IMG/VR virus record: IMGVR_UViG_2895374923_000003
Span: 1 to 64,000 of that record
Reading direction: 5' to 3' (one strand)
Length of the DNA stretch: 64,000 nt
From: a virus
Taxonomy: Duplodnaviria; Caudoviricetes
The notes under the pieces were generated by a model that did not search any database, had not been told where the DNA came from, and was given only the letters and a program-made list of their open reading frames with translations. The position numbers and the translations under genes are program-made. Of this stretch, positions 1 to 64,000 are shown piece by piece (positions within the stretch are counted from its first letter, which is position 1; the number at the start of each line of letters is the position of its first letter).

Positions 1-288
1 ATGGCCAGTGAGAAGAAGGACATCATCGAGATCCGATGCCGGTCGTGCCAGGGGTTCATCGGCTACGCCGACGCCAACCGCAGGGTGTACTGCTCGATCT
101 GGTGCATGGAGGATCCGACGTGGATCTACAGCAGGGAAGACCGCGACTCGGCGATCACCTACATGTACGACGTAGTCGGCCTGCCGCCGTCTGAATGCGG
201 CGAGCCATTCGGGCTGACACGCCAAGCCGTCAACGACATCCTCGTGAAGCGAGGCTCCATTGCACAGACCAAGCGCGCGAAGGACTAG
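1..288 (+). CDS. Small putative DNA-binding protein (Cys-rich N-terminus, C-terminal HTH)
   Basis: CRSC...YCSIWC possible Zn ligands; LPPSECGEPFGLTRQAVNDIL resembles a sigma-r4-type HTH. Confidence 0.55.
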   Translation: MASEKKDIIEIRCRSCQGFIGYADANRRVYCSIWCMEDPTWIYSREDRDSAITYMYDVVGLPPSECGEPFGLTRQAVNDILVKRGSIAQTKRAKD

Positions 289-305
289 CCGGCCAGTCCA
301 ATCGC

Positions 306-340
306 GGCCCGCCACATTACAAAGTGGCGGGCCTTTTTTC
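306..340 (+). terminator. Intrinsic terminator
   Basis: Perfect 10-bp stem GGCCCGCCAC/GTGGCGGGCC, loop ATTACAAA, followed by TTTTTT. Confidence 0.85.
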
Positions 341-375
341 TTACCCTCGAAATAGGACTAATGAGGGTATGAATT

Positions 376-1956
376 GTGACATTGACGGCCGATGATGACC
401 TGCTCGACTACGAACTGCTGGATGAGACGGAGACCGAGCGCCAGGCGCGCGAGGACACCGAGGTTCGGCTGGATGAAATCTCGCAGGCGAACGTCGACCT
501 CATTGTCGACAAGACCATGGTCGTGGTCGACGAGCTAAGCGGGCATCCGCTCTACGAATATCAGAAGCCTTTCGCCCGCCGATTCGTCGAGTCCCTCGTC
601 ATCGGTGATGGCGCCACCTTGACCGCGCTCTTCTCCCGGCAGAGTGGGAAAAGTGAGACCGTGGCCAACGTCATTGCGGCCGTGATGATCCTCTTCCCCG
701 TGCTGTCCAGGATCTTCCCCGAGCTCATGGGCAAATTTCGGGAGGGTGTCTGGGTCGGTGCCTTCGCTCCGGTGGATGATCAGGCGGACAACCTGTACGC
801 CCGCATCGTCTCCCGCCTGACCAGTGACCGCGCCATGGAACTCATGACCGACCCGGACATCGACGACTCCGTCCGGGCCAAGGGCCGCACGCTGACCCTG
901 CGCTCCGGCTCCCTCGTGCGCAAGCAGACCTGCCACCCTCGCGCGATCATTGAGGGCCGCACCTACCACGTCATCCTGATCGACGAGTGTCAGGGTGCCG
1001 ACGAGAGAGTCGTCAACAAGAGCATTGGCCCGATGGGTGCCTCGACTAACGCCACCATGGTCTTCACCGGAACGCCTTCCTACGAGAAGGGTGTCTTCTA
1101 CCGCACGATCCAGCTCAACAAGCGCCAGGCCACCAAGCGAGGCTCTCGCCAGAACCATTTCGAGGCCGACTGGAAGGCCGCCGCCAAGGCCAATCCGCAC
1201 TATGGCCGGTTCGTGAAGAAGGAACTGCTGAGAATCGGCGAGGACAGCGACGAGTTCAAGCTGTCGTACAGGTTGATGTGGCTGCTGGCTCAGGGCATGT
1301 TCACCACGGCCGAGGTCATCTCCAGCCTCGGCGACAAGAGCATGGAGATCGTGAAGGACTGGTATCGCAGCCCGATCCTGGTGGGCATCGACCCAGCCCG
1401 AAAGCAGGACTCCACCATCGCCACGGCCGTGTGGGTCGACTGGGCCAACCCGGACGAGTTCGGCTTCTACAACCACCGGATCTTGAACTGGCTCGACCTG
1501 TCCGGCATGAACTGGGAGGAACAATACTTCCGGTTGGTGGAATGGATGAGCCACTACTACGTCTACAAGGTGGGCGTGGACAGCGGGGGTGTCGGCGATG
1601 CGGTCGCCCAGCGCCTCCAGGTCCTGATGCCAGGCGTGGAGGTCGTCCCGCTCGGCAGCCAGCGGCCCGACCAGTCCAAGCGCTGGAAGCACCTGTCCCA
1701 GCTCCTCGACAGGCACCGGATCGCCTGGCCAGCGCACGCCAAGACCCGCCGGTTGCGCACCTACCGCCGCTTCGCGCAGCAGATGGAAGACCTCCAACTC
1801 GTCTACACCGGCCCGTACATGCTCGCCGAGGCTCCCAACGAAGCCGACGCCCACGACGACTACCCGGACTCCCTGGCGATGGCCTGCATCCTGGCCTCTG
1901 ACGACAACCAAATGCCCGAGATCGAGGTCGGCAATAACCCGTTCTTTCGCCGCTGA
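376..1956 (+). CDS. terL: Terminase large subunit
   Basis: Walker A SRQSGKSE, Walker B VILIDE, nuclease motifs VGIDPA and DDYPDSLA; upstream of portal. Confidence 0.95.
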   Translation: MTLTADDDLLDYELLDETETERQAREDTEVRLDEISQANVDLIVDKTMVVVDELSGHPLYEYQKPFARRFVESLVIGDGATLTALFSRQSGKSETVANVIAAVMILFPVLSRIFPELMGKFREGVWVGAFAPVDDQADNLYARIVSRLTSDRAMELMTDPDIDDSVRAKGRTLTLRSGSLVRKQTCHPRAIIEGRTYHVILIDECQGADERVVNKSIGPMGASTNATMVFTGTPSYEKGVFYRTIQLNKRQATKRGSRQNHFEADWKAAAKANPHYGRFVKKELLRIGEDSDEFKLSYRLMWLLAQGMFTTAEVISSLGDKSMEIVKDWYRSPILVGIDPARKQDSTIATAVWVDWANPDEFGFYNHRILNWLDLSGMNWEEQYFRLVEWMSHYYVYKVGVDSGGVGDAVAQRLQVLMPGVEVVPLGSQRPDQSKRWKHLSQLLDRHRIAWPAHAKTRRLRTYRRFAQQMEDLQLVYTGPYMLAEAPNEADAHDDYPDSLAMACILASDDNQMPEIEVGNNPFFRR

Positions 1957-2028
1957 ATTACAAACCGGACAGCCATTCTTCCTACTCTGGGAATGTCGCT
2001 AATTTCCATGGAAGCGAGCATTTCCCAC

Positions 2029-2445
2029 ATGGCAGATCCCATCGAGACCTCCCCTCTCGCGCCGTCCCCGCAGTACCCGGAGCGCATCACCCCGGTCTAC
2101 GAGCGCAAGGCGGGAGTCAACGGTGTCCGGCGCGGCCCCCTCCGCTTCGAGGAGGGCGTGGCAACTGACACCGACGTCCCCAACGACTTCCAGGTCGGCA
2201 TCATGCAGGGCTACGTCACCGCCCCGGGCCGCCCGAACCACAACCGCAACGTCTACGTGAAGGCGCCGGCCGAGACCCTGAAGCAGCGCGCTCACGTCGG
2301 CTCCAGCTCCTGGATCGAGGCGCCCACCTTCCTGGGTGAGTTCGCGCACGGCTCCTACGGAGACCACGGCCATATCGAATACGAGCAGGTGACTCGATAC
2401 GGCGGCCACTACACCCGCCGTAACGGTGCCGCGGTGAACGACTGA
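2029..2445 (+). CDS. Hypothetical protein between terL and portal (possibly virion)
   Basis: Coding-like high-GC3 codons from ATG 2029 (track starts at 1993). Confidence 0.7.
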   Translation: MADPIETSPLAPSPQYPERITPVYERKAGVNGVRRGPLRFEEGVATDTDVPNDFQVGIMQGYVTAPGRPNHNRNVYVKAPAETLKQRAHVGSSSWIEAPTFLGEFAHGSYGDHGHIEYEQVTRYGGHYTRRNGAAVND

Positions 2446-2485
2446 TGCGCCCGCGTCGCATATAGCAACTCCGCATTACAAAGCG

Positions 2486-2537
2486 AAAGTGCGCCCTTCA
2501 TACGCTGAAAAGCGAAATGTTGGGCGCGCTTTTCTTT
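2486..2537 (+). terminator. Hairpin with U-tract upstream of portal (terminator or attenuator)
   Basis: AAAGTGCGCCC ... GGGCGCGCTTT (one G-U pair) followed by TCTTT. Confidence 0.55.
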
Positions 2538-2568
2538 GCGCTGGAGATGTTAGAGGTCTCGCGAGTCC

Positions 2569-4278
2569 GTGTCGGCTATTGCGTTCTACCCACCGGCACA
2601 ACGCGCCGCGGGCTCAGACCTTGCCATCTCCATCTCGCCGCTCGGCCTTGTCGAGTTGGCCGACGAAGAATTTGAAGTCCACGGCCCTCGGCTGAACCGG
2701 TACGCCCTCAACTGGGCCTTCTATCTGGGCCATCACCACGCGTACCGGCGCGAGGCGGGGGAGACCCAGCACACCTCGAACTATGTGCGGGCCCTGACCG
2801 ACTTCGTCGCGAACTTCACCTTCTCCCGCGGCGTCACGTTCTCCTCGGCCAAGCAGTACGCCCACATCGTCCCGGCCCTGCTGAACCGAGTCTGGGAGAC
2901 CGACAACGACAAGCCCAAGGTCCTGCGCGAAATGGCGCAGCAAGGCGGCGTGTCCGGCGACTGCTTCGTCAAGGTGGCATACGACCCGGCCTACGTCGAC
3001 CCGGCCGGCAACACGCACCCCGGCCGCGTCCGGGTCCTTCCCCTGAACTCCTCGTTCGTGTTCCCCGAGTGGCACCCCCACGACCGGGAGCGCATGATCC
3101 GCTGCAAGATCAAGTACAAGTTCTGGACGACCTCGCAAGAGGGCACCCGCCAGGTCATGACGTACACCGAGATCGTCACCGCCGACCGCATCGAGGAATA
3201 CGTCAACGACGACTTGATCGACAGCCGCGCCAACCCGCTCGGCTGCATCCCGATCGTCCACGTGCCCAACGTCGATGTCTCCGGCTCGCCCTGGGGTCTG
3301 GCCGACTGCCAGGACGTTGTCCCGCTGAACAGGACCTACAACGAGGTCGCCACCCAGGTCGCGGACATCATCGCCTACCACGCCGAGCCGGTCACGATCA
3401 TCACCGGGGCCAAGGCGTCCAACCTCGAAAAGGGCGCCAAGAAAGTCTGGGGCGGCCTGCCCAAGGACGCGAGCGTCTTCAACCTCGAAAACGGCGTCAA
3501 CCTGGCGGGCCCCATGGAGTTCCTGGAACTCCTGAAGCGCACCATGCACGAAATGACCGGCGTCCCCGAGACGGCCCTCGGCCAAATCCAGCCGATCTCC
3601 AACACCTCCGGCGTGGCCCTGGCCATTCAGTACCAGCCGATGATGAACCGCTACAACGCCAAGAAGGTCAACTACACCGCAGGGCTGCGGCGGATCAACG
3701 AACTCGTGTTGCGGACGCTTTTCGTCTTCGAGCCGGAAACGCGCTTCTACGACCCGGCCACCGACGGCATCATCCAGGACGACCAGCCGTACATCATCGA
3801 CCCGGCAGACCCCCTGGTGTACCGCACGACCGTCGACTGGCCGCCCCCGCTGCCTGTCGACGCATTGATCAAGCTCAATGAGATTCAGACCAAGATGGCG
3901 CTCGGCTTGGAAAGCAAGCGCGGAGCGCTTAAGGACTTGGGCGTCGAATTCCCCGACGAGAAAATCCAGGAGATTTTCGAGGAATTGGTGCTCGACGCCA
4001 AGGAGCAGGGTGCGCTCGACATGCTAAACGCGCATATTGCCTCTGCTATCGTTCAAATGACTGGGATGAATCCCGATGGTTCGCCTCAGGAAAACTCAAC
4101 CCCGCTACAAGGCAGTACTAATTCGGAATCCGCGGGCCCTGTGCCGATGCCACCGGTGAATAAAGAACTCGCCGGGCTCATCGGCTCTCAGGAAAACAAC
4201 CTCATCAACGAACTGGTGACACAGGCGTACGGCACCAAATTGCCGCAGCGCCGAAATCCGGACGCAGATGACGCCTAG
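2569..4278 (+). CDS. Portal protein (SPP1 gp6-like)
   Basis: 569 aa between terL and scaffold; NPLGCIPIVHVPN, GLADCQDVVPL, SNTSGVAL portal-type motifs. Confidence 0.9.
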   Translation: MSAIAFYPPAQRAAGSDLAISISPLGLVELADEEFEVHGPRLNRYALNWAFYLGHHHAYRREAGETQHTSNYVRALTDFVANFTFSRGVTFSSAKQYAHIVPALLNRVWETDNDKPKVLREMAQQGGVSGDCFVKVAYDPAYVDPAGNTHPGRVRVLPLNSSFVFPEWHPHDRERMIRCKIKYKFWTTSQEGTRQVMTYTEIVTADRIEEYVNDDLIDSRANPLGCIPIVHVPNVDVSGSPWGLADCQDVVPLNRTYNEVATQVADIIAYHAEPVTIITGAKASNLEKGAKKVWGGLPKDASVFNLENGVNLAGPMEFLELLKRTMHEMTGVPETALGQIQPISNTSGVALAIQYQPMMNRYNAKKVNYTAGLRRINELVLRTLFVFEPETRFYDPATDGIIQDDQPYIIDPADPLVYRTTVDWPPPLPVDALIKLNEIQTKMALGLESKRGALKDLGVEFPDEKIQEIFEELVLDAKEQGALDMLNAHIASAIVQMTGMNPDGSPQENSTPLQGSTNSESAGPVPMPPVNKELAGLIGSQENNLINELVTQAYGTKLPQRRNPDADDA

Positions 4279-4289
4279 GAGACGAGTTA

Positions 4290-5051
4290 GTGCCCGAGAT
4301 TGACCCGACGACCGCTGCACCCGCTACCGCGGCCCCGCCGCCCGCGAGCGGTGACCACTTCACCGCCGCCGACATCGAAAAGGCCCGCGAGCAGGAGAAG
4401 GCCAAGCTGTACGGCCGCATCTCCAAGCAGGACGAGAAGCTGTCCACGCTCCAGGCCCAGCTCGAAGACGTCCTCGCCGAGCGCAAGGCCGCAGCCGAGC
4501 AGGCCACCCAGCTCCAGGCCGAGCGGGAGGACGCCGAACGCAAGGCGCGCGAGGAGGAGATGTCCGTACGGCAGCTCCTCCAGACCAAGGAGCAGGAGTG
4601 GAACGACCGCTTCGCGCAGATCGAGCGCGAGCGGGAAACCGAACGAGCGGCCCTGGAGAAGGACCGCCAGTTCGCCGAGCTCCAGGGCTTCGTGCAGCGC
4701 CGCGTCCGCGAGGAGAGCGAGGCTGGCACCATCGCCCCCGAGCTCGTCGACCTGATCTCCGGCAACACCCCGGATGAGGTCGAAGCCAGCATCACCCTGC
4801 TGCGGGACAAGACCAACAGCATCGTTGCCAACATGCAGGCCGCCACCTCGGCCGTGGCGCCCCCGCCTGCTCCTCGCGGCGTATCCCCGGCGGGCTACGC
4901 CGCTACCGGCCCCCTGGACATGGACTCCGTAACCAAGACGATCACACCCGAAGAGCTCAGGGCCATGCCGATGTCCGAATACGCCAAGCTCCGGCCCGCC
5001 TTGATCGGCCGCGCGGCAGCCCCCAACGCCTCTCACGGCCTCTTCGGTTAA
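4290..5051 (+). CDS. Capsid scaffolding protein
   Basis: Coiled-coil, E/Q/R/A-rich, directly upstream of the major capsid gene. Confidence 0.8.
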   Translation: MPEIDPTTAAPATAAPPPASGDHFTAADIEKAREQEKAKLYGRISKQDEKLSTLQAQLEDVLAERKAAAEQATQLQAEREDAERKAREEEMSVRQLLQTKEQEWNDRFAQIERERETERAALEKDRQFAELQGFVQRRVREESEAGTIAPELVDLISGNTPDEVEASITLLRDKTNSIVANMQAATSAVAPPPAPRGVSPAGYAATGPLDMDSVTKTITPEELRAMPMSEYAKLRPALIGRAAAPNASHGLFG

Positions 5052-5064
5052 GGAAACCTAGCAA

Positions 5065-6093
5065 GTGCCCTCTGCAATCACCGGTACCCCCAACCTCGCG
5101 ACCGTCGCTGGCGGTAACGGCACCGTCGCCACGCCCGGGGCGTACTACCAGTCCGGTAGTGGCCTGTCCCCGGCCATCCAGGGCGTCTGGTCGAAGGAGA
5201 TCCTCTTCGCGGCCATGCCGATCCTCCGGTATGAGCAGTTCGCGATCAAGAAGACTGAGCTCGGTGTCACGCCCGGTTTGACGATCAACTTCATGCGCTA
5301 CAACCAGCTCCCGGATGCCAAGCAGCTCACTGAAGGCGTCCGCATGGAGACCTACGCGCTGTCGGCCTCCCAGTACAGCATCACCGTGGCCGAGCACGGC
5401 ATGGCCGTGGCCGTATCCGAGCTCCTGCTCAACGCCAGCTTCGACGACGTGATGGCCTCGGCATCGCGGCTGCTGGGCCGCAACATGGCCCTCTACCTCG
5501 ACTCCCAGGCCCGCGACACCCTGCTCCAGACGCCGAACCTGCTGCTGGGCTACAACAAGCTCTCGGCGCCGTCCGCTCCGGCCACGAGCATCTCCCCGTA
5601 CGACCTCGGCTCCGCCGCGGCCAACCCGGACCTGCTGGCCAAGGGCGGCTACCACTTCACGACCGCCCTGGTGAAGGACGCCGTCGAGAAGCTCGCCACT
5701 GCCAATGTGCCGCGCCTGGGCGAGACCTACGTCGCGTTCGTTCACCCGCACCAGTCCCGCAAGCTCCGGGATGACCCGAGCTGGATCGAGATGACGAAGT
5801 ACGCCTCCCCGGGCAACTTCGCGCTCGGCGAGATCGGCCGCATCGACGACGTCGTCTTCATCGAGACCACTCAGGTCAAGAACCGGGCGCTGACGGTCGG
5901 CGCGGACACCGCCCAGACCTATTCCTCGACGATCATCGGGGACAATGCGTTCGGCCATGCGATCAGCCTGCCCGTCGAGCTCCGCGACGGCGGCGTGCTC
6001 GACCACGGCCGCGAGCATTCCATCGCATGGTACTCGATCTGGGGCCTCGGCCTGATCACCAAGGAAGCCGTCATCGAGCTTCGCACCAACTAA
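5065..6093 (+). CDS. Major capsid protein (N4-gp56-like)
   Basis: PGLTINFMRY, LTEGV, YVAFVHP, GEIGRIDDVVFIET, IAWYSIWG motifs; position after scaffold. Confidence 0.92.
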   Translation: MPSAITGTPNLATVAGGNGTVATPGAYYQSGSGLSPAIQGVWSKEILFAAMPILRYEQFAIKKTELGVTPGLTINFMRYNQLPDAKQLTEGVRMETYALSASQYSITVAEHGMAVAVSELLLNASFDDVMASASRLLGRNMALYLDSQARDTLLQTPNLLLGYNKLSAPSAPATSISPYDLGSAAANPDLLAKGGYHFTTALVKDAVEKLATANVPRLGETYVAFVHPHQSRKLRDDPSWIEMTKYASPGNFALGEIGRIDDVVFIETTQVKNRALTVGADTAQTYSSTIIGDNAFGHAISLPVELRDGGVLDHGREHSIAWYSIWGLGLITKEAVIELRTN

Positions 6094-6101
6094 TGCCGGA
6101 C

Positions 6102-6133
6102 CGCTCGGGCGCCCCTCGCCTGGCGTCCGAGCG
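6102..6133 (+). terminator. Hairpin after major capsid gene
   Basis: CGCTCGGGCGCC/GGCGTCCGAGCG 12-bp stem (one G-U pair) just after the stop. Confidence 0.55.
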
Positions 6134-6177
6134 ATCTGGGTGTCGTCATCCCCCAATGCAATCGGAGCTATTTCATC

Positions 6178-6504
6178 GTGGCTGTAAGTCGCAAGTCACC
6201 CACCGATCTGACCGGCCGCAAGGCTGCCGAACTGGCCGAGGAACGCGCCGAGGAGCTCAAGGCCCGGGCCGGTGAAATCACCACCCTGACCGGGATCCCT
6301 CAGGAGGTCGACGACGAGGAGATCGTCGTGGCCGATGCGGTCGAGGTCGACGTGCCCACGCGCAAGATCCGGGTCCTGGAGGACCTGGAGGACATCTGCG
6401 TTGGTGTCGGCACCAGCTACACCTTCCTGCGCGGAAAGACCTACACCGTCCCGGCCCACGTGGCAGCCCACCTGGAGGAGAAGGGCTACACGTGGCTCAA
6501 CTGA
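6178..6504 (+). CDS. Hypothetical head-associated protein
   Basis: 108 aa after MCP, phage-like codon usage. Confidence 0.7.
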   Translation: MAVSRKSPTDLTGRKAAELAEERAEELKARAGEITTLTGIPQEVDDEEIVVADAVEVDVPTRKIRVLEDLEDICVGVGTSYTFLRGKTYTVPAHVAAHLEEKGYTWLN

Positions 6505-6737
6505 TCGCCGAGGTCGGCAAGCTCTACCGGCTGGTCGACGACTTCGGGGTCGGGCCGGGCTCGCTCCCGGCTGGCGCCGAAGTGGTGGTGACCGGCATTT
6601 ACCCCCCAGGCACGCCCGGCATCGGCCTGTCGGAGGAGGACACCGTCCTGGCCGACTACACCAGGGCCGATGACTCGGTGCAGACCATCGCGGTGGGCGT
6701 CACTGAGTTCGAGCAGCGTTTCGTGGCGGTGAGCTGA
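6492..6737 (+). CDS. Hypothetical protein
   Basis: 81 aa, overlapping and coupled to both neighbours. Confidence 0.65.
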   Translation: MAQLIAEVGKLYRLVDDFGVGPGSLPAGAEVVVTGIYPPGTPGIGLSEEDTVLADYTRADDSVQTIAVGVTEFEQRFVAVS

Positions 6738-7156
6738 TGCCCGGCGGACCCACGGCGCTCGGCGCGCAACTCCAGCTCGACTACATCACCGGACGGGCAC
6801 TCGGCTACACGGCTGCGCGCAACGTCTACCTGGCCCTGCTGACCTCCGCGCCGCTGGACAACGCGGGCCTGTCCTCACTGCCGGAGGTGACGACCGCAGG
6901 CTACTCGCGTCAGCAGATCACCTGGACCCCGGCGACACTGGCCAAGCCCTCCCAGTCGAGCAACGCGGGCGTGGTCACCTTCGGCCCGGTCTCGGCGGAC
7001 ATGTCGACCCCGGTGACGCACGCAGCGCTGGTCACCCCCCAGGTGGGCACCACGGGCGACGTGCTCTACACCTGGGCGCTGGATGTGAGCCAGCAGGCTG
7101 TCAACGGACAGGCGCTGCAAATCGCCATCGGCAAGCTGACCATGTCGCAGTCCTAG
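6737..7156 (+). CDS. Small virion structural protein (YLALLT...EV...GYSRQ type)
   Basis: VYLALLTSAP, EVTTAGYSRQQITW, VTHAALV pattern common in small phage structural proteins. Confidence 0.7.
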   Translation: MPGGPTALGAQLQLDYITGRALGYTAARNVYLALLTSAPLDNAGLSSLPEVTTAGYSRQQITWTPATLAKPSQSSNAGVVTFGPVSADMSTPVTHAALVTPQVGTTGDVLYTWALDVSQQAVNGQALQIAIGKLTMSQS

Positions 7157-7179
7157 CTCCGGCGTCGCTACCCGGGGAT

Positions 7180-7220
7180 GCCAAGACCCCCGAGCCCATG
7201 GCCGGCTCGGGGGTCTTGGC
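7180..7220. terminator. Bidirectional terminator between convergent genes
   Basis: Perfect 17-bp inverted repeat GCCAAGACCCCCGAGCC/GGCTCGGGGGTCTTGGC, 7-nt loop. Confidence 0.85.
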
Positions 7221-7233
7221 TCAGTGACGCAGC

Positions 7234-7674
7234 TCAACGCCAAGTGTCCGGTCGGCGCCACACGTCATAGAAGACGAAGCGGACGATGCTCCAGCCGTGC
7301 CGGATGATCAGGAACGCCGCACCGCCGAGCAGCGCGACGCCGAAGGCGGGCGCCAGGATGCGCTCGACGATCCACTCCCCGGTATCGCGCAGGGCCACCA
7401 TCAGCAAGATGAGCACCACCCCGATGGCACCGGCCGCGCCCAGGCGCAGCCGCCAGATCCGGGAGGCGTCCATGTAAGGCGCCATGCGCTGCTCGAGCGG
7501 CTTGGGGAACATCACCGGCGTCCCGTCAGCGTGGCGCAGGACCTCGCCGGTCTCGGGGTCGGTGACGGGGATGAACTCCGGATTGCGGGCGGCGTCGTGG
7601 AGGGTCTGCCAGCGGGCGAGGTCTTCGGGGTCGCCGCCGGAGGGATAGGTGTAAGGGTCGTAGCGCTTGTCCAC
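7234..7674 (-). CDS. Membrane protein with two predicted TM helices, antisense to the structural operon
   Basis: Hydrophobic LGAAGAIGVVLILLMVAL and ILAPAFGVALLGGAAFLII; own terminator. Confidence 0.75.
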   Translation of the reverse strand: MDKRYDPYTYPSGGDPEDLARWQTLHDAARNPEFIPVTDPETGEVLRHADGTPVMFPKPLEQRMAPYMDASRIWRLRLGAAGAIGVVLILLMVALRDTGEWIVERILAPAFGVALLGGAAFLIIRHGWSIVRFVFYDVWRRPDTWR

Positions 7675-7767
7675 GTGGTCTCTTTCTCGTGCGCCCGTTG
7701 ATCGCGGATCTTAGCCGTACGAACTAGCCGATACCAGTTTGAACACCCCGAATCGGAAGATAGGTGC

Positions 7768-8568
7768 ATGGCAGAGATCGGCGTGCTGGTGTCGCGCGTG
7801 CGCAAGGCCCTGGGCGATCCCGGCTACCCGTTGCGTGTCGTCCTGGACACACCCGGAAGCGCCTTCGACATCGGCCACCGCTACCTCACGGGCGTGATCG
7901 TGTCGCTGGTGACCGGCTCTCAGGTGAGCGACCTGCCCGCCAGCGCCTACACCCTCGATAGCGCGGCCGGGGCACTGGATCTGCACGAGGAACTGAGGCC
8001 CGGATCGTCCCTGCTGGTGACCGGCACGGCGCACACCCTGTTCACCGATGCGGAGATCACTGAGTTCGTGCAGGACGCCGCACGCCAGCACTGCCACGAG
8101 CGGGAGATCACGGTCCGCAAGAGGAACGCCAACGGGTTCATCTACTACGAGGAGACGCCGCTCACCCTGGCCACACTCCCCGCGGTGGAAGAAGAACCGC
8201 TGGCGATCCTGGCCACCATCGAGGCGCTGTGGGCGATGGCCACCGATGCCGCCTCCGACGTGGACGTGTGGACTGCCGAGGGAACGCACCTGTCGCGAGC
8301 CCAGCGCTACCAGCAGTTGATGGGCCATATCGAGTCGTTGCAGGCGCGCTACGAGAAGCTGTGCCAGCAACTCAACATCGGCCTGTACCGCATCGAGGTC
8401 TCCACCCTGCGGCGCGTCTCGCGCCTGACCGGCCGCCTGGTCCCCGTCTTCGCCAGCCGGGAGTACGACGACTACCAGCCACCCCGCCGGCTGCTGCCGC
8501 CCATCGACGCCCCGCACGAGGACGAGTCCGGCCTGCCCTCGCCCATCTGGGGCGGGTACGGCGCATGA
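7768..8568 (+). CDS. Head-tail adaptor / neck protein
   Basis: Position between head and sheath genes; 266 aa. Confidence 0.6.
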   Translation: MAEIGVLVSRVRKALGDPGYPLRVVLDTPGSAFDIGHRYLTGVIVSLVTGSQVSDLPASAYTLDSAAGALDLHEELRPGSSLLVTGTAHTLFTDAEITEFVQDAARQHCHEREITVRKRNANGFIYYEETPLTLATLPAVEEEPLAILATIEALWAMATDAASDVDVWTAEGTHLSRAQRYQQLMGHIESLQARYEKLCQQLNIGLYRIEVSTLRRVSRLTGRLVPVFASREYDDYQPPRRLLPPIDAPHEDESGLPSPIWGGYGA

Positions 8569-9092
8569 TGGCCCGCCTGGACTTCAAGAAGGGCCGCTTC
8601 GACCCGGCCTACGAATCCGGCGAGATCGACGGCGCCCTGGACGGCTTCCAGCGCATCTACGGCCAGGACGTCGACTACTACCGCTTCACCCGCGAGCTGT
8701 CGCAGTTCCACGACACCTACGGCGAGTCGACCGGCGCCGGGCGCGTGTTCGCCGAGCCGTTCCCGCTGCGCGCCCTCAGCGTGGTGCGCGAAGAGGGTAG
8801 CGCGGAGCAGCGGCAAGCGGGCCTGACCTGGACCGACAGCCTGCACCTGTCGGCAGGGTTCGCGCAGATGCAACGCGCCGGGTTCACCCGCATCGACATC
8901 GAACACGGGCGCTACCTGCGCGACCGGCTCGTCTACGACACCCGCGTCTTCCGCGTGACCAGCATCCGCGTCCTCGGCCAGCTCCGCACCCGCGACGTCA
9001 TCGTCGGCATCGACGCCGTGCAAATGAAAAAGGAAGACCTGTACGGCGACCCGCAATTCTCGAATTGGTGGAACTCTCAGTCCGGCGCGTAA
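8565..9092 (+). CDS. Head-tail stopper / neck protein
   Basis: ATGA overlap with upstream stop; RDRLVYDTRVFRVTSI beta pattern typical of stoppers. Confidence 0.6.
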   Translation: MMARLDFKKGRFDPAYESGEIDGALDGFQRIYGQDVDYYRFTRELSQFHDTYGESTGAGRVFAEPFPLRALSVVREEGSAEQRQAGLTWTDSLHLSAGFAQMQRAGFTRIDIEHGRYLRDRLVYDTRVFRVTSIRVLGQLRTRDVIVGIDAVQMKKEDLYGDPQFSNWWNSQSGA

Positions 9093-9188
9093 CAGGTAAA
9101 GCCCGGCATTAACTTTTCTCCAGGCCGCACTTTTACCCTAAATGGTGACGATTGTTTTCCATTTAACGGGTAATGGGTGGCGGGCTGA

Positions 9189-9824
9189 ATGCCGTGGATT
9201 CTGAATGAGGACACTGCGCTGAAGCGCAAGCTGTCCGCGCTTTCAGTACCCACCGCAGGCGGGCGGCTGGAGGTTCCGGCGCGCTTTTCCACCCCCGAGC
9301 CCGAGTCGGCCGACATGACCTACCCGGTCATCGTGCTGACCCGCCAGGCGATCACCCGTGCCGAAGGCCGCCAGCACCACGGCTTCATGCGCCTGCCCTA
9401 CCGCCTGGAAGACGTCCCCGAACGCCCGACAGGCGCGACCTGGGACTACTACAGCCACGACCACCCCATCCCGTACGACCTGGACTACCAGATCCAGGTC
9501 CTGGCCCGCAGCCAGGCGCACCTGGTGGAACTGGCCGCGCGCCTGGCCAAGAGCGACCGGCTTCCCCACCAGGGCGGGTTCCTGGAGATCCCCGAAAACA
9601 GGGTCCTTGTGAGCCTGGACGTCCTGGGCGGCCCGGAATTCGCCGAGCTCGTCGACGCCAATGGAAAACGTCTCTTCTCCGCCTCGTACCTGGTGCGCGT
9701 CGCATCTGAATTCTTCCCCGGCGAACTCACCAAATACCTGCGCGTCGAGTCCATCACCCAGTCGGTCGTGCCGCTTGAGGTCGACCAGGTTTCCAACGAT
9801 TTCGCGTGGCCGGACAACGGCTGA
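9189..9824 (+). CDS. Tail terminator / completion protein
   Basis: Just upstream of sheath; TYPVIVL and YDLDYQIQVLARS pattern. Confidence 0.6.
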   Translation: MPWILNEDTALKRKLSALSVPTAGGRLEVPARFSTPEPESADMTYPVIVLTRQAITRAEGRQHHGFMRLPYRLEDVPERPTGATWDYYSHDHPIPYDLDYQIQVLARSQAHLVELAARLAKSDRLPHQGGFLEIPENRVLVSLDVLGGPEFAELVDANGKRLFSASYLVRVASEFFPGELTKYLRVESITQSVVPLEVDQVSNDFAWPDNG

Positions 9825-9838
9825 CCAAGGAGATATGA

Positions 9839-11389
9839 GTGGCGAATTACCTCACGCCAGGGGTCTATGTCGAGGAAAACCTCGCGCCCCCGGGCCTGGG
9901 CGACGGATCAGCCTCACGCGCGGTGGCCGCGTTCGTCGGCATCGCGCCCAAGGGCCCGACCCTGCCGACCCGCGTCCGCTCCTGGGCCCAGTACGTCAAC
10001 CTGTTCGGCGGGTTCACCGGCCCCACGAGCTGGCTGCCGTACGCGGTCTACCTCTACTTCGCCAACGGCGGCACCTCATGCTTCATCGCCAGGGCCACCC
10101 GGGCGGACGCCGTTGCGGCCACGGCCACCCTGATGGACTCCACCAAGGCCCAGGACCAGGGACCCAAGCCCGCCTTCAAGGTCACCGCGCTGGCCGAGGG
10201 CGTGTGGGGCAACGCCACCAGCATCAAGATCGTGCCCACCGGGGCGCCGTCGGGCCGCTTCGACCTGATCGTGCTCGACGACGGCCGCGAGTCCGAGCGG
10301 TTCACCGACCTGTCCAGCGACCCCGGTGACTCCCGCTACGTCATCTCGATCGTCAACAGCCCCTACTCCGGCAGCATCTACCTCCGGCTGGCCAACCAGA
10401 AGGTCAACACCGAGGGGTATCAGTACAACCCGGCCACCGACGTGGTCCCGGCCCAGACCCTCGTCCTCAACGGCGGCTCGGAGGGCGTGCAGGCGTACGA
10501 TCTGGCCGAGGCTGCCAAGTCCCTCCAGGACGTCCCGGCGATCAACTTTGACCTCAACCTGCCCGGCGTCTCCCAGGTGGCGGTGCTCAACCCGATCATC
10601 GACTGGGCCGCCTCCACCGGACGGGTCTTCGTCGTCATCGACGGACCCAGGGCCGCCGAGGGTTCCACCTCCGCCCAGGTCATGGCCGGGTACCTGTCCA
10701 TGGTCAACGCCGCCACCCCGCTGGTCGCCTCCTCCTACGCGGCCATCTACGGCCCGTGGATCATGACCAGCGACCCGAGCTCCACCCTGTACGGCGCGGT
10801 GCGGCTGCTCCCGCCAGGCGGCGCGATGCTCGGCCAGATGGCCAAGACCGACGTCGAACGGCACGTCGCCAAGGCCCCCGCTGGCATCCCCACCACCTTG
10901 GCCGCGGTCGTGGCAGCCGAGGCCCGCTTCACCGAGGGCGAGCTGGACACGCTGGCAGACGCCCACATCAACGTCGTGCGCCTGATCCCCGGCTACGGCC
11001 ACTGCATCATGGGCGCCCGCACGCTCAAGCGCGAACTGCCCGACCGCTACGTCCCGGTCCGCAGGACGCTGATCATGCTGCGCAAGACGCTGGCCGACAC
11101 CAGCCGTTTCGCCGTCTTCGAGCCCAACGGGCCCGACCTGTGGGAGCGGGTACGCCTGGTCCTCACCAAGTACCTGTCCGGCCTGCTCAAGGCAGGCGTG
11201 CTGGCAGGTCAGAGCGAGTCCGAAGCCTTCTTCGTGCGCTGCGACCAGGACAACAACCCGCAGTCCCAGATCAACGCCGGGCGCCTCAACATCGACATCG
11301 GCGTCGCCCTGCGCTACCCGGCGGAATTCGTGATCATCCGGCTCGGCCAGCACCACGGCGGCACCGACTCGGCCGAAGACAACCTCTGA
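9839..11389 (+). CDS. Contractile tail sheath protein
   Basis: YLTPGVYVEE N-terminus; GARTL, YVPVRR, FAVFEPN, FFVRCD, PAEFVIIRL motifs. Confidence 0.97.
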   Translation: MANYLTPGVYVEENLAPPGLGDGSASRAVAAFVGIAPKGPTLPTRVRSWAQYVNLFGGFTGPTSWLPYAVYLYFANGGTSCFIARATRADAVAATATLMDSTKAQDQGPKPAFKVTALAEGVWGNATSIKIVPTGAPSGRFDLIVLDDGRESERFTDLSSDPGDSRYVISIVNSPYSGSIYLRLANQKVNTEGYQYNPATDVVPAQTLVLNGGSEGVQAYDLAEAAKSLQDVPAINFDLNLPGVSQVAVLNPIIDWAASTGRVFVVIDGPRAAEGSTSAQVMAGYLSMVNAATPLVASSYAAIYGPWIMTSDPSSTLYGAVRLLPPGGAMLGQMAKTDVERHVAKAPAGIPTTLAAVVAAEARFTEGELDTLADAHINVVRLIPGYGHCIMGARTLKRELPDRYVPVRRTLIMLRKTLADTSRFAVFEPNGPDLWERVRLVLTKYLSGLLKAGVLAGQSESEAFFVRCDQDNNPQSQINAGRLNIDIGVALRYPAEFVIIRLGQHHGGTDSAEDNL

Positions 11390-11436
11390 TCCCTCCGCTC
11401 CCCGAACTCCCCCTTTCCCCCTTCGGAGGCTTTGTC

Positions 11437-11985
11437 ATGGCCGACACCGAGCGGCTCAAGCAGGACCCCCTGCGCTCGTTCAAGTTCATCGTCAACATCG
11501 GATCCGAGTCCTCCAAGCTCGGCTTCGCCAACGCCGGGTTCATGTCCGTGTCCGGACTGAACATCACCACCGAGGTCATCCCGTACCGCGAGGGCGGCTG
11601 GAACACCACCACCCGCAAGATGCCCGGCCAGTCGGACTTCTCGCCCATCACCCTGTCCAACGGCCTGTGCGTCGGCGAGCCGTACATGCTCAACTGGATG
11701 CAGACGATCTTCACCGTCGTGCAGGGCGGTGGCGGTGGAACGCTCGGCGACTTCCGCATGGACCTGACCATCAACGTCCTGGACCATCCCACGCCCGGCG
11801 CCTGGGGGGAGAAGGGCAAGGTCAAGGCCGCCTTCAAGGTCCTCAACGCCTGGCCCACCTCCGTCGCCTTCAGCGACCTGGACGCCGGCGCCAACTCGAT
11901 CATCATCCAGCAGCTCACCCTCGCCCACGAAGGCTTCGAGATGAAGCTGGCCAAGGACGCGGGCGCTTCCGAGGTCAAGTTCTAA
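11437..11985 (+). CDS. Tail tube protein (T4 gp19-like)
   Basis: DPLRSFKF, YREGG, RKMPG, ITLSNG, AWPTSV, LTLAHEG motifs; ATG 11437 after GGAGG. Confidence 0.95.
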   Translation: MADTERLKQDPLRSFKFIVNIGSESSKLGFANAGFMSVSGLNITTEVIPYREGGWNTTTRKMPGQSDFSPITLSNGLCVGEPYMLNWMQTIFTVVQGGGGGTLGDFRMDLTINVLDHPTPGAWGEKGKVKAAFKVLNAWPTSVAFSDLDAGANSIIIQQLTLAHEGFEMKLAKDAGASEVKF

Positions 11986-12024
11986 TCCCTGGAACGTTCC
12001 AGCATCGGCAGAAAGACACGCACC

Positions 12025-12867
12025 ATGACCAGTAACGACTACCGGAACCCCCTGGACGACCTGAGCACCTCGGCCGCCGACATCGCCGACGCGCTGGCCT
12101 CCACCGTCGCCCATGTGGACATGCCAGCCCCCGCCGACGACGTGGTCACCCTGCCCTCGCGCTCCATCCTGGACGGCAGGGAACTGCGCGCCGCCCGCGT
12201 GCGCGAACTGACCGGCGAACACGAGGAAGAGCTGGCCCGCGCCGCGGCCACCGGCCACAGCGAACGCCTGGTCGACGCGCTGCTCAAGTGCGGCGTCGTC
12301 GAGGTCGAGGGCCTGGAGGCCACCCCTCTGCTGCTGGACCGGCTCACCATCGGCGACCGCGACGCGCTCATCCTCGGCATCCGCCGCGTCACCTTCGGCG
12401 ACAGCATCCGCTACGACCGCTACCGCTGCCCCGGCTGCCGAGAGGACTTCGCCCTCACGGTCGGCCTGGAGGAGATCCCGGTCAAGACCGCCACCGGCCC
12501 GAGCGACGACACCTACACCATCGCCCTGCGCAAGGGCGGCCACGTCAAGGCCCGCGCCCTGATCGGCGCCGACCAGAAGACCGTCCTGAGCTCTACCCGA
12601 ACCGACCGGCTCAACATCGCCGAGCAGAACACGCTGCTGCTGTCGCGCTCGGTCATCTCCATCCACCGGCCCGGCCACAGCGACCTGGCCGTCCGCGGCG
12701 AGACCGGCCCGGTGCGCTCGTTGTCCATGCCCGACCGCCAGCGCATCCTCGCCGAGCTCGACAAGCTCCGCTACGGCCCGCGCTATGACCAGGTGCCCGT
12801 CCACTGCACCGCCTGCGGCCACGACGGCACGCTGGCCGTCACGGTGGAGGCCCTGTTTCGCGAGTAG
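12025..12867 (+). CDS. Tail assembly chaperone (short form)
   Basis: Between tube and tape measure; LTIGDRDALILGIRR, CPGC...CTAC, ends LFRE. Confidence 0.8.
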   Translation: MTSNDYRNPLDDLSTSAADIADALASTVAHVDMPAPADDVVTLPSRSILDGRELRAARVRELTGEHEEELARAAATGHSERLVDALLKCGVVEVEGLEATPLLLDRLTIGDRDALILGIRRVTFGDSIRYDRYRCPGCREDFALTVGLEEIPVKTATGPSDDTYTIALRKGGHVKARALIGADQKTVLSSTRTDRLNIAEQNTLLLSRSVISIHRPGHSDLAVRGETGPVRSLSMPDRQRILAELDKLRYGPRYDQVPVHCTACGHDGTLAVTVEALFRE

Positions 12868-13063
12868 CGACCGCACCCACCTGTTCGAGGCGTACGAGGC
12901 GCTCATCCTCACCTACGGCTGGACACTCGCCCAGGCGCGAGCCCTGACCGTTTCCGAACGCCGCTACTTCCTGGCCCGAGCAGCCGAGCGCATCGAGAGG
13001 AGACAGATGTGGCAAGCACAGCAGAACCCAGCAGCGCCAAGGCCACGTCCCCGAATGCGGTAG
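12857..13063 (+). CDS. C-terminal extension of the tail assembly chaperone, probably reached by +1 frameshift
   Basis: +1 frame encodes LFEAYEALILTYGWTLAQARALTVSERRYF (GT-type); no start codon near the junction; TTT CGC at 12856-12861. Confidence 0.65.
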   Translation, partial: FASSDRTHLFEAYEALILTYGWTLAQARALTVSERRYFLARAAERIERRQMWQAQQNPAAPRPRPRMR

Positions 13064-15930
13064 CGCTGCTCGGGGTGGCAGGCATTCAGCGCACCGTCGA
13101 CCGGTTCGACCGGGGCGTGGACAAGCTGGTCACCTCCCACACCAAATACGCCACCGTCCTGGACGGCCTGGCCAAGGCGATCAAGGCGCTGCACGGCAGC
13201 GTCAACAAGCCCGGCGGCCACCAGAGCGGCCCGCTCCAGGCCCGCGCCAGCGGATCCGGGCTGGGCGGCAACCCCACCTTCTCCGGCCAGCGCGCTACCC
13301 CGGCCGCCGCTCACCTCGGCCAGCAGGGCGGCGCGGGCTCCCACAACGGCGGCCAGCCGCCCATGGCCCCGCCCGCCTACCGTCCGCCGTGGGGGCAGGG
13401 TTTCACCCGCACCGAGAACGCCTGGAACATCGGCCGGGGCATCCAGAGCGCGGTCACGGCCTACGCCAAGGGCGAGCAGGCCACCCACATGACGCTGGAG
13501 CAGTACGCCCGCTACGCCCAGCGGCAGATGCCGCTGGGCACCGGCTACAGCGCGGCCAACGAGGCGACTATGCGCGCCATGCTCGGCTCGTACGGCGGCA
13601 CGCCCACCATGGCCTTCCAAAACCAGGCCGACGCCCAGGCGTCCTGGTCGCTGCGCTACCGGCTGACCGGAGAGATCAACGACTCCGGCGCCCGCTCCCA
13701 GGCCATCAAGCGGGCCACCGAGGGCTCCACGTTCCTCACCCCGACCATGTCGGGGCTGGATGCCACCCAGCTCGTCGCCAGCCAGATCAACCCGACCATG
13801 CAGATGGAACGCATGCTCGGCGGATTCGGCTCCAACCTCGACGCCAAGGGCGTCTACAAGGGCAATGCCGCCAACGCCGATTCGCTGCTGCGCGGCTTCT
13901 ACGGCAACCGCAACGTCTCGGCCGAGCAACTGTCGCGCCGCTTCACCCTCGGCGGGATCGGCTGGGACCAGCTCGTCTACTACTCCGGCAGCGAGCAGGC
14001 CGCCGAGCAGAACCTGGACTACATGAAGCTCGTCGCCCGGGCCCGCGAGCAAGGCATCGGCACCGACGAACTGGACGACAAGCTGCGCAGGGCCAACGTG
14101 CAGGGCGACGGCGAGGACGCGGAAGCCGCCCGCGCCTGGCTGAAGGACAAGTTCAACCTCGACCGCGAACAAGACACCCTGCTCCAGGCCAAGTCCGCCG
14201 AGTCCGACGACATGGCGCGCGAAGGCGAGCAGAACGAATCGTTCACCGCCGCCCTGTCCAACACCACCGACCTGCTGGAGGAGTTCGGCGAGGTCCTCAA
14301 CGACATCCTGGAACTGCCGGTCGTCAAGGAGCTCACCTCCTGGTGGGCCGGAACCTCCGCAGCCTTCCCCGGCGGGCCAGACCCCTACACCCAAGGCATG
14401 GCCGACCGGCAGGCTGGGCCGACGCCCAGCCCCGACGGCATCACCCCCGCCCCCAGGGCCACCACCGGCAAGGGCAAGGACACCGGGAAGAACAAGGACG
14501 CCACCGGCACGGACCCGCTGGACGGCACCACCAACGCCTCCCTCATCGACAGCGTCATCGCCCGCGCCAAGTCCTGGCTCAACGTCGACTACGCCTACGG
14601 CGCCGGCAGCAAGTCCGGTCCCGGCCCCGGCACCAACCGGTTCGGCAAGAGCTTCAACCGCGCCTTCGACTGCTCCAGCTTCATCCAGGCCAGCTTCTGG
14701 CAGGGCGCCGGAATCGACCCCGGCCGCACCACCGGAGTCCAGGAGCAGGCAGGCAAGCACGTTCCGTGGGATGAGATCCAGCCCGGCGACATCGTCGTGC
14801 GCGACACCGGCGGCTCCGGCCACGTCGGGCTCTACCTGGGCGAAGGCCAGATGATCCACGCCCCGACCTCGGGCAAGAAGGTCTCCATCGTCCCGCTCAA
14901 CAAGGACAACTTCGAGCAGGCCCGGCGCATCATCGGCGAGGTCGACGGGACCGGCGAACCGTCCTGGAGCGAGGACGGCGACACCGACACCACCAAGGAC
15001 GGCACCGGCTCGCAGCCGACCATCGCCGCCAGCCCCGCGTTCGGCCTGTTCGACCAGGAGATCGACATGCTGCGCATGTTCGCCGCCATGGGCGCAAGCG
15101 GCGGGTTCACCGGCAGCAGCGACGCAAGCGATCAGGTCGACCCCGAGGTCAAGGGCTGGACACCGAGCGAAGACGTCGACCCGACCGGCGCGGGCAGCAG
15201 CGACGACCCCGACAACGAGACCAAGACCGACCGCACGACCAAGAGCAAGGGCATCGACCCGAACAAGGTCGCCATCCCCGCCGTCACCCCCGGCAGCGAC
15301 CTGGCCCGCCAGAACATCGCCAAGGCCCAGCCCCTGGCCGCCAGCTACGGCTGGGCCGATGGCCGCGACTGGAACGCCCTGCTCGCGCTGTGGCAGAAGG
15401 AATCGAGCTGGAACCACAAGGCCGAGAACAAGGGATCGGGAGCCTACGGCATCCCCCAGTCGCTGCCCGGCGACAAGATGGCCGCCGAGGGCGCCGACTG
15501 GCGGGACAACCCCGACACCCAGATCAAGTGGGGCCTGAAGTACATCAAGGGCCGCTACGGCGACCCCGAAGGCGCCTGGGCCCACTCGGTGGCGGTCAAC
15601 TGGTACGCCAAGGGCGCATGGGAGCTGCCCCACGACCAGGTCGCGACGGTCCACAAGGGCGAAATGATCATCCCAGCGGGGCAAGCCCGCACCATCCGCG
15701 ACGCCCTGGTCGAAGAGAACCTCAAGGCCGGGGCCAGCCTGGCGGGCGACGCACCCGCCAGCCTCAGCGGCGCGGGCGGAGACGTCCACATCACCTTCGA
15801 CCCCGGCTCGATCCAGCTCACCATCACCGGCACCCAGGGCGGCGAACAGGTAGGCCGCGAGGCTGTGCGCGGCATGCTCGCCGAACTGGAGCAGACCCGC
15901 CAGTACCGCAAGATCGCAAAGGGACTGTGA
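13009..15930 (+). CDS. Tape measure protein with NlpC/P60 and lytic transglycosylase domains
   Basis: 973 aa; FDCSSF...GHVGLY...MIHAP (NlpC/P60); WQKESSWN...AYGIPQ (SLT). Confidence 0.9.
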   Translation: MASTAEPSSAKATSPNAVALLGVAGIQRTVDRFDRGVDKLVTSHTKYATVLDGLAKAIKALHGSVNKPGGHQSGPLQARASGSGLGGNPTFSGQRATPAAAHLGQQGGAGSHNGGQPPMAPPAYRPPWGQGFTRTENAWNIGRGIQSAVTAYAKGEQATHMTLEQYARYAQRQMPLGTGYSAANEATMRAMLGSYGGTPTMAFQNQADAQASWSLRYRLTGEINDSGARSQAIKRATEGSTFLTPTMSGLDATQLVASQINPTMQMERMLGGFGSNLDAKGVYKGNAANADSLLRGFYGNRNVSAEQLSRRFTLGGIGWDQLVYYSGSEQAAEQNLDYMKLVARAREQGIGTDELDDKLRRANVQGDGEDAEAARAWLKDKFNLDREQDTLLQAKSAESDDMAREGEQNESFTAALSNTTDLLEEFGEVLNDILELPVVKELTSWWAGTSAAFPGGPDPYTQGMADRQAGPTPSPDGITPAPRATTGKGKDTGKNKDATGTDPLDGTTNASLIDSVIARAKSWLNVDYAYGAGSKSGPGPGTNRFGKSFNRAFDCSSFIQASFWQGAGIDPGRTTGVQEQAGKHVPWDEIQPGDIVVRDTGGSGHVGLYLGEGQMIHAPTSGKKVSIVPLNKDNFEQARRIIGEVDGTGEPSWSEDGDTDTTKDGTGSQPTIAASPAFGLFDQEIDMLRMFAAMGASGGFTGSSDASDQVDPEVKGWTPSEDVDPTGAGSSDDPDNETKTDRTTKSKGIDPNKVAIPAVTPGSDLARQNIAKAQPLAASYGWADGRDWNALLALWQKESSWNHKAENKGSGAYGIPQSLPGDKMAAEGADWRDNPDTQIKWGLKYIKGRYGDPEGAWAHSVAVNWYAKGAWELPHDQVATVHKGEMIIPAGQARTIRDALVEENLKAGASLAGDAPASLSGAGGDVHITFDPGSIQLTITGTQGGEQVGREAVRGMLAELEQTRQYRKIAKGL

Positions 15931-16682
15931 TGACATCCAACCGGCCGTTCGACCCCCGCATCTACGGCAGCGGCGACGGATCCCGCGCCAGCCGCTACGG
16001 CCCGGAAAAGGGCTTCATCCGCTCCTCCGACTGGGCCAGCCTCGGCTCGGCCCAGGGCCCCGCGGTCACCAGCACCCTCAACTTCCTCTACAACCCGACC
16101 GGGTTTTCCACCACCTACTCCATCAACCCGGTCAACTCCTCCTGGGACAAGGTCCTGTTCCAAGACCCCGGCAACGACGACGGCTACCAGATCAAGGGAA
16201 AGCTCGGCCAGACCCTCGCCTTCTCCCTGCTGTTCGACCGCACCTACGAGGTGTGGAAGGGCGATGAGGAAGGCACCTGGAACGATGTGCGGGCCGCCCT
16301 GGCAGTAGCTGGAGCCGTCGAGACCAGCAAGGCCGACATCGCCACCCCCGGCGAGATCGGCATCATGAAGATCCGCCGCGCCGACGTCTACTTCGGCCAC
16401 AACGGCGGCATGGTCTACACCGGAGCCATCACCAGCCTGTCGGTCGGCTACACCCTCTTCTCCGACAAGATGATCCCCTTCCGCACCGCCATGTCGATCT
16501 CGATGATGCTCATGCCGCTGGTCGACCCGCAGAGCGGCGGCAGCCCCGCGACCAGCCGCAGCTCCAGCCCCAACCCCAACCTGGTCCCCTCCGACCCCGA
16601 CTCCACCGTGCTGGCCCCAGGCCAGTGGGGAACCAACGACTCAGGCGGCCTGTTCGACGGCGGCGGGAAGGTGACCATGTGA
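15930..16682 (+). CDS. Baseplate tube-initiator-like protein
   Basis: TGATG overlap with TMP stop; FLYNP, LLFDR, ITSLSVGYTLF pattern. Confidence 0.7.
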   Translation: MTSNRPFDPRIYGSGDGSRASRYGPEKGFIRSSDWASLGSAQGPAVTSTLNFLYNPTGFSTTYSINPVNSSWDKVLFQDPGNDDGYQIKGKLGQTLAFSLLFDRTYEVWKGDEEGTWNDVRAALAVAGAVETSKADIATPGEIGIMKIRRADVYFGHNGGMVYTGAITSLSVGYTLFSDKMIPFRTAMSISMMLMPLVDPQSGGSPATSRSSSPNPNLVPSDPDSTVLAPGQWGTNDSGGLFDGGGKVTM

Positions 16683-16942
16683 CCTCCCGCTACGCCGACC
16701 GGCCGACCGAGACCCGCTCCTGGCGCGGCACGCTGGTGCGCGGCCAGGCCCTGCGCCCGAACAAGAGCTGGTCGTTCAACTTCACCCTGCACCAGATCAA
16801 GGAAGGCGACCGGATCGACCTCATCGCCTACCGCTACTACAACGACGCCAGCCTGTGGTGGATGGTCGCCGACGCCAACCCCGAGATCCTGGCCTGGCAC
16901 GATCTCTCGCCCGGCTTCGTGATCAGGATCCCGAATGTCTAA
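16679..16942 (+). CDS. LysM / tail-X-like baseplate protein
   Basis: HQIKEGDRIDLIAYRYYNDASLWWMVADANP...IRIP; GTGA overlap. Confidence 0.85.
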   Translation: MTSRYADRPTETRSWRGTLVRGQALRPNKSWSFNFTLHQIKEGDRIDLIAYRYYNDASLWWMVADANPEILAWHDLSPGFVIRIPNV

Positions 16943-18080
16943 CCGCCTGTTCTACGAGGTCAAGATCAACGACCGGGTGCTCAAGCCCGCTCCGCTCGAC
17001 CTCAAGCTCACCCAGCGCATCGGCGATAACACCTTGGTCTTCGCCCGCCTGGCCTACCCCGTGCCCCACCCGTCCAAGATCCAGCTCCCCGTGCACGGCT
17101 CACGAGTCGAGGTCACCTGGGGGTACAAGCCGACCGAACTCAACTCCTGGTTCGGCTACGTCCACCACAACGACGTCGAGGACGAACCCAACCCCGGCCC
17201 CGATCAGGCCATCGTGACCGTCCGCCACTGCTTCGTCGGCACCGGCTGGGTGCTCGGTCAGCAGCGCTACAAGGAATGGCGGCGCACCACCGACTCCGGC
17301 ATCGCCCTCAAGATCGCCCAGGACAACGGGCTGTCCGCGGTCGTCCACCGCACCACCAAGGTCCACGACTATCTGCTCCAGCAGGGCGTCTCCGACATGA
17401 ACTGGCTGCGCGAACGGGCCGCCGAAGCCGGGCGCAGACTGCACGTCGACAACGGCATCCTCTACTTCATCGACCCCTCCAGCCTGGCCATGGCCCGCTC
17501 ACTGCGCGCCTTCCCGGCCGCCATGGACAAGGCCCACGGCCAGCCCGACCGCATCGCCTCCTTCAAGGCCCTGGACGGCTCGCTCATCCCCAAGGCCGGG
17601 CAGCAGGCCCCGCGCGGCGTGCACGGCGTCGACCACCGCACTGGCCGCGAGATCCACACCAAGTCGCCGGCCTCCCTGCCCGGCCCCGACCTCGAACACC
17701 GCCACACCATGATCGAATCCATGGAGGACCTGCTGATCTCCGCCCAGTCCGTCGCCGTCAAGAACGAGCAGTGGCTGCTGGCCGAGGTCGACCTGATAGG
17801 CAACCCCGCCCTGCTGCCCGGCAACCAGCTCCAGCTCTCCGGCAGGGCCATCGCCCGGCGCCTGCACGGCCCGTGGCTGATCACCGCGGCCGAGCAGCGC
17901 CTGTCGATGCTGGAGCACAACGGGCTGGGCCGCAAAGACTTCTCCGCCACCATCGAGGTCGCCCGCAACACCCCGGCAGCCTTCGCCCCCCGCGACCGGC
18001 GCATGCCCCAGGTCGATGACCGCTGCGTAGGCGCGGGCAACAAGTGGCGCTCGGCCGTCATGGCGCAGGTGGTGCTGTGA
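16935..18080 (+). CDS. Baseplate hub protein (gpD/gp27-like)
   Basis: IALKIAQDNG, QQGVSDMNWLRERA...LHVDNGILYF, GNPALLPG motifs. Confidence 0.85.
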   Translation: MSNRLFYEVKINDRVLKPAPLDLKLTQRIGDNTLVFARLAYPVPHPSKIQLPVHGSRVEVTWGYKPTELNSWFGYVHHNDVEDEPNPGPDQAIVTVRHCFVGTGWVLGQQRYKEWRRTTDSGIALKIAQDNGLSAVVHRTTKVHDYLLQQGVSDMNWLRERAAEAGRRLHVDNGILYFIDPSSLAMARSLRAFPAAMDKAHGQPDRIASFKALDGSLIPKAGQQAPRGVHGVDHRTGREIHTKSPASLPGPDLEHRHTMIESMEDLLISAQSVAVKNEQWLLAEVDLIGNPALLPGNQLQLSGRAIARRLHGPWLITAAEQRLSMLEHNGLGRKDFSATIEVARNTPAAFAPRDRRMPQVDDRCVGAGNKWRSAVMAQVVL

Positions 18081-18760
18081 GAGAGAACGCCGTGACCGCC
18101 TGGGGCATCGTGGTCTCCACCGCCGACCCGCTCAAGAAGGGCCGCATCACCGCTAAGGTCCCCGACCTGCTCGGCGACAAGATCTCCAACTGGGCGCCGC
18201 CCGCGACCATCGTGGACAAGGTCTTGAAGCCCGGCGACAAGGTGTGGGTCCACTTCGACGCGGGCGACCTGCGCAACCCGCTCTACACCGTCCCCTACGA
18301 CCCGGCCCACGGCCGCATCCGCACCAGCGGTTCGGCCCTGTCGCTCGACGGGCCCGCCGCGGCCGGGATCACCCTGAACTCCGACGTACACGCCATGAAG
18401 TCCAGCGGCGGCTACGTCATCGTCTACGCCAAGGACTTCATCAAAAGCTCGGCGCGTGAACTCAAGACCCAGATCGCGCCCCTGAATTTCGACCCTGTCC
18501 AGGCGGTGAAAAACGCCCCCGCCCACCTCTACCGCTACCGAGCAGACGGCCCAGGCCGCGCGGACCAACTCGGCCCCATGCGCGAAGAACTGCCCGCCAT
18601 CGCGCGGGTCGGCGACGCGGCGGTCTCCCAATCCGCGCTGGTCGGACTCTTGTGGGAGGCGGTCCGCCAGCTCGCCCACCGCGTGGACGCATTGGAAGAA
18701 AAACTCGCGAATACAAATGAGAAGGCCGATCTGAATACACTTGAAAAGGATTCGGATTAG
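18077..18760 (+). CDS. Baseplate spike (gpV OB-fold) fused to peptidase-S74-like chaperone domain
   Basis: GIVVSTADPLKKGRITAKVP...NWA...PGDKVWVHFDAGDLRNPLY, then SSARELKTQI...YRY...GPMREE...LWEAVRQLAHRVDALE. Confidence 0.75.
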   Translation: MRENAVTAWGIVVSTADPLKKGRITAKVPDLLGDKISNWAPPATIVDKVLKPGDKVWVHFDAGDLRNPLYTVPYDPAHGRIRTSGSALSLDGPAAAGITLNSDVHAMKSSGGYVIVYAKDFIKSSARELKTQIAPLNFDPVQAVKNAPAHLYRYRADGPGRADQLGPMREELPAIARVGDAAVSQSALVGLLWEAVRQLAHRVDALEEKLANTNEKADLNTLEKDSD

Positions 18761-18789
18761 ACGGCAATAATGTTCGGGAGGTGGCTTTA

Positions 18790-19215
18790 ATGGCGCTTAC
18801 GCTGCCCTCCGCGATAGACCTGCCGTTCCGGATCGAAAACGGCGCCATCGCCTCCAACCGCGACGTCGACCGGCAGATCCGCCAGCGGCTCATCGGCATC
18901 ATCGGCACCAACCCCGGCGAGCGGGTCATGCAGCCCACCCTCGGCGTCGGAGTCGCTCGCATGCTGTTCGAGACCGACATCAAGGTGGTCACCGCGCTGC
19001 TGACCACCGACATCAAGCGCCAGGCCGCCGCCTACGAACCGGGCGCCGTCATCACCCGCGTCATCGTCACCGACCACGAGGAACCCGGCAAGGGCATGCT
19101 GGATGTCGCCTACCGCCGTACCGACGCCTCCGACTCCGACCCGGCCGCCGCCCGCCACATCCACACCGCGACCATCGGCCGCGACGGCACCGTCAAGGAG
19201 CACCTGCGTGGCTGA
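18790..19215 (+). CDS. Baseplate wedge protein, GPW/gp25 family
   Basis: TNPGERVMQPTLG...LFE, YEPGAVI motifs. Confidence 0.9.
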   Translation: MALTLPSAIDLPFRIENGAIASNRDVDRQIRQRLIGIIGTNPGERVMQPTLGVGVARMLFETDIKVVTALLTTDIKRQAAAYEPGAVITRVIVTDHEEPGKGMLDVAYRRTDASDSDPAAARHIHTATIGRDGTVKEHLRG

Positions 19216-20689
19216 GCAGAACGTCTCCCTCGACTACACCGCCCGCGACTTCGACGCCATCGTCGCCGAGCTGCTGCGCCAGGCCGAGCAGGTCATGCCC
19301 GAGTGGACCTCGCGCGGCGAAGGCGACCCCGGCATGATGCTCGTGCGCCTGAAGGCGTACGCGGCCGAGCTGAACAACTACTACATCGACCGGGCGGTGG
19401 GGGAGTCGGTCCTGGCCACCGCCACCACCCGGGCCGCCGTCTTGGCCCTGGCCGAGCAGGTCGGCTACATCACCCACGGCACCATCCCAGCTACCGGCAG
19501 CATCACCTTCGCCACCGATCCGGGCGGGCCCGCCGTGACCGTGCCCAAGGGCACCCAACTGCTGTCGGACTACGTGGCCGCGGTCGACCAGCCGGTCACC
19601 TTCGAGACCGACGCCGACCTCCTGGTGCCCGCAGCCGGCGGCACGGCCGTGGCCGCCATCACCCAGGGCGTCACCATCGCCCCCTTCGAGGCCGGATCCG
19701 GCACCGGCAGCTCCGGCCAATCCCTGGTCCTCGCCACCCCCGGCGTCATCGAAGGCTCGGTCCGGATCTGGGTGGAGGCCCCGCACGCCAACATCGAATG
19801 GATCCGCAAGTCCCGGCTGATCCAGGCCGCACCCACCGAGCGCGTCTTCACCACGCGCCTGCGCGCCGACGGCGCCACCATCGTCATGTTCGGCAACGGC
19901 GCCAACGGCGCCATCCCCGAGCTCGGCGCGACCATCTACGCCTCCTACCGGGTCGGGGTTGGCAAGGCCGGAAACCTGCCCGCCAGCAAGATCCTCCACC
20001 TGGCCACCTCCGGCCTGATCGGCGTCCAGATCGCCACCGACGCCTCCGGCAAGCCGATCAGCACCGCCACCACCGGCGGAGCCGACCCCGAAGGCAACGA
20101 CGAGATCCGCCGCAACGCCCCCCAGGCGTTCGCCGCCCAATACCGGTGCGTCACCAAGGACGACTTCTCCCGCGCCGCGCTCGAGGTGCCTGGCGTTTCG
20201 GCCGCCAACACGGTCGCCGCCCGGCCCCAGTCGGTGACCGTGTTCGTCACCGGACCCGACCGCACCACCCCCAACGCCCAGCTCCTGGACACCGCCACCG
20301 CGCACCTGAACGCCCGCGCCCTGGCCGGAACCGTCGTCTCCGTCCAAGGCCCAACCTTCGTGCCGGTCAACTTCGGCACCGACGCCCTGCCCGTCAAGGT
20401 GTGGGTCGCCCCCGGCTGGCGCGACATCCACGTCAAGGCAGCCGTCCAGGCCGCGCTCGCGGGCCTGTTCAAGGACGACGCCGTCACCTTCGGCGTCCGG
20501 GTAACCCTGTCCCAGGTCTACTCCGCGGTCGCCACCCTGTCCGGCGTGCTCAACGTCAACATCCCGGTCATGGCCCGCGCCGACACCGCCCAGTCCGGGG
20601 CCGACGACGCCGTCATGGCCCTGTTCGAGATGCCCGTCCTGGGCACCGTCAAAATCGTCACCTCCGGTGGCGTCATCGCCCCCGTCTAG
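19208..20689 (+). CDS. Baseplate J/gp47 family protein
   Basis: LDYTARDFDAI, EWTSRGEGDPG, FGNGANGAIP, GGADPE, RCVTKDDF. Confidence 0.93.
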   Translation: MAEQNVSLDYTARDFDAIVAELLRQAEQVMPEWTSRGEGDPGMMLVRLKAYAAELNNYYIDRAVGESVLATATTRAAVLALAEQVGYITHGTIPATGSITFATDPGGPAVTVPKGTQLLSDYVAAVDQPVTFETDADLLVPAAGGTAVAAITQGVTIAPFEAGSGTGSSGQSLVLATPGVIEGSVRIWVEAPHANIEWIRKSRLIQAAPTERVFTTRLRADGATIVMFGNGANGAIPELGATIYASYRVGVGKAGNLPASKILHLATSGLIGVQIATDASGKPISTATTGGADPEGNDEIRRNAPQAFAAQYRCVTKDDFSRAALEVPGVSAANTVAARPQSVTVFVTGPDRTTPNAQLLDTATAHLNARALAGTVVSVQGPTFVPVNFGTDALPVKVWVAPGWRDIHVKAAVQAALAGLFKDDAVTFGVRVTLSQVYSAVATLSGVLNVNIPVMARADTAQSGADDAVMALFEMPVLGTVKIVTSGGVIAPV

Positions 20690-20696
20690 GAACGGC

Positions 20697-21383
20697 ATGG
20701 CAGCTACCTACCCGGGCGGGATCCGCACCTGGACCACCAAACTGGGCTGGCGCAACATCGTGTGGGCCAGCCACGTCAACGAGCTCCAGGACGAGGAAGA
20801 CGCCACCCAGCGCATCCTCGGGCTCAACCCGCACCAGGCCCGCAACAACCCCGGCGGGCTCAGCCGCGACTACGGCACCCTGGCCCGCCGCCTGACCGCC
20901 CACGCACGAGGCGAAGACCTGCCCTTCTACCGCGGCATGGCCAAGTCGATGAAGACCACCCCCAACACCTGGAACACCGTCGCCTTCGAGCACCGCTCCG
21001 ACCCCTTCGAGCTGGCCGACAGCGGACCGGCAATCAAGCTCAACACCCACGGGCTGTGGGTGCTGGCCGCCCGCGCCGAATGGCGGGCCACCGGCTACAG
21101 CCTGCAAAAACGAGCCAAGCGGCGCCTGCGCATCCTGCTGGATGACAAGGACGTCGGCCTGTCGGACTTCACCGCCGAGGACGCCCGCAACAGCTTCGCC
21201 CTGCACAACCAAGTCACCTGGCAGGAAGTCCTGCCCCGAGGAACCCGTGTCTCGGTCCAGGTCCGCACCAACCTGGACGCCCCGCCCCACGATCTGCTGG
21301 CCAACATCGTGCTGCGCGCCTACCTGGTGCGCTGCGTCGACCGCGTGATCAACGACGGCGCACTGCTGCGCCCGGCGGCCTGA
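20697..21383 (+). CDS. Tail fibre family paralog 1 (conserved N-anchor plus C1q-like beta domain)
   Basis: MAATYPGGIRTWTTK...HVNELQDE anchor shared with 21404 and 22822; beta-rich C-terminus ending LRAYLVR. Confidence 0.7.
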   Translation: MAATYPGGIRTWTTKLGWRNIVWASHVNELQDEEDATQRILGLNPHQARNNPGGLSRDYGTLARRLTAHARGEDLPFYRGMAKSMKTTPNTWNTVAFEHRSDPFELADSGPAIKLNTHGLWVLAARAEWRATGYSLQKRAKRRLRILLDDKDVGLSDFTAEDARNSFALHNQVTWQEVLPRGTRVSVQVRTNLDAPPHDLLANIVLRAYLVRCVDRVINDGALLRPAA

Positions 21384-21403
21384 CGCGGCAAGGAGCACCT
21401 GAA

Positions 21404-21766
21404 TTGGCCGCGAGCTACCCCTCCGCCTTCCGCGCCTGGTCGACCAAGTTCGACTACACCACGATCGTGTTCGCCGAACACGTCAACACCCTCCAAGACG
21501 AGCTGCTGGCCGTCCAGCGCACCCTGGGCACCACGCCCCAGATCGCCGCCAGCGACCCCGGCAGCACCCCCTACGAACTGCTGCCCATCGTCGAATGGAT
21601 CGGCCGCGCCCCCGAGACCGACATCCCGCGCATCATCGACGTCCTCACCGACCGCGCGCCCGTCCGCCACAACTACGACCCGGCCAAAATCCGCGACTGC
21701 CTGCTCGACATCTGGCCTGACTGGGGCACCCGCTACCCGTCCCTGCCCTGGGGCGGTACGGCATGA
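21404..21766 (+). CDS. Tail fibre family paralog 2, N-terminal half (anchor plus WIG segment)
   Basis: TTG start; AASYPSAFRAWSTK...HVNTLQDEL; paralog similarity stops at DPGSTP. Confidence 0.75.
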   Translation: MAASYPSAFRAWSTKFDYTTIVFAEHVNTLQDELLAVQRTLGTTPQIAASDPGSTPYELLPIVEWIGRAPETDIPRIIDVLTDRAPVRHNYDPAKIRDCLLDIWPDWGTRYPSLPWGGTA

Positions 21767-22818
21767 GCGACCTCCTCCTCACCCCCCTGCCGTACGGGCA
21801 AGACGATCTGTTGGCCGTCGACCCCCACCGCATCGCCTCCTGGATCGGCAACAGCGACACCACCGCCCTGACCCTCCTGGGCCGCTACCTGCGCGACAAG
21901 CCCAACTGCACGCGCACCGAGATCAACGAAGCCGTCCGCCAGGCCGACCGGTGGACCTCGATCCCGCCCATCAAGACCGTGCCGCACCGGCCCAGCACCA
22001 AGCCGCCGTACGTCGCGCCGCGCGACCACGCCACCATCGAGCGGCGCATGACCTTCCAAGCCCGCGGCGGCCACCTGCCCTACGCTCGTGCGGGCATCTA
22101 CGACATGCAGGTCCCGGCCAACAAGTGGGCCCGCACCACCCTGCGCGCCTTCGACGACCCCTTCAAACTCGCCTCCGGCGACGGGCTGGTCATCAACCAG
22201 GACGGCTTGTGGACCCTCACCGTCAAGGTCGACTGGTCCCTCGGGCACGCCGAGGTCGTCTCCAGCGCCGCCCAGGCCACCCGCGTCATGGTCAACGGCT
22301 CCGACGTCGGCCTGCGCGACTACCTCGACGACGACGCCTACAGCATCAAGGCTCCCATCAACACCCTGACCTGGACCGACACCTTCCGCGCCGGCACCAC
22401 CCTGAACGTCGACATCCGCAGCGAAGGACTCGGCACCGGCTACACCGCCGTGGCCAACGTCTACGTCCGGCTCCACCTGGTCCGCGTGGCCGAAGACGGC
22501 TTCGACATGGAAGGCTTCCCGCTGCCGCCCGACCCCGAGCCGATCCCCGAAACGCCGCTGGGCGGCTACTGCGGGCCGAACGACCACCAGCCGACCTACC
22601 CGCGCCAGCCCAACACCTGCAACGACCGGGACTACGCCTTCACCTTCACCATCTCCGACGGCGGCCAGGTGGGCTCCTACCGGTGCGTCAACGGCCAGCT
22701 CACCACCGTCTGGTCCGCCTACGGCTGGGACGGCGGCCAATACTACGGCGGCGGTGTCGTGGGCGGAGACGGCTCCTCCTACGGGCCGGGACGCCCTTCC
22801 TACTCGGGCGGGTGGTGA
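21763..22818 (+). CDS. Tail fibre family paralog 2, C-terminal half (WIG segment plus C1q-like domain)
   Basis: ATGA overlap; paralog similarity resumes at RDHATIERRMTFQARGGHLPY; GLWTL, VRLHLVR. Confidence 0.75.
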   Translation: MSDLLLTPLPYGQDDLLAVDPHRIASWIGNSDTTALTLLGRYLRDKPNCTRTEINEAVRQADRWTSIPPIKTVPHRPSTKPPYVAPRDHATIERRMTFQARGGHLPYARAGIYDMQVPANKWARTTLRAFDDPFKLASGDGLVINQDGLWTLTVKVDWSLGHAEVVSSAAQATRVMVNGSDVGLRDYLDDDAYSIKAPINTLTWTDTFRAGTTLNVDIRSEGLGTGYTAVANVYVRLHLVRVAEDGFDMEGFPLPPDPEPIPETPLGGYCGPNDHQPTYPRQPNTCNDRDYAFTFTISDGGQVGSYRCVNGQLTTVWSAYGWDGGQYYGGGVVGGDGSSYGPGRPSYSGGW

Positions 22819-22821
22819 GCC

Positions 22822-24216
22822 GTGGCCCGCTACCCCGAGGCGTTCCGCTCCTTCACCACCAAGCGCGACCTGTCGCAGACCATCTTCGAGTCGCACGTCA
22901 ACGACATCCAAGACGAGCTGCGCGCCACCCAGACCGTCATCGGCGTCAACCCCCACATCGCCAACCTCAACCCCGGCGCCCGGCCCGACAACTACGGCAC
23001 CGTCGCCGCCCGCGCCACCGCCTACGCCCGCGGCGAGCACCTGCCCTACTTCCAGGGCTCAACCAAGAACTTCCAGCTCCGCGGCGGCAACCTCGTCAAG
23101 CCCAAGGACCCGATCCGCAAGCCGATGGACAACGACCGGTGGATCCACGAGACACTCGCCGGCCGCGGCGTGCTGGTGCGCGGCGACAACGCCCGCCAGG
23201 TGCACGCCTCCTACTACGACGCCCAGACCGGCGACAAACTGCTCGTCCCGCTGCACCCCACGGGCGGCTGGGTCAAAGCCCCCGTCTACGGGCCCGACAA
23301 CCAGCGCATCAAGATCCGCACCCCCAACTCGCCCGACTGGGCCAACCCGCCCGGCGGCCACACCACCGTCTCCGAGGCCACCTTCGACAGCTACGCCAAC
23401 GGCAGCCAGTGGTGGACGATCGTGATGGACACCTACTACCACGGCGACACCTACCTGGGCCGCTCCGGCACCTTCGCCGGGCGCATCCTTCTCGAACCCG
23501 GCGTCCCCGAGGTCGAACCGGGCCTGCCCATCGAAGACGACCCGGGCACCATCGGCGACGGCGGATGGCAGCGCCTGCCCATCAAGGGCGACGACGACAC
23601 CTTCGGCATCGGCTGGCACGACGGGGCCGTGCTGAACGAGACCGGCCTGTGGATGATGTCGCTGATGGTCGTCCACCAGCCCACCACGGAAACCACGACC
23701 GTCCGCGCCCGGCGCCGCGCCCGACTGGAGATCAACGGCCGCGACCACACCCTCCAGCACATGGTGCGCGAGAGCGCCGACAACGGCGACGCCCTGGTCA
23801 ACGTCATCCACTGGACCGAGGTGCTGTCCAAGGGCACCCAGATCAGCGCCTCGGCCCGGATCGACGGCACCGACCTGAAGGGCACCTACCCGGCCACCGC
23901 CTACCTGCGCCTGCACCTGGTACGCGTCACCGAGGGCGACGACGACGGCTTCCTGGACGACCACCCCAGCACGATCTACACCCCGCCACCCCCACCGCCC
24001 CCACCACCGCCGCCCCCGCCAACCGCGCCGCCCAACCCAACCGTGCCTGGCGACCACTACTACAACCCGTACCCGACCGGCCCGGTCTACGAGAACGACC
24101 TGTGCTGGATGTACCCCGAGCGCTTCCCGAACTGCCCCACCCACGGCAACCGGCCCACCCCGCCCAAGCACACCGGCCCCACGCCGAAACCCGGCGGCAA
24201 GAAGAAAAAGAAGTAG
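22822..24216 (+). CDS. Tail fibre family paralog 3 with inserted domain, poly-Pro tract and Lys tail
   Basis: Same anchor (YPEAFRSFTTK...HVNDIQDEL); GLWMM, LRLHLVR; 13 consecutive Pro; ends KKKKK. Confidence 0.75.
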   Translation: MARYPEAFRSFTTKRDLSQTIFESHVNDIQDELRATQTVIGVNPHIANLNPGARPDNYGTVAARATAYARGEHLPYFQGSTKNFQLRGGNLVKPKDPIRKPMDNDRWIHETLAGRGVLVRGDNARQVHASYYDAQTGDKLLVPLHPTGGWVKAPVYGPDNQRIKIRTPNSPDWANPPGGHTTVSEATFDSYANGSQWWTIVMDTYYHGDTYLGRSGTFAGRILLEPGVPEVEPGLPIEDDPGTIGDGGWQRLPIKGDDDTFGIGWHDGAVLNETGLWMMSLMVVHQPTTETTTVRARRRARLEINGRDHTLQHMVRESADNGDALVNVIHWTEVLSKGTQISASARIDGTDLKGTYPATAYLRLHLVRVTEGDDDGFLDDHPSTIYTPPPPPPPPPPPPPTAPPNPTVPGDHYYNPYPTGPVYENDLCWMYPERFPNCPTHGNRPTPPKHTGPTPKPGGKKKKK

Positions 24217-24240
24217 CACCCCGACCAGGAAGACCCCCGC

Positions 24241-26694
24241 ATGGCTGTCTATCGCGTTGATCAATACGCGCGAACCTTCTACGGCCCCAACCCCGAAGTC
24301 CCGTACTTCCCCGAGCGCAGCTTCACCTCCTACTCGGTCGGATACGAAGGGGTCTTCCTGGCGTGGGACCAGCCCTCCGGCGCCTATGCCGGGTTCCGGC
24401 TGGTGGCCAGCCTCGACGGCTACCCCACCACCGAGACCGGCGGCACGGTACTCATCGACAGTCCCGCCGCGCCCGCCTCCCACCTGGACAAGGACGCCCC
24501 CAACGGCCGGTTCTGCTACTACGCCATCTTCCTTAAGATCAACAACGTGTGGGTACGCTCGGCCCTCACCTCCACCCTGCACATCGCCGACTACGGCTCG
24601 GTCCAGTGGATGTGGGAGCGCATCCCGCACCACTACCGGCTGCTGCGTGGCAACCACCTGACCGTGGACGCCGACTCCAACCAGACGCTCCTGCACTTCA
24701 TCAAGATCCTCGGCTACGGCCTGGACCGGGTCCGGACCTCGATGGAAGCAGCCCTGGAGTCCAGCGAACTGCGCACCACGCACATCACCACCGCCGCAGC
24801 CATCGCCGCCTCCATCGGCGCCTACGTCCCCGAGGGGCTGGCGCCCGACCAGATGCGGGCCCTGACCATCGACGCCGCCTACCTCGCCTCAGAACGCGGC
24901 CACCCCGCCGCGATGCGGTCCCTGGCGCAAGCCGTGTCCGGCTGGGACGTCGAACTGCGCAAGAGCGGCAACCTGATGCCCAGCTACGACCAGGCCGAGC
25001 AGATCACTCCGCGCTACCCGGCCTGGGACGCCTCCATCCGCTACAAGGTCGGCGACCTGGTCTCCACCGACTTCCACCTCTACCGATGCCTGGTGGCCGC
25101 CTACGGCATCGACCAGGCCCCGCCCGGCAACGGCAGCAACAACACCTGGTGGGCCGTGCACACCGCGATCCTGCCCAACGACGCCACCAACCCCGCCTGG
25201 GAAGCCGCACGGGCGACGATGCACGGCTGGTCAGCCGTCAGCTTCACCGGCCAGAGCCAGGACGCCACCAGCAAGGCCCTGCCCAAGCTCGTCATCGGCG
25301 TCCCCCACCCGGTCACCGACGACCGCGACGCCAACACCCTCACGGTCACCAACACCAGCGCCAGCGCGGCCGACATCGCCCTGCACTCCCTGCCTCCCAA
25401 CCCGGCCGCCACCTACGACCCGCTCCTGCCCATCACCCACGGCATCGCGCTGCCCCGCGTCCCGCGCTGGGAGGCAGCCCGCGCCTACCGCGCCGACGAC
25501 CTGGTCACCCACCGCGGCCAGGTGTATCGCGCGCTGCGGCGCTCCACCGGCAAGCAGCCCCAGGAGTCGCCCAGCGACTGGTCACTCAACAGCACCGACT
25601 CCCGCCTGAAGCTGACCGTCTCCGGCTACATCCACACACCCCACCTGGCCTCCCAGGCGGCAGCGCCGTGCTTCCCATACATCACCTGGTTCGACGAGCA
25701 GGGCAAGCAGATCGCCCGCGTCGAAGCCAAGAACAGCCCCGACACGCGCGTGCTGGACACCTTCACCGCCACCAGCGGAACCAACGCCATCTACCTGGCC
25801 AGCAACCAGGTAGCGGTCACCGCCGGAACCTCCTACGCCGTCCAGGGCCGCTTCTTCCAGACCGCGCCCTTCCCCTTCGACGTCGGCGTGGAGTGGTACA
25901 ACGCCTCCGGCACCTTCCTCAACTCCACCATGAGCTCGGTCACCGTGACCGCCTCCACCTGGCGCAGCTACACCGCGCCGCTCACCGCGCCGGCCACAGC
26001 CGCCAAGGCGGTGCTCACCCTCTACATGAACGTCGGCGCGCACCTGGCCCCGCCCACCACCTACGTCGATGAGTTCTACCTGGCCACCGCAGCCGCCCCG
26101 AGCACACCTTTGACGGCCGACTCGACCTTCGAGAACGGCTTTGCCACCTGGTATCTGGAGAACGCCTTCGCCGACATCACCACCGAGCGCGCCTACGCCG
26201 GGAGCCGATCACTGAAGCTCAGCGCTCTGGGCGCGGGCAACTACAGCCTCGGCGGCCGGGTCACCGAATACGGCAACAAGACCTGGACCGCCCGATCCAA
26301 CGGCTTCATCCGCGACAGCTACGCCAACGGCGTCGCACGCCCCCGCGCCGACGTGCGCTGCCTGTCGACCATCGACTACGGAAGCAAGGACGCCACGATC
26401 GCCGCCACCTTCGCCACCGCGCCCACCAAGGCATCCACCCGGCAGGCCCTGGTGCTGCGCTACCTGGACCAGAACAACTACCTGCGTGCCACCCGGACCC
26501 AGCTCGAGCGAGTCCAAGCAGGCGTGGTCACCGTCCTGGGCACCTACACCCGGCCAGTCACCGACGGCGACCGCCTGTCGGTGACGGTCTCGGGCGACAA
26601 CTACAGCGCGAAGATCAACGGAACCGCCGTCCTCGCCGCGACCAGCGCCTTCAACAACACCTCGACGATCTTCGGCCTGACCGTGGAGCCCTGA
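24241..26694 (+). CDS. Baseplate/tail protein (gpI-like) with CBM5/12 repeats and a CBM4/9-like insert
   Basis: WMWERIPHHYR...LLHFIKILGYGLD; AWDASIRYKVGDLV and RWEAARAYRADDLV chitin-binding-type repeats. Confidence 0.7.
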   Translation: MAVYRVDQYARTFYGPNPEVPYFPERSFTSYSVGYEGVFLAWDQPSGAYAGFRLVASLDGYPTTETGGTVLIDSPAAPASHLDKDAPNGRFCYYAIFLKINNVWVRSALTSTLHIADYGSVQWMWERIPHHYRLLRGNHLTVDADSNQTLLHFIKILGYGLDRVRTSMEAALESSELRTTHITTAAAIAASIGAYVPEGLAPDQMRALTIDAAYLASERGHPAAMRSLAQAVSGWDVELRKSGNLMPSYDQAEQITPRYPAWDASIRYKVGDLVSTDFHLYRCLVAAYGIDQAPPGNGSNNTWWAVHTAILPNDATNPAWEAARATMHGWSAVSFTGQSQDATSKALPKLVIGVPHPVTDDRDANTLTVTNTSASAADIALHSLPPNPAATYDPLLPITHGIALPRVPRWEAARAYRADDLVTHRGQVYRALRRSTGKQPQESPSDWSLNSTDSRLKLTVSGYIHTPHLASQAAAPCFPYITWFDEQGKQIARVEAKNSPDTRVLDTFTATSGTNAIYLASNQVAVTAGTSYAVQGRFFQTAPFPFDVGVEWYNASGTFLNSTMSSVTVTASTWRSYTAPLTAPATAAKAVLTLYMNVGAHLAPPTTYVDEFYLATAAAPSTPLTADSTFENGFATWYLENAFADITTERAYAGSRSLKLSALGAGNYSLGGRVTEYGNKTWTARSNGFIRDSYANGVARPRADVRCLSTIDYGSKDATIAATFATAPTKASTRQALVLRYLDQNNYLRATRTQLERVQAGVVTVLGTYTRPVTDGDRLSVTVSGDNYSAKINGTAVLAATSAFNNTSTIFGLTVEP

Positions 26695-26695
26695 C

Positions 26696-29056
26696 GTGCC
26701 CAATTACGCCAACTACATCCCCAATCCCTCCCTGGAACTGGGCTCGACCGGCTGGCAGGCCGAAGGCAGCGGGTCGCTGTCGCGCGGCGGCAGTAACGCC
26801 GTCCACGGCTCCTACGCCCTCAAGCTCACCTACACCGGGTACGGCGAGGCCAAGGCCGGTGGCGGGGTCTCCACCCTCGTCGCCATCGAGCCCGGCGCGG
26901 GGCCGTTCACCTTGTCGGCCACGCTGAAGGGGCTGACCGAGTCCAACGGCGCCAGCTACAACGCGGGCGTCACCATCACGGTCTACGACCTGCTGCCCGG
27001 CGAGGCCGTCACCGCCCGCCAGCAGCTCAAGCAGCAGACCTTCGCCTACACCACCAACGGCCGGGTGGCGATCCGCAACTTCACCCCGCGCCCGGCCGCG
27101 GACCGGCTCGTGGTCGCCTTCACCACGAACTCCTCCTTCTATCGCTCGGCCAGTTACAGCAACGAGTCGCGCACCTTCTGGACCGAATACTCCTTCGGGC
27201 AGTACACCACCAGCGAGTTTCCCTACAGCACCAGCTCGCCCAGCGGCAGCCAGGTGGACTCCTCCACCTACTCCAGCTACACCAGTGACAGCTCCTGGTC
27301 CAACAACGGCACCAGCTCCGGTTATCGCAAGGGATCGCCCTCCGGTGGCATCGGCAGCGGCGGCCAGCAGTATTACTACTACTACAAGTGGAACCAGGCA
27401 TCCCAGTCGCGCTCGGTCCAGACCAGCCCGGCTGTCTACGGCGGCACCGCCACGTTCTACGTCGATGCCATCCAGTTGGAGCGCGGCGTCACCGAGACCG
27501 CGTACGTAGACGGCAGTACGCCCGGCTACGTCTGGTCGGGCACCCCCGGTAGCTCGCCCACCCTGGCCATGGTCGCCCTGACGGGATCGGGCACAGCCTC
27601 GGGCAACGGCAGCCTGCCGGACATGATGCGCCTGACCTTCATGGTCGCGCAGGGCAGCAGCAAGAACCAGGGACAACTGACCGCCGACACCCACGGCGTC
27701 CTGGGCGGCAAGGCCCAGGGCCGCGGTAACGGCACCGTCCGTATGTGGGGCGTCGGCGCCTTCCGTGCGGGCGGTACCGGCGGATCCCTCGGCAGCGCCT
27801 ACCTCTACTCCATCAAGAAGATCTCCGCCTCAGGCACTTCCGGGCCCGGCAGCGGCGCCAACGCCCCCCGCCTGGCCATCGTCAAGGCGTGGCCCACCTT
27901 CGGCAGCGGTACCGGCACCGGCACCGGATCGCTCGCGCTGAGCTTCCCTCAGCCGATCGAGATGAACGGCCGCGCCCTCGGCAACGGCACCTTGGCCATG
28001 GGCGTCGGCTGGCAGCTCACCGGCGACGGCTACGCTGCCGCGACCGGATCGCTCGACCTGTCCGACGGCACGCCGCAGGCCGCCTTCAGCGATTTCGCGA
28101 TCTTCGGCGTTACCGAGGAGGACCCGCTCAAGCTGGGTGTCGGCGCCACGAACGCCGGGACGGCATCCGGCGCGTTCAACGCGGCGTGGAACCGCGTGTA
28201 CGCCGAGTTCGTCAGCCCGGCCGAGCAGATCAGCGTCAACGGCTCGGTCGCCTGGCGTCGCGCTGCCTACGCCGCAGTCGGCTTCCGCTTCAACGCCGTG
28301 CCCGCCAACAACTACCACGAGCTCACCTGCGTGCAGGCCGAAGCCGCCGCCCAGACGGCCCCCGGGCCCCGCAGCTATAGCACGGCCCAGACCCTGCGCC
28401 CCTTCGTCGTCGCTGACCGCATCAACTACGCCATCGGCGATGTGTGGCCGTTCTTCGGATCCCAGAACATCACGGTCACCCGCGAGGGGAGCTCGCCGTA
28501 CGCCGACGACCCCAAGCCCGTGGCCAAGGTCGTCTACCAGCCCGGCTACACCGGATTCATGGGCGGTGGCATGATCGCGCCTCCTCCCGGATCTCCGTGT
28601 GTCGTCTCCCTGCACATCAAGACCGACAAGCCCGTGATCCTCCGCCTGGCCGTCACCCGCGGCCAGGGCTGGGTCGAGCAGGGCACCTCCGAACACCTGT
28701 CCCTGACGCCGGAGATGGGCTGGACACGGATCCAGGCCCCCTTCACCGCCTCCGACCTGGGCCAGTTCTGGCACATCAACTTCCCCTACGACGGCGCGGT
28801 CCCCCTGCCGCTGACCCTCAACATCGCCGGCATCCAGGTGGAGGAGGGCAGCCGCGCCACCCCGTACTTCCACATGAAGCTCGGCAGCCGCGACTACTTC
28901 CTGCGCTACAACGGCACCGACACCAACCTGGGGGCTTTCCACTACCGCGACATCGACCAGCGAACCGCGCGACTCGTCAGCGCGCTGGAGGAGCAGACGC
29001 CGATGGGTATCCGTGTCGGCACACCTGAATTCGGCGTCATCCCGCATTTGGACTAA
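26696..29056 (+). CDS. Long tail fibre / receptor-binding protein with CBM-like domains and Gly/Ser/Thr repeats
   Basis: NYIPNPSLE...W...HGSYALKL, YVDAIQLERG, IQVEEGSRATPYF; periodic G-S-G-T-x-x-G-x-G-S-L segments. Confidence 0.75.
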   Translation: MPNYANYIPNPSLELGSTGWQAEGSGSLSRGGSNAVHGSYALKLTYTGYGEAKAGGGVSTLVAIEPGAGPFTLSATLKGLTESNGASYNAGVTITVYDLLPGEAVTARQQLKQQTFAYTTNGRVAIRNFTPRPAADRLVVAFTTNSSFYRSASYSNESRTFWTEYSFGQYTTSEFPYSTSSPSGSQVDSSTYSSYTSDSSWSNNGTSSGYRKGSPSGGIGSGGQQYYYYYKWNQASQSRSVQTSPAVYGGTATFYVDAIQLERGVTETAYVDGSTPGYVWSGTPGSSPTLAMVALTGSGTASGNGSLPDMMRLTFMVAQGSSKNQGQLTADTHGVLGGKAQGRGNGTVRMWGVGAFRAGGTGGSLGSAYLYSIKKISASGTSGPGSGANAPRLAIVKAWPTFGSGTGTGTGSLALSFPQPIEMNGRALGNGTLAMGVGWQLTGDGYAAATGSLDLSDGTPQAAFSDFAIFGVTEEDPLKLGVGATNAGTASGAFNAAWNRVYAEFVSPAEQISVNGSVAWRRAAYAAVGFRFNAVPANNYHELTCVQAEAAAQTAPGPRSYSTAQTLRPFVVADRINYAIGDVWPFFGSQNITVTREGSSPYADDPKPVAKVVYQPGYTGFMGGGMIAPPPGSPCVVSLHIKTDKPVILRLAVTRGQGWVEQGTSEHLSLTPEMGWTRIQAPFTASDLGQFWHINFPYDGAVPLPLTLNIAGIQVEEGSRATPYFHMKLGSRDYFLRYNGTDTNLGAFHYRDIDQRTARLVSALEEQTPMGIRVGTPEFGVIPHLD

Positions 29057-29151
29057 CTCGCGCATTACAAAGGGCCGCCCATTTATCAATACCGTCGTAG
29101 AGTGCCGGAATTTCTCCGGCGAATTCATAACTCTCCGGAGGAGTTAGAGAA

Positions 29152-29478
29152 ATGGCTGGTTTCGATACCGCCCTCGTGCTCGGCCTTGTGGTCGGGCCGT
29201 TCCTATCCCTGCTGGTCGGCCTAGTGACCAAGGCGTCGTGGTCCGGCGCGGTCAAGGGCCTGCTGCTGGCCGCCCTGTCGGCCCTCGACGGCTTCATCGT
29301 CGCCTGGGAGCAGGCGGCCGGCGCCGGTGACGTCTTCGACTGGCGCACGGCCCTGCTCGTGGCCGTCGGCGCCTTCATCGCCGCGCAGTCGGTGCACGAG
29401 GCGATCTGGAAGCCGACCGGCGCAACCGACGCCGTGCAGTCGGTCCTCGTCCGGGACAAGGTGGATCTGGCGGCGTGA
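29152..29478 (+). CDS. Holin-like membrane protein
   Basis: 108 aa, about three hydrophobic segments, follows the tail cassette. Confidence 0.7.
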   Translation: MAGFDTALVLGLVVGPFLSLLVGLVTKASWSGAVKGLLLAALSALDGFIVAWEQAAGAGDVFDWRTALLVAVGAFIAAQSVHEAIWKPTGATDAVQSVLVRDKVDLAA

Positions 29479-29777
29479 TCAGCGTCGTCCTGACCGGTCT
29501 GGCGGCGTGGATGGCCTACCAGGTCGTCCGCGCCGTCGTGCCGGTGCCCGCCGCCCTCCAGTCGCTGCTGGTGATCGGCGCCTGCTACGGGCTGCCGTTC
29601 GCTCCGCCCCAGCTCACGCACGCCCTGGCCGCCGCGGCAGTGGCGGCCGTCGTCACCCGGATGTCCAGCCGCCCCGAAACCTCCGCGCAGTCGCTGACAG
29701 AAATGCTGATTGAGCTGCGCAAACGAGCGTCTCGGGGGAGGGGCCGCGCCTCCCGGGTGCCCGACCTGCCGCGCTGA
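29475..29777 (+). CDS. Small membrane protein (second lysis component?)
   Basis: GTGA overlap; hydrophobic N-terminal two-thirds, Arg-rich tail. Confidence 0.6.
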   Translation: MISVVLTGLAAWMAYQVVRAVVPVPAALQSLLVIGACYGLPFAPPQLTHALAAAAVAAVVTRMSSRPETSAQSLTEMLIELRKRASRGRGRASRVPDLPR

Positions 29778-29827
29778 GAATCTTCCCCCACGAGTTGATA
29801 CGTAAGTTGTCGCAGACTCCCACTTTA

Positions 29828-29856
29828 CGTAAAGCTGAGACGCATCTCCCGCTTTC
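29828..29856 (+). promoter_or_regulatory. CGTAAAGCTK-N13-GCTTTC element upstream of replication operon
   Basis: Same motif and spacing at 62609-62637 (-) and 62794-62822 (+). Confidence 0.6.
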
Positions 29857-29874
29857 AAATATGTGAGGATCTGC

Positions 29875-30951
29875 GTGACCACCACCAAGCCCCTCGTCTT
29901 CGCCGTCGCAGGAGCAGGCGAATCCAGCACCGACAACACCTGGGACCTGCTCACCGACTGGCTGGAAGACGACCCCGAGCGCGAGGTCGCGCTCTACCTG
30001 CCCGCCGATCTTGCGCTGACCAGCAAGGCCGTCGTAGACGTCGCGGAGTGGGCCGAGGCATCCGAGGTGTCCTACACCGCGCTGGCCGCCCCGAAGCCGG
30101 GCCGCCGAGGAAAGCTCGTCCTGGCCTCCTGCGCCCGCTCCGAAGAGACCATGTACGTCGCCGACGACCTCATCCAGACGCTGGCCAATGCCCAGCGGGA
30201 CGGCAAGGAGGCCGTGCTCGTGCTGGCCTGGGGCGAATCCGACGAGGCCCCGGACGAGGACACCGGCACGCTGTTCGACCAGGCCGTGGCCGCGGGAATC
30301 CCCGTCAAGGACCTCACCGCCGGACTGGACGACCTGGCCTACACCGATGACCCTCCGGCCGAGGACCCGGAGGAGGAGCACCCCGACGACGCCGACGACG
30401 ACGATGACGCCGTGCCCCCGTCCGGCGAGCCTGCCGAACTCGAGCAGATCGAGCAGGAACTGACGCTCGAGGATCCGAGCCCGTCACCCCGCCCCGACCA
30501 GGGAGCGGCGCCAGCCGAGGAGGAGGCCGCCCCGGCAGACGAGGCGCAGGCCATCCCGCCCGCCCCCGCGCCCCGGCCCGCGGACGTCCCCGACCTGCTC
30601 ACCACCCTCGCCTTCACGATCGAGCACCTCACCCAGCAGGACCACGCCAACGCCGCCCGCCGCATGGAACCGGTCCACCTTGCCCCGCTCACCCGTGCCG
30701 TACGCCACCACTTCCAGCGCCTGAACGAGGAACTCAACGCCCAGGCGGCCCCGAGCCAGAACCCACAGCCGTCCGCCAAGGCGCGCGGCAAGGCCCGCGA
30801 CACCGCCGCAGATCCGGTCACCGTCCTCATAGACGAGGACAAGCAGACCATTCGCCTGGCCGGGCGCGGACGCCCCCGCAAGGGCGAGACCAAGCGCGAG
30901 ATGACCCGCGCCGAATACGAGGCGTTCCTCAGCGACTTCGACCAGGACTAA
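29875..30951 (+). CDS. Acidic protein with SLOG/YspA-like N-domain and C-terminal AT-hook-like motif
   Basis: VFAVAGAG and GTLFDQAVAAGIPV recall DUF2493/YspA; D/E/P linker; GRGRPRK at 30862-30882. Confidence 0.5.
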   Translation: MTTTKPLVFAVAGAGESSTDNTWDLLTDWLEDDPEREVALYLPADLALTSKAVVDVAEWAEASEVSYTALAAPKPGRRGKLVLASCARSEETMYVADDLIQTLANAQRDGKEAVLVLAWGESDEAPDEDTGTLFDQAVAAGIPVKDLTAGLDDLAYTDDPPAEDPEEEHPDDADDDDDAVPPSGEPAELEQIEQELTLEDPSPSPRPDQGAAPAEEEAAPADEAQAIPPAPAPRPADVPDLLTTLAFTIEHLTQQDHANAARRMEPVHLAPLTRAVRHHFQRLNEELNAQAAPSQNPQPSAKARGKARDTAADPVTVLIDEDKQTIRLAGRGRPRKGETKREMTRAEYEAFLSDFDQD

Positions 30952-30957
30952 AACGCG

Positions 30958-31008
30958 AAGGGCCCCCAGCAATAAGCCGCCACACAGAGGACGGGGCTGG
31001 GGGCCCTT
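30958..31008. terminator. Inverted repeat, probable terminator
   Basis: 13-bp AAGGGCCCCCAGC/GCTGGGGGCCCTT right after stop 30951. Confidence 0.65.
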
Positions 31009-31140
31009 AACCACCACGCACTCGCAGACAGGCAAATCATCTGCGAGGAAGGAGCCGGGAAGGGAACCGGACTTCCGTAAACATAAACGCTACCCCACGC
31101 GCTCCGTAATTCAGGAATTTCGGCAAGGAAAGTAACTCAA

Positions 31141-32115
31141 TTGGCCATCGAAATCGTTGCTGAGGTGTGGCAGAAAGCACCTGCGGCGGTGAAGGGAACC
31201 GAACTCCTCGTCCTGCTCCGGCTGGCCAACTCCGCCGGGGCCGACCACCGCATGACCTGGCTCGGCGTCGAGTCGCTGTGCCGGGAGGTCCGCGCCTCGC
31301 GCTCGACCGTCTACGCCGCCCTGGCCAAGCTCGCCGACCGGGGGATCCTCCAGGAGGTTGCCGAGGACCACTGGCCGGGCGAGGCCCGCGGCTACCTGTC
31401 GGTCGTGCGGCGGATCACCACGCCCGACTTCTGGGACGAGAACTGCCCCGCCCCGCCCTTCCGGGCAGGGGAGGTATCAACCCGTCCGGAATCTGGACCA
31501 GTTGATACATCGCAGCGCCAGCCGGTACCAACTCGTCCGGAATCTGGACCCAAGACTAAAAACCCTATTCATCTAGAGACTTCGTCTCTAGATTCATACG
31601 CCGCGCCTGCGGCTCGGCGGGCCGCCACGACGCCGAAGATGCGCCACCAGCAGATGGAGCTGGACGACGAGCACGACCCGGCGGTCGCCGCCGGGGTCCG
31701 GGAGCCACGACCCCCGCGCCAGCAGCGCACCCGCCGGGCGCCCGGACCCGACACCGGCCTCGGCCTGGCCGCGCACTTCGCCCGGGCGATGACCGGCAGC
31801 GCCAGCGACGGGTTCCCGGCCTACATCGACGTGGCCAACCAGACCAAGCTCGCCGGTGCCTTCAACCGGTGGATGCGGCAAGGCGCGGCCCCCGACCAGA
31901 TCCGGGACATGATCGCCGCCTACGCCACGGTGCCCGGCTACCGCTCGGACTCCGCCGTCCCGTGGACCGACTTCCTCGCCAAGCGGGCCCTGCTGTGGCA
32001 GCACATCACCCGCGCCCGCAGCGCCCAGGCAGCCCAGCAGTTCCGGCCCGAGGAGTGGTCCTCCGGCCTCACCGACGACCAACCGTTCAACCCCGACGAC
32101 TGGACGAGCCTGTGA
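31141..32115 (+). CDS. Replication initiator-like HTH protein
   Basis: N-terminal wHTH (LLRLANSA...TWLGVESLCREVRASRSTVYAALAKL), internal iterons, followed by DnaC-like gene. Confidence 0.75.
   Translation: MAIEIVAEVWQKAPAAVKGTELLVLLRLANSAGADHRMTWLGVESLCREVRASRSTVYAALAKLADRGILQEVAEDHWPGEARGYLSVVRRITTPDFWDENCPAPPFRAGEVSTRPESGPVDTSQRQPVPTRPESGPKTKNPIHLETSSLDSYAAPAARRAATTPKMRHQQMELDDEHDPAVAAGVREPRPPRQQRTRRAPGPDTGLGLAAHFARAMTGSASDGFPAYIDVANQTKLAGAFNRWMRQGAAPDQIRDMIAAYATVPGYRSDSAVPWTDFLAKRALLWQHITRARSAQAAQQFRPEEWSSGLTDDQPFNPDDWTSL
31474..31550. repeat. Iteron-like repeats inside rep (candidate origin)
   Basis: Exact 17-bp direct repeat CGTCCGGAATCTGGACC at 31483 and 31534 (period 51); inverted GTATCAAC/GTTGATAC boxes. 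Confidence 0.65.
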
Positions 32116-32804
32116 CCCCCGCCCTCACCGCCGACGCCGTCGCGCGCCGCGCCAACCTCGCCGGAATCCCGGCCCTGTACCGCGGACTGCGGCTCACCGA
32201 CTGGAACCCCTACAACAACCACGCACACGCCGCCAGATCGTCCGTAGAAGCCTTTCTCGACACATTTGAGGCCAGAGTGAGCAGTGAGGCTCAAAACGCC
32301 TCCAGAAGCCTCCTGGGACGCGGGCTGGCCCTCGTCGGCCCCGCCGGGGCAGGCAAGACCACCCTCGCCTGCATCACCGCCACCGAGACGGCCGAGCGCC
32401 ACAACGCCGGGATCATGTTCGTCGCCGTCGCCGACTACATGAAGGCCCTGGCCAAGCAGCACGCCATCAAGGCCCAGGCCGACCGGGGCGTGCAGGAGGC
32501 CATCGACCTGTGGTGGGCCATCGAACGCATGGTCCACAAGGCCGAGACGACACCGCTGCTGGTCTTCGACGACGTCGGCAAGGAACACCGCACCGCCAGC
32601 AACGCCGCCATCGACGAGGTCGACCGGTTGCTGCGCATGCGCTTTCGCCGAGCCCTGCCCACCGTGGCCACCACCAACCTGCGCCTGGCCGCCTGGGGCG
32701 AGTCCTACAACCCCTCCATGGCCTCCTTCGCCCACGAGACCTTCGACGAAGTCGTGCTGGGCGGCGTCGACCTGCGCAAGGAGGCCGCCCGTGCAAGGCG
32801 GTGA
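32112..32804 (+). CDS. DnaC/IstB-like helicase loader ATPase
   Basis: Walker A GPAGAGKTT, Walker B LLVFDDVGKE, TTNL; GTGA overlap with rep. Confidence 0.9.
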   Translation: MTPALTADAVARRANLAGIPALYRGLRLTDWNPYNNHAHAARSSVEAFLDTFEARVSSEAQNASRSLLGRGLALVGPAGAGKTTLACITATETAERHNAGIMFVAVADYMKALAKQHAIKAQADRGVQEAIDLWWAIERMVHKAETTPLLVFDDVGKEHRTASNAAIDEVDRLLRMRFRRALPTVATTNLRLAAWGESYNPSMASFAHETFDEVVLGGVDLRKEAARARR

Positions 32805-33234
32805 CATCAGCAACCAGACCACCCCGCGGCTGCTGATCGAGTTCGAGAACCTGATCGGCCACCCGCCCGCCCGCAAGGGGCTGGCCGCCGTCAAGCGCAC
32901 CCTGGGCCAGTGGCACCGCCTGGCCCTCGAGTGGGACCTCGACGACCTGGTCGTCAAGGTCATGTGGGATCTGTCCTGGCGCCTGCACCAGACCCTGGAG
33001 GTCATCACCACCCAGGGCCCGGACTTCGCCACCGCGCTGGAGGAACGGCTGGACGCCGAGCAGGTGCCCGCCTCCCGGGTGTGGGCCTACCAGCCGCGAG
33101 TGTTGGCCCGCCGGCTCGCGTCCATGCCGTACGTGGCGGCCGTCTACACCACCGACCCCCACCACGCCCTGCTGTACGGCTCACGCGGGCGCCTGATCAC
33201 CACCGACAACCTGCTCCAGATGGGACGCTTTTGA
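32791..33234 (+). CDS. Hypothetical protein, possibly degenerate HAD fold
   Basis: RLLIEFENLIG at HAD motif-I position, LEVITT at motif-II position. Confidence 0.55.
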   Translation: MQGGDISNQTTPRLLIEFENLIGHPPARKGLAAVKRTLGQWHRLALEWDLDDLVVKVMWDLSWRLHQTLEVITTQGPDFATALEERLDAEQVPASRVWAYQPRVLARRLASMPYVAAVYTTDPHHALLYGSRGRLITTDNLLQMGRF

Positions 33235-34487
33235 TGGACATCGAGCGCTCGCTGATCTCGCGCGTGATCGAACTGGGCGATCTCGGGCCCCTCGCTCACG
33301 CCGGGATCACCCGCGTCTGGTTCCGCGACCCCGAATCCGCCCAGGTCTGGGACGCCATCACCAGCCACAAGCAGACCTACGGCACCGTCCCCTCTCTGGC
33401 AGCGGTCAAGGCCGACCACCCCACCTACAAACTGATCAAGGCCGACGAGGACCTGCCCTACCTGCTGGACAAGATGCGCGAGCACCGGCACCTGGTCGTG
33501 CTGGAGACCGGCCTGACCGACGCCGTGCTCAAGCACACCCGGCGCGACGTCACCGGCGCCACGGCCGCCATCGCCACCGTGCTGGCGCAGATCATGCGCG
33601 AGGGCCCGACCCTGCACGACGTCGACCTGACCACCAACGGCGAGCAGCGCATCCAGCGCTACCGCGAACTGGCCGAACTGGACGGACGCCTGCGCGGCAT
33701 CCCCAGCGGGTTCGGAGCCATCGACCAGGCGCTCGGCGGATTCGAGGGAGGCCAGCTCATCACCTTCGTCGGCCCCCCGAAGGCGGGAAAGTCCACCGCC
33801 ACCCTGCTCATGGCCAAGGCCGCCAACGACGCCGGATACAGCCCGCTGTTCATCGGCTTCGAGATGTCCAACCTCGAGCAAGAGCAGCGACTGGACGCCT
33901 TCCGCGCAGGGATCCCGCACTCCAAGCTCCGCAACGGCACCCTGTCCCTGGCCGAGTGGAAGAAGCTGGAGCGCTCGGTCCACTCCATGGAGTCCATGCC
34001 GAGCTTCCACCTGTCGGCAGACTCCCAGTCCGTCATGACCCTCACCGGCCTGCGCGCCAAAATCGAGAAGATCCGGCCGCACATCGTCTTCGTCGACGGC
34101 GTCTACATGATGCAGGACGAGCAGGGAGAACCGGCCGGATCCCCGCAGGCGCTGACCAACATCACCCGCGGCCTCAAGCGGATGGCCCAGCAGCTCAACC
34201 TGCCCATCGTCATCGCCACCCAGGCGCTGGAGAGCAAGATGAACGGCAAGAAGGTGACCAGCTACTCCATCGGCTACAGCTCCAGCTTCGTCCAAGACAG
34301 CGACGCCGTCCTGGCAGTCGAACGCACCGACGAGCACAACATCAACGTCATCAGCATCGTGCTGGCCCGCACCGCCTCGCCGATGCGCGTCCACTACGCC
34401 TGGGACTGGGAGCGCGCCCTCTTCGAGGAGATCGACGACCCCACAGGCTCGGGCTGGGACGAAGGAGGCTACGGTGTCGCGGCCTAA
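33234..34487 (+). CDS. dnaB: DnaB-like replicative helicase
   Basis: GIPSGFGAIDQALGG, GPPKAGKST, GFEMS, VFVDGVYMM, VIATQ; TGATG overlap. Confidence 0.93.
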   Translation: MDIERSLISRVIELGDLGPLAHAGITRVWFRDPESAQVWDAITSHKQTYGTVPSLAAVKADHPTYKLIKADEDLPYLLDKMREHRHLVVLETGLTDAVLKHTRRDVTGATAAIATVLAQIMREGPTLHDVDLTTNGEQRIQRYRELAELDGRLRGIPSGFGAIDQALGGFEGGQLITFVGPPKAGKSTATLLMAKAANDAGYSPLFIGFEMSNLEQEQRLDAFRAGIPHSKLRNGTLSLAEWKKLERSVHSMESMPSFHLSADSQSVMTLTGLRAKIEKIRPHIVFVDGVYMMQDEQGEPAGSPQALTNITRGLKRMAQQLNLPIVIATQALESKMNGKKVTSYSIGYSSSFVQDSDAVLAVERTDEHNINVISIVLARTASPMRVHYAWDWERALFEEIDDPTGSGWDEGGYGVAA

Positions 34488-35469
34488 GATCACCTCCGGC
34501 TTCGACGCCTTCGCCGACGTCGTCCCCGGCGACGTGATCTCCGCCCTGGAGGCGCTCGGCCTGGAGATCATCCGCATCGACGACTCCGGCGAGGCCACCT
34601 GCCGCTGCCCGGCCCACCTGGAATACACCGGCCGCGAAGACCGCAACCCGAGCTTCGCGGTCAACGTCGAGAGCGGCTTCATGAACTGCTTCTCGTGCGG
34701 GTTCCGGGGCCGCTTCGCCGACCTGGTCGCCTACGTCCTGCGCATCGACCGCACCGACGCCGTCGCCTGGATCCGCGCCCGGGGCACCATCGCCCGAGCC
34801 GAGCGGCTCCTGGCCACCAAGCCACCCCCGCCCGTCGACACCAGCGAGCTGATCACCGAAGCGGCCCTGGCCATCTACACCACCCCGCCCCCGCAGGCCC
34901 TACGCAGCCGGGGACTGACCGCGCAGGCGTGCGCCGCCTACGGCGTGCTCTGGTGCCCGCGCGAAGAGCTGTGGATCACTCCCGTGCGCGACGAGCACGG
35001 CACCCTGCTGGGCTGGCAGGAGAAGAACCGCCGACTCTTCCGCAACCGGCCCAAGTACCTCAAGAAGTCCACGGCCCTTTTCGGACTGAACACCGTGAAG
35101 CCCGGCCAGCCCGTCGTCCGGGTGGAATCCCCGCTGGATGCGCCACGGCTGCTGGCCGCCGGAGTGCCCGGCGCGGTGGCCACCTACGGCGCGTCGGTGT
35201 CGGCTGAGCAGCTCCGGCTGATCCGCCAGGTCACCGACACCCTGATCGACTTCCCCGACCACGACGAGGCGGGCCTGATCTACTCGCGCAAGCTGTGGCA
35301 GGCCGCTCGGGGAAGCGGGCTGTCCACACTCTTCGTCGACTACGCCAACCTCGTCGACCGCGAGGACACCACGGGCCTGGACCCGGGCGACCTGACCGAC
35401 ACCGAACTGCGCACCATGGTCGACCTGGCCACCCCCGGCCTGCTCTCGCGCTGGCTGCGCGCAGGCTAG
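34474..35469 (+). CDS. dnaG: DNA primase (CHC2 zinc finger plus TOPRIM)
   Basis: CPAH...DRNPSF...CFSCG; VESPLD; DHDEAG. Confidence 0.92.
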   Translation: MSRPKITSGFDAFADVVPGDVISALEALGLEIIRIDDSGEATCRCPAHLEYTGREDRNPSFAVNVESGFMNCFSCGFRGRFADLVAYVLRIDRTDAVAWIRARGTIARAERLLATKPPPPVDTSELITEAALAIYTTPPPQALRSRGLTAQACAAYGVLWCPREELWITPVRDEHGTLLGWQEKNRRLFRNRPKYLKKSTALFGLNTVKPGQPVVRVESPLDAPRLLAAGVPGAVATYGASVSAEQLRLIRQVTDTLIDFPDHDEAGLIYSRKLWQAARGSGLSTLFVDYANLVDREDTTGLDPGDLTDTELRTMVDLATPGLLSRWLRAG

Positions 35470-35483
35470 CAACTCCCGCCCAC

Positions 35484-35523
35484 GAGCCCGTCCCAGCGGA
35501 ATAGCCGCTGTTGGGACGGGCTC
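35484..35523 (+). terminator. Long hairpin between primase and helicase
   Basis: GAGCCCGTCCCA/TGGGACGGGCTC 12-bp stem with inner GCGG/CCGC. Confidence 0.65.
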
Positions 35524-37203
35524 TTGCCGTTGGGTGTGCTCACCATCACGCTGCACTCCTACCAAGACCAGGCCGTCGAGAGGTTCACCGAACGCGGCTC
35601 GCTGCTGCTGGCCTTCGAGATGGGCCTCGGCAAGACCGTCACGGCCATCGCAGTGGCCGAGGAACTGCTCGGCCGAGGCGACATCACCTCCGCGCTGATC
35701 GTCGTCCCGTCCGGGCTCAAACTCCAGTGGGCCGCCTCCATCGCCCGCTTCACCGACGTCGCCGACACCGAACTGGTCGTGGCGGGCGAACCGATCGTCG
35801 TCCCGGAGGAGCGCTACTGCACGGTGATCGACGGCAGCCCGGCCGTACGGCAGGCGGCCTGGGCACGGATGGAACACCAGCGGCCCGACTACGTCATCGC
35901 CTCCTACGACACCGTCGTGGCCGACCTGCGCATCCTTCGCCGGCTGGGGTTCGACCTGGTGGTGCTGGATGAGGCGACTGCGATCAAATCGTTTAAGGCC
36001 AAGCGGTCCAAGGCGATCAAGAAGCTCACCGCGCCCTACCGGCTCGCGCTGACCGGCACGCCGGTCGACAACCGGCTCGAAGAGCTGTTCTCGATCATGG
36101 AGTGGGTCGACCCTGACGTCCTGGGCGACTTCGTCGCCTACGACCGGGCCTACATCCGGCGCGACACCTGGGGCAACGTTAAGGGCTACCGCAACATGAA
36201 GACCTTGCACGCCAAGATCGCACCGGCCCTGGTCCGCAAGCGCACCACCGACGCCGACGTCGCGCCGTACATGCCCGCCGTGGAAGAACGCACCCGAATG
36301 ATCGAGATGGAGCCCGCCACCGCAGCCGTCTACCAGCAGATATCAGCCGACCTGCTGGCCGAGTTGGAGCAGCTCGGGCCCACCGCGGAATGGGATCCCA
36401 GCGCCTACTACGCAGGCCGGGAGGAGAACACGCTCGCCGGTCGGGTCATGGCCGTGCACACCGCCGCGCAGATGCTGCTGGTCCAGCCCGACCTCGTGCG
36501 CGCCAGCGCGGCCAACTACGCCAAGGCCGAACACCTGCGGACCCGGCCCGGAGCCCCGAAGGTCCTTCCCGGCAGCAAATACTGCTTCGACCTGGTTGCC
36601 TCCGGCGCGGTCGACGGCATGAGCGAGGGCGCCAAGATGGCCGCCCTGCGGCAGGAGATGCGCGACCTGCTGACGAATTCAGAAGCGAAAGCCATTCTCG
36701 TTTCCCGCTTTACAGGAATGCTAAACATCGTCCAGAAGATGTTTCCTGACGTGGAACTGGTCACCTACCATGGCGAGATGACGCCGGGGGAGAAGCAGGC
36801 GGCCGTCGCCAAGTTCCAGTCCGACCCCAGTGTGCGGATCTTCGCCATGAGCCACGCAGGCGCCTACGGCGTCGACCTGCCCGCGGCAAGCCACCTGATC
36901 CTGCTCGACCCGCCCCGCTCGGCGGGCCAGTACCGACAGATCACCGCGCGCCATGTCCGCGCCTCCTCCCGGCACAGCAGGGTGTGCGTGCTCCGGCTGA
37001 TCACCGCAGCCAGCATCGAAGTGCGCGAGTACGAGCGCCTGGCGCTCAAGGGCCGCGTGGGCGAGGCGGCCGTGGACGGGCGCGGCGCCGACCATCAGGG
37101 CCGGATCGACAACGACGTGACCTCCCTCACCTCGCACCTGGGGGAGGTGCTGGCAGCCGGAGCCGAAAGCCCTCGTCAGCAGGCTGGCGCACTCTCGCAC
37201 TAG
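35524..37203 (+). CDS. SNF2-family (SF2) helicase
   Basis: EMGLGKT, VVLDEATAIK, ALTGTPVDN, AGAYGVDL motifs. Confidence 0.92.
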   Translation: MPLGVLTITLHSYQDQAVERFTERGSLLLAFEMGLGKTVTAIAVAEELLGRGDITSALIVVPSGLKLQWAASIARFTDVADTELVVAGEPIVVPEERYCTVIDGSPAVRQAAWARMEHQRPDYVIASYDTVVADLRILRRLGFDLVVLDEATAIKSFKAKRSKAIKKLTAPYRLALTGTPVDNRLEELFSIMEWVDPDVLGDFVAYDRAYIRRDTWGNVKGYRNMKTLHAKIAPALVRKRTTDADVAPYMPAVEERTRMIEMEPATAAVYQQISADLLAELEQLGPTAEWDPSAYYAGREENTLAGRVMAVHTAAQMLLVQPDLVRASAANYAKAEHLRTRPGAPKVLPGSKYCFDLVASGAVDGMSEGAKMAALRQEMRDLLTNSEAKAILVSRFTGMLNIVQKMFPDVELVTYHGEMTPGEKQAAVAKFQSDPSVRIFAMSHAGAYGVDLPAASHLILLDPPRSAGQYRQITARHVRASSRHSRVCVLRLITAASIEVREYERLALKGRVGEAAVDGRGADHQGRIDNDVTSLTSHLGEVLAAGAESPRQQAGALSH

Positions 37204-37341
37204 CATGAGCGAAAGTAGTAAACAAAGTAGCGCTGTCAAAGATTATTTGACGATTATTGGGTAGTAACGTTGTGGACGGCCAAGATGTCTGGTTAGGGTC
37301 TTCCCTATCCAACCCCGACATATTCATCGAGGTGAGACATC

Positions 37342-37812
37342 GTGCGCAGGGTGACACGAACCGCCCCAGCCGAACCCGCCACCCCCGACCACGCCCCCCA
37401 GCGGGCCGAGCGGCTCTTCCGCCAGTGGGCCACCCTGCGCGAGCAAGCCGCTCAGATCGACAACCGTGTCAAGGCGCTCCGGGCCGACCTGCTCGACCTT
37501 GCCGCCCACCACGGCGACGAAGACGCCAAGGGGCACATGACGATCACCCTCGACCAGCCGTACGAGGGCGACAGAACCTACTCCGGCTTCGTCCGCGAGA
37601 AACGTGTCTCCATGACCGTCAACGAGGAGCGCGCCCGCACATTGGCACGCTCCAAAGGGCCTGACGTCGAAAAACGCGTCTTCCGCCACGAGGTCATCGA
37701 GGTCCTGGACCAAGACGAGCTCTACGCGCTCCAGCAAGAAGACGTCCTGACCACCGACGAGCTCGACTCCCTCATCGACACGACCATCACCTACGCCCTG
37801 AAGGGAATCTGA
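37342..37812 (+). CDS. Hypothetical protein (coiled-coil N-terminus)
   Basis: 156 aa after AT-rich intergenic region, GAGG RBS. Confidence 0.7.
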   Translation: MRRVTRTAPAEPATPDHAPQRAERLFRQWATLREQAAQIDNRVKALRADLLDLAAHHGDEDAKGHMTITLDQPYEGDRTYSGFVREKRVSMTVNEERARTLARSKGPDVEKRVFRHEVIEVLDQDELYALQQEDVLTTDELDSLIDTTITYALKGI

Positions 37813-37819
37813 GCCCCCC

Positions 37820-38341
37820 GTGATGAGCACCACCCGCCCGGGAGCGCGCCAGCCCACCCGACCCGGCAACCGCACCGACTCCAGCCGCCCGGGCGCACCC
37901 CGCACCACACCCGCACGACCCGCCGCACACCTACCACCCGCGGGAAACGAAACCCCCATCCCCGCCTCCTGGCAGCGGCCCGCCGAGCTCGACGACCCGC
38001 TGGAGGGCAAGAAGCCTCGCGTCTACAAGGTCCGCGGCATCGACACCGACTTCTTCACCGTCGGCCAACTCGCCGACGTCCTGGGCCGCAAGGCCGTCAC
38101 CATCCGCAAGTGGGAGCGCGAAGGCATCCTGCCCCACCCCCAGTACCGCTTCACCGGCAAGGACACCCGCGGCTCCCGGCGCCTCTACACCCGCGCCCAG
38201 GTCCTGGAAATCCGCCAGATCGCCCAGGACGAGGGAATCCTCGAACCCCACTCCCGGCCGATCAAGCACACCCGCTTCACCGAGCGCGTCCTGGCCATGT
38301 TCCGCGAACACCAGGCCCGCTCCCGGAAGGTCTCCACCTGA
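37820..38341 (+). CDS. MerR-type HTH DNA-binding protein
   Basis: FTVGQLADVLGRKAVTIRKWEREGILP...RRLYTRAQV. Confidence 0.85.
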   Translation: MMSTTRPGARQPTRPGNRTDSSRPGAPRTTPARPAAHLPPAGNETPIPASWQRPAELDDPLEGKKPRVYKVRGIDTDFFTVGQLADVLGRKAVTIRKWEREGILPHPQYRFTGKDTRGSRRLYTRAQVLEIRQIAQDEGILEPHSRPIKHTRFTERVLAMFREHQARSRKVST

Positions 38342-38342
38342 C

Positions 38343-38600
38343 ATGCAGGTCACCTACACCCAGCGCCACCACGTCAACATGGGCGCCTACGAGTGGATCG
38401 AATACACCGCCTCGGCCACCGTCTTCGACACCGACTTCCCCGACGCCGACAACGTCGAGCTCGGCGACCTCCTGATCACCGCACGCGAGCAGGTGCAGCA
38501 GACCCTGGCCGCCGACATCGCGCGAGCCACCAGCCTGACCACCGAGAACGAGTCATACGTCCACGTCCTGGCCGAGCAGAACACCCAGAACATCCACTAA
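38343..38600 (+). CDS. Hypothetical protein
   Basis: 85 aa, tightly packed in operon. Confidence 0.7.
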   Translation: MQVTYTQRHHVNMGAYEWIEYTASATVFDTDFPDADNVELGDLLITAREQVQQTLAADIARATSLTTENESYVHVLAEQNTQNIH

Positions 38601-38617
38601 CGAAAGGGCACCCCCAC

Positions 38618-39358
38618 ATGGCCCGCGCTCTCAAGCGCCGCACCTCCACCGAGCAGACCACCGAGCCCGAGGAGAAGGAAGCCAGCCAGCGCCGACACCC
38701 CGCCTCCCGGCCCGCGGGCCGCACCGACTCCCGCCGTCCAGCAGGCCGCACGAGCGCCGGAGCCTCCGGCGGCTGGGACGCCCTGCGCAACCAGGCCAAG
38801 GCATCGGCCGGCTTCGCCGACACCTTCAAGGTCGGCTCCGACGAGATCGTCTTCAAGTTCGCCCAGACCGAGCCGTTCGCCGTCTTCGCCTGGCACTGGC
38901 TGGAACAAGCCCAGGGCAAGAAGGGCTTCGTCTGCCACGCAGAAGACTGCCCCCTGTGCGAGCAGCTCGGTGACAGCCCCCGCACCCAGGTCCTGTTCAA
39001 CGTCATCGAGATGCCCTACCGCGACAGCAACGGCAACGACGTGGGCGAACCGGAGATGAAGATCTGGGCCTGCGGCGTACGGCTGGCCGAGAAGATCCGC
39101 ACCCTGTCCCAGAACACCAAGACCAGCCCCATCGACCGCGACGACCTCTACTGGTCAGTCTCCCGCTCCGGCAAGGGCACCAAGACCGAATACAACCTGG
39201 TCCCCATCAAGGAACGCGACCTCGTCGCCGAATGGGCCGTCACCCCCCTCACCGAGGAGGACCTGGCCGAGCTACGCGAGGCCGTCCACGGCTTCGAGAA
39301 CTACACCAAGACCGACAGCCGCGAAGACCTCGAAGAGCTCGTGGACGAGCTCACCTAA
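38618..39358 (+). CDS. Single-stranded DNA-binding protein (gp32-like)
   Basis: HWL...FVC...CPLC Zn ligands, VSRSGKGTKTEY, acidic C-terminus; upstream of polymerase. Confidence 0.75.
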   Translation: MARALKRRTSTEQTTEPEEKEASQRRHPASRPAGRTDSRRPAGRTSAGASGGWDALRNQAKASAGFADTFKVGSDEIVFKFAQTEPFAVFAWHWLEQAQGKKGFVCHAEDCPLCEQLGDSPRTQVLFNVIEMPYRDSNGNDVGEPEMKIWACGVRLAEKIRTLSQNTKTSPIDRDDLYWSVSRSGKGTKTEYNLVPIKERDLVAEWAVTPLTEEDLAELREAVHGFENYTKTDSREDLEELVDELT

Positions 39359-39395
39359 CCCACCAAACACCAGGGGCTACCAACCCCAGCAAGCG

Positions 39396-39437
39396 GCAGG
39401 CCGCCGTCCCAGGGCTCACACCGGGGCGGCGGCCTGC
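39396..39437 (+). terminator. Hairpin between SSB and polymerase
   Basis: GCAGGCCGCCGTCCC/GGGGCGGCGGCCTGC stem. Confidence 0.6.
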
Positions 39438-39477
39438 GCCACCTCACCGACCAACCACCGAAGGGCCCACCACGCCC

Positions 39478-41430
39478 ATGCGCCCCAGCTCCACCGTGGT
39501 GCTCACCCCCGAGCACCTCGACCACGTCATCGGCCACTTCTCCCGCCACGACGCCTTCGCCTTCGACACCGAGACGACCGGAGACAACCGGCTCATCCCC
39601 GCACAGAACAAGGTCATCTGGCTGTCCATGGCCACCCACGGCATGGCCGTGTCGATCCCCATGGGCCACCCCATCGGCAACCGCATCGAGCGCTACGACA
39701 CCCAGCCGCGCCTGCTGGCCAACGGCAGGATCCGCCGCGACAAGGTCCCCGTCTGGGAAGCCCCACCCGCCCAGCTTCGCCCCTCCCAGGTCTGGGAGAA
39801 ATGCTGGCCCCTGTTCGACTCCGACCGAACCAAGATCGCCCACAACTTCGTGTTCGACGGTATCTCCATCGCCAAGTACAACGGCGAGCGCATCGTCCCC
39901 CCGCCCTACGCCGACACCCGCGTCATGGGCCACCTGCTGGACGAAAACCGCCAGAACGGCCTCAAGGCCCTGGTCAAGGAGCTCTACCAGGTCGACTACG
40001 ACAAAGAGAACGTCGGCAAGTGCGTCGAGCAGCACCCCTTCCACAAGGTCGCCCGCTACGCCTACATGGACGCCAAGTACACCTGGCTCCTCTACCACCG
40101 CTTCGCCGAACTCATCGACCAGCTCGGCATCGGCGACCTGCGCGACCTCGAGCACACCCTCATCACCGAGCTGCTGGATGCCGCCCACCACGGCGCACCC
40201 CTCGAAGCCGACGTCCTGACCACCTTCGGCGCCGAGCTCGCCGGCCGCATCGTCGCCATCGAGGGCGACATCTACGCCACCGCCGGACGCCGGTTCAACC
40301 TCAACAGCCCCAAGCAGAAGGCCGAGATCCTCTACCTGCCCAAGAGCGAGGGCGGCCTCGGCCTCAAGCCCAGCGCGCTCACCCCGGGAGGCAAGAAGAA
40401 GGAACGCGCCCGACAGCCAGTCACCATCTACGACTACTCCACCGACGCCGACGCCCTCAAGCCGCACGCCCGCGTCCCGCTCGTGGCCCGCCTCCTGGAC
40501 TACCAAAAGGACGTCAAACTCAAGACCACCTACGTGGACGGCCTGGTCGGCACCGACACCAAGCCCGGCATCGTCTTCGACGGCCGCGTGTACGGGAGCT
40601 TCAACCAGTCCGGCACCGCCACCGGCCGCTTCTCCAGCTCCGGCCCGAACCTCCAGAACATCCCCGTGCGCACCGCCGACGGCAAGCGCATCCGCGGCGC
40701 ATTCCGCGCCGATGACGGCTGGTCCCTGGTCGTCGGCGACCAAGGCCAGATCGAACTCGTCTTGACCGCCCACTTCATCGGCCAGGGAGCCCTGTTCGAG
40801 GGCTTCCACGCCGGGATCGACCCCCACACCATGACCGCCGCCATGGTGTTCGGCGTCGCCCCCGATGACGTCGCCAAGGACATGCGCCAGGTCGCCAAGG
40901 GCCTCAACTTTGCCATCATCTACATGGCTGGACCCGCCACCGTCGCCGACATGGCCGGGATCACCGAGAAGCAGGCCCGCGCCCACATGAAGACGCACGC
41001 GGCCCAGTTCCCCGAGATCTACCAGTACCGTGCCGAGTGCATCAGCCAGGCCCGGCGAGCCGAACCCACCCCGCACGTGCGGACCATCCTCGGCCGCTAC
41101 CGCCGCCTGCCCGACCTGCGCAGTGCCGACGACGGCCGCCGCGCCAAGGCCGAGCGCCAGACCTTCAACTCCAAGATCCAGGGTTCGAGCGCGGACCTGA
41201 TCAAACTGTCGATCAACCGCCTCGGCCCCCGGCTGCGGGCCCTGCCTGAGCCCGCGCACCTGATCCTCACCGTCCACGACGAGCTCGTCATCCATACCCC
41301 CACCCACCAGGCGCCGCTGGTCGAGGCCGCGATGCGCCAGGCCATGCTCGGCGAGGGCATCCAGCGCCTGCTGTCGGTCCCGCTCACCGTCGACACCTCG
41401 ATCGTCCAGCGCTGGTCGGAGGCCAAGTGA
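39478..41430 (+). CDS. polA: Family A DNA polymerase with 3'-5' exonuclease
   Basis: ExoI FDTET, ExoII HNFVFD, ExoIII YAYMDA; TGRFSSSGPNLQNIP; motifs DQGQIE, KGLNF...Y, VHDE. Confidence 0.96.
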   Translation: MRPSSTVVLTPEHLDHVIGHFSRHDAFAFDTETTGDNRLIPAQNKVIWLSMATHGMAVSIPMGHPIGNRIERYDTQPRLLANGRIRRDKVPVWEAPPAQLRPSQVWEKCWPLFDSDRTKIAHNFVFDGISIAKYNGERIVPPPYADTRVMGHLLDENRQNGLKALVKELYQVDYDKENVGKCVEQHPFHKVARYAYMDAKYTWLLYHRFAELIDQLGIGDLRDLEHTLITELLDAAHHGAPLEADVLTTFGAELAGRIVAIEGDIYATAGRRFNLNSPKQKAEILYLPKSEGGLGLKPSALTPGGKKKERARQPVTIYDYSTDADALKPHARVPLVARLLDYQKDVKLKTTYVDGLVGTDTKPGIVFDGRVYGSFNQSGTATGRFSSSGPNLQNIPVRTADGKRIRGAFRADDGWSLVVGDQGQIELVLTAHFIGQGALFEGFHAGIDPHTMTAAMVFGVAPDDVAKDMRQVAKGLNFAIIYMAGPATVADMAGITEKQARAHMKTHAAQFPEIYQYRAECISQARRAEPTPHVRTILGRYRRLPDLRSADDGRRAKAERQTFNSKIQGSSADLIKLSINRLGPRLRALPEPAHLILTVHDELVIHTPTHQAPLVEAAMRQAMLGEGIQRLLSVPLTVDTSIVQRWSEAK

Positions 41431-41828
41431 GCCACGACAACCCTCTGCACGGCCTGGACTGGACGCCCCTGCTCAAGCACCGCCTGGTGTGGGACCTGGT
41501 GCCCTCCCGCAAGACCGAGAAGGTCATGCGCCAGCTCGGCATGGTGCCCCCTAGCACCGACGCCGCGCCGGAAATGTACCTCGAATCCAAGCGGCGGCTA
41601 TTTCGCGTCGCGCCCCTCCTGAAAGACGTCACCGCACTATCTACGCTCTCTGCCGAAATCCTGATTGCCACTATCCTGGGTGACACGGCCGAAGAAGTCC
41701 CAGCAGAAATCCGCGAGGCGCTGGCGACACAATATGGCGAAGTCATCCGGGTCGGCGCGTTGGTCATCATCGCCAATCTCCTCGACACAGGAGTAATTAC
41801 CTTCCCGGAAAGGAACGGCCGTGAATAA
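41427..41828 (+). CDS. Hypothetical protein
   Basis: 133 aa, GTGA overlap. Confidence 0.7.
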   Translation: MSHDNPLHGLDWTPLLKHRLVWDLVPSRKTEKVMRQLGMVPPSTDAAPEMYLESKRRLFRVAPLLKDVTALSTLSAEILIATILGDTAEEVPAEIREALATQYGEVIRVGALVIIANLLDTGVITFPERNGRE

Positions 41829-42237
41829 CTTCTGGGCCCGCAAGCTGGCCGCCGCACAAGGCCAGCAGCCGCCGCAGGCGCAGACCCCCGCCTCGCCCCC
41901 GGCCGCCAGCGCAGCCCGGCCGTGGTGGGACCCCTCCCCCGCGGCCCCGCTACCCCCGCCGCTCGAGCAGCCCGCGCTCGCGCAGGACTATCAGGCCCCG
42001 GCCGCGGCCAAGTCCGCCAGGCTCACCGACACCTGCCCGGACTGCGCCAGCGGCAACTACATGCGTCCACCCGGCTCCCAGGCCGCGATGCGCTGCTTCG
42101 ACTGTGGCTATCCCGTCGTCCAGACCGGCAGCGGCGCAGGCGGGGCGACCACCCCGGGGCAGCCGGCCACCCCTGCCCGTCAGGTCCACGACGGCACCAG
42201 CAACTTCAACCCCCGGCAGATCATCGGCCGCGTCTAG
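41821..42237 (+). CDS. Pro/Ala-rich zinc-ribbon protein
   Basis: CPDC...CFDC. Confidence 0.7.
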   Translation: MNNFWARKLAAAQGQQPPQAQTPASPPAASAARPWWDPSPAAPLPPPLEQPALAQDYQAPAAAKSARLTDTCPDCASGNYMRPPGSQAAMRCFDCGYPVVQTGSGAGGATTPGQPATPARQVHDGTSNFNPRQIIGRV

Positions 42238-42282
42238 GCCGACCTGCCGCCGATTGCGAAACCCCTGCTAAGGACATCCCTC

Positions 42283-44217
42283 TTGACCATCCTCAACCCC
42301 GACGGCTCTCTCAAGGATCCCTTCCGCAACTACATCGCCCTGTCGCGCTACTCCCGCTGGCTGGAGGAGGAGCGCAGGCGAGAGACCTGGGGCGAGACCG
42401 TCGACCGCTACCTGACCTTCATGACCGGCCACCTCAAGCGCAACCACGGCTACGTCCCCGACAGCGACCTGCTCCTGGAGATCCGCGAAGCGATCTGCGA
42501 GCACCAGGTCTTCCCCAGCATGCGGGCCCTCATGACCGCCGGTCCCGCCCTGCACGAGTCGTCGATCGGCGCCTACAACTGCGCCTACCTGCCGATCAAC
42601 GACATCAAGGCGTTCGCCGAAGTGCTGTTCATCCTTATGCACGGCACAGGAGTGGGGTTCTCCTGCGAGCATGCCGAGATCAACCAGCTCCCCGCCGTCC
42701 CCGCGCTGCACCGCACGATGGACGGGGTAGAGATCGTCGTCCCGGACAACAAGCTCGGCTGGGCGACCAGCTTCGAGACCCTGCTGACCCTCATGTGGCG
42801 CGACGGCGTGATCCCCACCTGGAACCTGTCGGCCGTCCGGCCCAAGGGCGCACGACTGCGCACCTTCGGCGGCAGGGCCAGCGGCCTCGAACCGTTGAAT
42901 GAGCTGTTCTCCTACACCGTCAACCTGCTCAGCACGGCCCAGGGACGCAAGCTCACCGCGCTGGAAGTCCACGATCTGGTCTGCAAGATCGCATCCGTCG
43001 TCCAGGCGGGCGGCGTTCGGCGCAGCGCCCTGATCTCCCTGTCCGACCTCGCCGACCGGCCGATGGCCCTGGCCAAGTCGGGGGAGTGGTGGAACGCAGC
43101 AGGTCAACGGGCGTTCGCGAACAACTCCGCGGTGTACGCCGAGCCGATCTCCAAGACCGACTTCGACCGCGAGTGGGCCGACCTGGTAGCCAGCGGCTCG
43201 GGCGAGCGCGGCATCTTCAACCGCAGCGCCGCCCGACGCCAGGCATCGCGCTGGGGCCGCCGGGACGCCCACACCGCCTACGGCGGAAACCCCTGCATGG
43301 AGATCCTCCTCAGGCCGCATGAGTTCTGCAATCTGTCCTCGGTGGTGGCCCGGCCTGGCGACGACGCCTCTCGCCTGCGGCGTAAGGTCGAGCTCGCCGC
43401 CATCCTCGGCACCTGGCAGAGCACCTTGATCAACTTCCCCTACCTGCGCGCCGACTGGCGGGCCAACTGCGAGGCCGAGCGGCTGCTGGGCGTCTCCCTC
43501 AACGGCATCTTCGGCAACGAACTGCTGCGCGAGCAGGGCCCGGACCTGGCCGACCTGCTGGACAGCTTGCGGGCAGCCGCCCGCCAGACCAACGAGCACC
43601 TGGCGGCCGAGCTCGGTATCAACCCGGCCGCCGCCATCACCTGCGTCAAGCCCGAGGGCAACAGCTCCCAGCTCGCCGGCGTCTCCTCCGCCCTGCACCC
43701 CTGGTACGCGCCGACCGGCTACATCCGCACCGTCCGCGCCGACACCAAGGACCCGCTCGCCCAGCTCATGCTCGACGCCGGGGTGCCCTGCGAGAGCGAC
43801 TTGGCCCAGCCGGACACCGGCCTGGTCTTCGCCTTCCCCATCGACGTCCCGGCCGACGCGGTCACCCGCGAGGACCTCACCGCCCTTGAGCACCTGGAGC
43901 TCTGGCTGACCTACAAGCGCCACTGGTGCGAGCACACCCCCAGCGTCACCGTTAGCGTCCGCGACCACGAGTGGCCGGACGTCGGCGCATGGGTGTGGGA
44001 CTACCTGGACGACATCACCGGCGTCTCCTTCCTGCCGCACTCCGACCACGTCTACCAGCAGGCGCCCTACCAGCCCATCACTGCCGAAGGGCTGGCCGCC
44101 GCCAAGGCCGCTATGCCGTCCATCCGCTGGGCCGATCTCGTCTTCTACGAAACCGAAGACCACACCGAAGGCGCTCGCGAATTCGCCTGTGTTTCCGGAG
44201 CCTGTGACACGCTCTAA
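42283..44217 (+). CDS. nrdJ: Class II (B12-dependent, monomeric RTPR-type) ribonucleotide reductase
   Basis: PSMRALMTAG, YNCAY, GGVRRSALI, NPCMEI...FCNL, TCVKPEG, C-terminal ACVSGAC. Confidence 0.95.
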   Translation: MTILNPDGSLKDPFRNYIALSRYSRWLEEERRRETWGETVDRYLTFMTGHLKRNHGYVPDSDLLLEIREAICEHQVFPSMRALMTAGPALHESSIGAYNCAYLPINDIKAFAEVLFILMHGTGVGFSCEHAEINQLPAVPALHRTMDGVEIVVPDNKLGWATSFETLLTLMWRDGVIPTWNLSAVRPKGARLRTFGGRASGLEPLNELFSYTVNLLSTAQGRKLTALEVHDLVCKIASVVQAGGVRRSALISLSDLADRPMALAKSGEWWNAAGQRAFANNSAVYAEPISKTDFDREWADLVASGSGERGIFNRSAARRQASRWGRRDAHTAYGGNPCMEILLRPHEFCNLSSVVARPGDDASRLRRKVELAAILGTWQSTLINFPYLRADWRANCEAERLLGVSLNGIFGNELLREQGPDLADLLDSLRAAARQTNEHLAAELGINPAAAITCVKPEGNSSQLAGVSSALHPWYAPTGYIRTVRADTKDPLAQLMLDAGVPCESDLAQPDTGLVFAFPIDVPADAVTREDLTALEHLELWLTYKRHWCEHTPSVTVSVRDHEWPDVGAWVWDYLDDITGVSFLPHSDHVYQQAPYQPITAEGLAAAKAAMPSIRWADLVFYETEDHTEGAREFACVSGACDTL

Positions 44218-44284
44218 TCGCAGGCGGGAAATTGGCCTAGCAACTCCGAAAACAATCGTGGCACCTTAGTTAATACATTGGTTG

Positions 44285-44336
44285 AGGCCGTATCCGGGAT
44301 TCGCATAGCGTTCCCGCGTACGGCCTTTACTTATTT
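44285..44336 (+). terminator. Long hairpin plus U-rich tract upstream of recA
   Basis: AGGCCGTA..CGGGA..CGC ATA GCG.TCCCG..TACGGCCT then TTACTTATTT. Confidence 0.6.
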
Positions 44337-44409
44337 GCGAGAATTCGGAGAATGAATTGCCGGGGTCACATTCACAACCGACAGCCGGGCTGGTCAGCAG
44401 GGGAGCCCA

Positions 44410-45492
44410 GTGACCAGTCACGCCTCCCTGCCCATCGAGGCCCGCAGCCTCATCGCCCAGATCAACAAGAAGCACGGCGAGGGCGCCCTCGTCACCGGCT
44501 CGGAGATGTCGGTCCCGGCCCGTTACACCTCCGGCTCGATCGGCCTGGATGTGATCCTCGGCGGGGGATGGCCCGCCAACCAGTGGGCTGAAGTGATCGG
44601 CAAGGAGAGCCAGGGCAAGACCTTCATCGCCCTCAAGACGGTCGCCGCCAACCAGCAGCGCGACCCCAAGTTCACCACCCTGTGGATCGCCGCCGAGCAC
44701 TTCGACGTCGACCAGGCCCACGCCCTCGGCGTCGACACCGACCGCGTGATCGTGATGCCCACCCAGGACATGGAGCTGGCCTTCGAGACGATGCTGTCGT
44801 TCGCCGCCTCCAAGAGCATCGACCTGATCGTGCTCGACTCCTACCCCGCCCTGATCCCCGGCGAAGAGGCCGACAAGACGATGGAGGACGCCGTCGTCGC
44901 CGTCGGAGCCCGCCTGGTGGGCAAGTTCTTCCGCAAGATGGGCGCCGCCTCCAAGCGCGCCCTGGACGGCACCGAGCGGCCCATGTTCGGGCTGATCATC
45001 AACCAGTACCGGGACGCGATCGGCCAGTTCTCCCCGCACGGCACCCCCCAGACGACCCCCGGCGGCAAGGCGAAGAACTACTTCTACTACGTCCGCCTGG
45101 AGGTCAAGCGCGACGAGTTCATCGACGAGGCCCGCCACGGCAAAGGCAAGACCCGCGTCGGCCAGACCGTCAAGCTGCGCACCCTGAAGAACAAGGCCGC
45201 CAGCCCCGGCCAGGTCGCCTCCCTGGACGTGTACTTCCGCGACGCCCCCAACCTCGGCTTCCTGCGCGGCGACTACGACAGCGCCAAGGAACTGCTCACC
45301 TACGGCGTCCTGTACGACCTGATCAAGCGGGCGGGTGCCTACTACTCCATCGGCGAGCGCCGCTGGCAAGGCAAGGACGCCCTCCTCCAGGACCTGCGCG
45401 CCGAAATCGACCTCCAGGAAAGCCTGCGCGCCGGCATCCTCGCCGCCTCCGCCAAACCCGACCGGGACCTGATCACCACGGAGGCATCATGA
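44410..45492 (+). CDS. recA: RecA-like recombinase
   Basis: TSGSIGLDVILGGGWP, GKESQGKT, IVLDS, IINQYR, TTPGGKA. Confidence 0.95.
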   Translation: MTSHASLPIEARSLIAQINKKHGEGALVTGSEMSVPARYTSGSIGLDVILGGGWPANQWAEVIGKESQGKTFIALKTVAANQQRDPKFTTLWIAAEHFDVDQAHALGVDTDRVIVMPTQDMELAFETMLSFAASKSIDLIVLDSYPALIPGEEADKTMEDAVVAVGARLVGKFFRKMGAASKRALDGTERPMFGLIINQYRDAIGQFSPHGTPQTTPGGKAKNYFYYVRLEVKRDEFIDEARHGKGKTRVGQTVKLRTLKNKAASPGQVASLDVYFRDAPNLGFLRGDYDSAKELLTYGVLYDLIKRAGAYYSIGERRWQGKDALLQDLRAEIDLQESLRAGILAASAKPDRDLITTEAS

Positions 45493-45605
45493 CCGGCCAG
45501 GACATCGGCCTCATCCTCGGCGGCATCCTGCTCTGCCTGCTGTTCGGCGACCTGATCATCGAGCTCGGCGAGCGCGTCAGGAAGAAGGCCGACCGTGGTG
45601 CATAA
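45489..45605 (+). CDS. 38-aa membrane peptide (not in track)
   Basis: ATGA overlap; IGLILGGILLCLLFG TM segment. Confidence 0.55.
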   Translation: MTGQDIGLILGGILLCLLFGDLIIELGERVRKKADRGA

Positions 45606-45711
45606 GCGCGACCGCCGCATCGAGGACGGCTGCTTTTGGATGGCCGCGGCAGGGGCGGCGCTGCTGATCCTGCTGGCCTGCGGCCTGGTCGCCCTGGCGG
45701 TGTGGTGGTGA
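45598..45711 (+). CDS. 37-aa membrane peptide (not in track)
   Basis: FWMAAAGAALLILLACGLVALAVWW; stop overlaps next GTG. Confidence 0.5.
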   Translation: MHKRDRRIEDGCFWMAAAGAALLILLACGLVALAVWW

Positions 45712-46013
45712 ACCGGCACAAGGCATCCCGTCAGCAGGAACAGCGCACCGCGGCCGTGTACGGCGGGAGCGTCAACGCCGGATCCGGCAACCAGCCCTTC
45801 CGCAAGAACGACGTGCGCACCGCCACCAAGTCCATCGAGTGCAAGACCACCAGCAAACGCTCCTACACGCTCAAGCTCGACGAACTCCTGGCCGCCGAAA
45901 CCCACGCCCTGCTCGACGGCCGGGCAATGCTCTTCGAGATTGAAATGGGCGGCCGGACCTGGGTGGTGATGGCACGCGAGGACTACCTGGCCGACCTGGA
46001 GGCGGTTGCGTAG
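45708..46013 (+). CDS. PD-(D/E)XK Holliday junction resolvase-like nuclease
   Basis: EQRTA...GSG...KNDV...IECKTT. Confidence 0.8.
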   Translation: MNRHKASRQQEQRTAAVYGGSVNAGSGNQPFRKNDVRTATKSIECKTTSKRSYTLKLDELLAAETHALLDGRAMLFEIEMGGRTWVVMAREDYLADLEAVA

Positions 46014-46408
46014 TGGTCCTCAAGCCCCGCACCCGCGCCCCCGACTGGAGCGCCAGCGGTAACCCCACCCGGGCCGCCAAGTGCCTGCCGTTTCGGCCCA
46101 ACCCCCGGCGCGACCCCTGGTTCGACCCCGCCCAGTACAGCGACGCCCTGGCCGTCTGCAACGGCGAAGCCGACGGCCTCGTCTGCCCCATGCGCCAGCA
46201 ATGCCTGGAGTTCGCCTGCATCAACAACGAGTCCATCGGCATCTGGGGCGGCCTGCCCCCACACGACCGGCGCGCACTGCGCTGGGAGCGCAAGGCCCAC
46301 CTGAAGAACCCCAAGACCCGAACAACACCGTGGGAGTGGACGTGGCACCCGCCAACCCAGCAGGAAAGCGCCGACCTCGAAGCGGAGGAAAGCCCCCTGC
46401 TGGCCTGA
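46013..46408 (+). CDS. whiB: WhiB-family Fe-S transcription factor
   Basis: C...AVC...CPMRQQC...GIWGG: four Cys plus GIWGG turn. Confidence 0.92.
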   Translation: MVLKPRTRAPDWSASGNPTRAAKCLPFRPNPRRDPWFDPAQYSDALAVCNGEADGLVCPMRQQCLEFACINNESIGIWGGLPPHDRRALRWERKAHLKNPKTRTTPWEWTWHPPTQQESADLEAEESPLLA

Positions 46409-47640
46409 AACTGACCGGCCGCCTGGCCGATCTGGGCGCCACCAAGAAGGAAGGCGGCCTGCTCGGCGACATCCAAGCCCACCTCATCGCCAAGGCCGAT
46501 GCCCCCTCCGACCGGCGCCAGGACATCATCCACCCCAGCGAGATGGCCTCGGCCGAATGGTGCCCCCGCCAGACCTTCTACCGCATCCGCGACGTGCGCC
46601 AGGGCACCCCCGTCACCGCGGACAAGCACGGCCTCGGCTTGCTGTCCATCTTCGAGGAGGGGCACAGCCTGCACGCCAAGTGGCAGAGCTGGATCCGGCA
46701 GATGGGCCGCCTGAAAGGCCGCTGGGACTGCCTGACCTGCCAACGCAAGGGCGTCGACTTCGGCGAGGACCCCATCTCCTGCCCCAAGTGCGACAGCGTC
46801 GTCGGCCTGGTCTACGGCGAGGTCCCCCTGGACGGGGAGAAGGAGCACCTGATCGCCGGGCACGCCGACGGCTGGGTGGGGGAGTCCTTCATTGAGATCA
46901 AGTCCATCGGCAAGGGCACCTTGCGCCTGGACGTGCCTGAGCTGGTGCGCGAGCACACCCACCCGACCACCGCGGGCAAGAAGCTGCTCGACCTGGACGG
47001 CATCTGGGCGGCCATCAAACGCCCCCTGGCGCCTCACGTCCGGCAGGCCAATATCTACCTGCACCTGGCCGCCCTGACGGGAATCCCGGTCAAGTCGATG
47101 ATCTTCATCTACGAGTTCAAAGCCAACCAGCAGACCCGCAGCTTCGAGATCAAGCCATCGCCGCGCATCCTCGAGCCCCTGCTGGCCAGAGCAGACGCCA
47201 TCCGCGACGCCATAGCCGGCGGGCCGCTGCCTGACCGCGCGCACCACGAACCCGACAAGAAGCCCTGCGCAAGCTGTGCCTGGGTGAAGGAGTGCTGGAA
47301 GGTTGAGGACGGTATCCCGCAGCCGGAACCTGACCACGGCCAAGGCCGAGGCGAGGATCCAGGCCCGGCAGGAGCGGGCGTACGCCGAGTTGCACGCACC
47401 CGACCGCCCGGCCGAGATGCCACCGGCCGTCCCGAACGACGTGACCGAGCTCGACGACCGGGAGCTGATGCGTCTGTTCGGCGAGATGACCCAGTGGGTC
47501 GGGTACTACGCCGGGCTACTGGCCAAGGCCCAGATCGCCGAGAAGTACGCCGACAGCATCCTGGAGATCCGCCGCGCCCAGGCCGTGATCGGCAAGCTGT
47601 CCAAGACCGTGACGGCAGCCAAGGCCGAGGCCGCCTCTGA
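46342..47640 (+). CDS. Cas4-like PD-(D/E)XK exonuclease with anomalous C-terminal run-on
   Basis: HPSE...CPRQ, GHSLH, GHADG, EIKS, QANIY, CASC...C; start inferred at GTG 46342 after GGAG; frame stays open 338 nt into next gene. Confidence 0.75.
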   Translation: MAPANPAGKRRPRSGGKPPAGLKLTGRLADLGATKKEGGLLGDIQAHLIAKADAPSDRRQDIIHPSEMASAEWCPRQTFYRIRDVRQGTPVTADKHGLGLLSIFEEGHSLHAKWQSWIRQMGRLKGRWDCLTCQRKGVDFGEDPISCPKCDSVVGLVYGEVPLDGEKEHLIAGHADGWVGESFIEIKSIGKGTLRLDVPELVREHTHPTTAGKKLLDLDGIWAAIKRPLAPHVRQANIYLHLAALTGIPVKSMIFIYEFKANQQTRSFEIKPSPRILEPLLARADAIRDAIAGGPLPDRAHHEPDKKPCASCAWVKECWKVEDGIPQPEPDHGQGRGEDPGPAGAGVRRVARTRPPGRDATGRPERRDRARRPGADASVRRDDPVGRVLRRATGQGPDRREVRRQHPGDPPRPGRDRQAVQDRDGSQGRGRL

Positions 47641-47812
47641 CCAGGACGTGGTCGACGCCCAGAACCACTGCCTGGACGCCTACGCCACCCGCAAGCAACA
47701 CCAGATCGGCTACGAGAACGCCGACCGGCTGAGCTCGTTCCTCTCGCGCGAGCTCACCCGCCGCACCGCCCGATCTGACCGCGACAGCCGAGCAGCCCGG
47801 TGGACGACCTAA
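47303..47812 (+). CDS. Coiled-coil protein, possibly UvsY-like recombination mediator
   Basis: TTG start after AAGGAG; helical; ends LSRELTRR; in recombination cluster. Confidence 0.55.
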   Translation: MRTVSRSRNLTTAKAEARIQARQERAYAELHAPDRPAEMPPAVPNDVTELDDRELMRLFGEMTQWVGYYAGLLAKAQIAEKYADSILEIRRAQAVIGKLSKTVTAAKAEAASDQDVVDAQNHCLDAYATRKQHQIGYENADRLSSFLSRELTRRTARSDRDSRAARWTT

Positions 47813-47905
47813 CAGCGCCGCGCCCAACCCGTTTGCGGCCGAGCCGTTACCAGCGGCTGAGCCACCGGCCGAGACATCCACCACCAACCACCAGGAGAAA
47901 CCACC

Positions 47906-48586
47906 ATGCGAGTCACCCTGCTGAGCTCAAGTAGGGCCAGCAACGAAGTGCTCGTCCGGGTCGCCCACCCCGACGAGCGTGACACCGACGCGGACCTGAT
48001 CGCCGAGTACGCCGGGCGCATCTGCTACCAGAGCTGGCACAAACCCAACCCGGCCACCCGCCGCAACACCGACTACCTGGCCAACATCCTCGAGCAGGGC
48101 CACCACAGCGTCCTGGAGCACACCCACGCGGCCTTCCTCATCGAGGGCGTGTCCCGGCACCTGCTCGGCGAACTCACCCGCCACCGGCACGCCGGATTCT
48201 CCGTCGAGTCGCTGCGCTACTGCCCGCCCCGCGACTACACCCTCCACCCCACCCTGGCCGAGCAGGAGAACCCCATGATCCGCCGGGTCCTCCAGGAGTC
48301 CTGGCGCACCGCGAGCGACCACTACGACTGGCTCTACAAGTACCTGATCGCCTCCGGCTACAAGATCAAGGAAGCCCGCGAGGCAGCCGCCCAGGTGCTG
48401 CCCCTGAACACCAGCACCGACCTGGTCGCCTCGGCGAACTTCCGCGGCTGGCGCGACCTGCTGAGCAAGCGGCTCGACCTCACGGCCAACCGCGAGATCC
48501 GTCGGCTCGCCGAGCGCCTGCTGGCCGAGCTCCGCACCCTCGCCCCGAACTCCGTCCAAGACATCACGCTGAAGGAGCAGGCGTGA
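47906..48586 (+). CDS. thyX: FAD-dependent thymidylate synthase
   Basis: GHHSVLEH, SR...ELTRHRHAGFSVESLRY, EAAAQVLP, NFRGW. Confidence 0.95.
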   Translation: MRVTLLSSSRASNEVLVRVAHPDERDTDADLIAEYAGRICYQSWHKPNPATRRNTDYLANILEQGHHSVLEHTHAAFLIEGVSRHLLGELTRHRHAGFSVESLRYCPPRDYTLHPTLAEQENPMIRRVLQESWRTASDHYDWLYKYLIASGYKIKEAREAAAQVLPLNTSTDLVASANFRGWRDLLSKRLDLTANREIRRLAERLLAELRTLAPNSVQDITLKEQA

Positions 48587-48714
48587 ACAGCTACCTCGAC
48601 ACCCTCCTACACGGCCTGATCTTCGGCGTCACCGTCGCCGTGATCGCTGGCCTGCTCGCCCCCATCTCCGTCATCGTCATGAACGCCTACCTGCGATGGA
48701 AGGCCCGCCGATGA
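48583..48714 (+). CDS. 43-aa membrane peptide (not in track)
   Basis: GTGA and ATGA overlaps at both ends; hydrophobic core. Confidence 0.6.
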   Translation: MNSYLDTLLHGLIFGVTVAVIAGLLAPISVIVMNAYLRWKARR

Positions 48715-48848
48715 CCGAGATCCTCATCGCGGTCATCGCAGCCGCCGCGCTGTTTGCCACCTACCGGTTCGGACACGCCATGGGCCACGCCGACGCCACC
48801 ATCGACCTCGCCCTGGCCTCCCTGCGCGAGCTGGAGGAGCGCCAGTGA
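48711..48848 (+). CDS. 45-aa membrane-anchored peptide (not in track)
   Basis: ILIAVIAAAALFATY; overlaps at both ends. Confidence 0.6.
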   Translation: MTEILIAVIAAAALFATYRFGHAMGHADATIDLALASLRELEERQ

Positions 48849-49411
48849 AGCTGATCATCGGCCTGCACGGCTTCGCCCAGTCAGGCAAGGACACCTTCGC
48901 CGACGCCCTCGTCCGAAACTACGACTTCCGCAAGGTGGCCTTCGCCGACCCCGTGCGTGAGCTGCTGGCTGAGCAGAATCCCGTCGCCCTGTTCGAGGAC
49001 GGCCACCCCGTACGGCTGCGCGAGCTGGTCGACCGGTTCGGCTGGGACGAGGCCAAGCAGATCTACCCCCCGGTGCGCGAACTGCTCCAGTCGACCGGCA
49101 TGAGTGTGCGCCAGGTGCTGGGAGCGCGCACCTGGATCGACGAGGCGTTCCGCCGGGCCGAGGGCGCCGACCGCGTGGTCTTCTCTGACGTGCGCATGAC
49201 CAACGAGGCCGCCCTGCTGCGCGACCTGTACGGCGCCACCCTGGTCAAGGTCGAACGGCCCGGCGTCGGCCCGGTCAACGACCACATCAGCGACGCCGGA
49301 CTGCCCGAGCCGCTGTTCGACTGGCGCATCACCAACTCCAGCACCATCGCTGACCTGATCGCCCAGGCCGACATGCTCATCCACCGCCTGACCATCCGGA
49401 GAACCCGCTGA
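48845..49411 (+). CDS. Deoxynucleoside monophosphate kinase (T4 gp1-like)
   Basis: IGLHGFAQSGKDT, AFADPVR, RELLQSTG, VVFSDVR. Confidence 0.9.
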   Translation: MKLIIGLHGFAQSGKDTFADALVRNYDFRKVAFADPVRELLAEQNPVALFEDGHPVRLRELVDRFGWDEAKQIYPPVRELLQSTGMSVRQVLGARTWIDEAFRRAEGADRVVFSDVRMTNEAALLRDLYGATLVKVERPGVGPVNDHISDAGLPEPLFDWRITNSSTIADLIAQADMLIHRLTIRRTR

Positions 49412-49629
49412 TGAGCGCGCCCACCATCACCGACATCTTCGCCATGGGCGGCCGACTGTACGCCTCCCGCCGCGCCCTGAACTGCGCCATCACCGCCGAC
49501 TACGGCCGCCCCCCGTACAGCTACACCGTCCGGCCGACCGTCTACCAGGCGTTCGGCAACGTCAACGGCGAGATCGAGTGGGGCGAGGTCACGGAAGAGT
49601 TCGCCCGCCCGGCAGGGGAGGGGGCGTGA
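49411..49629 (+). CDS. Hypothetical protein
   Basis: 72 aa, TGATG overlaps. Confidence 0.65.
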   Translation: MSAPTITDIFAMGGRLYASRRALNCAITADYGRPPYSYTVRPTVYQAFGNVNGEIEWGEVTEEFARPAGEGA

Positions 49630-50207
49630 TGCAGCTCGCCCTGCCCGGCATGCCCGAACCCGAGCCGCTGTTTGTCGGGCTGGACCAGTCCTATACCGGC
49701 TTTGGGCTGATCGTCCTCGGCCCGGACACCGGCATCGTCAAAGCCATCACCGGCACCTGGCCCGCCAAGAAGCACGGCAGCGGCGTGATGCGGCTGCTGG
49801 AGATCTACCACTGGCTGTGGAAGGAACTGTCGCCCTACCGCGACCGCATCGAGCACGTGGTCATGGAGGGCTACGCGTATGAGGCCCGGTTCGGGCGCGA
49901 GCAGGCCGGCGAACTCGGCGCCACCGTCAAGCTGGCCTTGGCCGAGGCCCTTCCCGACCCGATCCGCTACCCGACGATCGTCCCGCCGCCCCAGCTCAAG
50001 CAGTTCGCCACAGGCAGGGGCAACGCCAGCAAAGACGACATGATCACGGCCGCAGCGCAGCACGGGTTCGTGACCAAGAACCACAATCTCGCCGACGCCT
50101 ACCTGTGTGCCCGGCTCGCCCACCTGGCCGTCGCTGGCACCACCAATCCCGCCCAGGAAAGCGTGCTGAGAAAGCTCACACTCCTCACCGAACGGCACGC
50201 CGCCTGA
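49629..50207 (+). CDS. ruvC: RuvC-like Holliday junction resolvase
   Basis: VGLDQSYTGFG, VVMEG, LKQFATGRGNASKD, NLADA. Confidence 0.9.
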   Translation: MQLALPGMPEPEPLFVGLDQSYTGFGLIVLGPDTGIVKAITGTWPAKKHGSGVMRLLEIYHWLWKELSPYRDRIEHVVMEGYAYEARFGREQAGELGATVKLALAEALPDPIRYPTIVPPPQLKQFATGRGNASKDDMITAAAQHGFVTKNHNLADAYLCARLAHLAVAGTTNPAQESVLRKLTLLTERHAA

Positions 50208-50339
50208 CCGATGAGATACCAGTCGCCCCGCCCGGAACAATCCGTGCGGGGCGACTTCGTATTAACAAAAGAAAAACCGCCGAATCTACCCTGGAAGGAA
50301 GATTCCCAACACGGAGCATTTCCCTTTCAGGAGCCCTAT

Positions 50340-50624
50340 ATGAGCCTGCCCGACGACAACGAGGTGCTGCTGCGCGTCGCCTCGACCACCAGCTCTTCCT
50401 CCCTGGCCGCCACCATCAGCCACGCCGTCTACGACGGCAAACGCGTCTGGCTGCGGGCCATCGGAGCGGGCGCGGTGAACCAGAGCGTCAAGGCCCTGGC
50501 CATCGCCTGCGGATTTGTCGGCTCGCGCGGCTACTCCCTGTCGTTTCGCCCGTCATTCGAGACGGTGAAACTCGCCGACGGGTCACCCACGGCCATCAAC
50601 ATCCGCGTCATCGCCGAACGCTGA
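50340..50624 (+). CDS. spoVS: Stage V sporulation protein S homolog
   Basis: LRVA...LAATI...LRAIGAGAVNQSVKALAIACGF...F...TAI closely follows B. subtilis SpoVS (AIGAGALNQAVKAVAIARGF) as recalled. Confidence 0.88.
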   Translation: MSLPDDNEVLLRVASTTSSSSLAATISHAVYDGKRVWLRAIGAGAVNQSVKALAIACGFVGSRGYSLSFRPSFETVKLADGSPTAINIRVIAER

Positions 50625-50692
50625 ATTAATTTCCGGGCGGCCAGAAAATCTACACTGGAAAAGCGGACGAACCAAAAAGGAAAGGCGGATTC

Positions 50693-50947
50693 GTGGACGG
50701 TTCCAGAAACGGCGGATTCGCAGACTCCGCCCGCGCGGCCACCATGACCCGCTTCTACTCCCGGCAGGTCGGCGCCGGGCGCGCAGGCCATCGTCGGCGC
50801 TCGGTGCTGGAGCCGTACGCCGCCAGCCCCAACGGCCACTCGCCCTCCGACGCCCAGCGCATGCTGCCCAGCGGCGATGTCCTGCCCTCCGTCAACGGCG
50901 TGTCCGCAGAGACCTACGACCGGCGCACCTGGCTGGGCGCGTCCTGA
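50693..50947 (+). CDS. Hypothetical protein
   Basis: 84 aa after AT-rich gap, GGAAAGG RBS. Confidence 0.55.
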   Translation: MDGSRNGGFADSARAATMTRFYSRQVGAGRAGHRRRSVLEPYAASPNGHSPSDAQRMLPSGDVLPSVNGVSAETYDRRTWLGAS

Positions 50948-50961
50948 CCCGAGGAGAGTCC

Positions 50962-51276
50962 GTGAAGGACAAGACGACCACCACCTTCCCCACCATGGGC
51001 ACGCAGGCGTCGACGTTCGTCAACCGCTCGGCCGAACGCGGCCCCACCCAGACCAGCGTCCTCAAGAGCGGCAACGCCAAGGGCGGCATGATCGAGGCCG
51101 TCCTGCACGGCTACCGCCAGCAGATCCCCGAGCGGCTCGGCCACAAGGGCGCCGTCCAGGCCACCTACGTCTACCCCAACGCTGAGGAGTCGGCCGCCAC
51201 CGGCCGCAACGTCTACACCGTCCCGTCCAAGGCCGGACTCGGCGACTTCTACCTGCACCAGAACCGGGGAGCCTGA
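50962..51276 (+). CDS. Hypothetical protein
   Basis: 104 aa, GAGGAG RBS, high GC3. Confidence 0.7.
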   Translation: MKDKTTTTFPTMGTQASTFVNRSAERGPTQTSVLKSGNAKGGMIEAVLHGYRQQIPERLGHKGAVQATYVYPNAEESAATGRNVYTVPSKAGLGDFYLHQNRGA

Positions 51277-51277
51277 C

Positions 51278-51481
51278 ATGCCCGGACCCCTGCTGGCTGC
51301 CATCCCGGCCGTCCTGGGCACGGTCGCCCGGGCCGCCGGGCCCCAGCTCCTGCGCGCGGCGGCTGGCGCGGCAGCCCGCGGCGCCGTCAGCAAGAGCGCT
51401 CAGTTCGCCGAGTCGGCGATGAACCACAGCGCGGCTGCCCTGCACACCCAGCCCCCCGCCCCTGACGTTCAGGGGCCGTAG
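51278..51481 (+). CDS. Ala-rich amphipathic small protein
   Basis: 67 aa, GGGAG RBS. Confidence 0.6.
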   Translation: MPGPLLAAIPAVLGTVARAAGPQLLRAAAGAAARGAVSKSAQFAESAMNHSAAALHTQPPAPDVQGP

Positions 51482-51999
51482 TGCCCTGGTCCTACAACAC
51501 CTTCGTCGCCCAGCCCGGCGGCACCACCACGGGCGGAGGCGGCGGAGCCGGGACCGGCTACCGCGACCTGCTCGACGCCAAGCGCTCGGGCCGCGTCCCC
51601 GCCATCCCCTCAGCCCAGTACCCCGACGGCTACCTCGGCACGATCGCCTCACGCCGCGAGGACCGGCTGCTCAACTCCGTCAAGGCCAAGCTCAACCAGC
51701 GCTCCTACCAGCGCGGGGTCCACAAGGGCGAGCGCGTCGCGCCCGCGGACTACTTCTGGACCGCCGAGGTCAACCCCCAAGCCGGCCTCCAGGCTCAGGC
51801 CCGCGGCACCAAGTGGACCGCCAAGGGAGACGCCGTCGAGCGGCTCGCCCACGGCGGCAAGAACGCCCTGGTCAGCCCCGAGGAACTCGGCCGCCTGGCC
51901 GCCCAGTACGGCGTGCAGGTCACCGACCCGGCCGCCCGCCGCGAATCAAACCCCCAGTTCGCCGAGCAGATGCGCCGCCATCTGCCCACCTGGAAGTAG
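51481..51999 (+). CDS. Hypothetical protein
   Basis: 172 aa, TAGTG overlap, high GC3. Confidence 0.7.
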   Translation: MPWSYNTFVAQPGGTTTGGGGGAGTGYRDLLDAKRSGRVPAIPSAQYPDGYLGTIASRREDRLLNSVKAKLNQRSYQRGVHKGERVAPADYFWTAEVNPQAGLQAQARGTKWTAKGDAVERLAHGGKNALVSPEELGRLAAQYGVQVTDPAARRESNPQFAEQMRRHLPTWK

Positions 52000-52002
52000 A
52001 GC

Positions 52003-53556
52003 ATGCCCCCCAAGAAGAAGGGTCCGGCCGACCCCAACCTCAACCCGATCACCGGCCAGCCCGCCAACACATTCACCGCCACCACCGGGCGCGAACTGTC
52101 CCGCGCGGTCAACGCCAAGCAGTTCGAGGGTCCCGCAGCCGACGCCACCCGGATGCGCCGTCTGCACCGCGAGGTCACCGCCCCCGGCGGCAGCGCTGAC
52201 GCCCAGCTCGGCTACCGGCGGCCAGAGGGCATGTCCCACGGCGATTTCACCTGGCTGGCCGGTGGCCACCGCATGTTTCCCAACACCGCGGCCGAGCGCG
52301 GCAGCCCCGCGATCAACCAGCCGCACGAGCATCACCCCGAGATCACCGTGCAGCGGCGGGCCGAGGACCTGACGGGCCCGGAGTACCGCAAGGGCGAGGC
52401 GGTGCTGGCGCACTACGGCCACGACCCGAGGAACCCGGTCGGCTCCCTGGAGAAGACCCATCACCAGGCACTTGACCGGGTCATGGCCGAGCACATCCAG
52501 GCGGGCGTGAACGAGTCCGGCTCCCAGATGTTCTACGGCGGCAGGCCCACCACCCGCCTTCCCGACGCTGACCTGCAAAAGCGTCACGATGAGAGCATGA
52601 TGTCGGCCTACGGCCGCCTCGAACAGGCCCATCACAACGTGATGAGCCACCAGCAGTTCGCGGACAACCCGGTCATGGCTCGCGCGGTGACCAACCAGGC
52701 CGTGGCCGACACATCTCCGAACTCCAAGTGGCGCTCGAAGGACTCATGGCCCAACATCGAGCAGGCCGAAGAGGCAGTGAGCGCAGCGGTCGAAGGCCGC
52801 GACCCGAGGTTCATCTCCGGCCGCAAGCAGAACAACTACAAGGTGGTCGAGCGCACTCTGCACAGCCTGTCCACCGGAGACCCGTCGACCCATCACTACG
52901 GCGACCCGTACTCCGCGGCCAAGACGATCGCCTTCCGCGGCGCGCTGGCCGACAAGGACCACGCCGACGCCTACAAGGTCAGCGACATCCATGAGGCGTC
53001 CGTCGTCGCGCCGGGCCTGCCCACCAGCAAGTCGAAGATGTACACCGGCGCCGACGGTAAGAAGTTCCCGTACTACGCCGACCAGCCCGTCTCGGCGGTC
53101 AGGGGCGCGACCCCGGTCATCAAGACCACCGTGAGCGAGAAGACCGGGAAGGTCACCGAGAAGCACGACACCGGCAACAGCCGCCCCGAGCAGATGCTGT
53201 CGGACGGCAAGAGCTACGTCCACGCCCTCAACGACTACGCCACCCGCCGGGTGGCCGCCGAGCGCGGCCTCAGCCGCGGCGTCAACTACGCCGACAACGC
53301 CCACACCATCCAGGCCGCCGCCTGGGGCAGCCAGCAGATGCGCCGCGCAGACGTGATGGTCAGCCACGCCGACCAGTACCCGGTCGTGCGTGACTGGGCC
53401 TCAGAAGGCGCGCAGTCACTGAGTCCGGAATGGTCGTCCCACTTCGGGGAGCACTCCGGAATGCACCTGGGGGCACAGTTCCGGCCGAACCCGAACACGA
53501 AGATCAACACCAATCCGAGCAAGGACAAGCCCTACCCGGTCATGCCGGGCGACTAG
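52003..53556 (+). CDS. Hypothetical His/Arg-rich protein
   Basis: 517 aa, coding-like codon usage, no family recognised. Confidence 0.75.
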   Translation: MPPKKKGPADPNLNPITGQPANTFTATTGRELSRAVNAKQFEGPAADATRMRRLHREVTAPGGSADAQLGYRRPEGMSHGDFTWLAGGHRMFPNTAAERGSPAINQPHEHHPEITVQRRAEDLTGPEYRKGEAVLAHYGHDPRNPVGSLEKTHHQALDRVMAEHIQAGVNESGSQMFYGGRPTTRLPDADLQKRHDESMMSAYGRLEQAHHNVMSHQQFADNPVMARAVTNQAVADTSPNSKWRSKDSWPNIEQAEEAVSAAVEGRDPRFISGRKQNNYKVVERTLHSLSTGDPSTHHYGDPYSAAKTIAFRGALADKDHADAYKVSDIHEASVVAPGLPTSKSKMYTGADGKKFPYYADQPVSAVRGATPVIKTTVSEKTGKVTEKHDTGNSRPEQMLSDGKSYVHALNDYATRRVAAERGLSRGVNYADNAHTIQAAAWGSQQMRRADVMVSHADQYPVVRDWASEGAQSLSPEWSSHFGEHSGMHLGAQFRPNPNTKINTNPSKDKPYPVMPGD

Positions 53557-53720
53557 ATGTAGTCGCGCTCGCCGTAGTAGAACTCGGCGTCCTCCTCGGA
53601 ACCGCCCCGTTCCAAGAACTCCTCCCGGGTCATGTCCCCGGGTTCCAGCGACGTCCCAGGGCTGTCCAGTTCCGGCCCATCGAGCTCGGAGTCGAACTCC
53701 TCGCTGCTGCTCTCGCTCAT
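53553..53720 (-). CDS. 55-aa highly acidic protein (not in track)
   Basis: MSESSSEEFDSELDGPELDSPGTSLEPGDMTREEFLERGGSEEDAEFYYGERDYI; stop overlaps convergent stop in CTAG. Confidence 0.6.
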   Translation of the reverse strand: MSESSSEEFDSELDGPELDSPGTSLEPGDMTREEFLERGGSEEDAEFYYGERDYI

Positions 53721-53751
53721 GCCCGCATGCTACCGGAAAGGTGTTCGATTA

Positions 53752-54015
53752 GTGCCCGCTGGACCCTGGGCGTCGCTGCCCGAAAACCTCGTGAGTGACC
53801 GCCTGGACGAGCTGATGAACGCCTCGGCGCAGGCGATGAACGCCATCAGGCCACCGATCCCCAACATCGGCCGGGTCGCCCCCCGCTACGGCCTGGGCAA
53901 GCACGTCATCGAGGTGGCCGACGTCGTCCGCCTGGACGAGCTCTACCCCGGCCCCAAAGCAGACCCGCTGTCGGCCCGGCCTGGTTACTCGGGGACCGAA
54001 CATTACCATTTGTGA
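53752..54015 (+). CDS. Hypothetical protein
   Basis: GTG 53752 after GGAAAGG; 87 aa. Confidence 0.6.
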   Translation: MPAGPWASLPENLVSDRLDELMNASAQAMNAIRPPIPNIGRVAPRYGLGKHVIEVADVVRLDELYPGPKADPLSARPGYSGTEHYHL

Positions 54016-54072
54016 CGCCATTTTAAATACGCTGGGAAATGTCCACGTCGGAATTATCCAGGAAGGGCGCAC

Positions 54073-54237
54073 ATGGGCACTCGAAAGCCGATGGCAGCGA
54101 CCGACCGGCGCCGTGGCGGAATTGGCGACAACGTGCGTTTCACCGTCCCGAAGGACACCGACGGCGCCGGGCCTCCGCTCGCGGAGATATTCAACGACCG
54201 GCGCAAGCCCAACGGAACCGGAAAGCGAATCGCCTAA
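54073..54237 (+). CDS. 54-aa basic protein (not in track)
   Basis: GGAAGG RBS; stop TAA abuts next ATG. Confidence 0.55.
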   Translation: MGTRKPMAATDRRRGGIGDNVRFTVPKDTDGAGPPLAEIFNDRRKPNGTGKRIA

Positions 54238-54408
54238 ATGGCCTACCCCACCTCCCGCAGCATGAGCGCCGAACTGGCCGAGGGCATCACCGACGGCGCC
54301 GTCCGCAAGCCCGCCCCCGATCGGGGCGGTCTTGGCCACAGCCCCGCCAACGCCTACCCCGGCCACGTCATGACCGGCGTGATCGGCCCGAAGGGCGGCC
54401 TGGCATGA
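54238..54408 (+). CDS. 56-aa protein (not in track)
   Basis: MAYPTSRSMSAELAEG...; ATGA overlap with next gene. Confidence 0.6.
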   Translation: MAYPTSRSMSAELAEGITDGAVRKPAPDRGGLGHSPANAYPGHVMTGVIGPKGGLA

Positions 54409-54533
54409 GCGAGCTCGACCACTCCCCGCGGCCCCTGGCCCCGCAGAACAAGGCGGCCGTCACCCCCGAGGACGGTGAGCAGGACGGCGAGATCCTGGAC
54501 CTGCCCGTCTACGACGGCGGGAGCGGCTGGTGA
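54405..54533 (+). CDS. 42-aa acidic peptide
   Basis: ATGA and GTGA overlaps at both ends. Confidence 0.55.
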   Translation: MSELDHSPRPLAPQNKAAVTPEDGEQDGEILDLPVYDGGSGW

Positions 54534-55339
54534 GCCTCACCGTCGAGGAGTTCCTCGACACCCTCAAGAGCTTCAAGGGTTACCGCGAGCAGCCCGACAA
54601 GGACACCACCTTCGGCCTGTGGTGGGACTCCCGGCACCGCACGCACGGCTTCCGCGACGCCGCCTGGTGCGACATGTTCCTGGCCTACTGCGCCTTCAAA
54701 GCCGGCGGCGAGCAGGGCCTGGACATCATCGGCGAATATGCGTACACGCCCTACCATGCAGGCTGGTTCGCCCGCCACGGAGCGTTCGGCAACCGGCCCA
54801 CCAAGGGCGCCGTGGTGTTCTTCGACTGGGCAGGCACCCGCTCGATCAGCGCCATCGACCACGTCGGTGTGGTCCTGGGCACCGACAACCGGGGCCGCGT
54901 GGTCACCATCGAGGGCAACACCGAGGACGCGGTCAAGATCCGCTACCGCGACCGCCGCTACATCGTCGGCTACGGCTATCCCAAGTACGCCAAGGTCAGC
55001 GTCAAGCCCCGCCCGGACGAGAAGCCCGACAAGCCGACCAAGCCGACCCGGCCCACCAAGCCGTCGACTGGCAACCAGGCGCCGCGCTTCCCCCTGAGCG
55101 CAGGCCAGGTCTACGGCATCGGCCACCGCACCGGCACCGCCAAGGCCGACAGGGACGCCATCCGCCGTGTGCAGGCCAAGCTCGCCGACCGCGGCTGGAA
55201 CATCACCGCTGACGGCGTCTTCGGCCCCATCACCCGCCAGGTCGTACGCGCCTTCCAGGACGAGAAGGGCTTGGCCGTCGACGGCCTCGTCGGCCCCCGC
55301 ACCTGGGCCGCGATCTGGGACGCCCCCGTCACCGCCTGA
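54530..55339 (+). CDS. Endolysin: CHAP domain plus PG_binding_1 domain
   Basis: AWCDMF, DHVGVV, TIEGNT; KP-rich linker; DGVFGPIT...FQ...GLAVDGLVGPRTW. Confidence 0.92.
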   Translation: MSLTVEEFLDTLKSFKGYREQPDKDTTFGLWWDSRHRTHGFRDAAWCDMFLAYCAFKAGGEQGLDIIGEYAYTPYHAGWFARHGAFGNRPTKGAVVFFDWAGTRSISAIDHVGVVLGTDNRGRVVTIEGNTEDAVKIRYRDRRYIVGYGYPKYAKVSVKPRPDEKPDKPTKPTRPTKPSTGNQAPRFPLSAGQVYGIGHRTGTAKADRDAIRRVQAKLADRGWNITADGVFGPITRQVVRAFQDEKGLAVDGLVGPRTWAAIWDAPVTA

Positions 55340-55368
55340 CCCCCACGACACGAATCAAGAAACGGCGC

Positions 55369-55875
55369 ATGACCACCGAACCCAAGATCCGGCTTCTGCT
55401 CTGCGGCACCTGCACCACCATCGAGGAACTGCCCGACCACCACGGCCCGGTCGAATCCGACGACCTGCTCGCCTACCTGGCCTCCCGCCACCGCTTCCCC
55501 TCCGGCACCCCCCACGCGGGCGGCCAGCTCTTCGACGTCGAGGAGAAGCACTGGCGCAACACAGAGACCCGCAAGCAGATCGTCGACCAGATCAACGTCC
55601 GTAGCGGAGAGGGCCTGGGTCGAAGCTTCTATGAGCTGAAGGACACCTTCAAAGAGGACGCCTTCACCTGTTGGAAGAAGCACAACCGCACCACCAACTG
55701 CGGCGACTTCAAGTCCGAGGCCAAACGCCTGACCCCCGACACCGCGGCCGAGCGCAAGGCCGCCGGGCTCGGCAAGGCCCGCTCCAACCGCTTCCTGTGC
55801 GAGTTCTGCCCCCACTTCAGCGTCGTTATGCAGCGCATGCGGGCCGCCCGAGGCGACTACCACTACACCGGCTGA
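55369..55875 (+). CDS. Cys/His-rich putative zinc-binding protein
   Basis: CGTC, C..H...C, CEFCPH. Confidence 0.7.
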   Translation: MTTEPKIRLLLCGTCTTIEELPDHHGPVESDDLLAYLASRHRFPSGTPHAGGQLFDVEEKHWRNTETRKQIVDQINVRSGEGLGRSFYELKDTFKEDAFTCWKKHNRTTNCGDFKSEAKRLTPDTAAERKAAGLGKARSNRFLCEFCPHFSVVMQRMRAARGDYHYTG

Positions 55876-55937
55876 CGCCCGCCCACGCCACCGAACACCA
55901 CCAGGCCCACCAGCCGACCAACCACCCGGAGAACCAC

Positions 55938-56315
55938 ATCAACAGCGCAGGCGCCGCCACCATCATCGGCCACAACCCCGACCCGCAGCCCGCCGCCGGC
56001 CCGAGCCCCACCGGCCCGGATGACACGCCCGCTCCCGGCCTGCCCGTCCGCACCGCGTTCGTCATCTACCAGGACTACGACGGCGCCTGGGTCGGCACCA
56101 ACGACCCCGCCCTCATCAGCGACAAGCTCACCCTCGACAAGACCGCCCACCCCGACGAGATCACCGCCGGATGCTCGGTCGTCGCCGACGAGATCGTCGC
56201 CCAGAAGACGGCCATGCAGGTCCACAACGTCATGATGGCCGCCGCCCGCCAGGCCGCCGAAGCCCAAGCCAACGCCGCCATCCTCAACCAGGTCCGCAAC
56301 GCCCCCAGGCCATAG
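55938..56315 (+). CDS. 125-aa hypothetical protein with apparent AUC start
   Basis: In-frame ATC 6 nt after GGAG; no in-frame ATG/GTG/TTG between the upstream gene's stop and the last third of the frame. Confidence 0.5.
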   Translation: MNSAGAATIIGHNPDPQPAAGPSPTGPDDTPAPGLPVRTAFVIYQDYDGAWVGTNDPALISDKLTLDKTAHPDEITAGCSVVADEIVAQKTAMQVHNVMMAAARQAAEAQANAAILNQVRNAPRP

Positions 56316-56333
56316 GCGGAAATCCCCACCGAC

Positions 56334-56367
56334 AAAGGGCCCTCCGCGCGCTTCCGGAGGGCCCTTT
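56334..56367. terminator. Inverted repeat terminator
   Basis: Perfect 13-bp AAAGGGCCCTCCG/CGGAGGGCCCTTT. Confidence 0.75.
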
Positions 56368-56420
56368 CCGCCTATTCGGCGAATAACTCGAAAAACACCA
56401 ATCACCCTAAACTGAAATAC

Positions 56421-57413
56421 ATGGGCTACCAATCGGCGTCACATTATCTCGACAATGCCGCACAATCGTCCGGGCGTATTACCGTCACCTCGGGCCAAAG
56501 CGGCTATTTCTCGACGCCCGATCCCGGCTTCGACCCGGCCCTGTTCGACGGCCAAAAACTCCGGCCGCACGTCCGTGACACGATCACCGGGTCATTCACA
56601 CATTTCATGCGCTCCCGCTTCCGCGACCCGGACTCCTGGACCCGGCTGTGGCTGGCCGGATCCGGCATCTCCCACCAGTGGTCCGGAGACCGAGGCAACG
56701 GCGACCTGGACGTCATGATCGGGATCAACCCCCTGCGCTTCCGCCAGCTCCAACCCGAGCAAGCAGCACTGTCCGAACCGGAGCTGGCGGATTCCCTCAA
56801 CTCCCTGCTGCGAGCTGAACTGTGGCCGCAGACGGCCCGCACCCACTTCGGCGGCAAGCTCTTCGAGCTCACCTACTACTGGAACCCGGCCACCACCAAC
56901 GCCCCGGGCGGCGTCACCGCGATCCACCCCTACGCCGCCTACGACCTGACCGCCGACACCTGGACCGTGCGCCCGCCGCGCCTACCCGCCGACCCGCGCA
57001 CCCTCTACCCGGCCGACTGGTGGGCCCAGGTCGACCGCGAAGCGGCCACCGCCCGCGACATCATCGCCCGCTACAACGCCGCCCGCGGCACCGCCCAATC
57101 CACGTCCATCGCCAGCCCCGGCCACACCAACGCGATGACCGCCCTGCACCTGGCCGTCGACCAGGCCAGCCACCTGTTCGACGACATCCACACCGGCCGC
57201 CACCAAGCCTTCGGGCCCGGCGGCCACGGCTACGGCGACTTCGCCAACTTCCGCTGGCAAGCGGCCAAAGCCTCCGGGATCGGACCGGCGCTGGCCGAGA
57301 TCGCCGCCGTCGGCCGCCAAGCCGCCCTGGACACCCAGCGCCATCTGTACGGCCAGCCGCTCGCCGAGGCCAGCACCGCCCGCCTCCAAGCCCTGCTGTG
57401 GAGCAGCCGATGA
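56421..57413 (+). CDS. Pol-beta superfamily nucleotidyltransferase
   Basis: WLAGS...GDLDV (GS...DxD signature), ELTYY. Confidence 0.75.
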   Translation: MGYQSASHYLDNAAQSSGRITVTSGQSGYFSTPDPGFDPALFDGQKLRPHVRDTITGSFTHFMRSRFRDPDSWTRLWLAGSGISHQWSGDRGNGDLDVMIGINPLRFRQLQPEQAALSEPELADSLNSLLRAELWPQTARTHFGGKLFELTYYWNPATTNAPGGVTAIHPYAAYDLTADTWTVRPPRLPADPRTLYPADWWAQVDREAATARDIIARYNAARGTAQSTSIASPGHTNAMTALHLAVDQASHLFDDIHTGRHQAFGPGGHGYGDFANFRWQAAKASGIGPALAEIAAVGRQAALDTQRHLYGQPLAEASTARLQALLWSSR

Positions 57414-57892
57414 CCGGACTCGCCCTGCTGACCGTGGACGGGCTGCTGCGCGACGAAGCCTCCGGCGCCCCGATCCCCACCGGCCGCGCCCTGTACGCCG
57501 CCATCGCCAGCGTCCACCGCCTGGCCCTCATCAGCGACCAGCCCGCCAGCCCGTGGCTGGAACTCAACGGGTTCACCGACCACCAGTTCGTCCTCGAAGC
57601 CCACCCCACCGACCCCGACGACCCAGCCATTCGCCGGCTACGCCAGGTCGAGCGGCTACGCGGCCAAGGCGCCCACATCGCCCTGCTGGCCGACCCCAAC
57701 CCAGGCGTCATCGCGATCCTGGCCAGCAGCGGCATCCCCCTCCTGCACTACATCCACCCTGCCTACGCACGCCCCGAGTACCTGCCGGACCACGAGGCGG
57801 CCCTGACCCCCTGGCAGCTCATGGTCGACGAGGTCGACCGCGTGCGCGGCCTGCGCGCTGCCGACCCCCGACCCGACAAGGACGCCCTGTGA
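57410..57892 (+). CDS. Degenerate HAD-fold protein
   Basis: ALLTVDGLL at motif-I position (first Asp absent), LALIS, LLADPNP; ATGA overlap. Confidence 0.55.
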   Translation: MTGLALLTVDGLLRDEASGAPIPTGRALYAAIASVHRLALISDQPASPWLELNGFTDHQFVLEAHPTDPDDPAIRRLRQVERLRGQGAHIALLADPNPGVIAILASSGIPLLHYIHPAYARPEYLPDHEAALTPWQLMVDEVDRVRGLRAADPRPDKDAL

Positions 57893-58722
57893 TCAACCCC
57901 GACGCCGTACCCGAGATCCTCGCCCAGCGCGCCGCTCGCCTGCACGCCGCGGGCAAGCTGTTCAACGGGTTCGTCAACAACCCCGGCCAGCAGCGCATCC
58001 GCGCCCGCGCCGAGCGCGGCAAGAAGCAGGCCACCGCCCGGGCCCGCGCCGAGTGGGAGCAGGCCGCCCGCAACGCCAGCGTCAAGAACCCCGCGCCCGT
58101 ACCGGGGCCGACGACCGCACCCGGCGCGGGAGTGGACCTGTCGCCCTACGACAAGCCGTCCGCCGTCACCTTCGACCCGCTCAACCGCTCCAGCGCGAGC
58201 GACAAGCGAAAGGCAGCCCCGGCGCCGGGCGCCCGCAACCACGTCGGCCAGGTCATCCCGCCCAGCCCGCAGGAGAAGGCCGCGTTCATCCAGCGGCGCG
58301 TCGCTCCGTACGTGCGCCAGCTCAACCGCGTCACCGACCCGCGGGACCTGCCCGCCGTCCAGGCCCGCGTCGGCGCCCGCCAGGTTCCCACCCCCGGGCC
58401 GCTGCCCAAGCCCGGCCCAGCCATCGCCCAGCCCACCCCCGCCCCGGCCGGCCCGCCCCAGCCGCCCACCTACGGCCAGCGGATGCGCCAGGTGATCCGC
58501 GAGGGCATCGAGGACATCCAGGCCAAGCGCATCGCCCAGTCCACCCTCCTGGCCGCCCAGCGCTCCGGCCGCATCCCCCCGCCGACCGGCGGCCAGCAGA
58601 CGCTGTTCACCGTCGGCCAGACCAGCCACACCGCAGGCAAGGCGGCGCCCGCGGGCCGCGCCCCGGTCGACTGGTCAACCGCCCGCAAGCGGGCCCAGCA
58701 CCACCAGCCCGGCCTGTTTTGA
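57889..58722 (+). CDS. Pro/Ala/Arg-rich hypothetical protein
   Basis: 277 aa, GTGA and TGATG overlaps; ends QPGLF. Confidence 0.65.
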   Translation: MINPDAVPEILAQRAARLHAAGKLFNGFVNNPGQQRIRARAERGKKQATARARAEWEQAARNASVKNPAPVPGPTTAPGAGVDLSPYDKPSAVTFDPLNRSSASDKRKAAPAPGARNHVGQVIPPSPQEKAAFIQRRVAPYVRQLNRVTDPRDLPAVQARVGARQVPTPGPLPKPGPAIAQPTPAPAGPPQPPTYGQRMRQVIREGIEDIQAKRIAQSTLLAAQRSGRIPPPTGGQQTLFTVGQTSHTAGKAAPAGRAPVDWSTARKRAQHHQPGLF

Positions 58723-60209
58723 TGTTGTCGCTGTACTTCGGCGGCTCGGAGGTGCCCGGCTGGCGCACCCTCCTGGCCGCCCAAGGCGTCGAGCACGTCG
58801 CCCTGTCCTTTGTCGGGCTGCTGCGCCGGACCAAACTCACCCGGCCCTGGCTCATCTCCGCCAAGTACCCCGACCACCAGAGCGTCTTCGTCGACTCCGG
58901 CGGATACACCCTCAACGCCAAGCCGCAGGAGTGGCCCGCTGAGCGCGTCGAGGACCTGGTTGGCGCCTACCGGACCTTCATCGAAGCCAACCTCGACCGG
59001 ATCGCCATGGTGTCCGAACTGGATGCGACCAGCATGGGGCCGGACTGGCTCGCCCGCCACCGATCGGACTTCTACGACCACCTGGGGGAGAAGTTCCTGC
59101 CGATCTGGCACGCCGAGCACGGCGTTGCCGAACTGGAACGGCTGGCAGACCGCTACGGCCGGGTCGGCGTCCCCCAGATCTCCGTCGCCGGGCGCGACAT
59201 CGCCGGACTCCTCAACCGGCTCGCCCGCCGCGGCGTCCGGATCCACGGCGTGGCCATGACCAAGACCGACCTCATGGAGCAGATCGGATTCGACTCCGTC
59301 GCCTCCACGAGCTGGCTGTCCCCGGCCCAGTACGGCGACACCCAGATCTGGACCGGACACGCCCTCAAGCGCTACCCCCGCAAGTACAAGGACCAGGGCC
59401 GCAAACGCCACCGGCAGCACCTGGAGCGCGCCGGCTTCGACATCGAGCTCATCGAATCGGACAACGCGAGCGAGGTCCTCAAGGTCGCGATCTGGAGCTG
59501 GCGTCGGTTCGTCGACCACATCAACACGCGCAAACGGAAAGTAGTTGATATGTCCCCCGAAACGCCTTCCGGACCAAACGCGGAAGTCGAGCCGGACCCA
59601 GTTGATACCCCCGCCCCGCAAACGCGGAAGCCGGTACCAACTCCTCGCACCGGAGAACGAGCCCTCCTGCCCGGCCTGACCCTGGCCCAGGTGAGCGAAA
59701 CCGGCATCGGAGACGACGGCCAGCCGACCACCACCACCCGCTCCCTCGTCGAGCTCCAGGCCGACAGCCTGCGCCAGTGCGACACCTGCTACCTCGCCTC
59801 CCACTGCCCGGCCAACAGCCCCGGCAGCGCCTGCGCCTACACCATCCCGGTCACCATCAAGACCCGCGACCAGCTCCGCGCCGTCGAGGACGCCGTGGTG
59901 TCCATGCAGTTCCAGCGGGTCGCCTTCCTGCGCCTGGTCGAGGAATCGGAAGGCGGCTACGCCGACCCCAACCTGTCCGCCGAGATCGACCGGCTCCACC
60001 GGATGCTCGCCAAGCGCGCCGAGGCCGACGCCGAGGGCTTCAGCCTGACGGTCAAGGCGTCCGGCCGCGCCATGGCCGAGGGCGGCACCATCGCCCGCCT
60101 GTTCGGCTCCGATGCCAGCCACCGCGCCCGCGAGTTGGAGGCGCCCCGCCGCAGCGATGACGTCCTGGCCAGCCTGGACGTCGTCGAGGCAGAGGTCATC
60201 GACAGGTAG
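58722..60209 (+). CDS. TGT/DpdA-like TIM-barrel protein fused to a Cys-rich C-terminal domain
   Basis: FVDSGG, ELD, IHG, FDSVASTSW; linker; CDTCYLASHC...C. Confidence 0.7.
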   Translation: MLSLYFGGSEVPGWRTLLAAQGVEHVALSFVGLLRRTKLTRPWLISAKYPDHQSVFVDSGGYTLNAKPQEWPAERVEDLVGAYRTFIEANLDRIAMVSELDATSMGPDWLARHRSDFYDHLGEKFLPIWHAEHGVAELERLADRYGRVGVPQISVAGRDIAGLLNRLARRGVRIHGVAMTKTDLMEQIGFDSVASTSWLSPAQYGDTQIWTGHALKRYPRKYKDQGRKRHRQHLERAGFDIELIESDNASEVLKVAIWSWRRFVDHINTRKRKVVDMSPETPSGPNAEVEPDPVDTPAPQTRKPVPTPRTGERALLPGLTLAQVSETGIGDDGQPTTTTRSLVELQADSLRQCDTCYLASHCPANSPGSACAYTIPVTIKTRDQLRAVEDAVVSMQFQRVAFLRLVEESEGGYADPNLSAEIDRLHRMLAKRAEADAEGFSLTVKASGRAMAEGGTIARLFGSDASHRARELEAPRRSDDVLASLDVVEAEVIDR

Positions 60210-60394
60210 TTGATATCCCGGCCCGCTGAGAGCAGGAAACCCTCTCTTCAGCGAGGCTGAGCGCGAGTGCCCGGCTGCTACCTTGGGCCTCGAGGCCGCC
60301 GCTCAGCGGTGGTTCCTTCGGTCGGCGGGGTGGTGCCCGCCGATTGGTTGGGCACCAGGGCGGATGGTACCCCCTGGTGTTTGGTGGAAATACG

Positions 60395-60427
60395 CGAAGA
60401 CCCCGCCGGAGCCCGGCGGGGTCTTCG
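60395..60427. terminator. Terminator for leftward genes (possibly bidirectional)
   Basis: Perfect 15-bp CGAAGACCCCGCCGG/CCGGCGGGGTCTTCG, 3-nt loop. Confidence 0.8.
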
Positions 60428-60440
60428 TGCATTCCGGAGA

Positions 60441-61553
60441 TCAGACCTTGGTCAAGCAGGTCCGGCCCCCGCGCGTGGTGATCTCCTCCCTGCGCCGCTC
60501 AGGATCGGCGTCCCACGTCACGATGGCCGATGCCTTGGCCACGCGCCCGGTCACGGTCCCCAGGCGGCCCGTCTTGCTCGACTGGACCCGATCGGACTCA
60601 TCCAGCGGAACCAAGGTGTCGAAGTCAAAGCAGCAGTCCACGTAGGCGTAGCCGTTCTCATCCGTGACCATCCGGGCGCGGTGGTGGAAGGGGCACAGCA
60701 GGTGGCTCTCGTGCCGAGCCCAGCCGTCATCGCCCAGGTCCCGCTGCGCGCCGCAGTCACGGCACCGGTCGGACAGGTCGACCTGGAGCGGGCCGGATTC
60801 CACCACGCCGAGCTGCTGGCCCAGCGATCGGATCCCGTGGAGCAGACCGGCAGTCGCCGCCACCGTGGCATCCGAGGCAGGGAAGGCGGCCCGCAGCGCC
60901 ATCACCTGCGAACCGTGGTCAGCCACCACAGCCATGCTCTCCAGCAGTCCCAGCACCTTCTCCAGGTCATCAAGACTCACTGGAGCGGTCCGGACTTCGC
61001 CGCTGTGGTAGCCGTGCCTCTCCTGGTGCTCGATGGTCACCCCGTGGACGGCCAGCCGGTCGGCGATGGCGTTGTTCCGATCGCACGAGGCCATGATGCG
61101 CTCGCGGCGGGCCTGACGCAGAGCCTCGGCCTGCGCCTCCTCCTCGCGCCGCGCCGTGACGGTCGGCTCATACTCACCGAGGATCTTGGGTAGCGACGAC
61201 ACGAGGATGTACTCAAAGCCGTCGTCAGTGCTCGCCTTCGTCGCGGCCAGCATGTCGTCCAGCTTGACCGTGGCGGCCTTGGCCTGGAGCCGCTCCGCCG
61301 TTTGCGACAGCGTCTCATCCTTCTTGGAGGTGACGGTCAGCGCCGGGTATCCGGCCACACGGTTGCCGTAGGCGCTCAGCCGTGCGGGCCTGGCCTCCCT
61401 GGACGTCTGGAACACGGTGGAGCCGTTGCGGCGGTCGTAGGAATCGGCGTGCTGGACAAGCTGGGAAAGGTCGTTGAGGAACACAACGGGGTTGTCAAAG
61501 CCCCGGTGGTCGTAGAGGTAGACGAGGCCCGGCTGGATGTCGGCCTTCTTCAT
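60441..61553 (-). CDS. Hypothetical protein with C-terminal Zn/HNH-like motif
   Basis: GAAGGAG RBS; CRDCG...LLCPFHHR; coiled-coil middle. Confidence 0.7.
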   Translation of the reverse strand: MKKADIQPGLVYLYDHRGFDNPVVFLNDLSQLVQHADSYDRRNGSTVFQTSREARPARLSAYGNRVAGYPALTVTSKKDETLSQTAERLQAKAATVKLDDMLAATKASTDDGFEYILVSSLPKILGEYEPTVTARREEEAQAEALRQARRERIMASCDRNNAIADRLAVHGVTIEHQERHGYHSGEVRTAPVSLDDLEKVLGLLESMAVVADHGSQVMALRAAFPASDATVAATAGLLHGIRSLGQQLGVVESGPLQVDLSDRCRDCGAQRDLGDDGWARHESHLLCPFHHRARMVTDENGYAYVDCCFDFDTLVPLDESDRVQSSKTGRLGTVTGRVAKASAIVTWDADPERRREEITTRGGRTCLTKV

Positions 61554-61610
61554 GACGGGGACTCCTTCAGGTGCTGGTTGGTGGTGGTGTTTGGTGGTGG
61601 TCGCTGCCGG

Positions 61611-61859
61611 TCAGCAGCGGTCGCCGGGCCTGGTGGTCGCCCGGACCTCGCGCGGGCAGTCCTCGGCGATGTAGTCCTGCCACGAGGTGATGTTGTTCTT
61701 GAGACCCTTCACCCGGTTGCGTAGGCCCTTGCGGAGCCAGCCGTCTGCTTCGGCAGCCAGCGCGAGCTCTACCTGGGTCAGTTCGACCAGGCGCTCGGCG
61801 ATGATCTCCTCGGCTGCTGCCTGGCGGACCGCTTGGTCGGTGCTGGCGAAGAGGTTCAC
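61611..61859 (-). CDS. Hypothetical protein
   Basis: 82 aa helical, co-oriented with neighbours. Confidence 0.6.
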   Translation of the reverse strand: MNLFASTDQAVRQAAAEEIIAERLVELTQVELALAAEADGWLRKGLRNRVKGLKNNITSWQDYIAEDCPREVRATTRPGDRC

Positions 61860-61904
61860 GCGGTGCTCGCTTTGTGGTGGGGGAGTCGTCGGGGTCGCGC
61901 GCGC

Positions 61905-62093
61905 CTATCGCCAGTCGGCGCTGATCGCGGGGTATTCGGGGTTGTACGCGAAGTGCGAGGCGATCTGGTTGCCGATGTACCGGCGGATGTCCTCGCGAAC
62001 GACTGCACCTGTCGGCTCCACGCCGTAGGCGGTGGCCCACTGCCGGACGCCCTCAGGCGAGGCGTCCACGGTGATGGTGAGGCTGATCTTCAT
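61905..62093 (-). CDS. Hypothetical protein
   Basis: ATG 62093 after CAGGAA; MKISLTITVDASPEG... Confidence 0.6.
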   Translation of the reverse strand: MKISLTITVDASPEGVRQWATAYGVEPTGAVVREDIRRYIGNQIASHFAYNPEYPAISADWR

Positions 62094-62212
62094 TGCGCAT
62101 TCCTGTCTTGGTCGGACCTCTCGGAGCTGGCTGGACCTGTTGCCCGGTAACCGGGCGAGCCACGCTGCCAAGCAGGCGAGATCGCAACCGTGGTAGATCG
62201 GCCCGCCGGATT

Positions 62213-62560
62213 TCACGCGGACGCCTTGCGGAAGTCTTCGGCGAACTTCGGCCAGAACTTGAGCGCGGTCCCCAGAGCCCACTGCCTGGCCGCTTCGACC
62301 CCATCCGCATCGCTGTGCTCGTGCCAGGTCCACGAGATGTCGACGCCGTACTGCCGGTACTCCTCACGCATCCAGGACTCGAACCCTGCCTGGGTGGGGC
62401 GAGGGCAGGCGGAGATCGACTCTGGGTCGTAGCCGTCGGCCTCCTTGTGGGCGTACAGGGCGAGCATCCCCAGGAGGTCGTGGGTGTTGGGCTTGAACTC
62501 GACGCGGATCTGCGCGAACAGCTCGCTGCTCGGTAGGTAGCGATACCAGCGCAACGCCAT
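62213..62560 (-). CDS. Hypothetical protein
   Basis: ATG 62560 after GAAGGAG; 115 aa. Confidence 0.7.
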   Translation of the reverse strand: MALRWYRYLPSSELFAQIRVEFKPNTHDLLGMLALYAHKEADGYDPESISACPRPTQAGFESWMREEYRQYGVDISWTWHEHSDADGVEAARQWALGTALKFWPKFAEDFRKASA

Positions 62561-62600
62561 GTCCAACTCCTTCGGTAGTCGGTGGTGTGGCAGAAGCTAA

Positions 62601-62830
62601 GCATGAGTGAAAGCTGTAATGCAAGTTAAGCTTTACGAGATGCTGCGCGAGAGGATTGGGCTCGTCGTCCTCGTCCAGGTGTCGCGTGTAAGCCTGCTCG
62701 CGTGGGGGGCTCGGCGATGTTGGCGGCCATCGCGCCGAGCATCCCCGTGTGACGCCCCTGTGTGCCACGCTCTCGGACTCGTTGCAAGATTCTCGTAAAG
62801 CTGGACTTGTATTACAGCTTTCGCACATGC
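62601..62830. promoter_or_regulatory. Divergent promoter region with inverted ~42-bp duplicated element
   Basis: TCTCGTAAAGCT..ACTTG.ATTACAGCTTTC...CATGC on both strands, each facing a divergent gene set. Confidence 0.7.
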
Positions 62831-62881
62831 TTTGATGGCTCCACCACCAACCAACCAGCCCCTCCGAAGGAAACCCGCTTC

Positions 62882-63481
62882 ATGGACACCCAGGCACCCG
62901 CGCCCCTCCCAGCGGTCGGCGAAACCATCACCCTCCCGTACACCGCCCGCGCAACCATCAAGGCCGAGATCGTCATGTGGGGGGATGCGAAGGACTCCAC
63001 GTGGAGGGTCTGTGTCGCCAAGGGGGCACGACGTGACAGCCCCCACAAGACGAGGTTCGCCGTCTTCGCCATCGAGACCACCGACACGCAGCGCACGCCC
63101 CGCTTCGTCATCTGGCACACGAAAGACGCGATGTGGCGCACCTACCGCGAGCGCTTCACCTCCGCCGTCTACCGGGCCGTGGTCGGCCTCACCCACTACG
63201 TGAGGTACCTCGACGGGCAAGACGTCCGCATCCCGCTGACGTTCCTGGAACTGCGCGGTCAGGGCTGTTTCCGCATCCTGGGGCCTGACTTCACCGCCGT
63301 ACTGGAGCACCACGGAGGCCGCCGCTACAGCCTTCACTACGGCCCCCAGGGCGAGGTCGCCGAATCGATGCCGGTCAAGGGGCGCAACCACGCCCTCCAG
63401 GCTCTGGCTGCCTTCCACGAATTGCCGGCAGATCGGCTCGACGCCGTCGACTACAAGGGCGACCCGCTGACCTCCCGTTAG
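62882..63481 (+). CDS. Hypothetical (probably early) protein
   Basis: ATG 62882 after GAAGGA; 199 aa. Confidence 0.7.
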   Translation: MDTQAPAPLPAVGETITLPYTARATIKAEIVMWGDAKDSTWRVCVAKGARRDSPHKTRFAVFAIETTDTQRTPRFVIWHTKDAMWRTYRERFTSAVYRAVVGLTHYVRYLDGQDVRIPLTFLELRGQGCFRILGPDFTAVLEHHGGRRYSLHYGPQGEVAESMPVKGRNHALQALAAFHELPADRLDAVDYKGDPLTSR

Positions 63482-63547
63482 ACCGCAACAGGCCCGCCTC
63501 ACCAGCGGGCCCGCCACCTCCACCACCCACCACCGAAGGAAGCCGTC

Positions 63548-63883
63548 ATGCGCCACGACCCCCGCCCGCCCTACCAGCCGGGCGACACCCTCTCAGGCAT
63601 GTACTTCGACCGGGGGACCACACTCGGCCCGGTCGTCGTCACCTCGTGCGTGATGGATGCCAGCGCGGCACACGGGACGCGCTGGAAGATCCAGGGCACC
63701 GCTTCGACCTCCGGCGGACCCAAGCCGGTGTCCTACACCGTCAACCGCAACGGCGAGTCCGACTACTGCTCGCCGCGCCGCTGCCGCGTGTGCAAAGGCC
63801 AGGGAACCGTTCGGCTCAACGACGGGGCATGGCCCCCAGTTTGGGCCTGCGACACCCACCAGCACGACCCCATCAAGCTCTGA
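63548..63883 (+). CDS. Hypothetical protein with Cys motif
   Basis: GAAGGA RBS; CRVCKG...CDTH. Confidence 0.65.
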   Translation: MRHDPRPPYQPGDTLSGMYFDRGTTLGPVVVTSCVMDASAAHGTRWKIQGTASTSGGPKPVSYTVNRNGESDYCSPRRCRVCKGQGTVRLNDGAWPPVWACDTHQHDPIKL

Positions 63884-63975
63884 CGAGCCCTCCGCAGGCC
63901 GGACCCAGCCGGGCCCGGCCCGCCGGGGAGTCCGCCAGGACTGCCACCAAACACCGCCACCGAAGGAATCCGCCC

Positions 63976-64000
63976 ATGCTGACGATCGCCCGCAACCGCA
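63976..64000 (+). CDS. Start of a CDS truncated by the window end
   Basis: CACCGAAGGAATCCGCCCATG leader like neighbouring genes. Confidence 0.5.

Follow-up and report, generated by a model that had tools for sequence, protein, structure and literature searches.

A split short-fibre gene in actinobacterial prophages and its proposed two-chain fibre with a candidate paired connector

The middle one of three adjacent short-fibre paralogs in an actinobacterial prophage is encoded as two separate proteins: B1, formed by the N-terminal anchor and a domain here termed WIG1, and B2, formed by a second domain, termed WIG2, and the knob. An earlier note on this DNA had taken them as separately translated halves that act as a unit, and this is borne out by 11 distinct prophage loci, in all of which B1 and B2 are adjacent, coupled and placed between the paralogs A and C. 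The arrangement probably corresponds to a two-chain fibre, with B1 as the adaptor, B2 as the tip and a putative non-covalent joint between WIG1 and WIG2, a reading held with moderate confidence on the grounds of sequence comparison and structure modelling.

The prophage and its fibre cluster

The window (i.e., the whole stretch of 64,000 nucleotides analysed) is high-GC actinobacterial DNA and, judging from its Pfam and PHROG gene annotation, holds an apparently complete contractile-tailed prophage (Table 1), with SPP1-type portal and capsid genes and a gp25-like protein, the latter named by comparison with related loci. The nearest protein relatives of the window belong to Streptosporangium, Nonomuraea and Microbispora, and no match to it was found at the DNA level in the phage collection. 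The element is sporadic: a B1 profile, anchor included, matched three of the 401 host-family genomes sampled, the window's own counted, and within this last genome it recognised only the three anchors, those carried by A, B1 and C.

The Baseplate J gene lies directly upstream of the fibre paralogs, a place that it occupies in all related loci. The three paralogs that follow it (A, B and C) have in common a 56-aa N-terminal anchor, with the motif YP..R.W.TK.D...IV.A.H.N..QDEL.A.Q..LG..P, and no family was found for A, B1, B2 or C in Pfam (E up to 0.1) or PHROG.

Table 1. Features of the split gene B and of the surrounding prophage, in positions of the window
Feature	Positions	Strand	Remarks
Terminase	376-1956		
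Sheath	9839-11389		
Tape measure with NlpC/P60 and SLT domains	13009-15930		
Baseplate J-like wedge protein	19103-20689	+	Pfam PF04865 Baseplate_J, E 3.5e-18
Paralog A	20697-21383	+	56-aa anchor joined directly to knob, without WIG insert (alignment A1)
B1 (anchor and 64-aa tail)	21404-21766	+	TTG start, AAGGAG 8 nt upstream
B1 anchor domain, residues 1-56	21404-21571	+	Last residues DPGSTP (51-56); shared with A and C
WIG1, 64-aa helical (predicted) C-terminal extension of B1	21572-21763	+	IVEWIG..AP..IIDVL...WPDW; 11 split and 2 fused loci
ATGA stop/start overlap (B1 TGA, B2 ATG)	21763-21766	+	Translational-coupling junction
B2 (86-aa head and knob)	21763-22818	+	
WIG2, helical (predicted) N-terminal head of B2	21763-21954	+	..DPHRIASWIGNSD..LTLLGRYL..INEAVRQ; alignments A2, A6
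Pro/Gly-rich linker, WIG2 to knob	21955-22020	+	Variable in length and sequence (A2)
B2 knob, TNF/C1q-like jelly-roll (predicted)	22021-22530	+	Homologous to the A and C bodies
B2 C-terminal extension	22531-22818	+	Pro-rich spacer, then Cys-/Gly-rich end terminating in W
Paralog C	22822-24216	+	Anchor joined directly to larger knob, without WIG insert (alignment A1)
Holin	29152-29478		

The nature of the bodies that follow the anchors was approached through P0012, a single-chain relative of B1 and B2, whose residues 223-362 were modelled by AF2 with alignment A8 as a jelly-roll with pLDDT 76-89. A Foldseek search of the PDB matched this knob to the short tail fibre of cyanophage A-1(L) (8ke9, E 4.4e-7) and further to C1q domains, TNF ligands, the needle knobs of Sf6 and HS1, and PRD1 P5, with a Foldseek probability of 1.00 for 8ke9, the C1q domains, the TNF ligands, 3rwn, 4k6b and 1yq5; its fold matches in BFVD include many viral tail fibres. 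From the jelly-roll matches in both the PDB and BFVD, A, B and C are concluded to be short fibres bearing knobs of the TNF/C1q-like type, whose fold generally forms trimers. The likeness to the phage representatives of that fold (8ke9, Sf6, HS1 and PRD1 P5; Foldseek E 4e-7 to 3e-5) comes with a sequence identity to the B2, A and C bodies of just 7-16%, and it concerns the knob, not the split.

Anatomy of the split gene

The end of the anchor at DPGSTP (to 21571), the resumption of homology at 22021, the 449 nt in between, the ATGA overlap and the reading frames are all as the earlier note had placed them. The stretch RDHATIERRMTFQARGGHLPY begins at residue 87 of B2, where the protein reads RDHATIERR... 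and homology to A and C resumes, and the removal of 21572-22020 gives back the anchor-to-knob layout of these two paralogs. Regarding the lengths ascribed to the two additions, the 86 aa of the C-terminal half are right, and the N-terminal half gains 64 aa instead of 65, the latter figure being reached only when the stop codon is counted.

The frame of B2 is -1 relative to that of B1, and the third-position GC content follows this change, with a GC3 near 0.95 when read in the frame of B1, as far as approximately 21740, and of 0.93-1.00 in that of B2 from there on. As the switch falls at about 21740-21766, the insert is coding on each side of the ATGA, as had been proposed, and is not an intron-like spacer. 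The resulting proteins are complementary in their parts: no anchor protein other than B1 lacks a knob, and no knob protein other than B2 lacks an anchor. The C-terminal extension of B2 is kept among its homologs (A2), with low AF2 confidence in that region.

WIG1 and WIG2 as a pair of related domains

The resemblance between the two additions, noticed earlier as a gap-free match over 23 aa, is weak when the pair of the window is taken alone (8 of 23 identities). The family profiles align in that same register: hhalign gave a P of 3.5e-4 with profiles of 7 and 11 sequences and of 8.5e-5 with profiles of 12 sequences each (probability 60%, score 25.1, 24 columns). None of 100 shuffled-column controls of the latter profiles reached the observed score (maximum 17.0), and none of 200 in an earlier run reached the 23.6 observed there (maximum 15.8), so that the similarity stands above every shuffled control. 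No similarity was detected between the anchor profile and the profile of either WIG domain. A tandem-repeat relationship between WIG1 and WIG2, resting on 24-25 columns, is thus moderately supported by profile comparison and modelling.

In the AF2 model of the fused P0012 obtained with alignment A8, the WIG1-equivalent region is predicted to hold the helices H92-98, H101-111 and H123-137, and the WIG2-equivalent region the helices H147-156, H159-170 and H180-187. Both regions are hence predicted to follow one pattern, in which a short helix leads through a kink at the G..P position into a second helix and, after a loop of approximately 10 residues, into a third. The pLDDT of the WIG region is 35-55, which makes its predicted fold and packing low-confidence. 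Without an alignment the mean pLDDT of P0012 was 34, and with A8 only the knob was confident, due to which the fold searches are uninformative on the WIG fold. Two MAFFT alignments (A5 and A9) were discarded, as in both of them the heads of B2 came to lie over the anchor and WIG1.

With regard to their distribution, the WIG1 profile matched only four proteins among 1.84 billion representatives: the fused form, a single cluster resembling B1 and, in addition, two repeat proteins of low GC content. The matches to these last two are dubious, covering only WIG1 positions 3-28, and correspond to a repeat without a known family. In the window and the fetched loci, hmmsearch found WIG2 in B genes only, and the HMMs of both domains gave no further match, either across the window or among 20 loci. 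The search of PDB sequences with the two profiles returned only matches at E above 0.3, and that of the ESM Atlas no usable match. On these sequence comparisons, WIG1 and WIG2 appear to be a new small domain family, of about 55-60 aa each, without relatives in Pfam, PHROG or the PDB, and a narrow one, comprising about a dozen protein clusters.

Conservation of the split and its fused relatives

The 11 loci with the split come from Streptosporangium (L002, of which L003 is a second assembly), Nonomuraea (L004, L005 and L016), Microbispora (L006) and metagenomes, the last represented by five metagenomic or Logan contigs (L007 and L017-L020). Their common gene order is Baseplate J, A, B1 (104-120 aa), B2, C and then two large proteins. 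The B2 homologs measure 326-375 aa and share the head M(A)LYGQ..FLTGDP.Q(V/I)A.W(I/L)...

The way in which the two genes meet differs among loci, with 4-nt overlaps, 1-nt overlaps, a 2-nt spacer and a 7-nt spacer. The ATGA junction is found in the window and in the Microbispora locus, most loci have TGATG or TAATG, L020 has the 2-nt spacer with a GTG start, and L016 has the 7-nt spacer, which puts its B2 in the +1 frame; in this last locus, the B2 start is miscalled in the database and the ORF including WIG2 begins at L016:2713. SD-like GGAGG or GGGAG motifs sit inside the WPDWGG codons. Together with these motifs, the differing junction designs fit two genes under selection, rather than one recent frameshift.

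Two relatives encode the same parts in a single ORF, in the order anchor, WIG1, WIG2, linker and knob, with few residues between the WIG units. One is P0012 (458 aa), from S. sandarakinum (locus L001), and the other is P0018 (436 aa), recovered from two independent samples, one of them an ENA assembly and the other a Logan run (loci L014 and L015). Nothing specific was found in a literature search on gene fission in tail fibres.

A proposed two-chain fibre

In A, B and C alike, a short fibre would be formed by a baseplate anchor at the N-terminus and a TNF/C1q-like knob, the latter presumably trimeric. The B lineage would have gained two related three-helix domains once, at the hinge, and most of its members would have become divided exactly between them. 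B1 would be built into the baseplate by its anchor and act as an adaptor, and B2, devoid of an anchor, would be kept on the virion through a non-covalent association of WIG2 with WIG1, in a joint that might be end-to-end or pseudo-symmetric helical. The stop/start overlap or the very short spacer would couple translation and thereby keep B1 and B2 in step. The product would be the two-chain equivalent of the single-chain fibres of the two fused relatives, with a likely role in adsorption. These relatives join the C-terminus of WIG1 to the N-terminus of WIG2 by few residues, as expected for neighbours in an assembled fibre. A more demanding proposal, whose chances may fall a little short of even, is that WIG1 and WIG2 constitute an undescribed homologous pair of small helical domains, serving actinobacterial myovirus-type prophages as a specific, non-covalent connector by which the receptor-binding tip is kept on the adaptor stub, the gene having toggled at least twice between its fused and split forms. 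B2 could also attach to some other baseplate or fibre protein instead of B1.

A different reading of the same genes would be that B1 and B2 are independent virion or assembly proteins with no mutual binding. B1 would then be a short stub or plug, consisting of the anchor only, in competition for the fibre sites, B2 would be attached elsewhere by its own N-terminal head, and the WIG domains would be mere trimerisation or spacer modules. The rapid evolution of the WIG regions (see below) and the low AF2 confidence in them are what would be in its favour. However, the existence of two fusions implies that both parts serve in series within one fibre, and the strict adjacency and coupling of the genes across the 11 loci, their complementary domain content and the position of the break, precisely between two related domains, argue in the same direction. 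Independence of the two proteins is accordingly regarded as unlikely.

Evolution of the B lineage

In a tree of the knobs, A, B and C form separate clades (supports of 100/100, 98/99 and 99/99, respectively), and the WIG pair accompanies all 10 B knobs of the tree and no A or C knob. Being confined to the B clade and present in all its members in the tree, the pair is concluded to have been gained a single time, at the hinge that separates the anchor from the knob. Outside the three clades lie two fibres of another genome (G050), both unsplit and free of the insert.

Within the B clade, the split L006 groups with the fused L001, and the fused L014 with all the other splits, a topology for which split-ancestral and fused-ancestral histories require two changes each. 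The GCATGAGCGAC junction occurs both in the window and in the Microbispora locus, one in each of the two deep sub-clades of B, and in it the A-stop of B1 overlaps the M-S-D of B2. This shared junction favours an ancestral split gene, followed by two later re-fusions by small deletions, as the history suggested by these sequences.

The topology also bears on the possibility of decay, according to which a frameshift would have broken a fused B gene, leaving B1 and/or B2 as a pseudogene remnant in a defective prophage. Fused forms do exist, a fused ancestor is no costlier than a split one, and the -1 frame of B2 at most junctions is what a one-base indel would produce. Nevertheless, 11 loci that have diverged down to about 50% knob identity keep both ORFs open, with the B2 start and an SD-like motif present; GC3 stays high (0.93-0.97) in both frames; no locus has lost either frame to the length differences within WIG1 and WIG2; and the shared junction just described spans the deep sub-clades. 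Decay is, in consequence, a very unlikely origin for the present arrangement.

The segments of gene B have evolved at different rates. Identity among the B loci is 45-91% in the anchor, 40-84% in the knob, 24-57% in WIG1 and 26-72% in WIG2, so that the WIG domains are the fastest-evolving ordered parts of B. Their dN is about three times higher than that of the anchor or the knob and close to that of the linker, which has the highest dN among all segments. As dS is saturated for most pairs, which makes dN/dS ratios unreliable, and the dN of the WIG domains is close to the linker's, purifying selection on them is weakly shown. The identities of the anchor, WIG1, WIG2 and the knob co-vary roughly with one phylogeny, a behaviour that gives no clear sign of the exchange of tips that had been suggested for this fibre; the slight excess seen in the anchor identity between the window and L006 (75%, versus 66-71%) is unconvincing as a tip swap.

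Insertion, excision and joining of the halves

The 449-nt insert had been presented as a portable split-and-dock module, that is, a cassette able to pass from one gene to another and divide it. Its placement exactly at a domain hinge, with its own stop and start, would suit such a cassette, as would the different insertion that paralog C of L001 carries at the same hinge. However, all its occurrences lie at one site in one paralog clade, the only matches of the WIG1 profile outside this family are the two dubious repeat proteins, the WIG HMMs are silent elsewhere in the window and the 20 loci, and no terminal repeats beyond chance are present. A portable cassette is thus a remote prospect, and the claim was dropped. 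An IS- or MITE-like insertion was rejected as well: no terminal inverted repeats were found at the ends of the 449-nt insert, the shared 6-mers are at chance level and not conserved, there are no other copies in the window or the fetched loci, and the B1 profile found just the three anchors in the window's own genome.

The least credible account, with next to no probability assigned to it, is that the halves are joined after all, by a DNA excision of about 430-450 nt, RNA splicing, a split intein or programmed frameshifting. The direct repeats cited as a sign of excision or RNA-level joining, AGCACC (21563 and 21994) and TACG (21572 and 22009), do recur in the frame-restoring register. Nonetheless, 75% of random boundary pairs in the window share a 6-mer and 25% of all such random pairs share one in register, and the repeats are conserved in none of seven other loci. 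The insert is, moreover, coding in both frames and kept as protein in the fused relatives. Rfam 15 gave no match to an intron or structured RNA over 20500-23500 at E up to 1. Excision and RNA-level joining were rejected on the coding nature of the insert, this Rfam result and the chance level of the end repeats. Specifically, a group I or II intron was discarded for the Rfam result and the coding composition (GC3 0.93-0.97 in the ORF frames).

As for protein splicing, Pfam gave no match to any family, intein and Hint families included, at E up to 0.1, nor for the fused forms at E up to 1. The insert begins with Y, F or A after DPGSTP, not with Cys or Ser, and ends in ..KPPQVGA or ..PPYVAP before (R/K)(D/N)H, without an HN motif. 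An intein or split intein was discarded for the lack of a Hint family and of terminal catalytic residues, and for the retention of the insert in the fused ORFs. Programmed frameshifting was likewise discarded: the loci share no slippery heptamer, B2 is in the +1 frame in L016 and in the -1 frame in most others, and in some loci the genes are separated by a spacer, of 2 or 7 nt.

Relation to known receptor-binding systems

The earlier note knew of no described equivalent for this arrangement, a view that has to be corrected, since systems with an adaptor and a docked receptor-binding protein are known, e.g., RBP1 and RBP2 of KP32 (PMC13352976). [quoted passage not shown] In the KP32 type, the anchor of RBP1 is all that fixes the complex to the virion, and the branching domain of RBP1 is bound by a conserved docking peptide at the N-terminus of RBP2 (PMC13352976). 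B1 and B2 resemble that system in that only the first protein has an anchor and the product of the adjacent second gene lacks it (in the 11 loci), and in the proposed docking of the anchorless product, through its N-terminal end, to the domain following the anchor. Unlike KP32 RBP1, which is a full tailspike in a branched complex, B1 has nothing beyond the putative docking domain, which would result in a linear two-piece fibre. In KP32 the parts assigned to docking are a branching domain and a short peptide, whereas in B they would be two mutually related, predicted-helical domains of about 55 aa, and both the T4gp10-like branching domain and the short RBP2 peptide are absent from B1 and B2 (no Pfam or PHROG match). 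Furthermore, in contrast to the Klebsiella podophages, the phage of B1 and B2 is a myovirus-type prophage with an actinobacterial host. By its architecture, the B1/B2 pair is an analogue, not a member, of the KP32-like systems.

Fibres assembled from separate chains exist in other phages too: in the long tail fibre of T4, gp34, gp35, gp36 and gp37 are joined end to end, and in the lactococcal phage TP901-1 the adaptor BppU holds BppL. B1 and B2 would share with them the use of separate chains, a non-covalent joint, and a proximal anchoring and a distal binding chain. They differ from both in being the halves of one paralog, with fused orthologs and with the break between homologous domains, and no sequence or fold relation of B1 and B2 to the T4 long fibre or to BppU and BppL was found. 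The coexistence of split and fused forms also recalls the Rosetta-stone pairs, whose genes are separate in most genomes and fused in few, and which are used to infer a physical or functional interaction. The principle serves as a rule for inference rather than designating a molecular family, and it supports a functional link between B1 and B2 without constituting proof of docking.

The design of an adaptor with a docked tip is therefore already known, and what is new here is the pair of apparently homologous, putative docking domains, the bare adaptor and the coexistence of split and fused orthologs. As the design principle is known and the family narrow, the result refines rather than overturns existing knowledge.

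Receptor-binding fibres decide the host range of phages and, to our knowledge, almost nothing is known about those of the phages of Streptosporangiaceae. Gene B offers a natural experiment in this respect, in that two lineages encode the fibre in a single chain and eleven loci in two coupled ones, and a specific docking pair is predicted by where the break falls, namely at the exact border of the two related domains. If the reading of WIG1 and WIG2 as a connector is true, they would be a natural plug and socket, usable to mount foreign tips on these phages.

Variation at the anchor/knob hinge and in B2

The border between the anchor and the TNF/C1q-like knob of these fibres seems to tolerate insertions, since paralog C of S. 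sandarakinum, from one of the loci in which B is fused, carries a different one (..NDPCCIDSGDDGHGHGHGHTTDRHYQN..) at the same place. Paralog A also varies in size, with 380-386 aa in S. sandarakinum and Microbispora versus 228-234 aa elsewhere; the long forms constitute a sub-clade of their own (support 100/100), and their extra part has no Pfam match.

In B2, the downstream half of the split gene, which bears WIG2 and the knob, the C-terminal extension is common to most homologs and its Cys- and Gly-rich segment reads GQVG...C..GQ.TT.WS.YGWDGGQYYGGG...W, AF2 confidence being low across the whole extension. As for the B2 protein of Nonomuraea jabiensis (P0003, 266 aa; locus L016), its annotated start is an internal Met, and in this locus 7 nt separate the B1 stop from the start of the longer open frame of B2.

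Features of the fibre paralogs and of other tail proteins (L001, S. sandarakinum; L006, Microbispora; L016, Nonomuraea)
Feature	Position	Description
B2 C-terminal extension	window 22531-22818	Pro-rich spacer, then conserved Cys- and Gly-rich segment
Paralog C, S. sandarakinum	L001:7393-8757	anchor/knob hinge with an insertion that differs from the one in B
Longer paralog A	L001:4832-5992; L006:2501-3643	380-386 aa
B2 open frame with normal WIG2 head	L016:2713-3801	start 288 nt upstream of the P0003 start
Large protein 3' of paralog C	window 24241-26694	CBM_5_12 carbohydrate-binding module (E 2.9e-9)
973-aa protein, tape-measure position	window 13009-15930	NlpC/P60 (E 1.4e-19) and SLT (E 5.8e-8)

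Internal repeats and remote WIG1 matches

B1 and B2 share a 21-nt direct repeat (19/21 identical), in frame in both, whose copies encode QDELLAV in the B1 anchor (window 21494-21514) and, where the B2 head begins (21799-21819), QDDLLAV, with a third, weaker copy (21569-21589, PYELLPI) at the start of WIG1. The QDELLAV/QDDLLAV repeat is peculiar to the window, other loci reading QAEFLTG or QGEFLTG, and the comparison of the anchor with the WIG profiles gave no similarity; the repeat could be due to chance or to a small gene conversion.

Outside the fibre family, a search against 1.84 billion proteins gave two low-GC tandem-repeat proteins, P0016 (244 aa, E 8e-6) and P0017 (643 aa, E 2e-5), that match the WIG1 profile over its first 26 positions. 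Their repeat, present in 3-5 copies of ..KDA.AIFEFISKSPKEDLEKI..LAE.., matches no Pfam family, and P0017 ends in TPR repeats. These matches may reflect a common helix-Pro-helix motif or an effect of composition.

Other tail proteins of the window

The large protein encoded 3' of paralog C, which also has a weak CBM_4_9 match, is likely to be another tail protein that binds the host or the wall. Moreover, because the protein in the tape-measure position combines NlpC/P60 and SLT domains, there are two predicted wall-degrading activities in the tail.

Follow-up and report, generated by a model that had tools for sequence, protein, structure and literature searches.

Four coupled genes in an actinomycete prophage

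Phages use enzymes of the DpdA family to swap guanine in their DNA for 7-deazaguanines, and the presence of DpdA is taken as the hallmark of this kind of DNA modification. The locus described here raises the question of what such a protein does once its catalytic nucleophile is gone, and whether the genes beside it form one system with it. It lies in a window of 64,000 nucleotides (positions 1 to 64,000 of IMG/VR record IMGVR_UViG_2895374923_000003), in which four genes, g1 to g4 (56421-60209), belong to a BRock-like prophage carried by an actinomycete with an 11.4-Mb genome. An initial annotation, made from the sequence without database searches, had read them as a possible new nucleic-acid modification or anti-defence system, lying between two terminators.

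All four genes are on the + strand and their start and stop codons overlap at the junctions (ATGA, GTGA, and TGATG), indicating that all four are translationally coupled; GC3 ranges from 0.87 to 0.95 across the called frames. The overlaps are thus as first described and hairpins do lie on both sides of the block, but a T-run terminator scan called neither of them. The upstream hairpin, located between a small gene and g1, is a candidate terminator or attenuator. Further upstream, g0, which gave no PHROG match, is the most constant neighbour of g4 among relatives, although another gene and the hairpin separate it from g1 here. The coordinates of all features are listed in Table 1.

Table 1. Features of the g1-g4 locus, in window coordinates.
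Feature	Position	Strand	Characteristics
g0, 168 aa	55369..55875	+	Cys-rich protein; invariant C12, C101, C111, C144, C147
GC-rich hairpin	56335..56370	+	13-bp perfect stem; dG -34 kcal/mol, z -3.6
g1, 330 aa	56421..57413	+	candidate minimal NTase core of the Pol-beta type (about aa 47-180) and conserved helical bundle
g2, 160 aa	57410..57892	+	PNKP-phosphatase-type HAD fold without nucleophilic Asp (Thr8)
g3, 277 aa	57889..58722	+	Pro/Ala-rich, low-complexity; C-terminal QPGLF
g4	58722..60209	+	TGT/DpdA barrel and Cys4 C-terminal domain
g4 barrel, aa 1-272	58722..59537	+	TGT/DpdA TIM barrel; D58, Y62, D101, H175-G176 kept; Ala194 at nucleophile position
Ala194 codon	59301..59303	+	aligned by hhalign with nucleophilic Asp of DpdA (Asp256, S. 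Montevideo DpdA)
g4 interdomain linker	59538..59777	+	low pLDDT; three AGTTGRTAY boxes inside
g4 CX2CX5CX8C cluster	59778..59834	+	C353, C356, C362, C371, all invariant
g4 C-terminal helical region	59835..60209	+	invariant QR...E..GGY.D.N motif
Hairpin 3' of g4 stop codon	about 60219..60259	+	weaker; z -2.0

g4 is a DpdA-type barrel with alanine at the nucleophile position

The AF2 model of the g4 barrel (pLDDT >90) superimposes on human, archaeal, and bacterial TGTs in VIA-align (Z 16-17, rmsd 3.3-3.9 Å, ~265 residues aligned), and its Foldseek matches include TGTs and the DpdA structure 7ui4 (probability 1.00), identifying a TGT-type (beta/alpha)8 barrel. hhalign relates g4 to the phage 9g DpdA (E 3.5e-11) and to BCD7 gp021 (E 2.9e-23), and the PHROG 887 profile matches it over its full length (E 8.5e-70; protein 3-494, 11-506 of 509 profile positions). 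The structural matches and the 9g alignment bear out the TGT/DpdA-like barrel proposed at first. g4 also has the two-domain architecture of PHROG 887, a barrel followed by a helical C-terminal domain with a CX2CX5CX8C cluster, the spacing having been given, with a small error, as CxxC-x4-C-x8-C. On the best reading, g4 comes from the two-domain (BCD7 gp21-type, PHROG 887) branch of the phage DpdAs, which are DNA-guanine transglycosylases. A search for a known fold or family gave none for the C-terminal helical region.

The linker between the two domains contains AGTTGRTAY boxes at 59543(+), 59600(+), and 59634(-), out of seven observed in the window against 0.2 expected, and relatives carry inverted pairs of the box at the equivalent place.

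In the alignments, Ala194 takes the place of the Asp in 9g 'SCDSSSW' and BCD7 'TGDSTTW', confirming the alanine first noticed at 59301, and g4 has no counterpart of the nucleophilic Asp of S. Montevideo (Sm) DpdA (D256) or Zm TGT (D280). Among 113 database homologues, this position is A in 88, S in 16, G in 8, and L in 1, with no Asp (0/113); across viral loci it is A, S, or T, and likewise never Asp. The flanking S192, S195, S197, and W198 are invariant, and a single change in the barrel tree is enough to explain the loss. A catalytic Asp might instead have been sought in the nearby FD (59289-59294; D191 at 59292), but this position is not conserved: it varies between D, S, H, E, N, A, T, G, and Y across the family, and its counterpart is Tyr in 9g DpdA and Phe in BCD7. 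Together, the alanine and the unconserved D191 refute an ordinary DpdA and make the phrase 'base-binding or altered-chemistry TGT', used in the initial annotation, a fair one. The three Asp are invariant throughout TGT and DpdA, and the D256A and D95A substitutions each abolish guanine exchange by S. Montevideo DpdA (PMC10164549). In the literature searched, no report of this nucleophile loss was found.

The guanine pocket is otherwise kept. The DSGG at 58893, noted at first as intact, starts with D58. In alignments this residue falls on the DSG Asp of 9g, BCD7, and E. coli Tgt; it is D or E in 120/120 close homologues and corresponds to the general acid/base Asp (Sm DpdA D95, Ec TGT D89). The base-recognition residues (Asp and His-Gly; Sm DpdA D130 and H181, 9g H196) are likewise present, D101 being invariant and H175-G176 (nearly) invariant, with H175 aligned to 9g His196. 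Asp206, which could be a relocated catalytic residue, is invariant in the Ala-type clade only; it is Glu in BCD7 and absent from 9g and BS162P1. Three distant viral relatives (L043, L059, and L061) also lack the DSG Asp, which favours binding over catalysis, yet these copies may be decaying.

No source of replacement base accompanies g4

tblastn detected no homologue of folE, queC, queD, or queE in the window, in agreement with the initial annotation. Beyond it, the whole host genome, 100% complete by markers, encodes no QueC, PTPS/QueD, TGT, or YhhQ, and its sole FolE sits on another contig. g4 thus has no access to a 7-deazaguanine through phage que genes, a host pathway, or a transporter. 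Among relatives, queC and/or queE lie within about 3 kb of the gene in 7/7 Asp-type two-domain loci, including those of Bacillus phage BCD7, Bacteroides phage BS162P1, and their kin (one of the seven being on a short contig where queE alone is visible), versus 0/55 Ala-type loci. BCD7 and BS162P1 encode QueC; it is missing from three complete genomes, those of BRock, GiJojo, and viral record G002. Canonical 7-deazaguanine insertion by g4 is therefore effectively excluded. Since the catalytic Asp and every source of replacement base are lost lineage-wide, g4 must by now have another role, probably one that still involves DNA.

The neighbouring genes

The GS...DLD motif first seen in g1 is confirmed as GS-x13-DLD, with G80, S81, D95, D97, and E149 invariant in 37 homologues, which fits the Pol-beta superfamily signature (hG[GS]-x9-13-DhD plus a third carboxylate); judged by these motifs, the NTase still looks active. 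Its AF2 model is confident (pLDDT 90), and residues 47-178 resemble MNT-type NTases with scores near background (Z 6.2 to 1no5_B, 5.5 to 1ylq_A), as do the weak, near-background Foldseek hits to CD-NTases, TUT7, and CCA enzymes (E 0.04-0.1). Pfam, PHROG, NCBIfam, and PADLOC gave no match.

g2 adopts a Rossmannoid HAD fold: its Atlas structure matches PF25109 clusters (TM 0.63-0.67 over residues 1-125) and hhalign aligns it with PNKP-type HAD phosphatases (E 1.6e-6, probability 90%), with no Pfam match at the sequence level. It was described as lacking the first Asp, and indeed motif I (DxDx[TV]) has no nucleophile, its first Asp aligning to Thr8 in g2 and to I, V, M, or L in relatives, while D, E, W, or N occupies the second position. 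The only invariant residues are G11, G25, P126, and W135, none of them acidic, making g2 a candidate pseudo-phosphatase.

g3 is real coding sequence (GC3 0.95) and, as first described, a Pro-rich, disordered protein. Its C-terminal Qxx[LM]F resembles the QL[SD]LF pentapeptide and is a candidate sliding-clamp (DnaN)-binding motif; Qxx[LM]F or QxLxxF occurs in 15/37 candidate g3 tails versus 21/2643 control tails.

Co-occurrence was counted in 53 related viral loci, all from a single syntenic phage lineage. g2 is present in 48/53 and g1 in 40/53, g1 being missing upstream of g4 in the other 13; g3 is absent from 8/53 and otherwise hypervariable. The g1-g2 overlap is retained in many relatives, and one sub-lineage carries an extra gene between the two. 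g0, g1, and g2 were not found beside Asp-type relatives of g4. The block is syntenic but incomplete in part of the loci, and its confinement to one lineage keeps the co-occurrence from counting as independent support for a functional connection. On these grounds the four-gene system first proposed, with the barrel working with the NTase, is unsupported.

Possible functions of g4

Our best explanation, which we hold tentatively, is that g4 is a neofunctionalised, non-exchanging, guanine-pocket DNA-binding protein. The nucleophilic Asp has given way to a small residue (Ala, Ser, or Gly) in an actinophage lineage comprising BRock/GiJojo-like phages and prophages of Streptosporangiaceae and Streptomyces, and the pocket (general-acid Asp58, stacking Tyr62, Asp101, and His175-Gly176) and the Cys4 C-terminal domain have been retained. 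Without the nucleophile no covalent ribosyl-enzyme intermediate can form, and hence no exchange of guanine for 7-deazaguanine. g4 may still bind DNA and take guanine into its pocket, serving as a DNA-binding subunit that carries out no exchange, on phage DNA during replication or late in infection, with g2 (a nucleophile-less HAD), g3 (through its clamp-motif-like tail), and, where present, g1 as putative partners. It is the nearest relatives that suggest DNA rather than RNA as the ligand.

The main rival, less probable but a real possibility, is altered chemistry, g4 being a hydrolytic N-glycosidase that attacks guanine in DNA (or acts on RNA). With a small residue at 194 there would be room for water, activated by another carboxylate such as the invariant Asp206 or Glu99, and Asp58 would protonate the leaving base, yielding an abasic site. 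The conservation of Asp/Glu58, Tyr62, Asp101, and His175 as in active DpdA, the restriction of position 194 to A, S, or G, and the clade-specific invariance of Asp206 are in its favour, as is the CX2CX5C part of the Cys cluster, which has the spacing of Fe-S DNA glycosylases. Indeed, the combination of a retained Asp58 and a strictly small residue 194 is explained no worse by retained chemistry, such as hydrolysis, than by binding alone. However, the TGT fold offers no precedent, an untargeted guanine glycosylase would harm the phage's own DNA, the operon revealed no AP endonuclease or lyase, and the three relatives without the DSG Asp do not fit. A role on RNA appears very unlikely: g4 would bind tRNA anticodon loops as TGT does and, with g2 and g1, shield or repair tRNAs attacked by host anticodon nucleases. 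Its top structural matches are tRNA TGTs, the nearest fold of g2 is the phosphatase domain of polynucleotide kinase-phosphatase, an RNA/DNA end-healing enzyme, and GiJojo carries 29 tRNAs; yet by sequence g4 is closest to phage DpdAs that act on DNA and adjoin preQ0 genes, the operon has no kinase or ligase, and g2, lacking its nucleophile, cannot heal ends. Finally, it is scarcely credible that g4 is an ordinary DpdA inserting preQ0 or a related 7-deazaguanine, using a host-supplied base and a nucleophile elsewhere in the sequence. Family membership by profile and fold, and the RefSeq annotation of the BRock and GiJojo copies, point that way, against the family-wide absence of the nucleophile, the unconserved Asp191, the inactivity of the D256A enzyme, the host gene content, and three complete phage genomes without que genes.

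Another rival joins g1 to g4 into one system, as the initial annotation proposed. PNKP-type HAD phosphatases and DpdA transglycosylases normally use an aspartyl covalent intermediate, and g2 and g4 have each lost exactly the residue that forms it, with their folds kept. Together with the start/stop overlaps, the frequent conservation of the g1-g2 overlap, and the invariant catalytic motifs of g1, this would fit a single machine with the NTase as its catalytic engine, in which g2 and g4 bind the substrate and offer up a nucleic-acid end or flipped guanine to be nucleotidylated, resulting in a new modification or anti-defence activity. The absences of g1 and g3, the g1-g2 split in one sub-lineage, the single syntenic lineage, the lack of a PADLOC or other family match, and the Asp-type loci without g0, g1, or g2 make this rather unlikely. 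More speculative still, and improbable, is an undescribed phage machine that marks or protects DNA, with the nucleophile-less HAD and DpdA as substrate clamps, an active NTase, and g3 as a clamp-tethering disordered adaptor; its targets might be 3' ends or guanines flipped out of the helix, and it would work either through a novel chemistry of DNA modification or as an anti-defence device at the replication fork.

Comparison with known systems

The closest counterparts of g4, BCD7 gp021 (YP_007005872) and BS162P1 genes 00087/00088 (PHROG 887), are DpdA-like by sequence. They share its barrel and its helical C-terminal domain, with the same CX2CX5CX8C spacing and a GG[YMV]AD motif, although in BS162P1 the two domains are separate genes whereas they are fused in g4. 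Unlike g4, they keep the nucleophile Asp ('TGDSTTW' in BCD7, 'SVDSVTW' in BS162P1) and adjoin synthesis genes, folE/queC/queD/queE in BCD7 and queC plus queE in BS162P1. The Enterobacteria phage 9g gp03 and S. Montevideo (PDB 7UI4) DpdAs have in common with g4 the TIM-barrel TGT fold, the DSG general-acid Asp, the base-recognition Asp and His, and the 'S-x-[D/A]-S-x-S-W' strand. By contrast, g4 has Ala in place of the nucleophile, no 7-deazaguanine supply, no DpdB-like partner, and no CxCxxC...H zinc motif seen directly after the barrel, its distant Cys4 domain following a linker of roughly 45 residues. g2 resembles the PNKP-type HAD phosphatase domain (PF25109) in fold and motif order, the first Asp of DxDGT being replaced by Thr, Ile, or Val in its family.

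A precedent for a conserved but catalytically incompetent TGT is QTRT2, the non-catalytic subunit of the eukaryotic enzyme. QTRT2 partners a catalytic TGT, whereas neither this prophage nor its host encodes a catalytic TGT or DpdA. Genes of the g4 type are labelled 'queuine tRNA-ribosyltransferase' or 'dpdA-like transglycosylase' in genome annotations. With the nucleophile lost and no que genes throughout the clade, which is large (hundreds of actinophage and prophage copies), such labels mislead, and predicting modified DNA from gene content would give the wrong answer. Hutinet et al. (2019) listed BRock APC46298, the same gene as g4, as a singleton DpdA without synthesis genes and flagged singletons as possibly functionally diverged, discussing clusters from Mycobacterium and gamma-proteobacteria phages whose hosts often have the queuosine pathway. 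The Ala-type clade offers a concrete case for their question on the role of singleton DpdAs, with cultivable members in BRock, GiJojo, Alone3, and LuckySocke. Should g4 be a base-flipping reader or a glycosylase, the TGT fold would have gained a new function.

g4 is a DpdA-type barrel that lacks the catalytic nucleophile

The product of g4, the TGT/DpdA-like member of the four coupled genes g1-g4, is covered over its full length by PHROG 887 ('queuine tRNA-ribosyltransferase', E 8.5e-70), and sequence-level searches of Pfam (including its TGT family), NCBIfam, PADLOC and the PDB returned nothing further for g1-g4. An AlphaFold model built with 34 homologues as input (pLDDT above 90 for residues 1-270) superimposed on human, archaeal and bacterial TGTs with Z of 16-17 and rmsd of 3.3-3.9 A over about 265 residues, and its Foldseek matches included the DNA preQ0 insertase DpdA (7ui4). 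Profile-sequence hhalign also aligned g4 with the DpdA of phage 9g (E 3.5e-11) and with gp021 of Bacillus phage BCD7 (E 2.9e-23). We conclude that g4 is a DpdA-type barrel. The idea of a terminase, raised by one relative's record that begins near the gene, was discarded in view of the TGT fold and of the terminase and portal genes listed in the table.

In the DpdA of S. Montevideo, Asp95 serves as general acid/base and Asp256 as nucleophile, and the base is read by Asp130 and His181; both D95A and D256A abolish exchange, and the three aspartates are invariant across TGTs and DpdAs (PMC10164549). In our alignments, Asp58 of g4 corresponds to the Asp of the DSG motif, Asp101 to the base-reading Asp and His175 to His196 of 9g. 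By contrast with these retained residues, Ala194 was placed by hhalign at the catalytic Asp of 9g (SCDSSSW) and of BCD7 (TGDSTTW), bearing out the alanine that the initial annotation had read at this position. The motif could be located in 113 of 120 database homologues, where position 194 is A in 88, S in 16, G in 8 and L in 1; viral loci of this Ala-type in which the motif was found carry A, S or T, and none carries D or E. The surrounding S192, S195, S197 and W198 are invariant. Asp191 (FD, 59292), proposed as an alternative catalytic residue, did not survive the comparison: it varies freely (D/S/H/E/N/A/T/G/Y) and aligns with Tyr or Phe in active relatives, ruling it out as a shifted nucleophile. 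Since the homologues also lack the Asp, the flanks are invariant and Asp191 is free to vary, the missing nucleophile is a fixed trait of a conserved protein rather than the decay of one copy. A decaying prophage pseudogene was likewise ruled out, the Ala194 motif being invariant in lytic phages and prophages.

In three distant Ala-type viral contigs (L043, L059 and L061), the general-acid Asp of DSG is gone as well (NSG, GAG and DPA), a sign that the catalytic site has eroded further in some lineages.

Hutinet et al. 2019 entered the protein of the related phage BRock in their Supplementary Data as a DpdA without synthesis genes, and considered functional divergence of singleton DpdAs possible. 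Hutinet et al. 2023 defined DpdA3 and DpdA4 and do not mention the g4 group; our literature search found no paper on the missing nucleophile.

A CX2CX5CX8C motif followed by a helical C-terminal domain is common to g4, BCD7 gp021 and Bacteroides phage BS162P1. Unlike the fused g4, BS162P1 encodes the barrel and the Cys4/helical domain in two adjacent genes (L062:8908-10540), so this domain can work as a subunit of its own. The split pair lies between queC, directly upstream, and queE, downstream, all annotated as hypothetical proteins. A search for short, barrel-only forms of g4 found two fragments only, and ESM Atlas searches with the C-terminal domain gave sub-threshold rows (<=0.79), including a T5 small-terminase lead that we do not trust.

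Loss of the nucleophile accompanies absence of the substrate pathway

The nucleophilic Asp is kept in BCD7, BS162P1 and five further viral contigs of BS162P1 type. In all seven of these Asp-type loci, queC, queE or both lie no more than about 3 kb away (one short contig shows queE only), and that of BCD7 has folE and queD in addition. None of 55 Ala-type loci has a que gene within 7 kb on either side. Our search of the 64-kb window confirmed the earlier statement that it holds no folE, queC, queD or queE, and no QueC was found in the complete BRock and GiJojo genomes or in one 106-kb viral record. A check for preQ0 genes across the host genome, which is 100% complete by markers with a contamination estimate of 7%, retrieved a single candidate, a FolE of the folate type encoded on a different contig; TGT, QueC, PTPS/QueD and the YhhQ transporter were not found. 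The host thus appears to be without queuosine and 7-deazaguanine metabolism altogether.

A quick tree of the barrel separates the Asp-type rows from the others by one weakly supported branch (74), so that a single loss is enough to explain the pattern. With so few lineages, the correlation between loss of the Asp and absence of the substrate pathway is suggestive, not statistical.

g1-g4 form a conserved block in one phage group

The window (G000:C34:87307-151306) lies within a 735-kb contig of an 11.4-Mb host genome of roughly 71% GC and corresponds to a large tailed-phage genome, on the + strand nearly throughout; the best match to g1 is a Nonomuraea homologue (96%). The four genes stand at the far end of the rightward block, leftward genes starting at 60441. 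Their junctions overlap (ATGA, GTGA and TGATG), and every frame has a GC3 of 0.87-0.95. A second, weaker hairpin follows g4; a T-run-based terminator scanner called neither flanking hairpin.

Features of the phage genome around and beyond the g1-g4 block
Feature	Position	Strand	Remark
Terminase large subunit (TerL) and portal	376-4275		
Tail genes			in the window
AGTTGRTAY box	29793		
AGTTGRTAY box	31500	+	
AGTTGRTAY box	31525	-	
Replication block			initiator, DnaB helicase, primase, helicase, Pol I, RNR, UvsX-like recombinase, thymidylate synthase, dNMP kinase, RuvC
Endolysin-like gene	54530-55339		
g0	55369-55875		168 aa
Small gene	55899-56315		between g0 and hairpin
Perfect 13-bp hairpin	56335-56370		5' of g1; z -3.6
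g1	56421-57413	+	
g2	57410-57892	+	
g3	57889-58722	+	
g4	58722-60209	+	
AGTTGRTAY box	59543-59551	+	poorly conserved g4 interdomain linker
AGTTGRTAY box	59600-59608	+	poorly conserved g4 interdomain linker
AGTTGRTAY box	59634-59642	-	poorly conserved g4 interdomain linker
AGTTGRTAY box	60208-60216	+	

tblastn upstream of g4 in 53 informative viral loci detected g2 in 48, g1 in 40 and the Cys-rich neighbour g0 in 51, making g0 the most constant companion. BRock (gp39-36) and GiJojo (178-181) have the same order, again 3' of the endolysin gene, and the g1-g2 overlap is common in relatives, with an extra gene between the two in one sub-lineage. The g1-g4 block is real and conserved. All of this co-occurrence is synteny inside one phage group, and neither g0, g1 nor g2 accompanies the Asp-type relatives; any functional coupling beyond co-transcription would be hypothetical.

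The g1 family has invariant G80-S81, D95-x-D97 and E149 and a strongly conserved helical domain, and on these motifs g1 is probably an active, NTase-like protein. Its model (pLDDT 90) matches MNT-type proteins weakly (Z 5.5-6.2), as it does CD-NTases, TUT7 and CCA enzymes in Foldseek (E 0.04-0.1), and structure searches mostly return generic helical bundles. BCD7 gp015, named 'nucleotidyltransferase', shows no similarity to g1 and was dismissed as a homologue.

For g2, no sequence-family match was found, and a profile match to PdxJ, limited to a short beta-alpha unit (E 8e-4), was taken as non-specific. Its Atlas model resembles PNKP-type HAD phosphatase clusters (TM 0.63-0.67), and hhalign against six actinobacterial PF25109 domains (HAD_PNKP; L069-L074, from G025, G070, G096, G078, G182 and G183) gave E 1.6e-6, with Thr8 at the motif-I nucleophile Asp. 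The unpublished genomes G011, G034, G036 and G040 underlie none of the conclusions. Because this position is hydrophobic across 29 relatives, which share no invariant acidic residue, g2 is predicted to be a HAD fold unable to form a phospho-aspartate.

g3 is a real coding sequence, yet hypervariable: relatives range from 128 to 695 aa, and eight loci lack it. It ends here in QPGLF (58705-58722), while the tails of metagenomic relatives contain TQPGLF or GQGS[LM]F and that of BRock NQPLRNF; TQPGLF, GQGS[LM]F or NQPL[RH][NK]F recur near the C-termini of related g3 proteins that cannot otherwise be aligned. Among 37 candidate g3 tails, 15 have Qxx[LM]F or QxLxxF, versus 21 of 2643 control tails. 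The motif resembles the beta-clamp-binding pentapeptide QL[SD]LF, and we offer it, as a lead only, as a candidate sliding-clamp-binding motif or partner docking peptide.

Upstream, g0 has invariant C12, C101, C111, C144, C147 and H41 and no family match, and is probably a metal-binding protein. The small gene that follows it (GC3 0.95) combines a Pro-rich N-terminal part with a conserved-looking C-terminal half.

Possible roles of g4

Canonical double-displacement exchange by g4 is very probably excluded. The rest of the pocket is strongly conserved, position 194 is restricted to small residues and the Cys4 domain, also present in catalytic relatives, is retained, suggesting that g4 still engages a guanine-like base. 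We tentatively favour non-exchanging DNA binding, a reading to which we give somewhat less than even chances. The main rival, release of the base by hydrolysis, is favoured by three features, a general acid that is kept, a small side chain at 194 and an invariant, clade-specific Asp206; we consider it less likely. The integrated, NTase-centred machine proposed by the initial annotation would agree with the conserved block and the motifs of g1, and seems slightly less likely again.

Repeated boxes in the g4 linker

The window contains seven copies of AGTTGRTAY versus 0.2 expected. Besides those in and just past g4, boxes fall within the gene for the replication initiator and close to it. Inverted AGTTG[A/G/C]TA pairs occupy the same place in the g4 linker in L008, L015, L016, L035, L055 and L057, relatives with 44-56% protein identity. 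Their genomes are enriched in the motif overall, with 15, 10 and 11 copies versus 2, 1 and 2 for the control. Two linker residues that hardly vary, V294 and T307, look as if this DNA element had imposed them. The origin of phage lambda sits in the linker-coding part of gene O, and the layout of the boxes within g4 recalls that arrangement.
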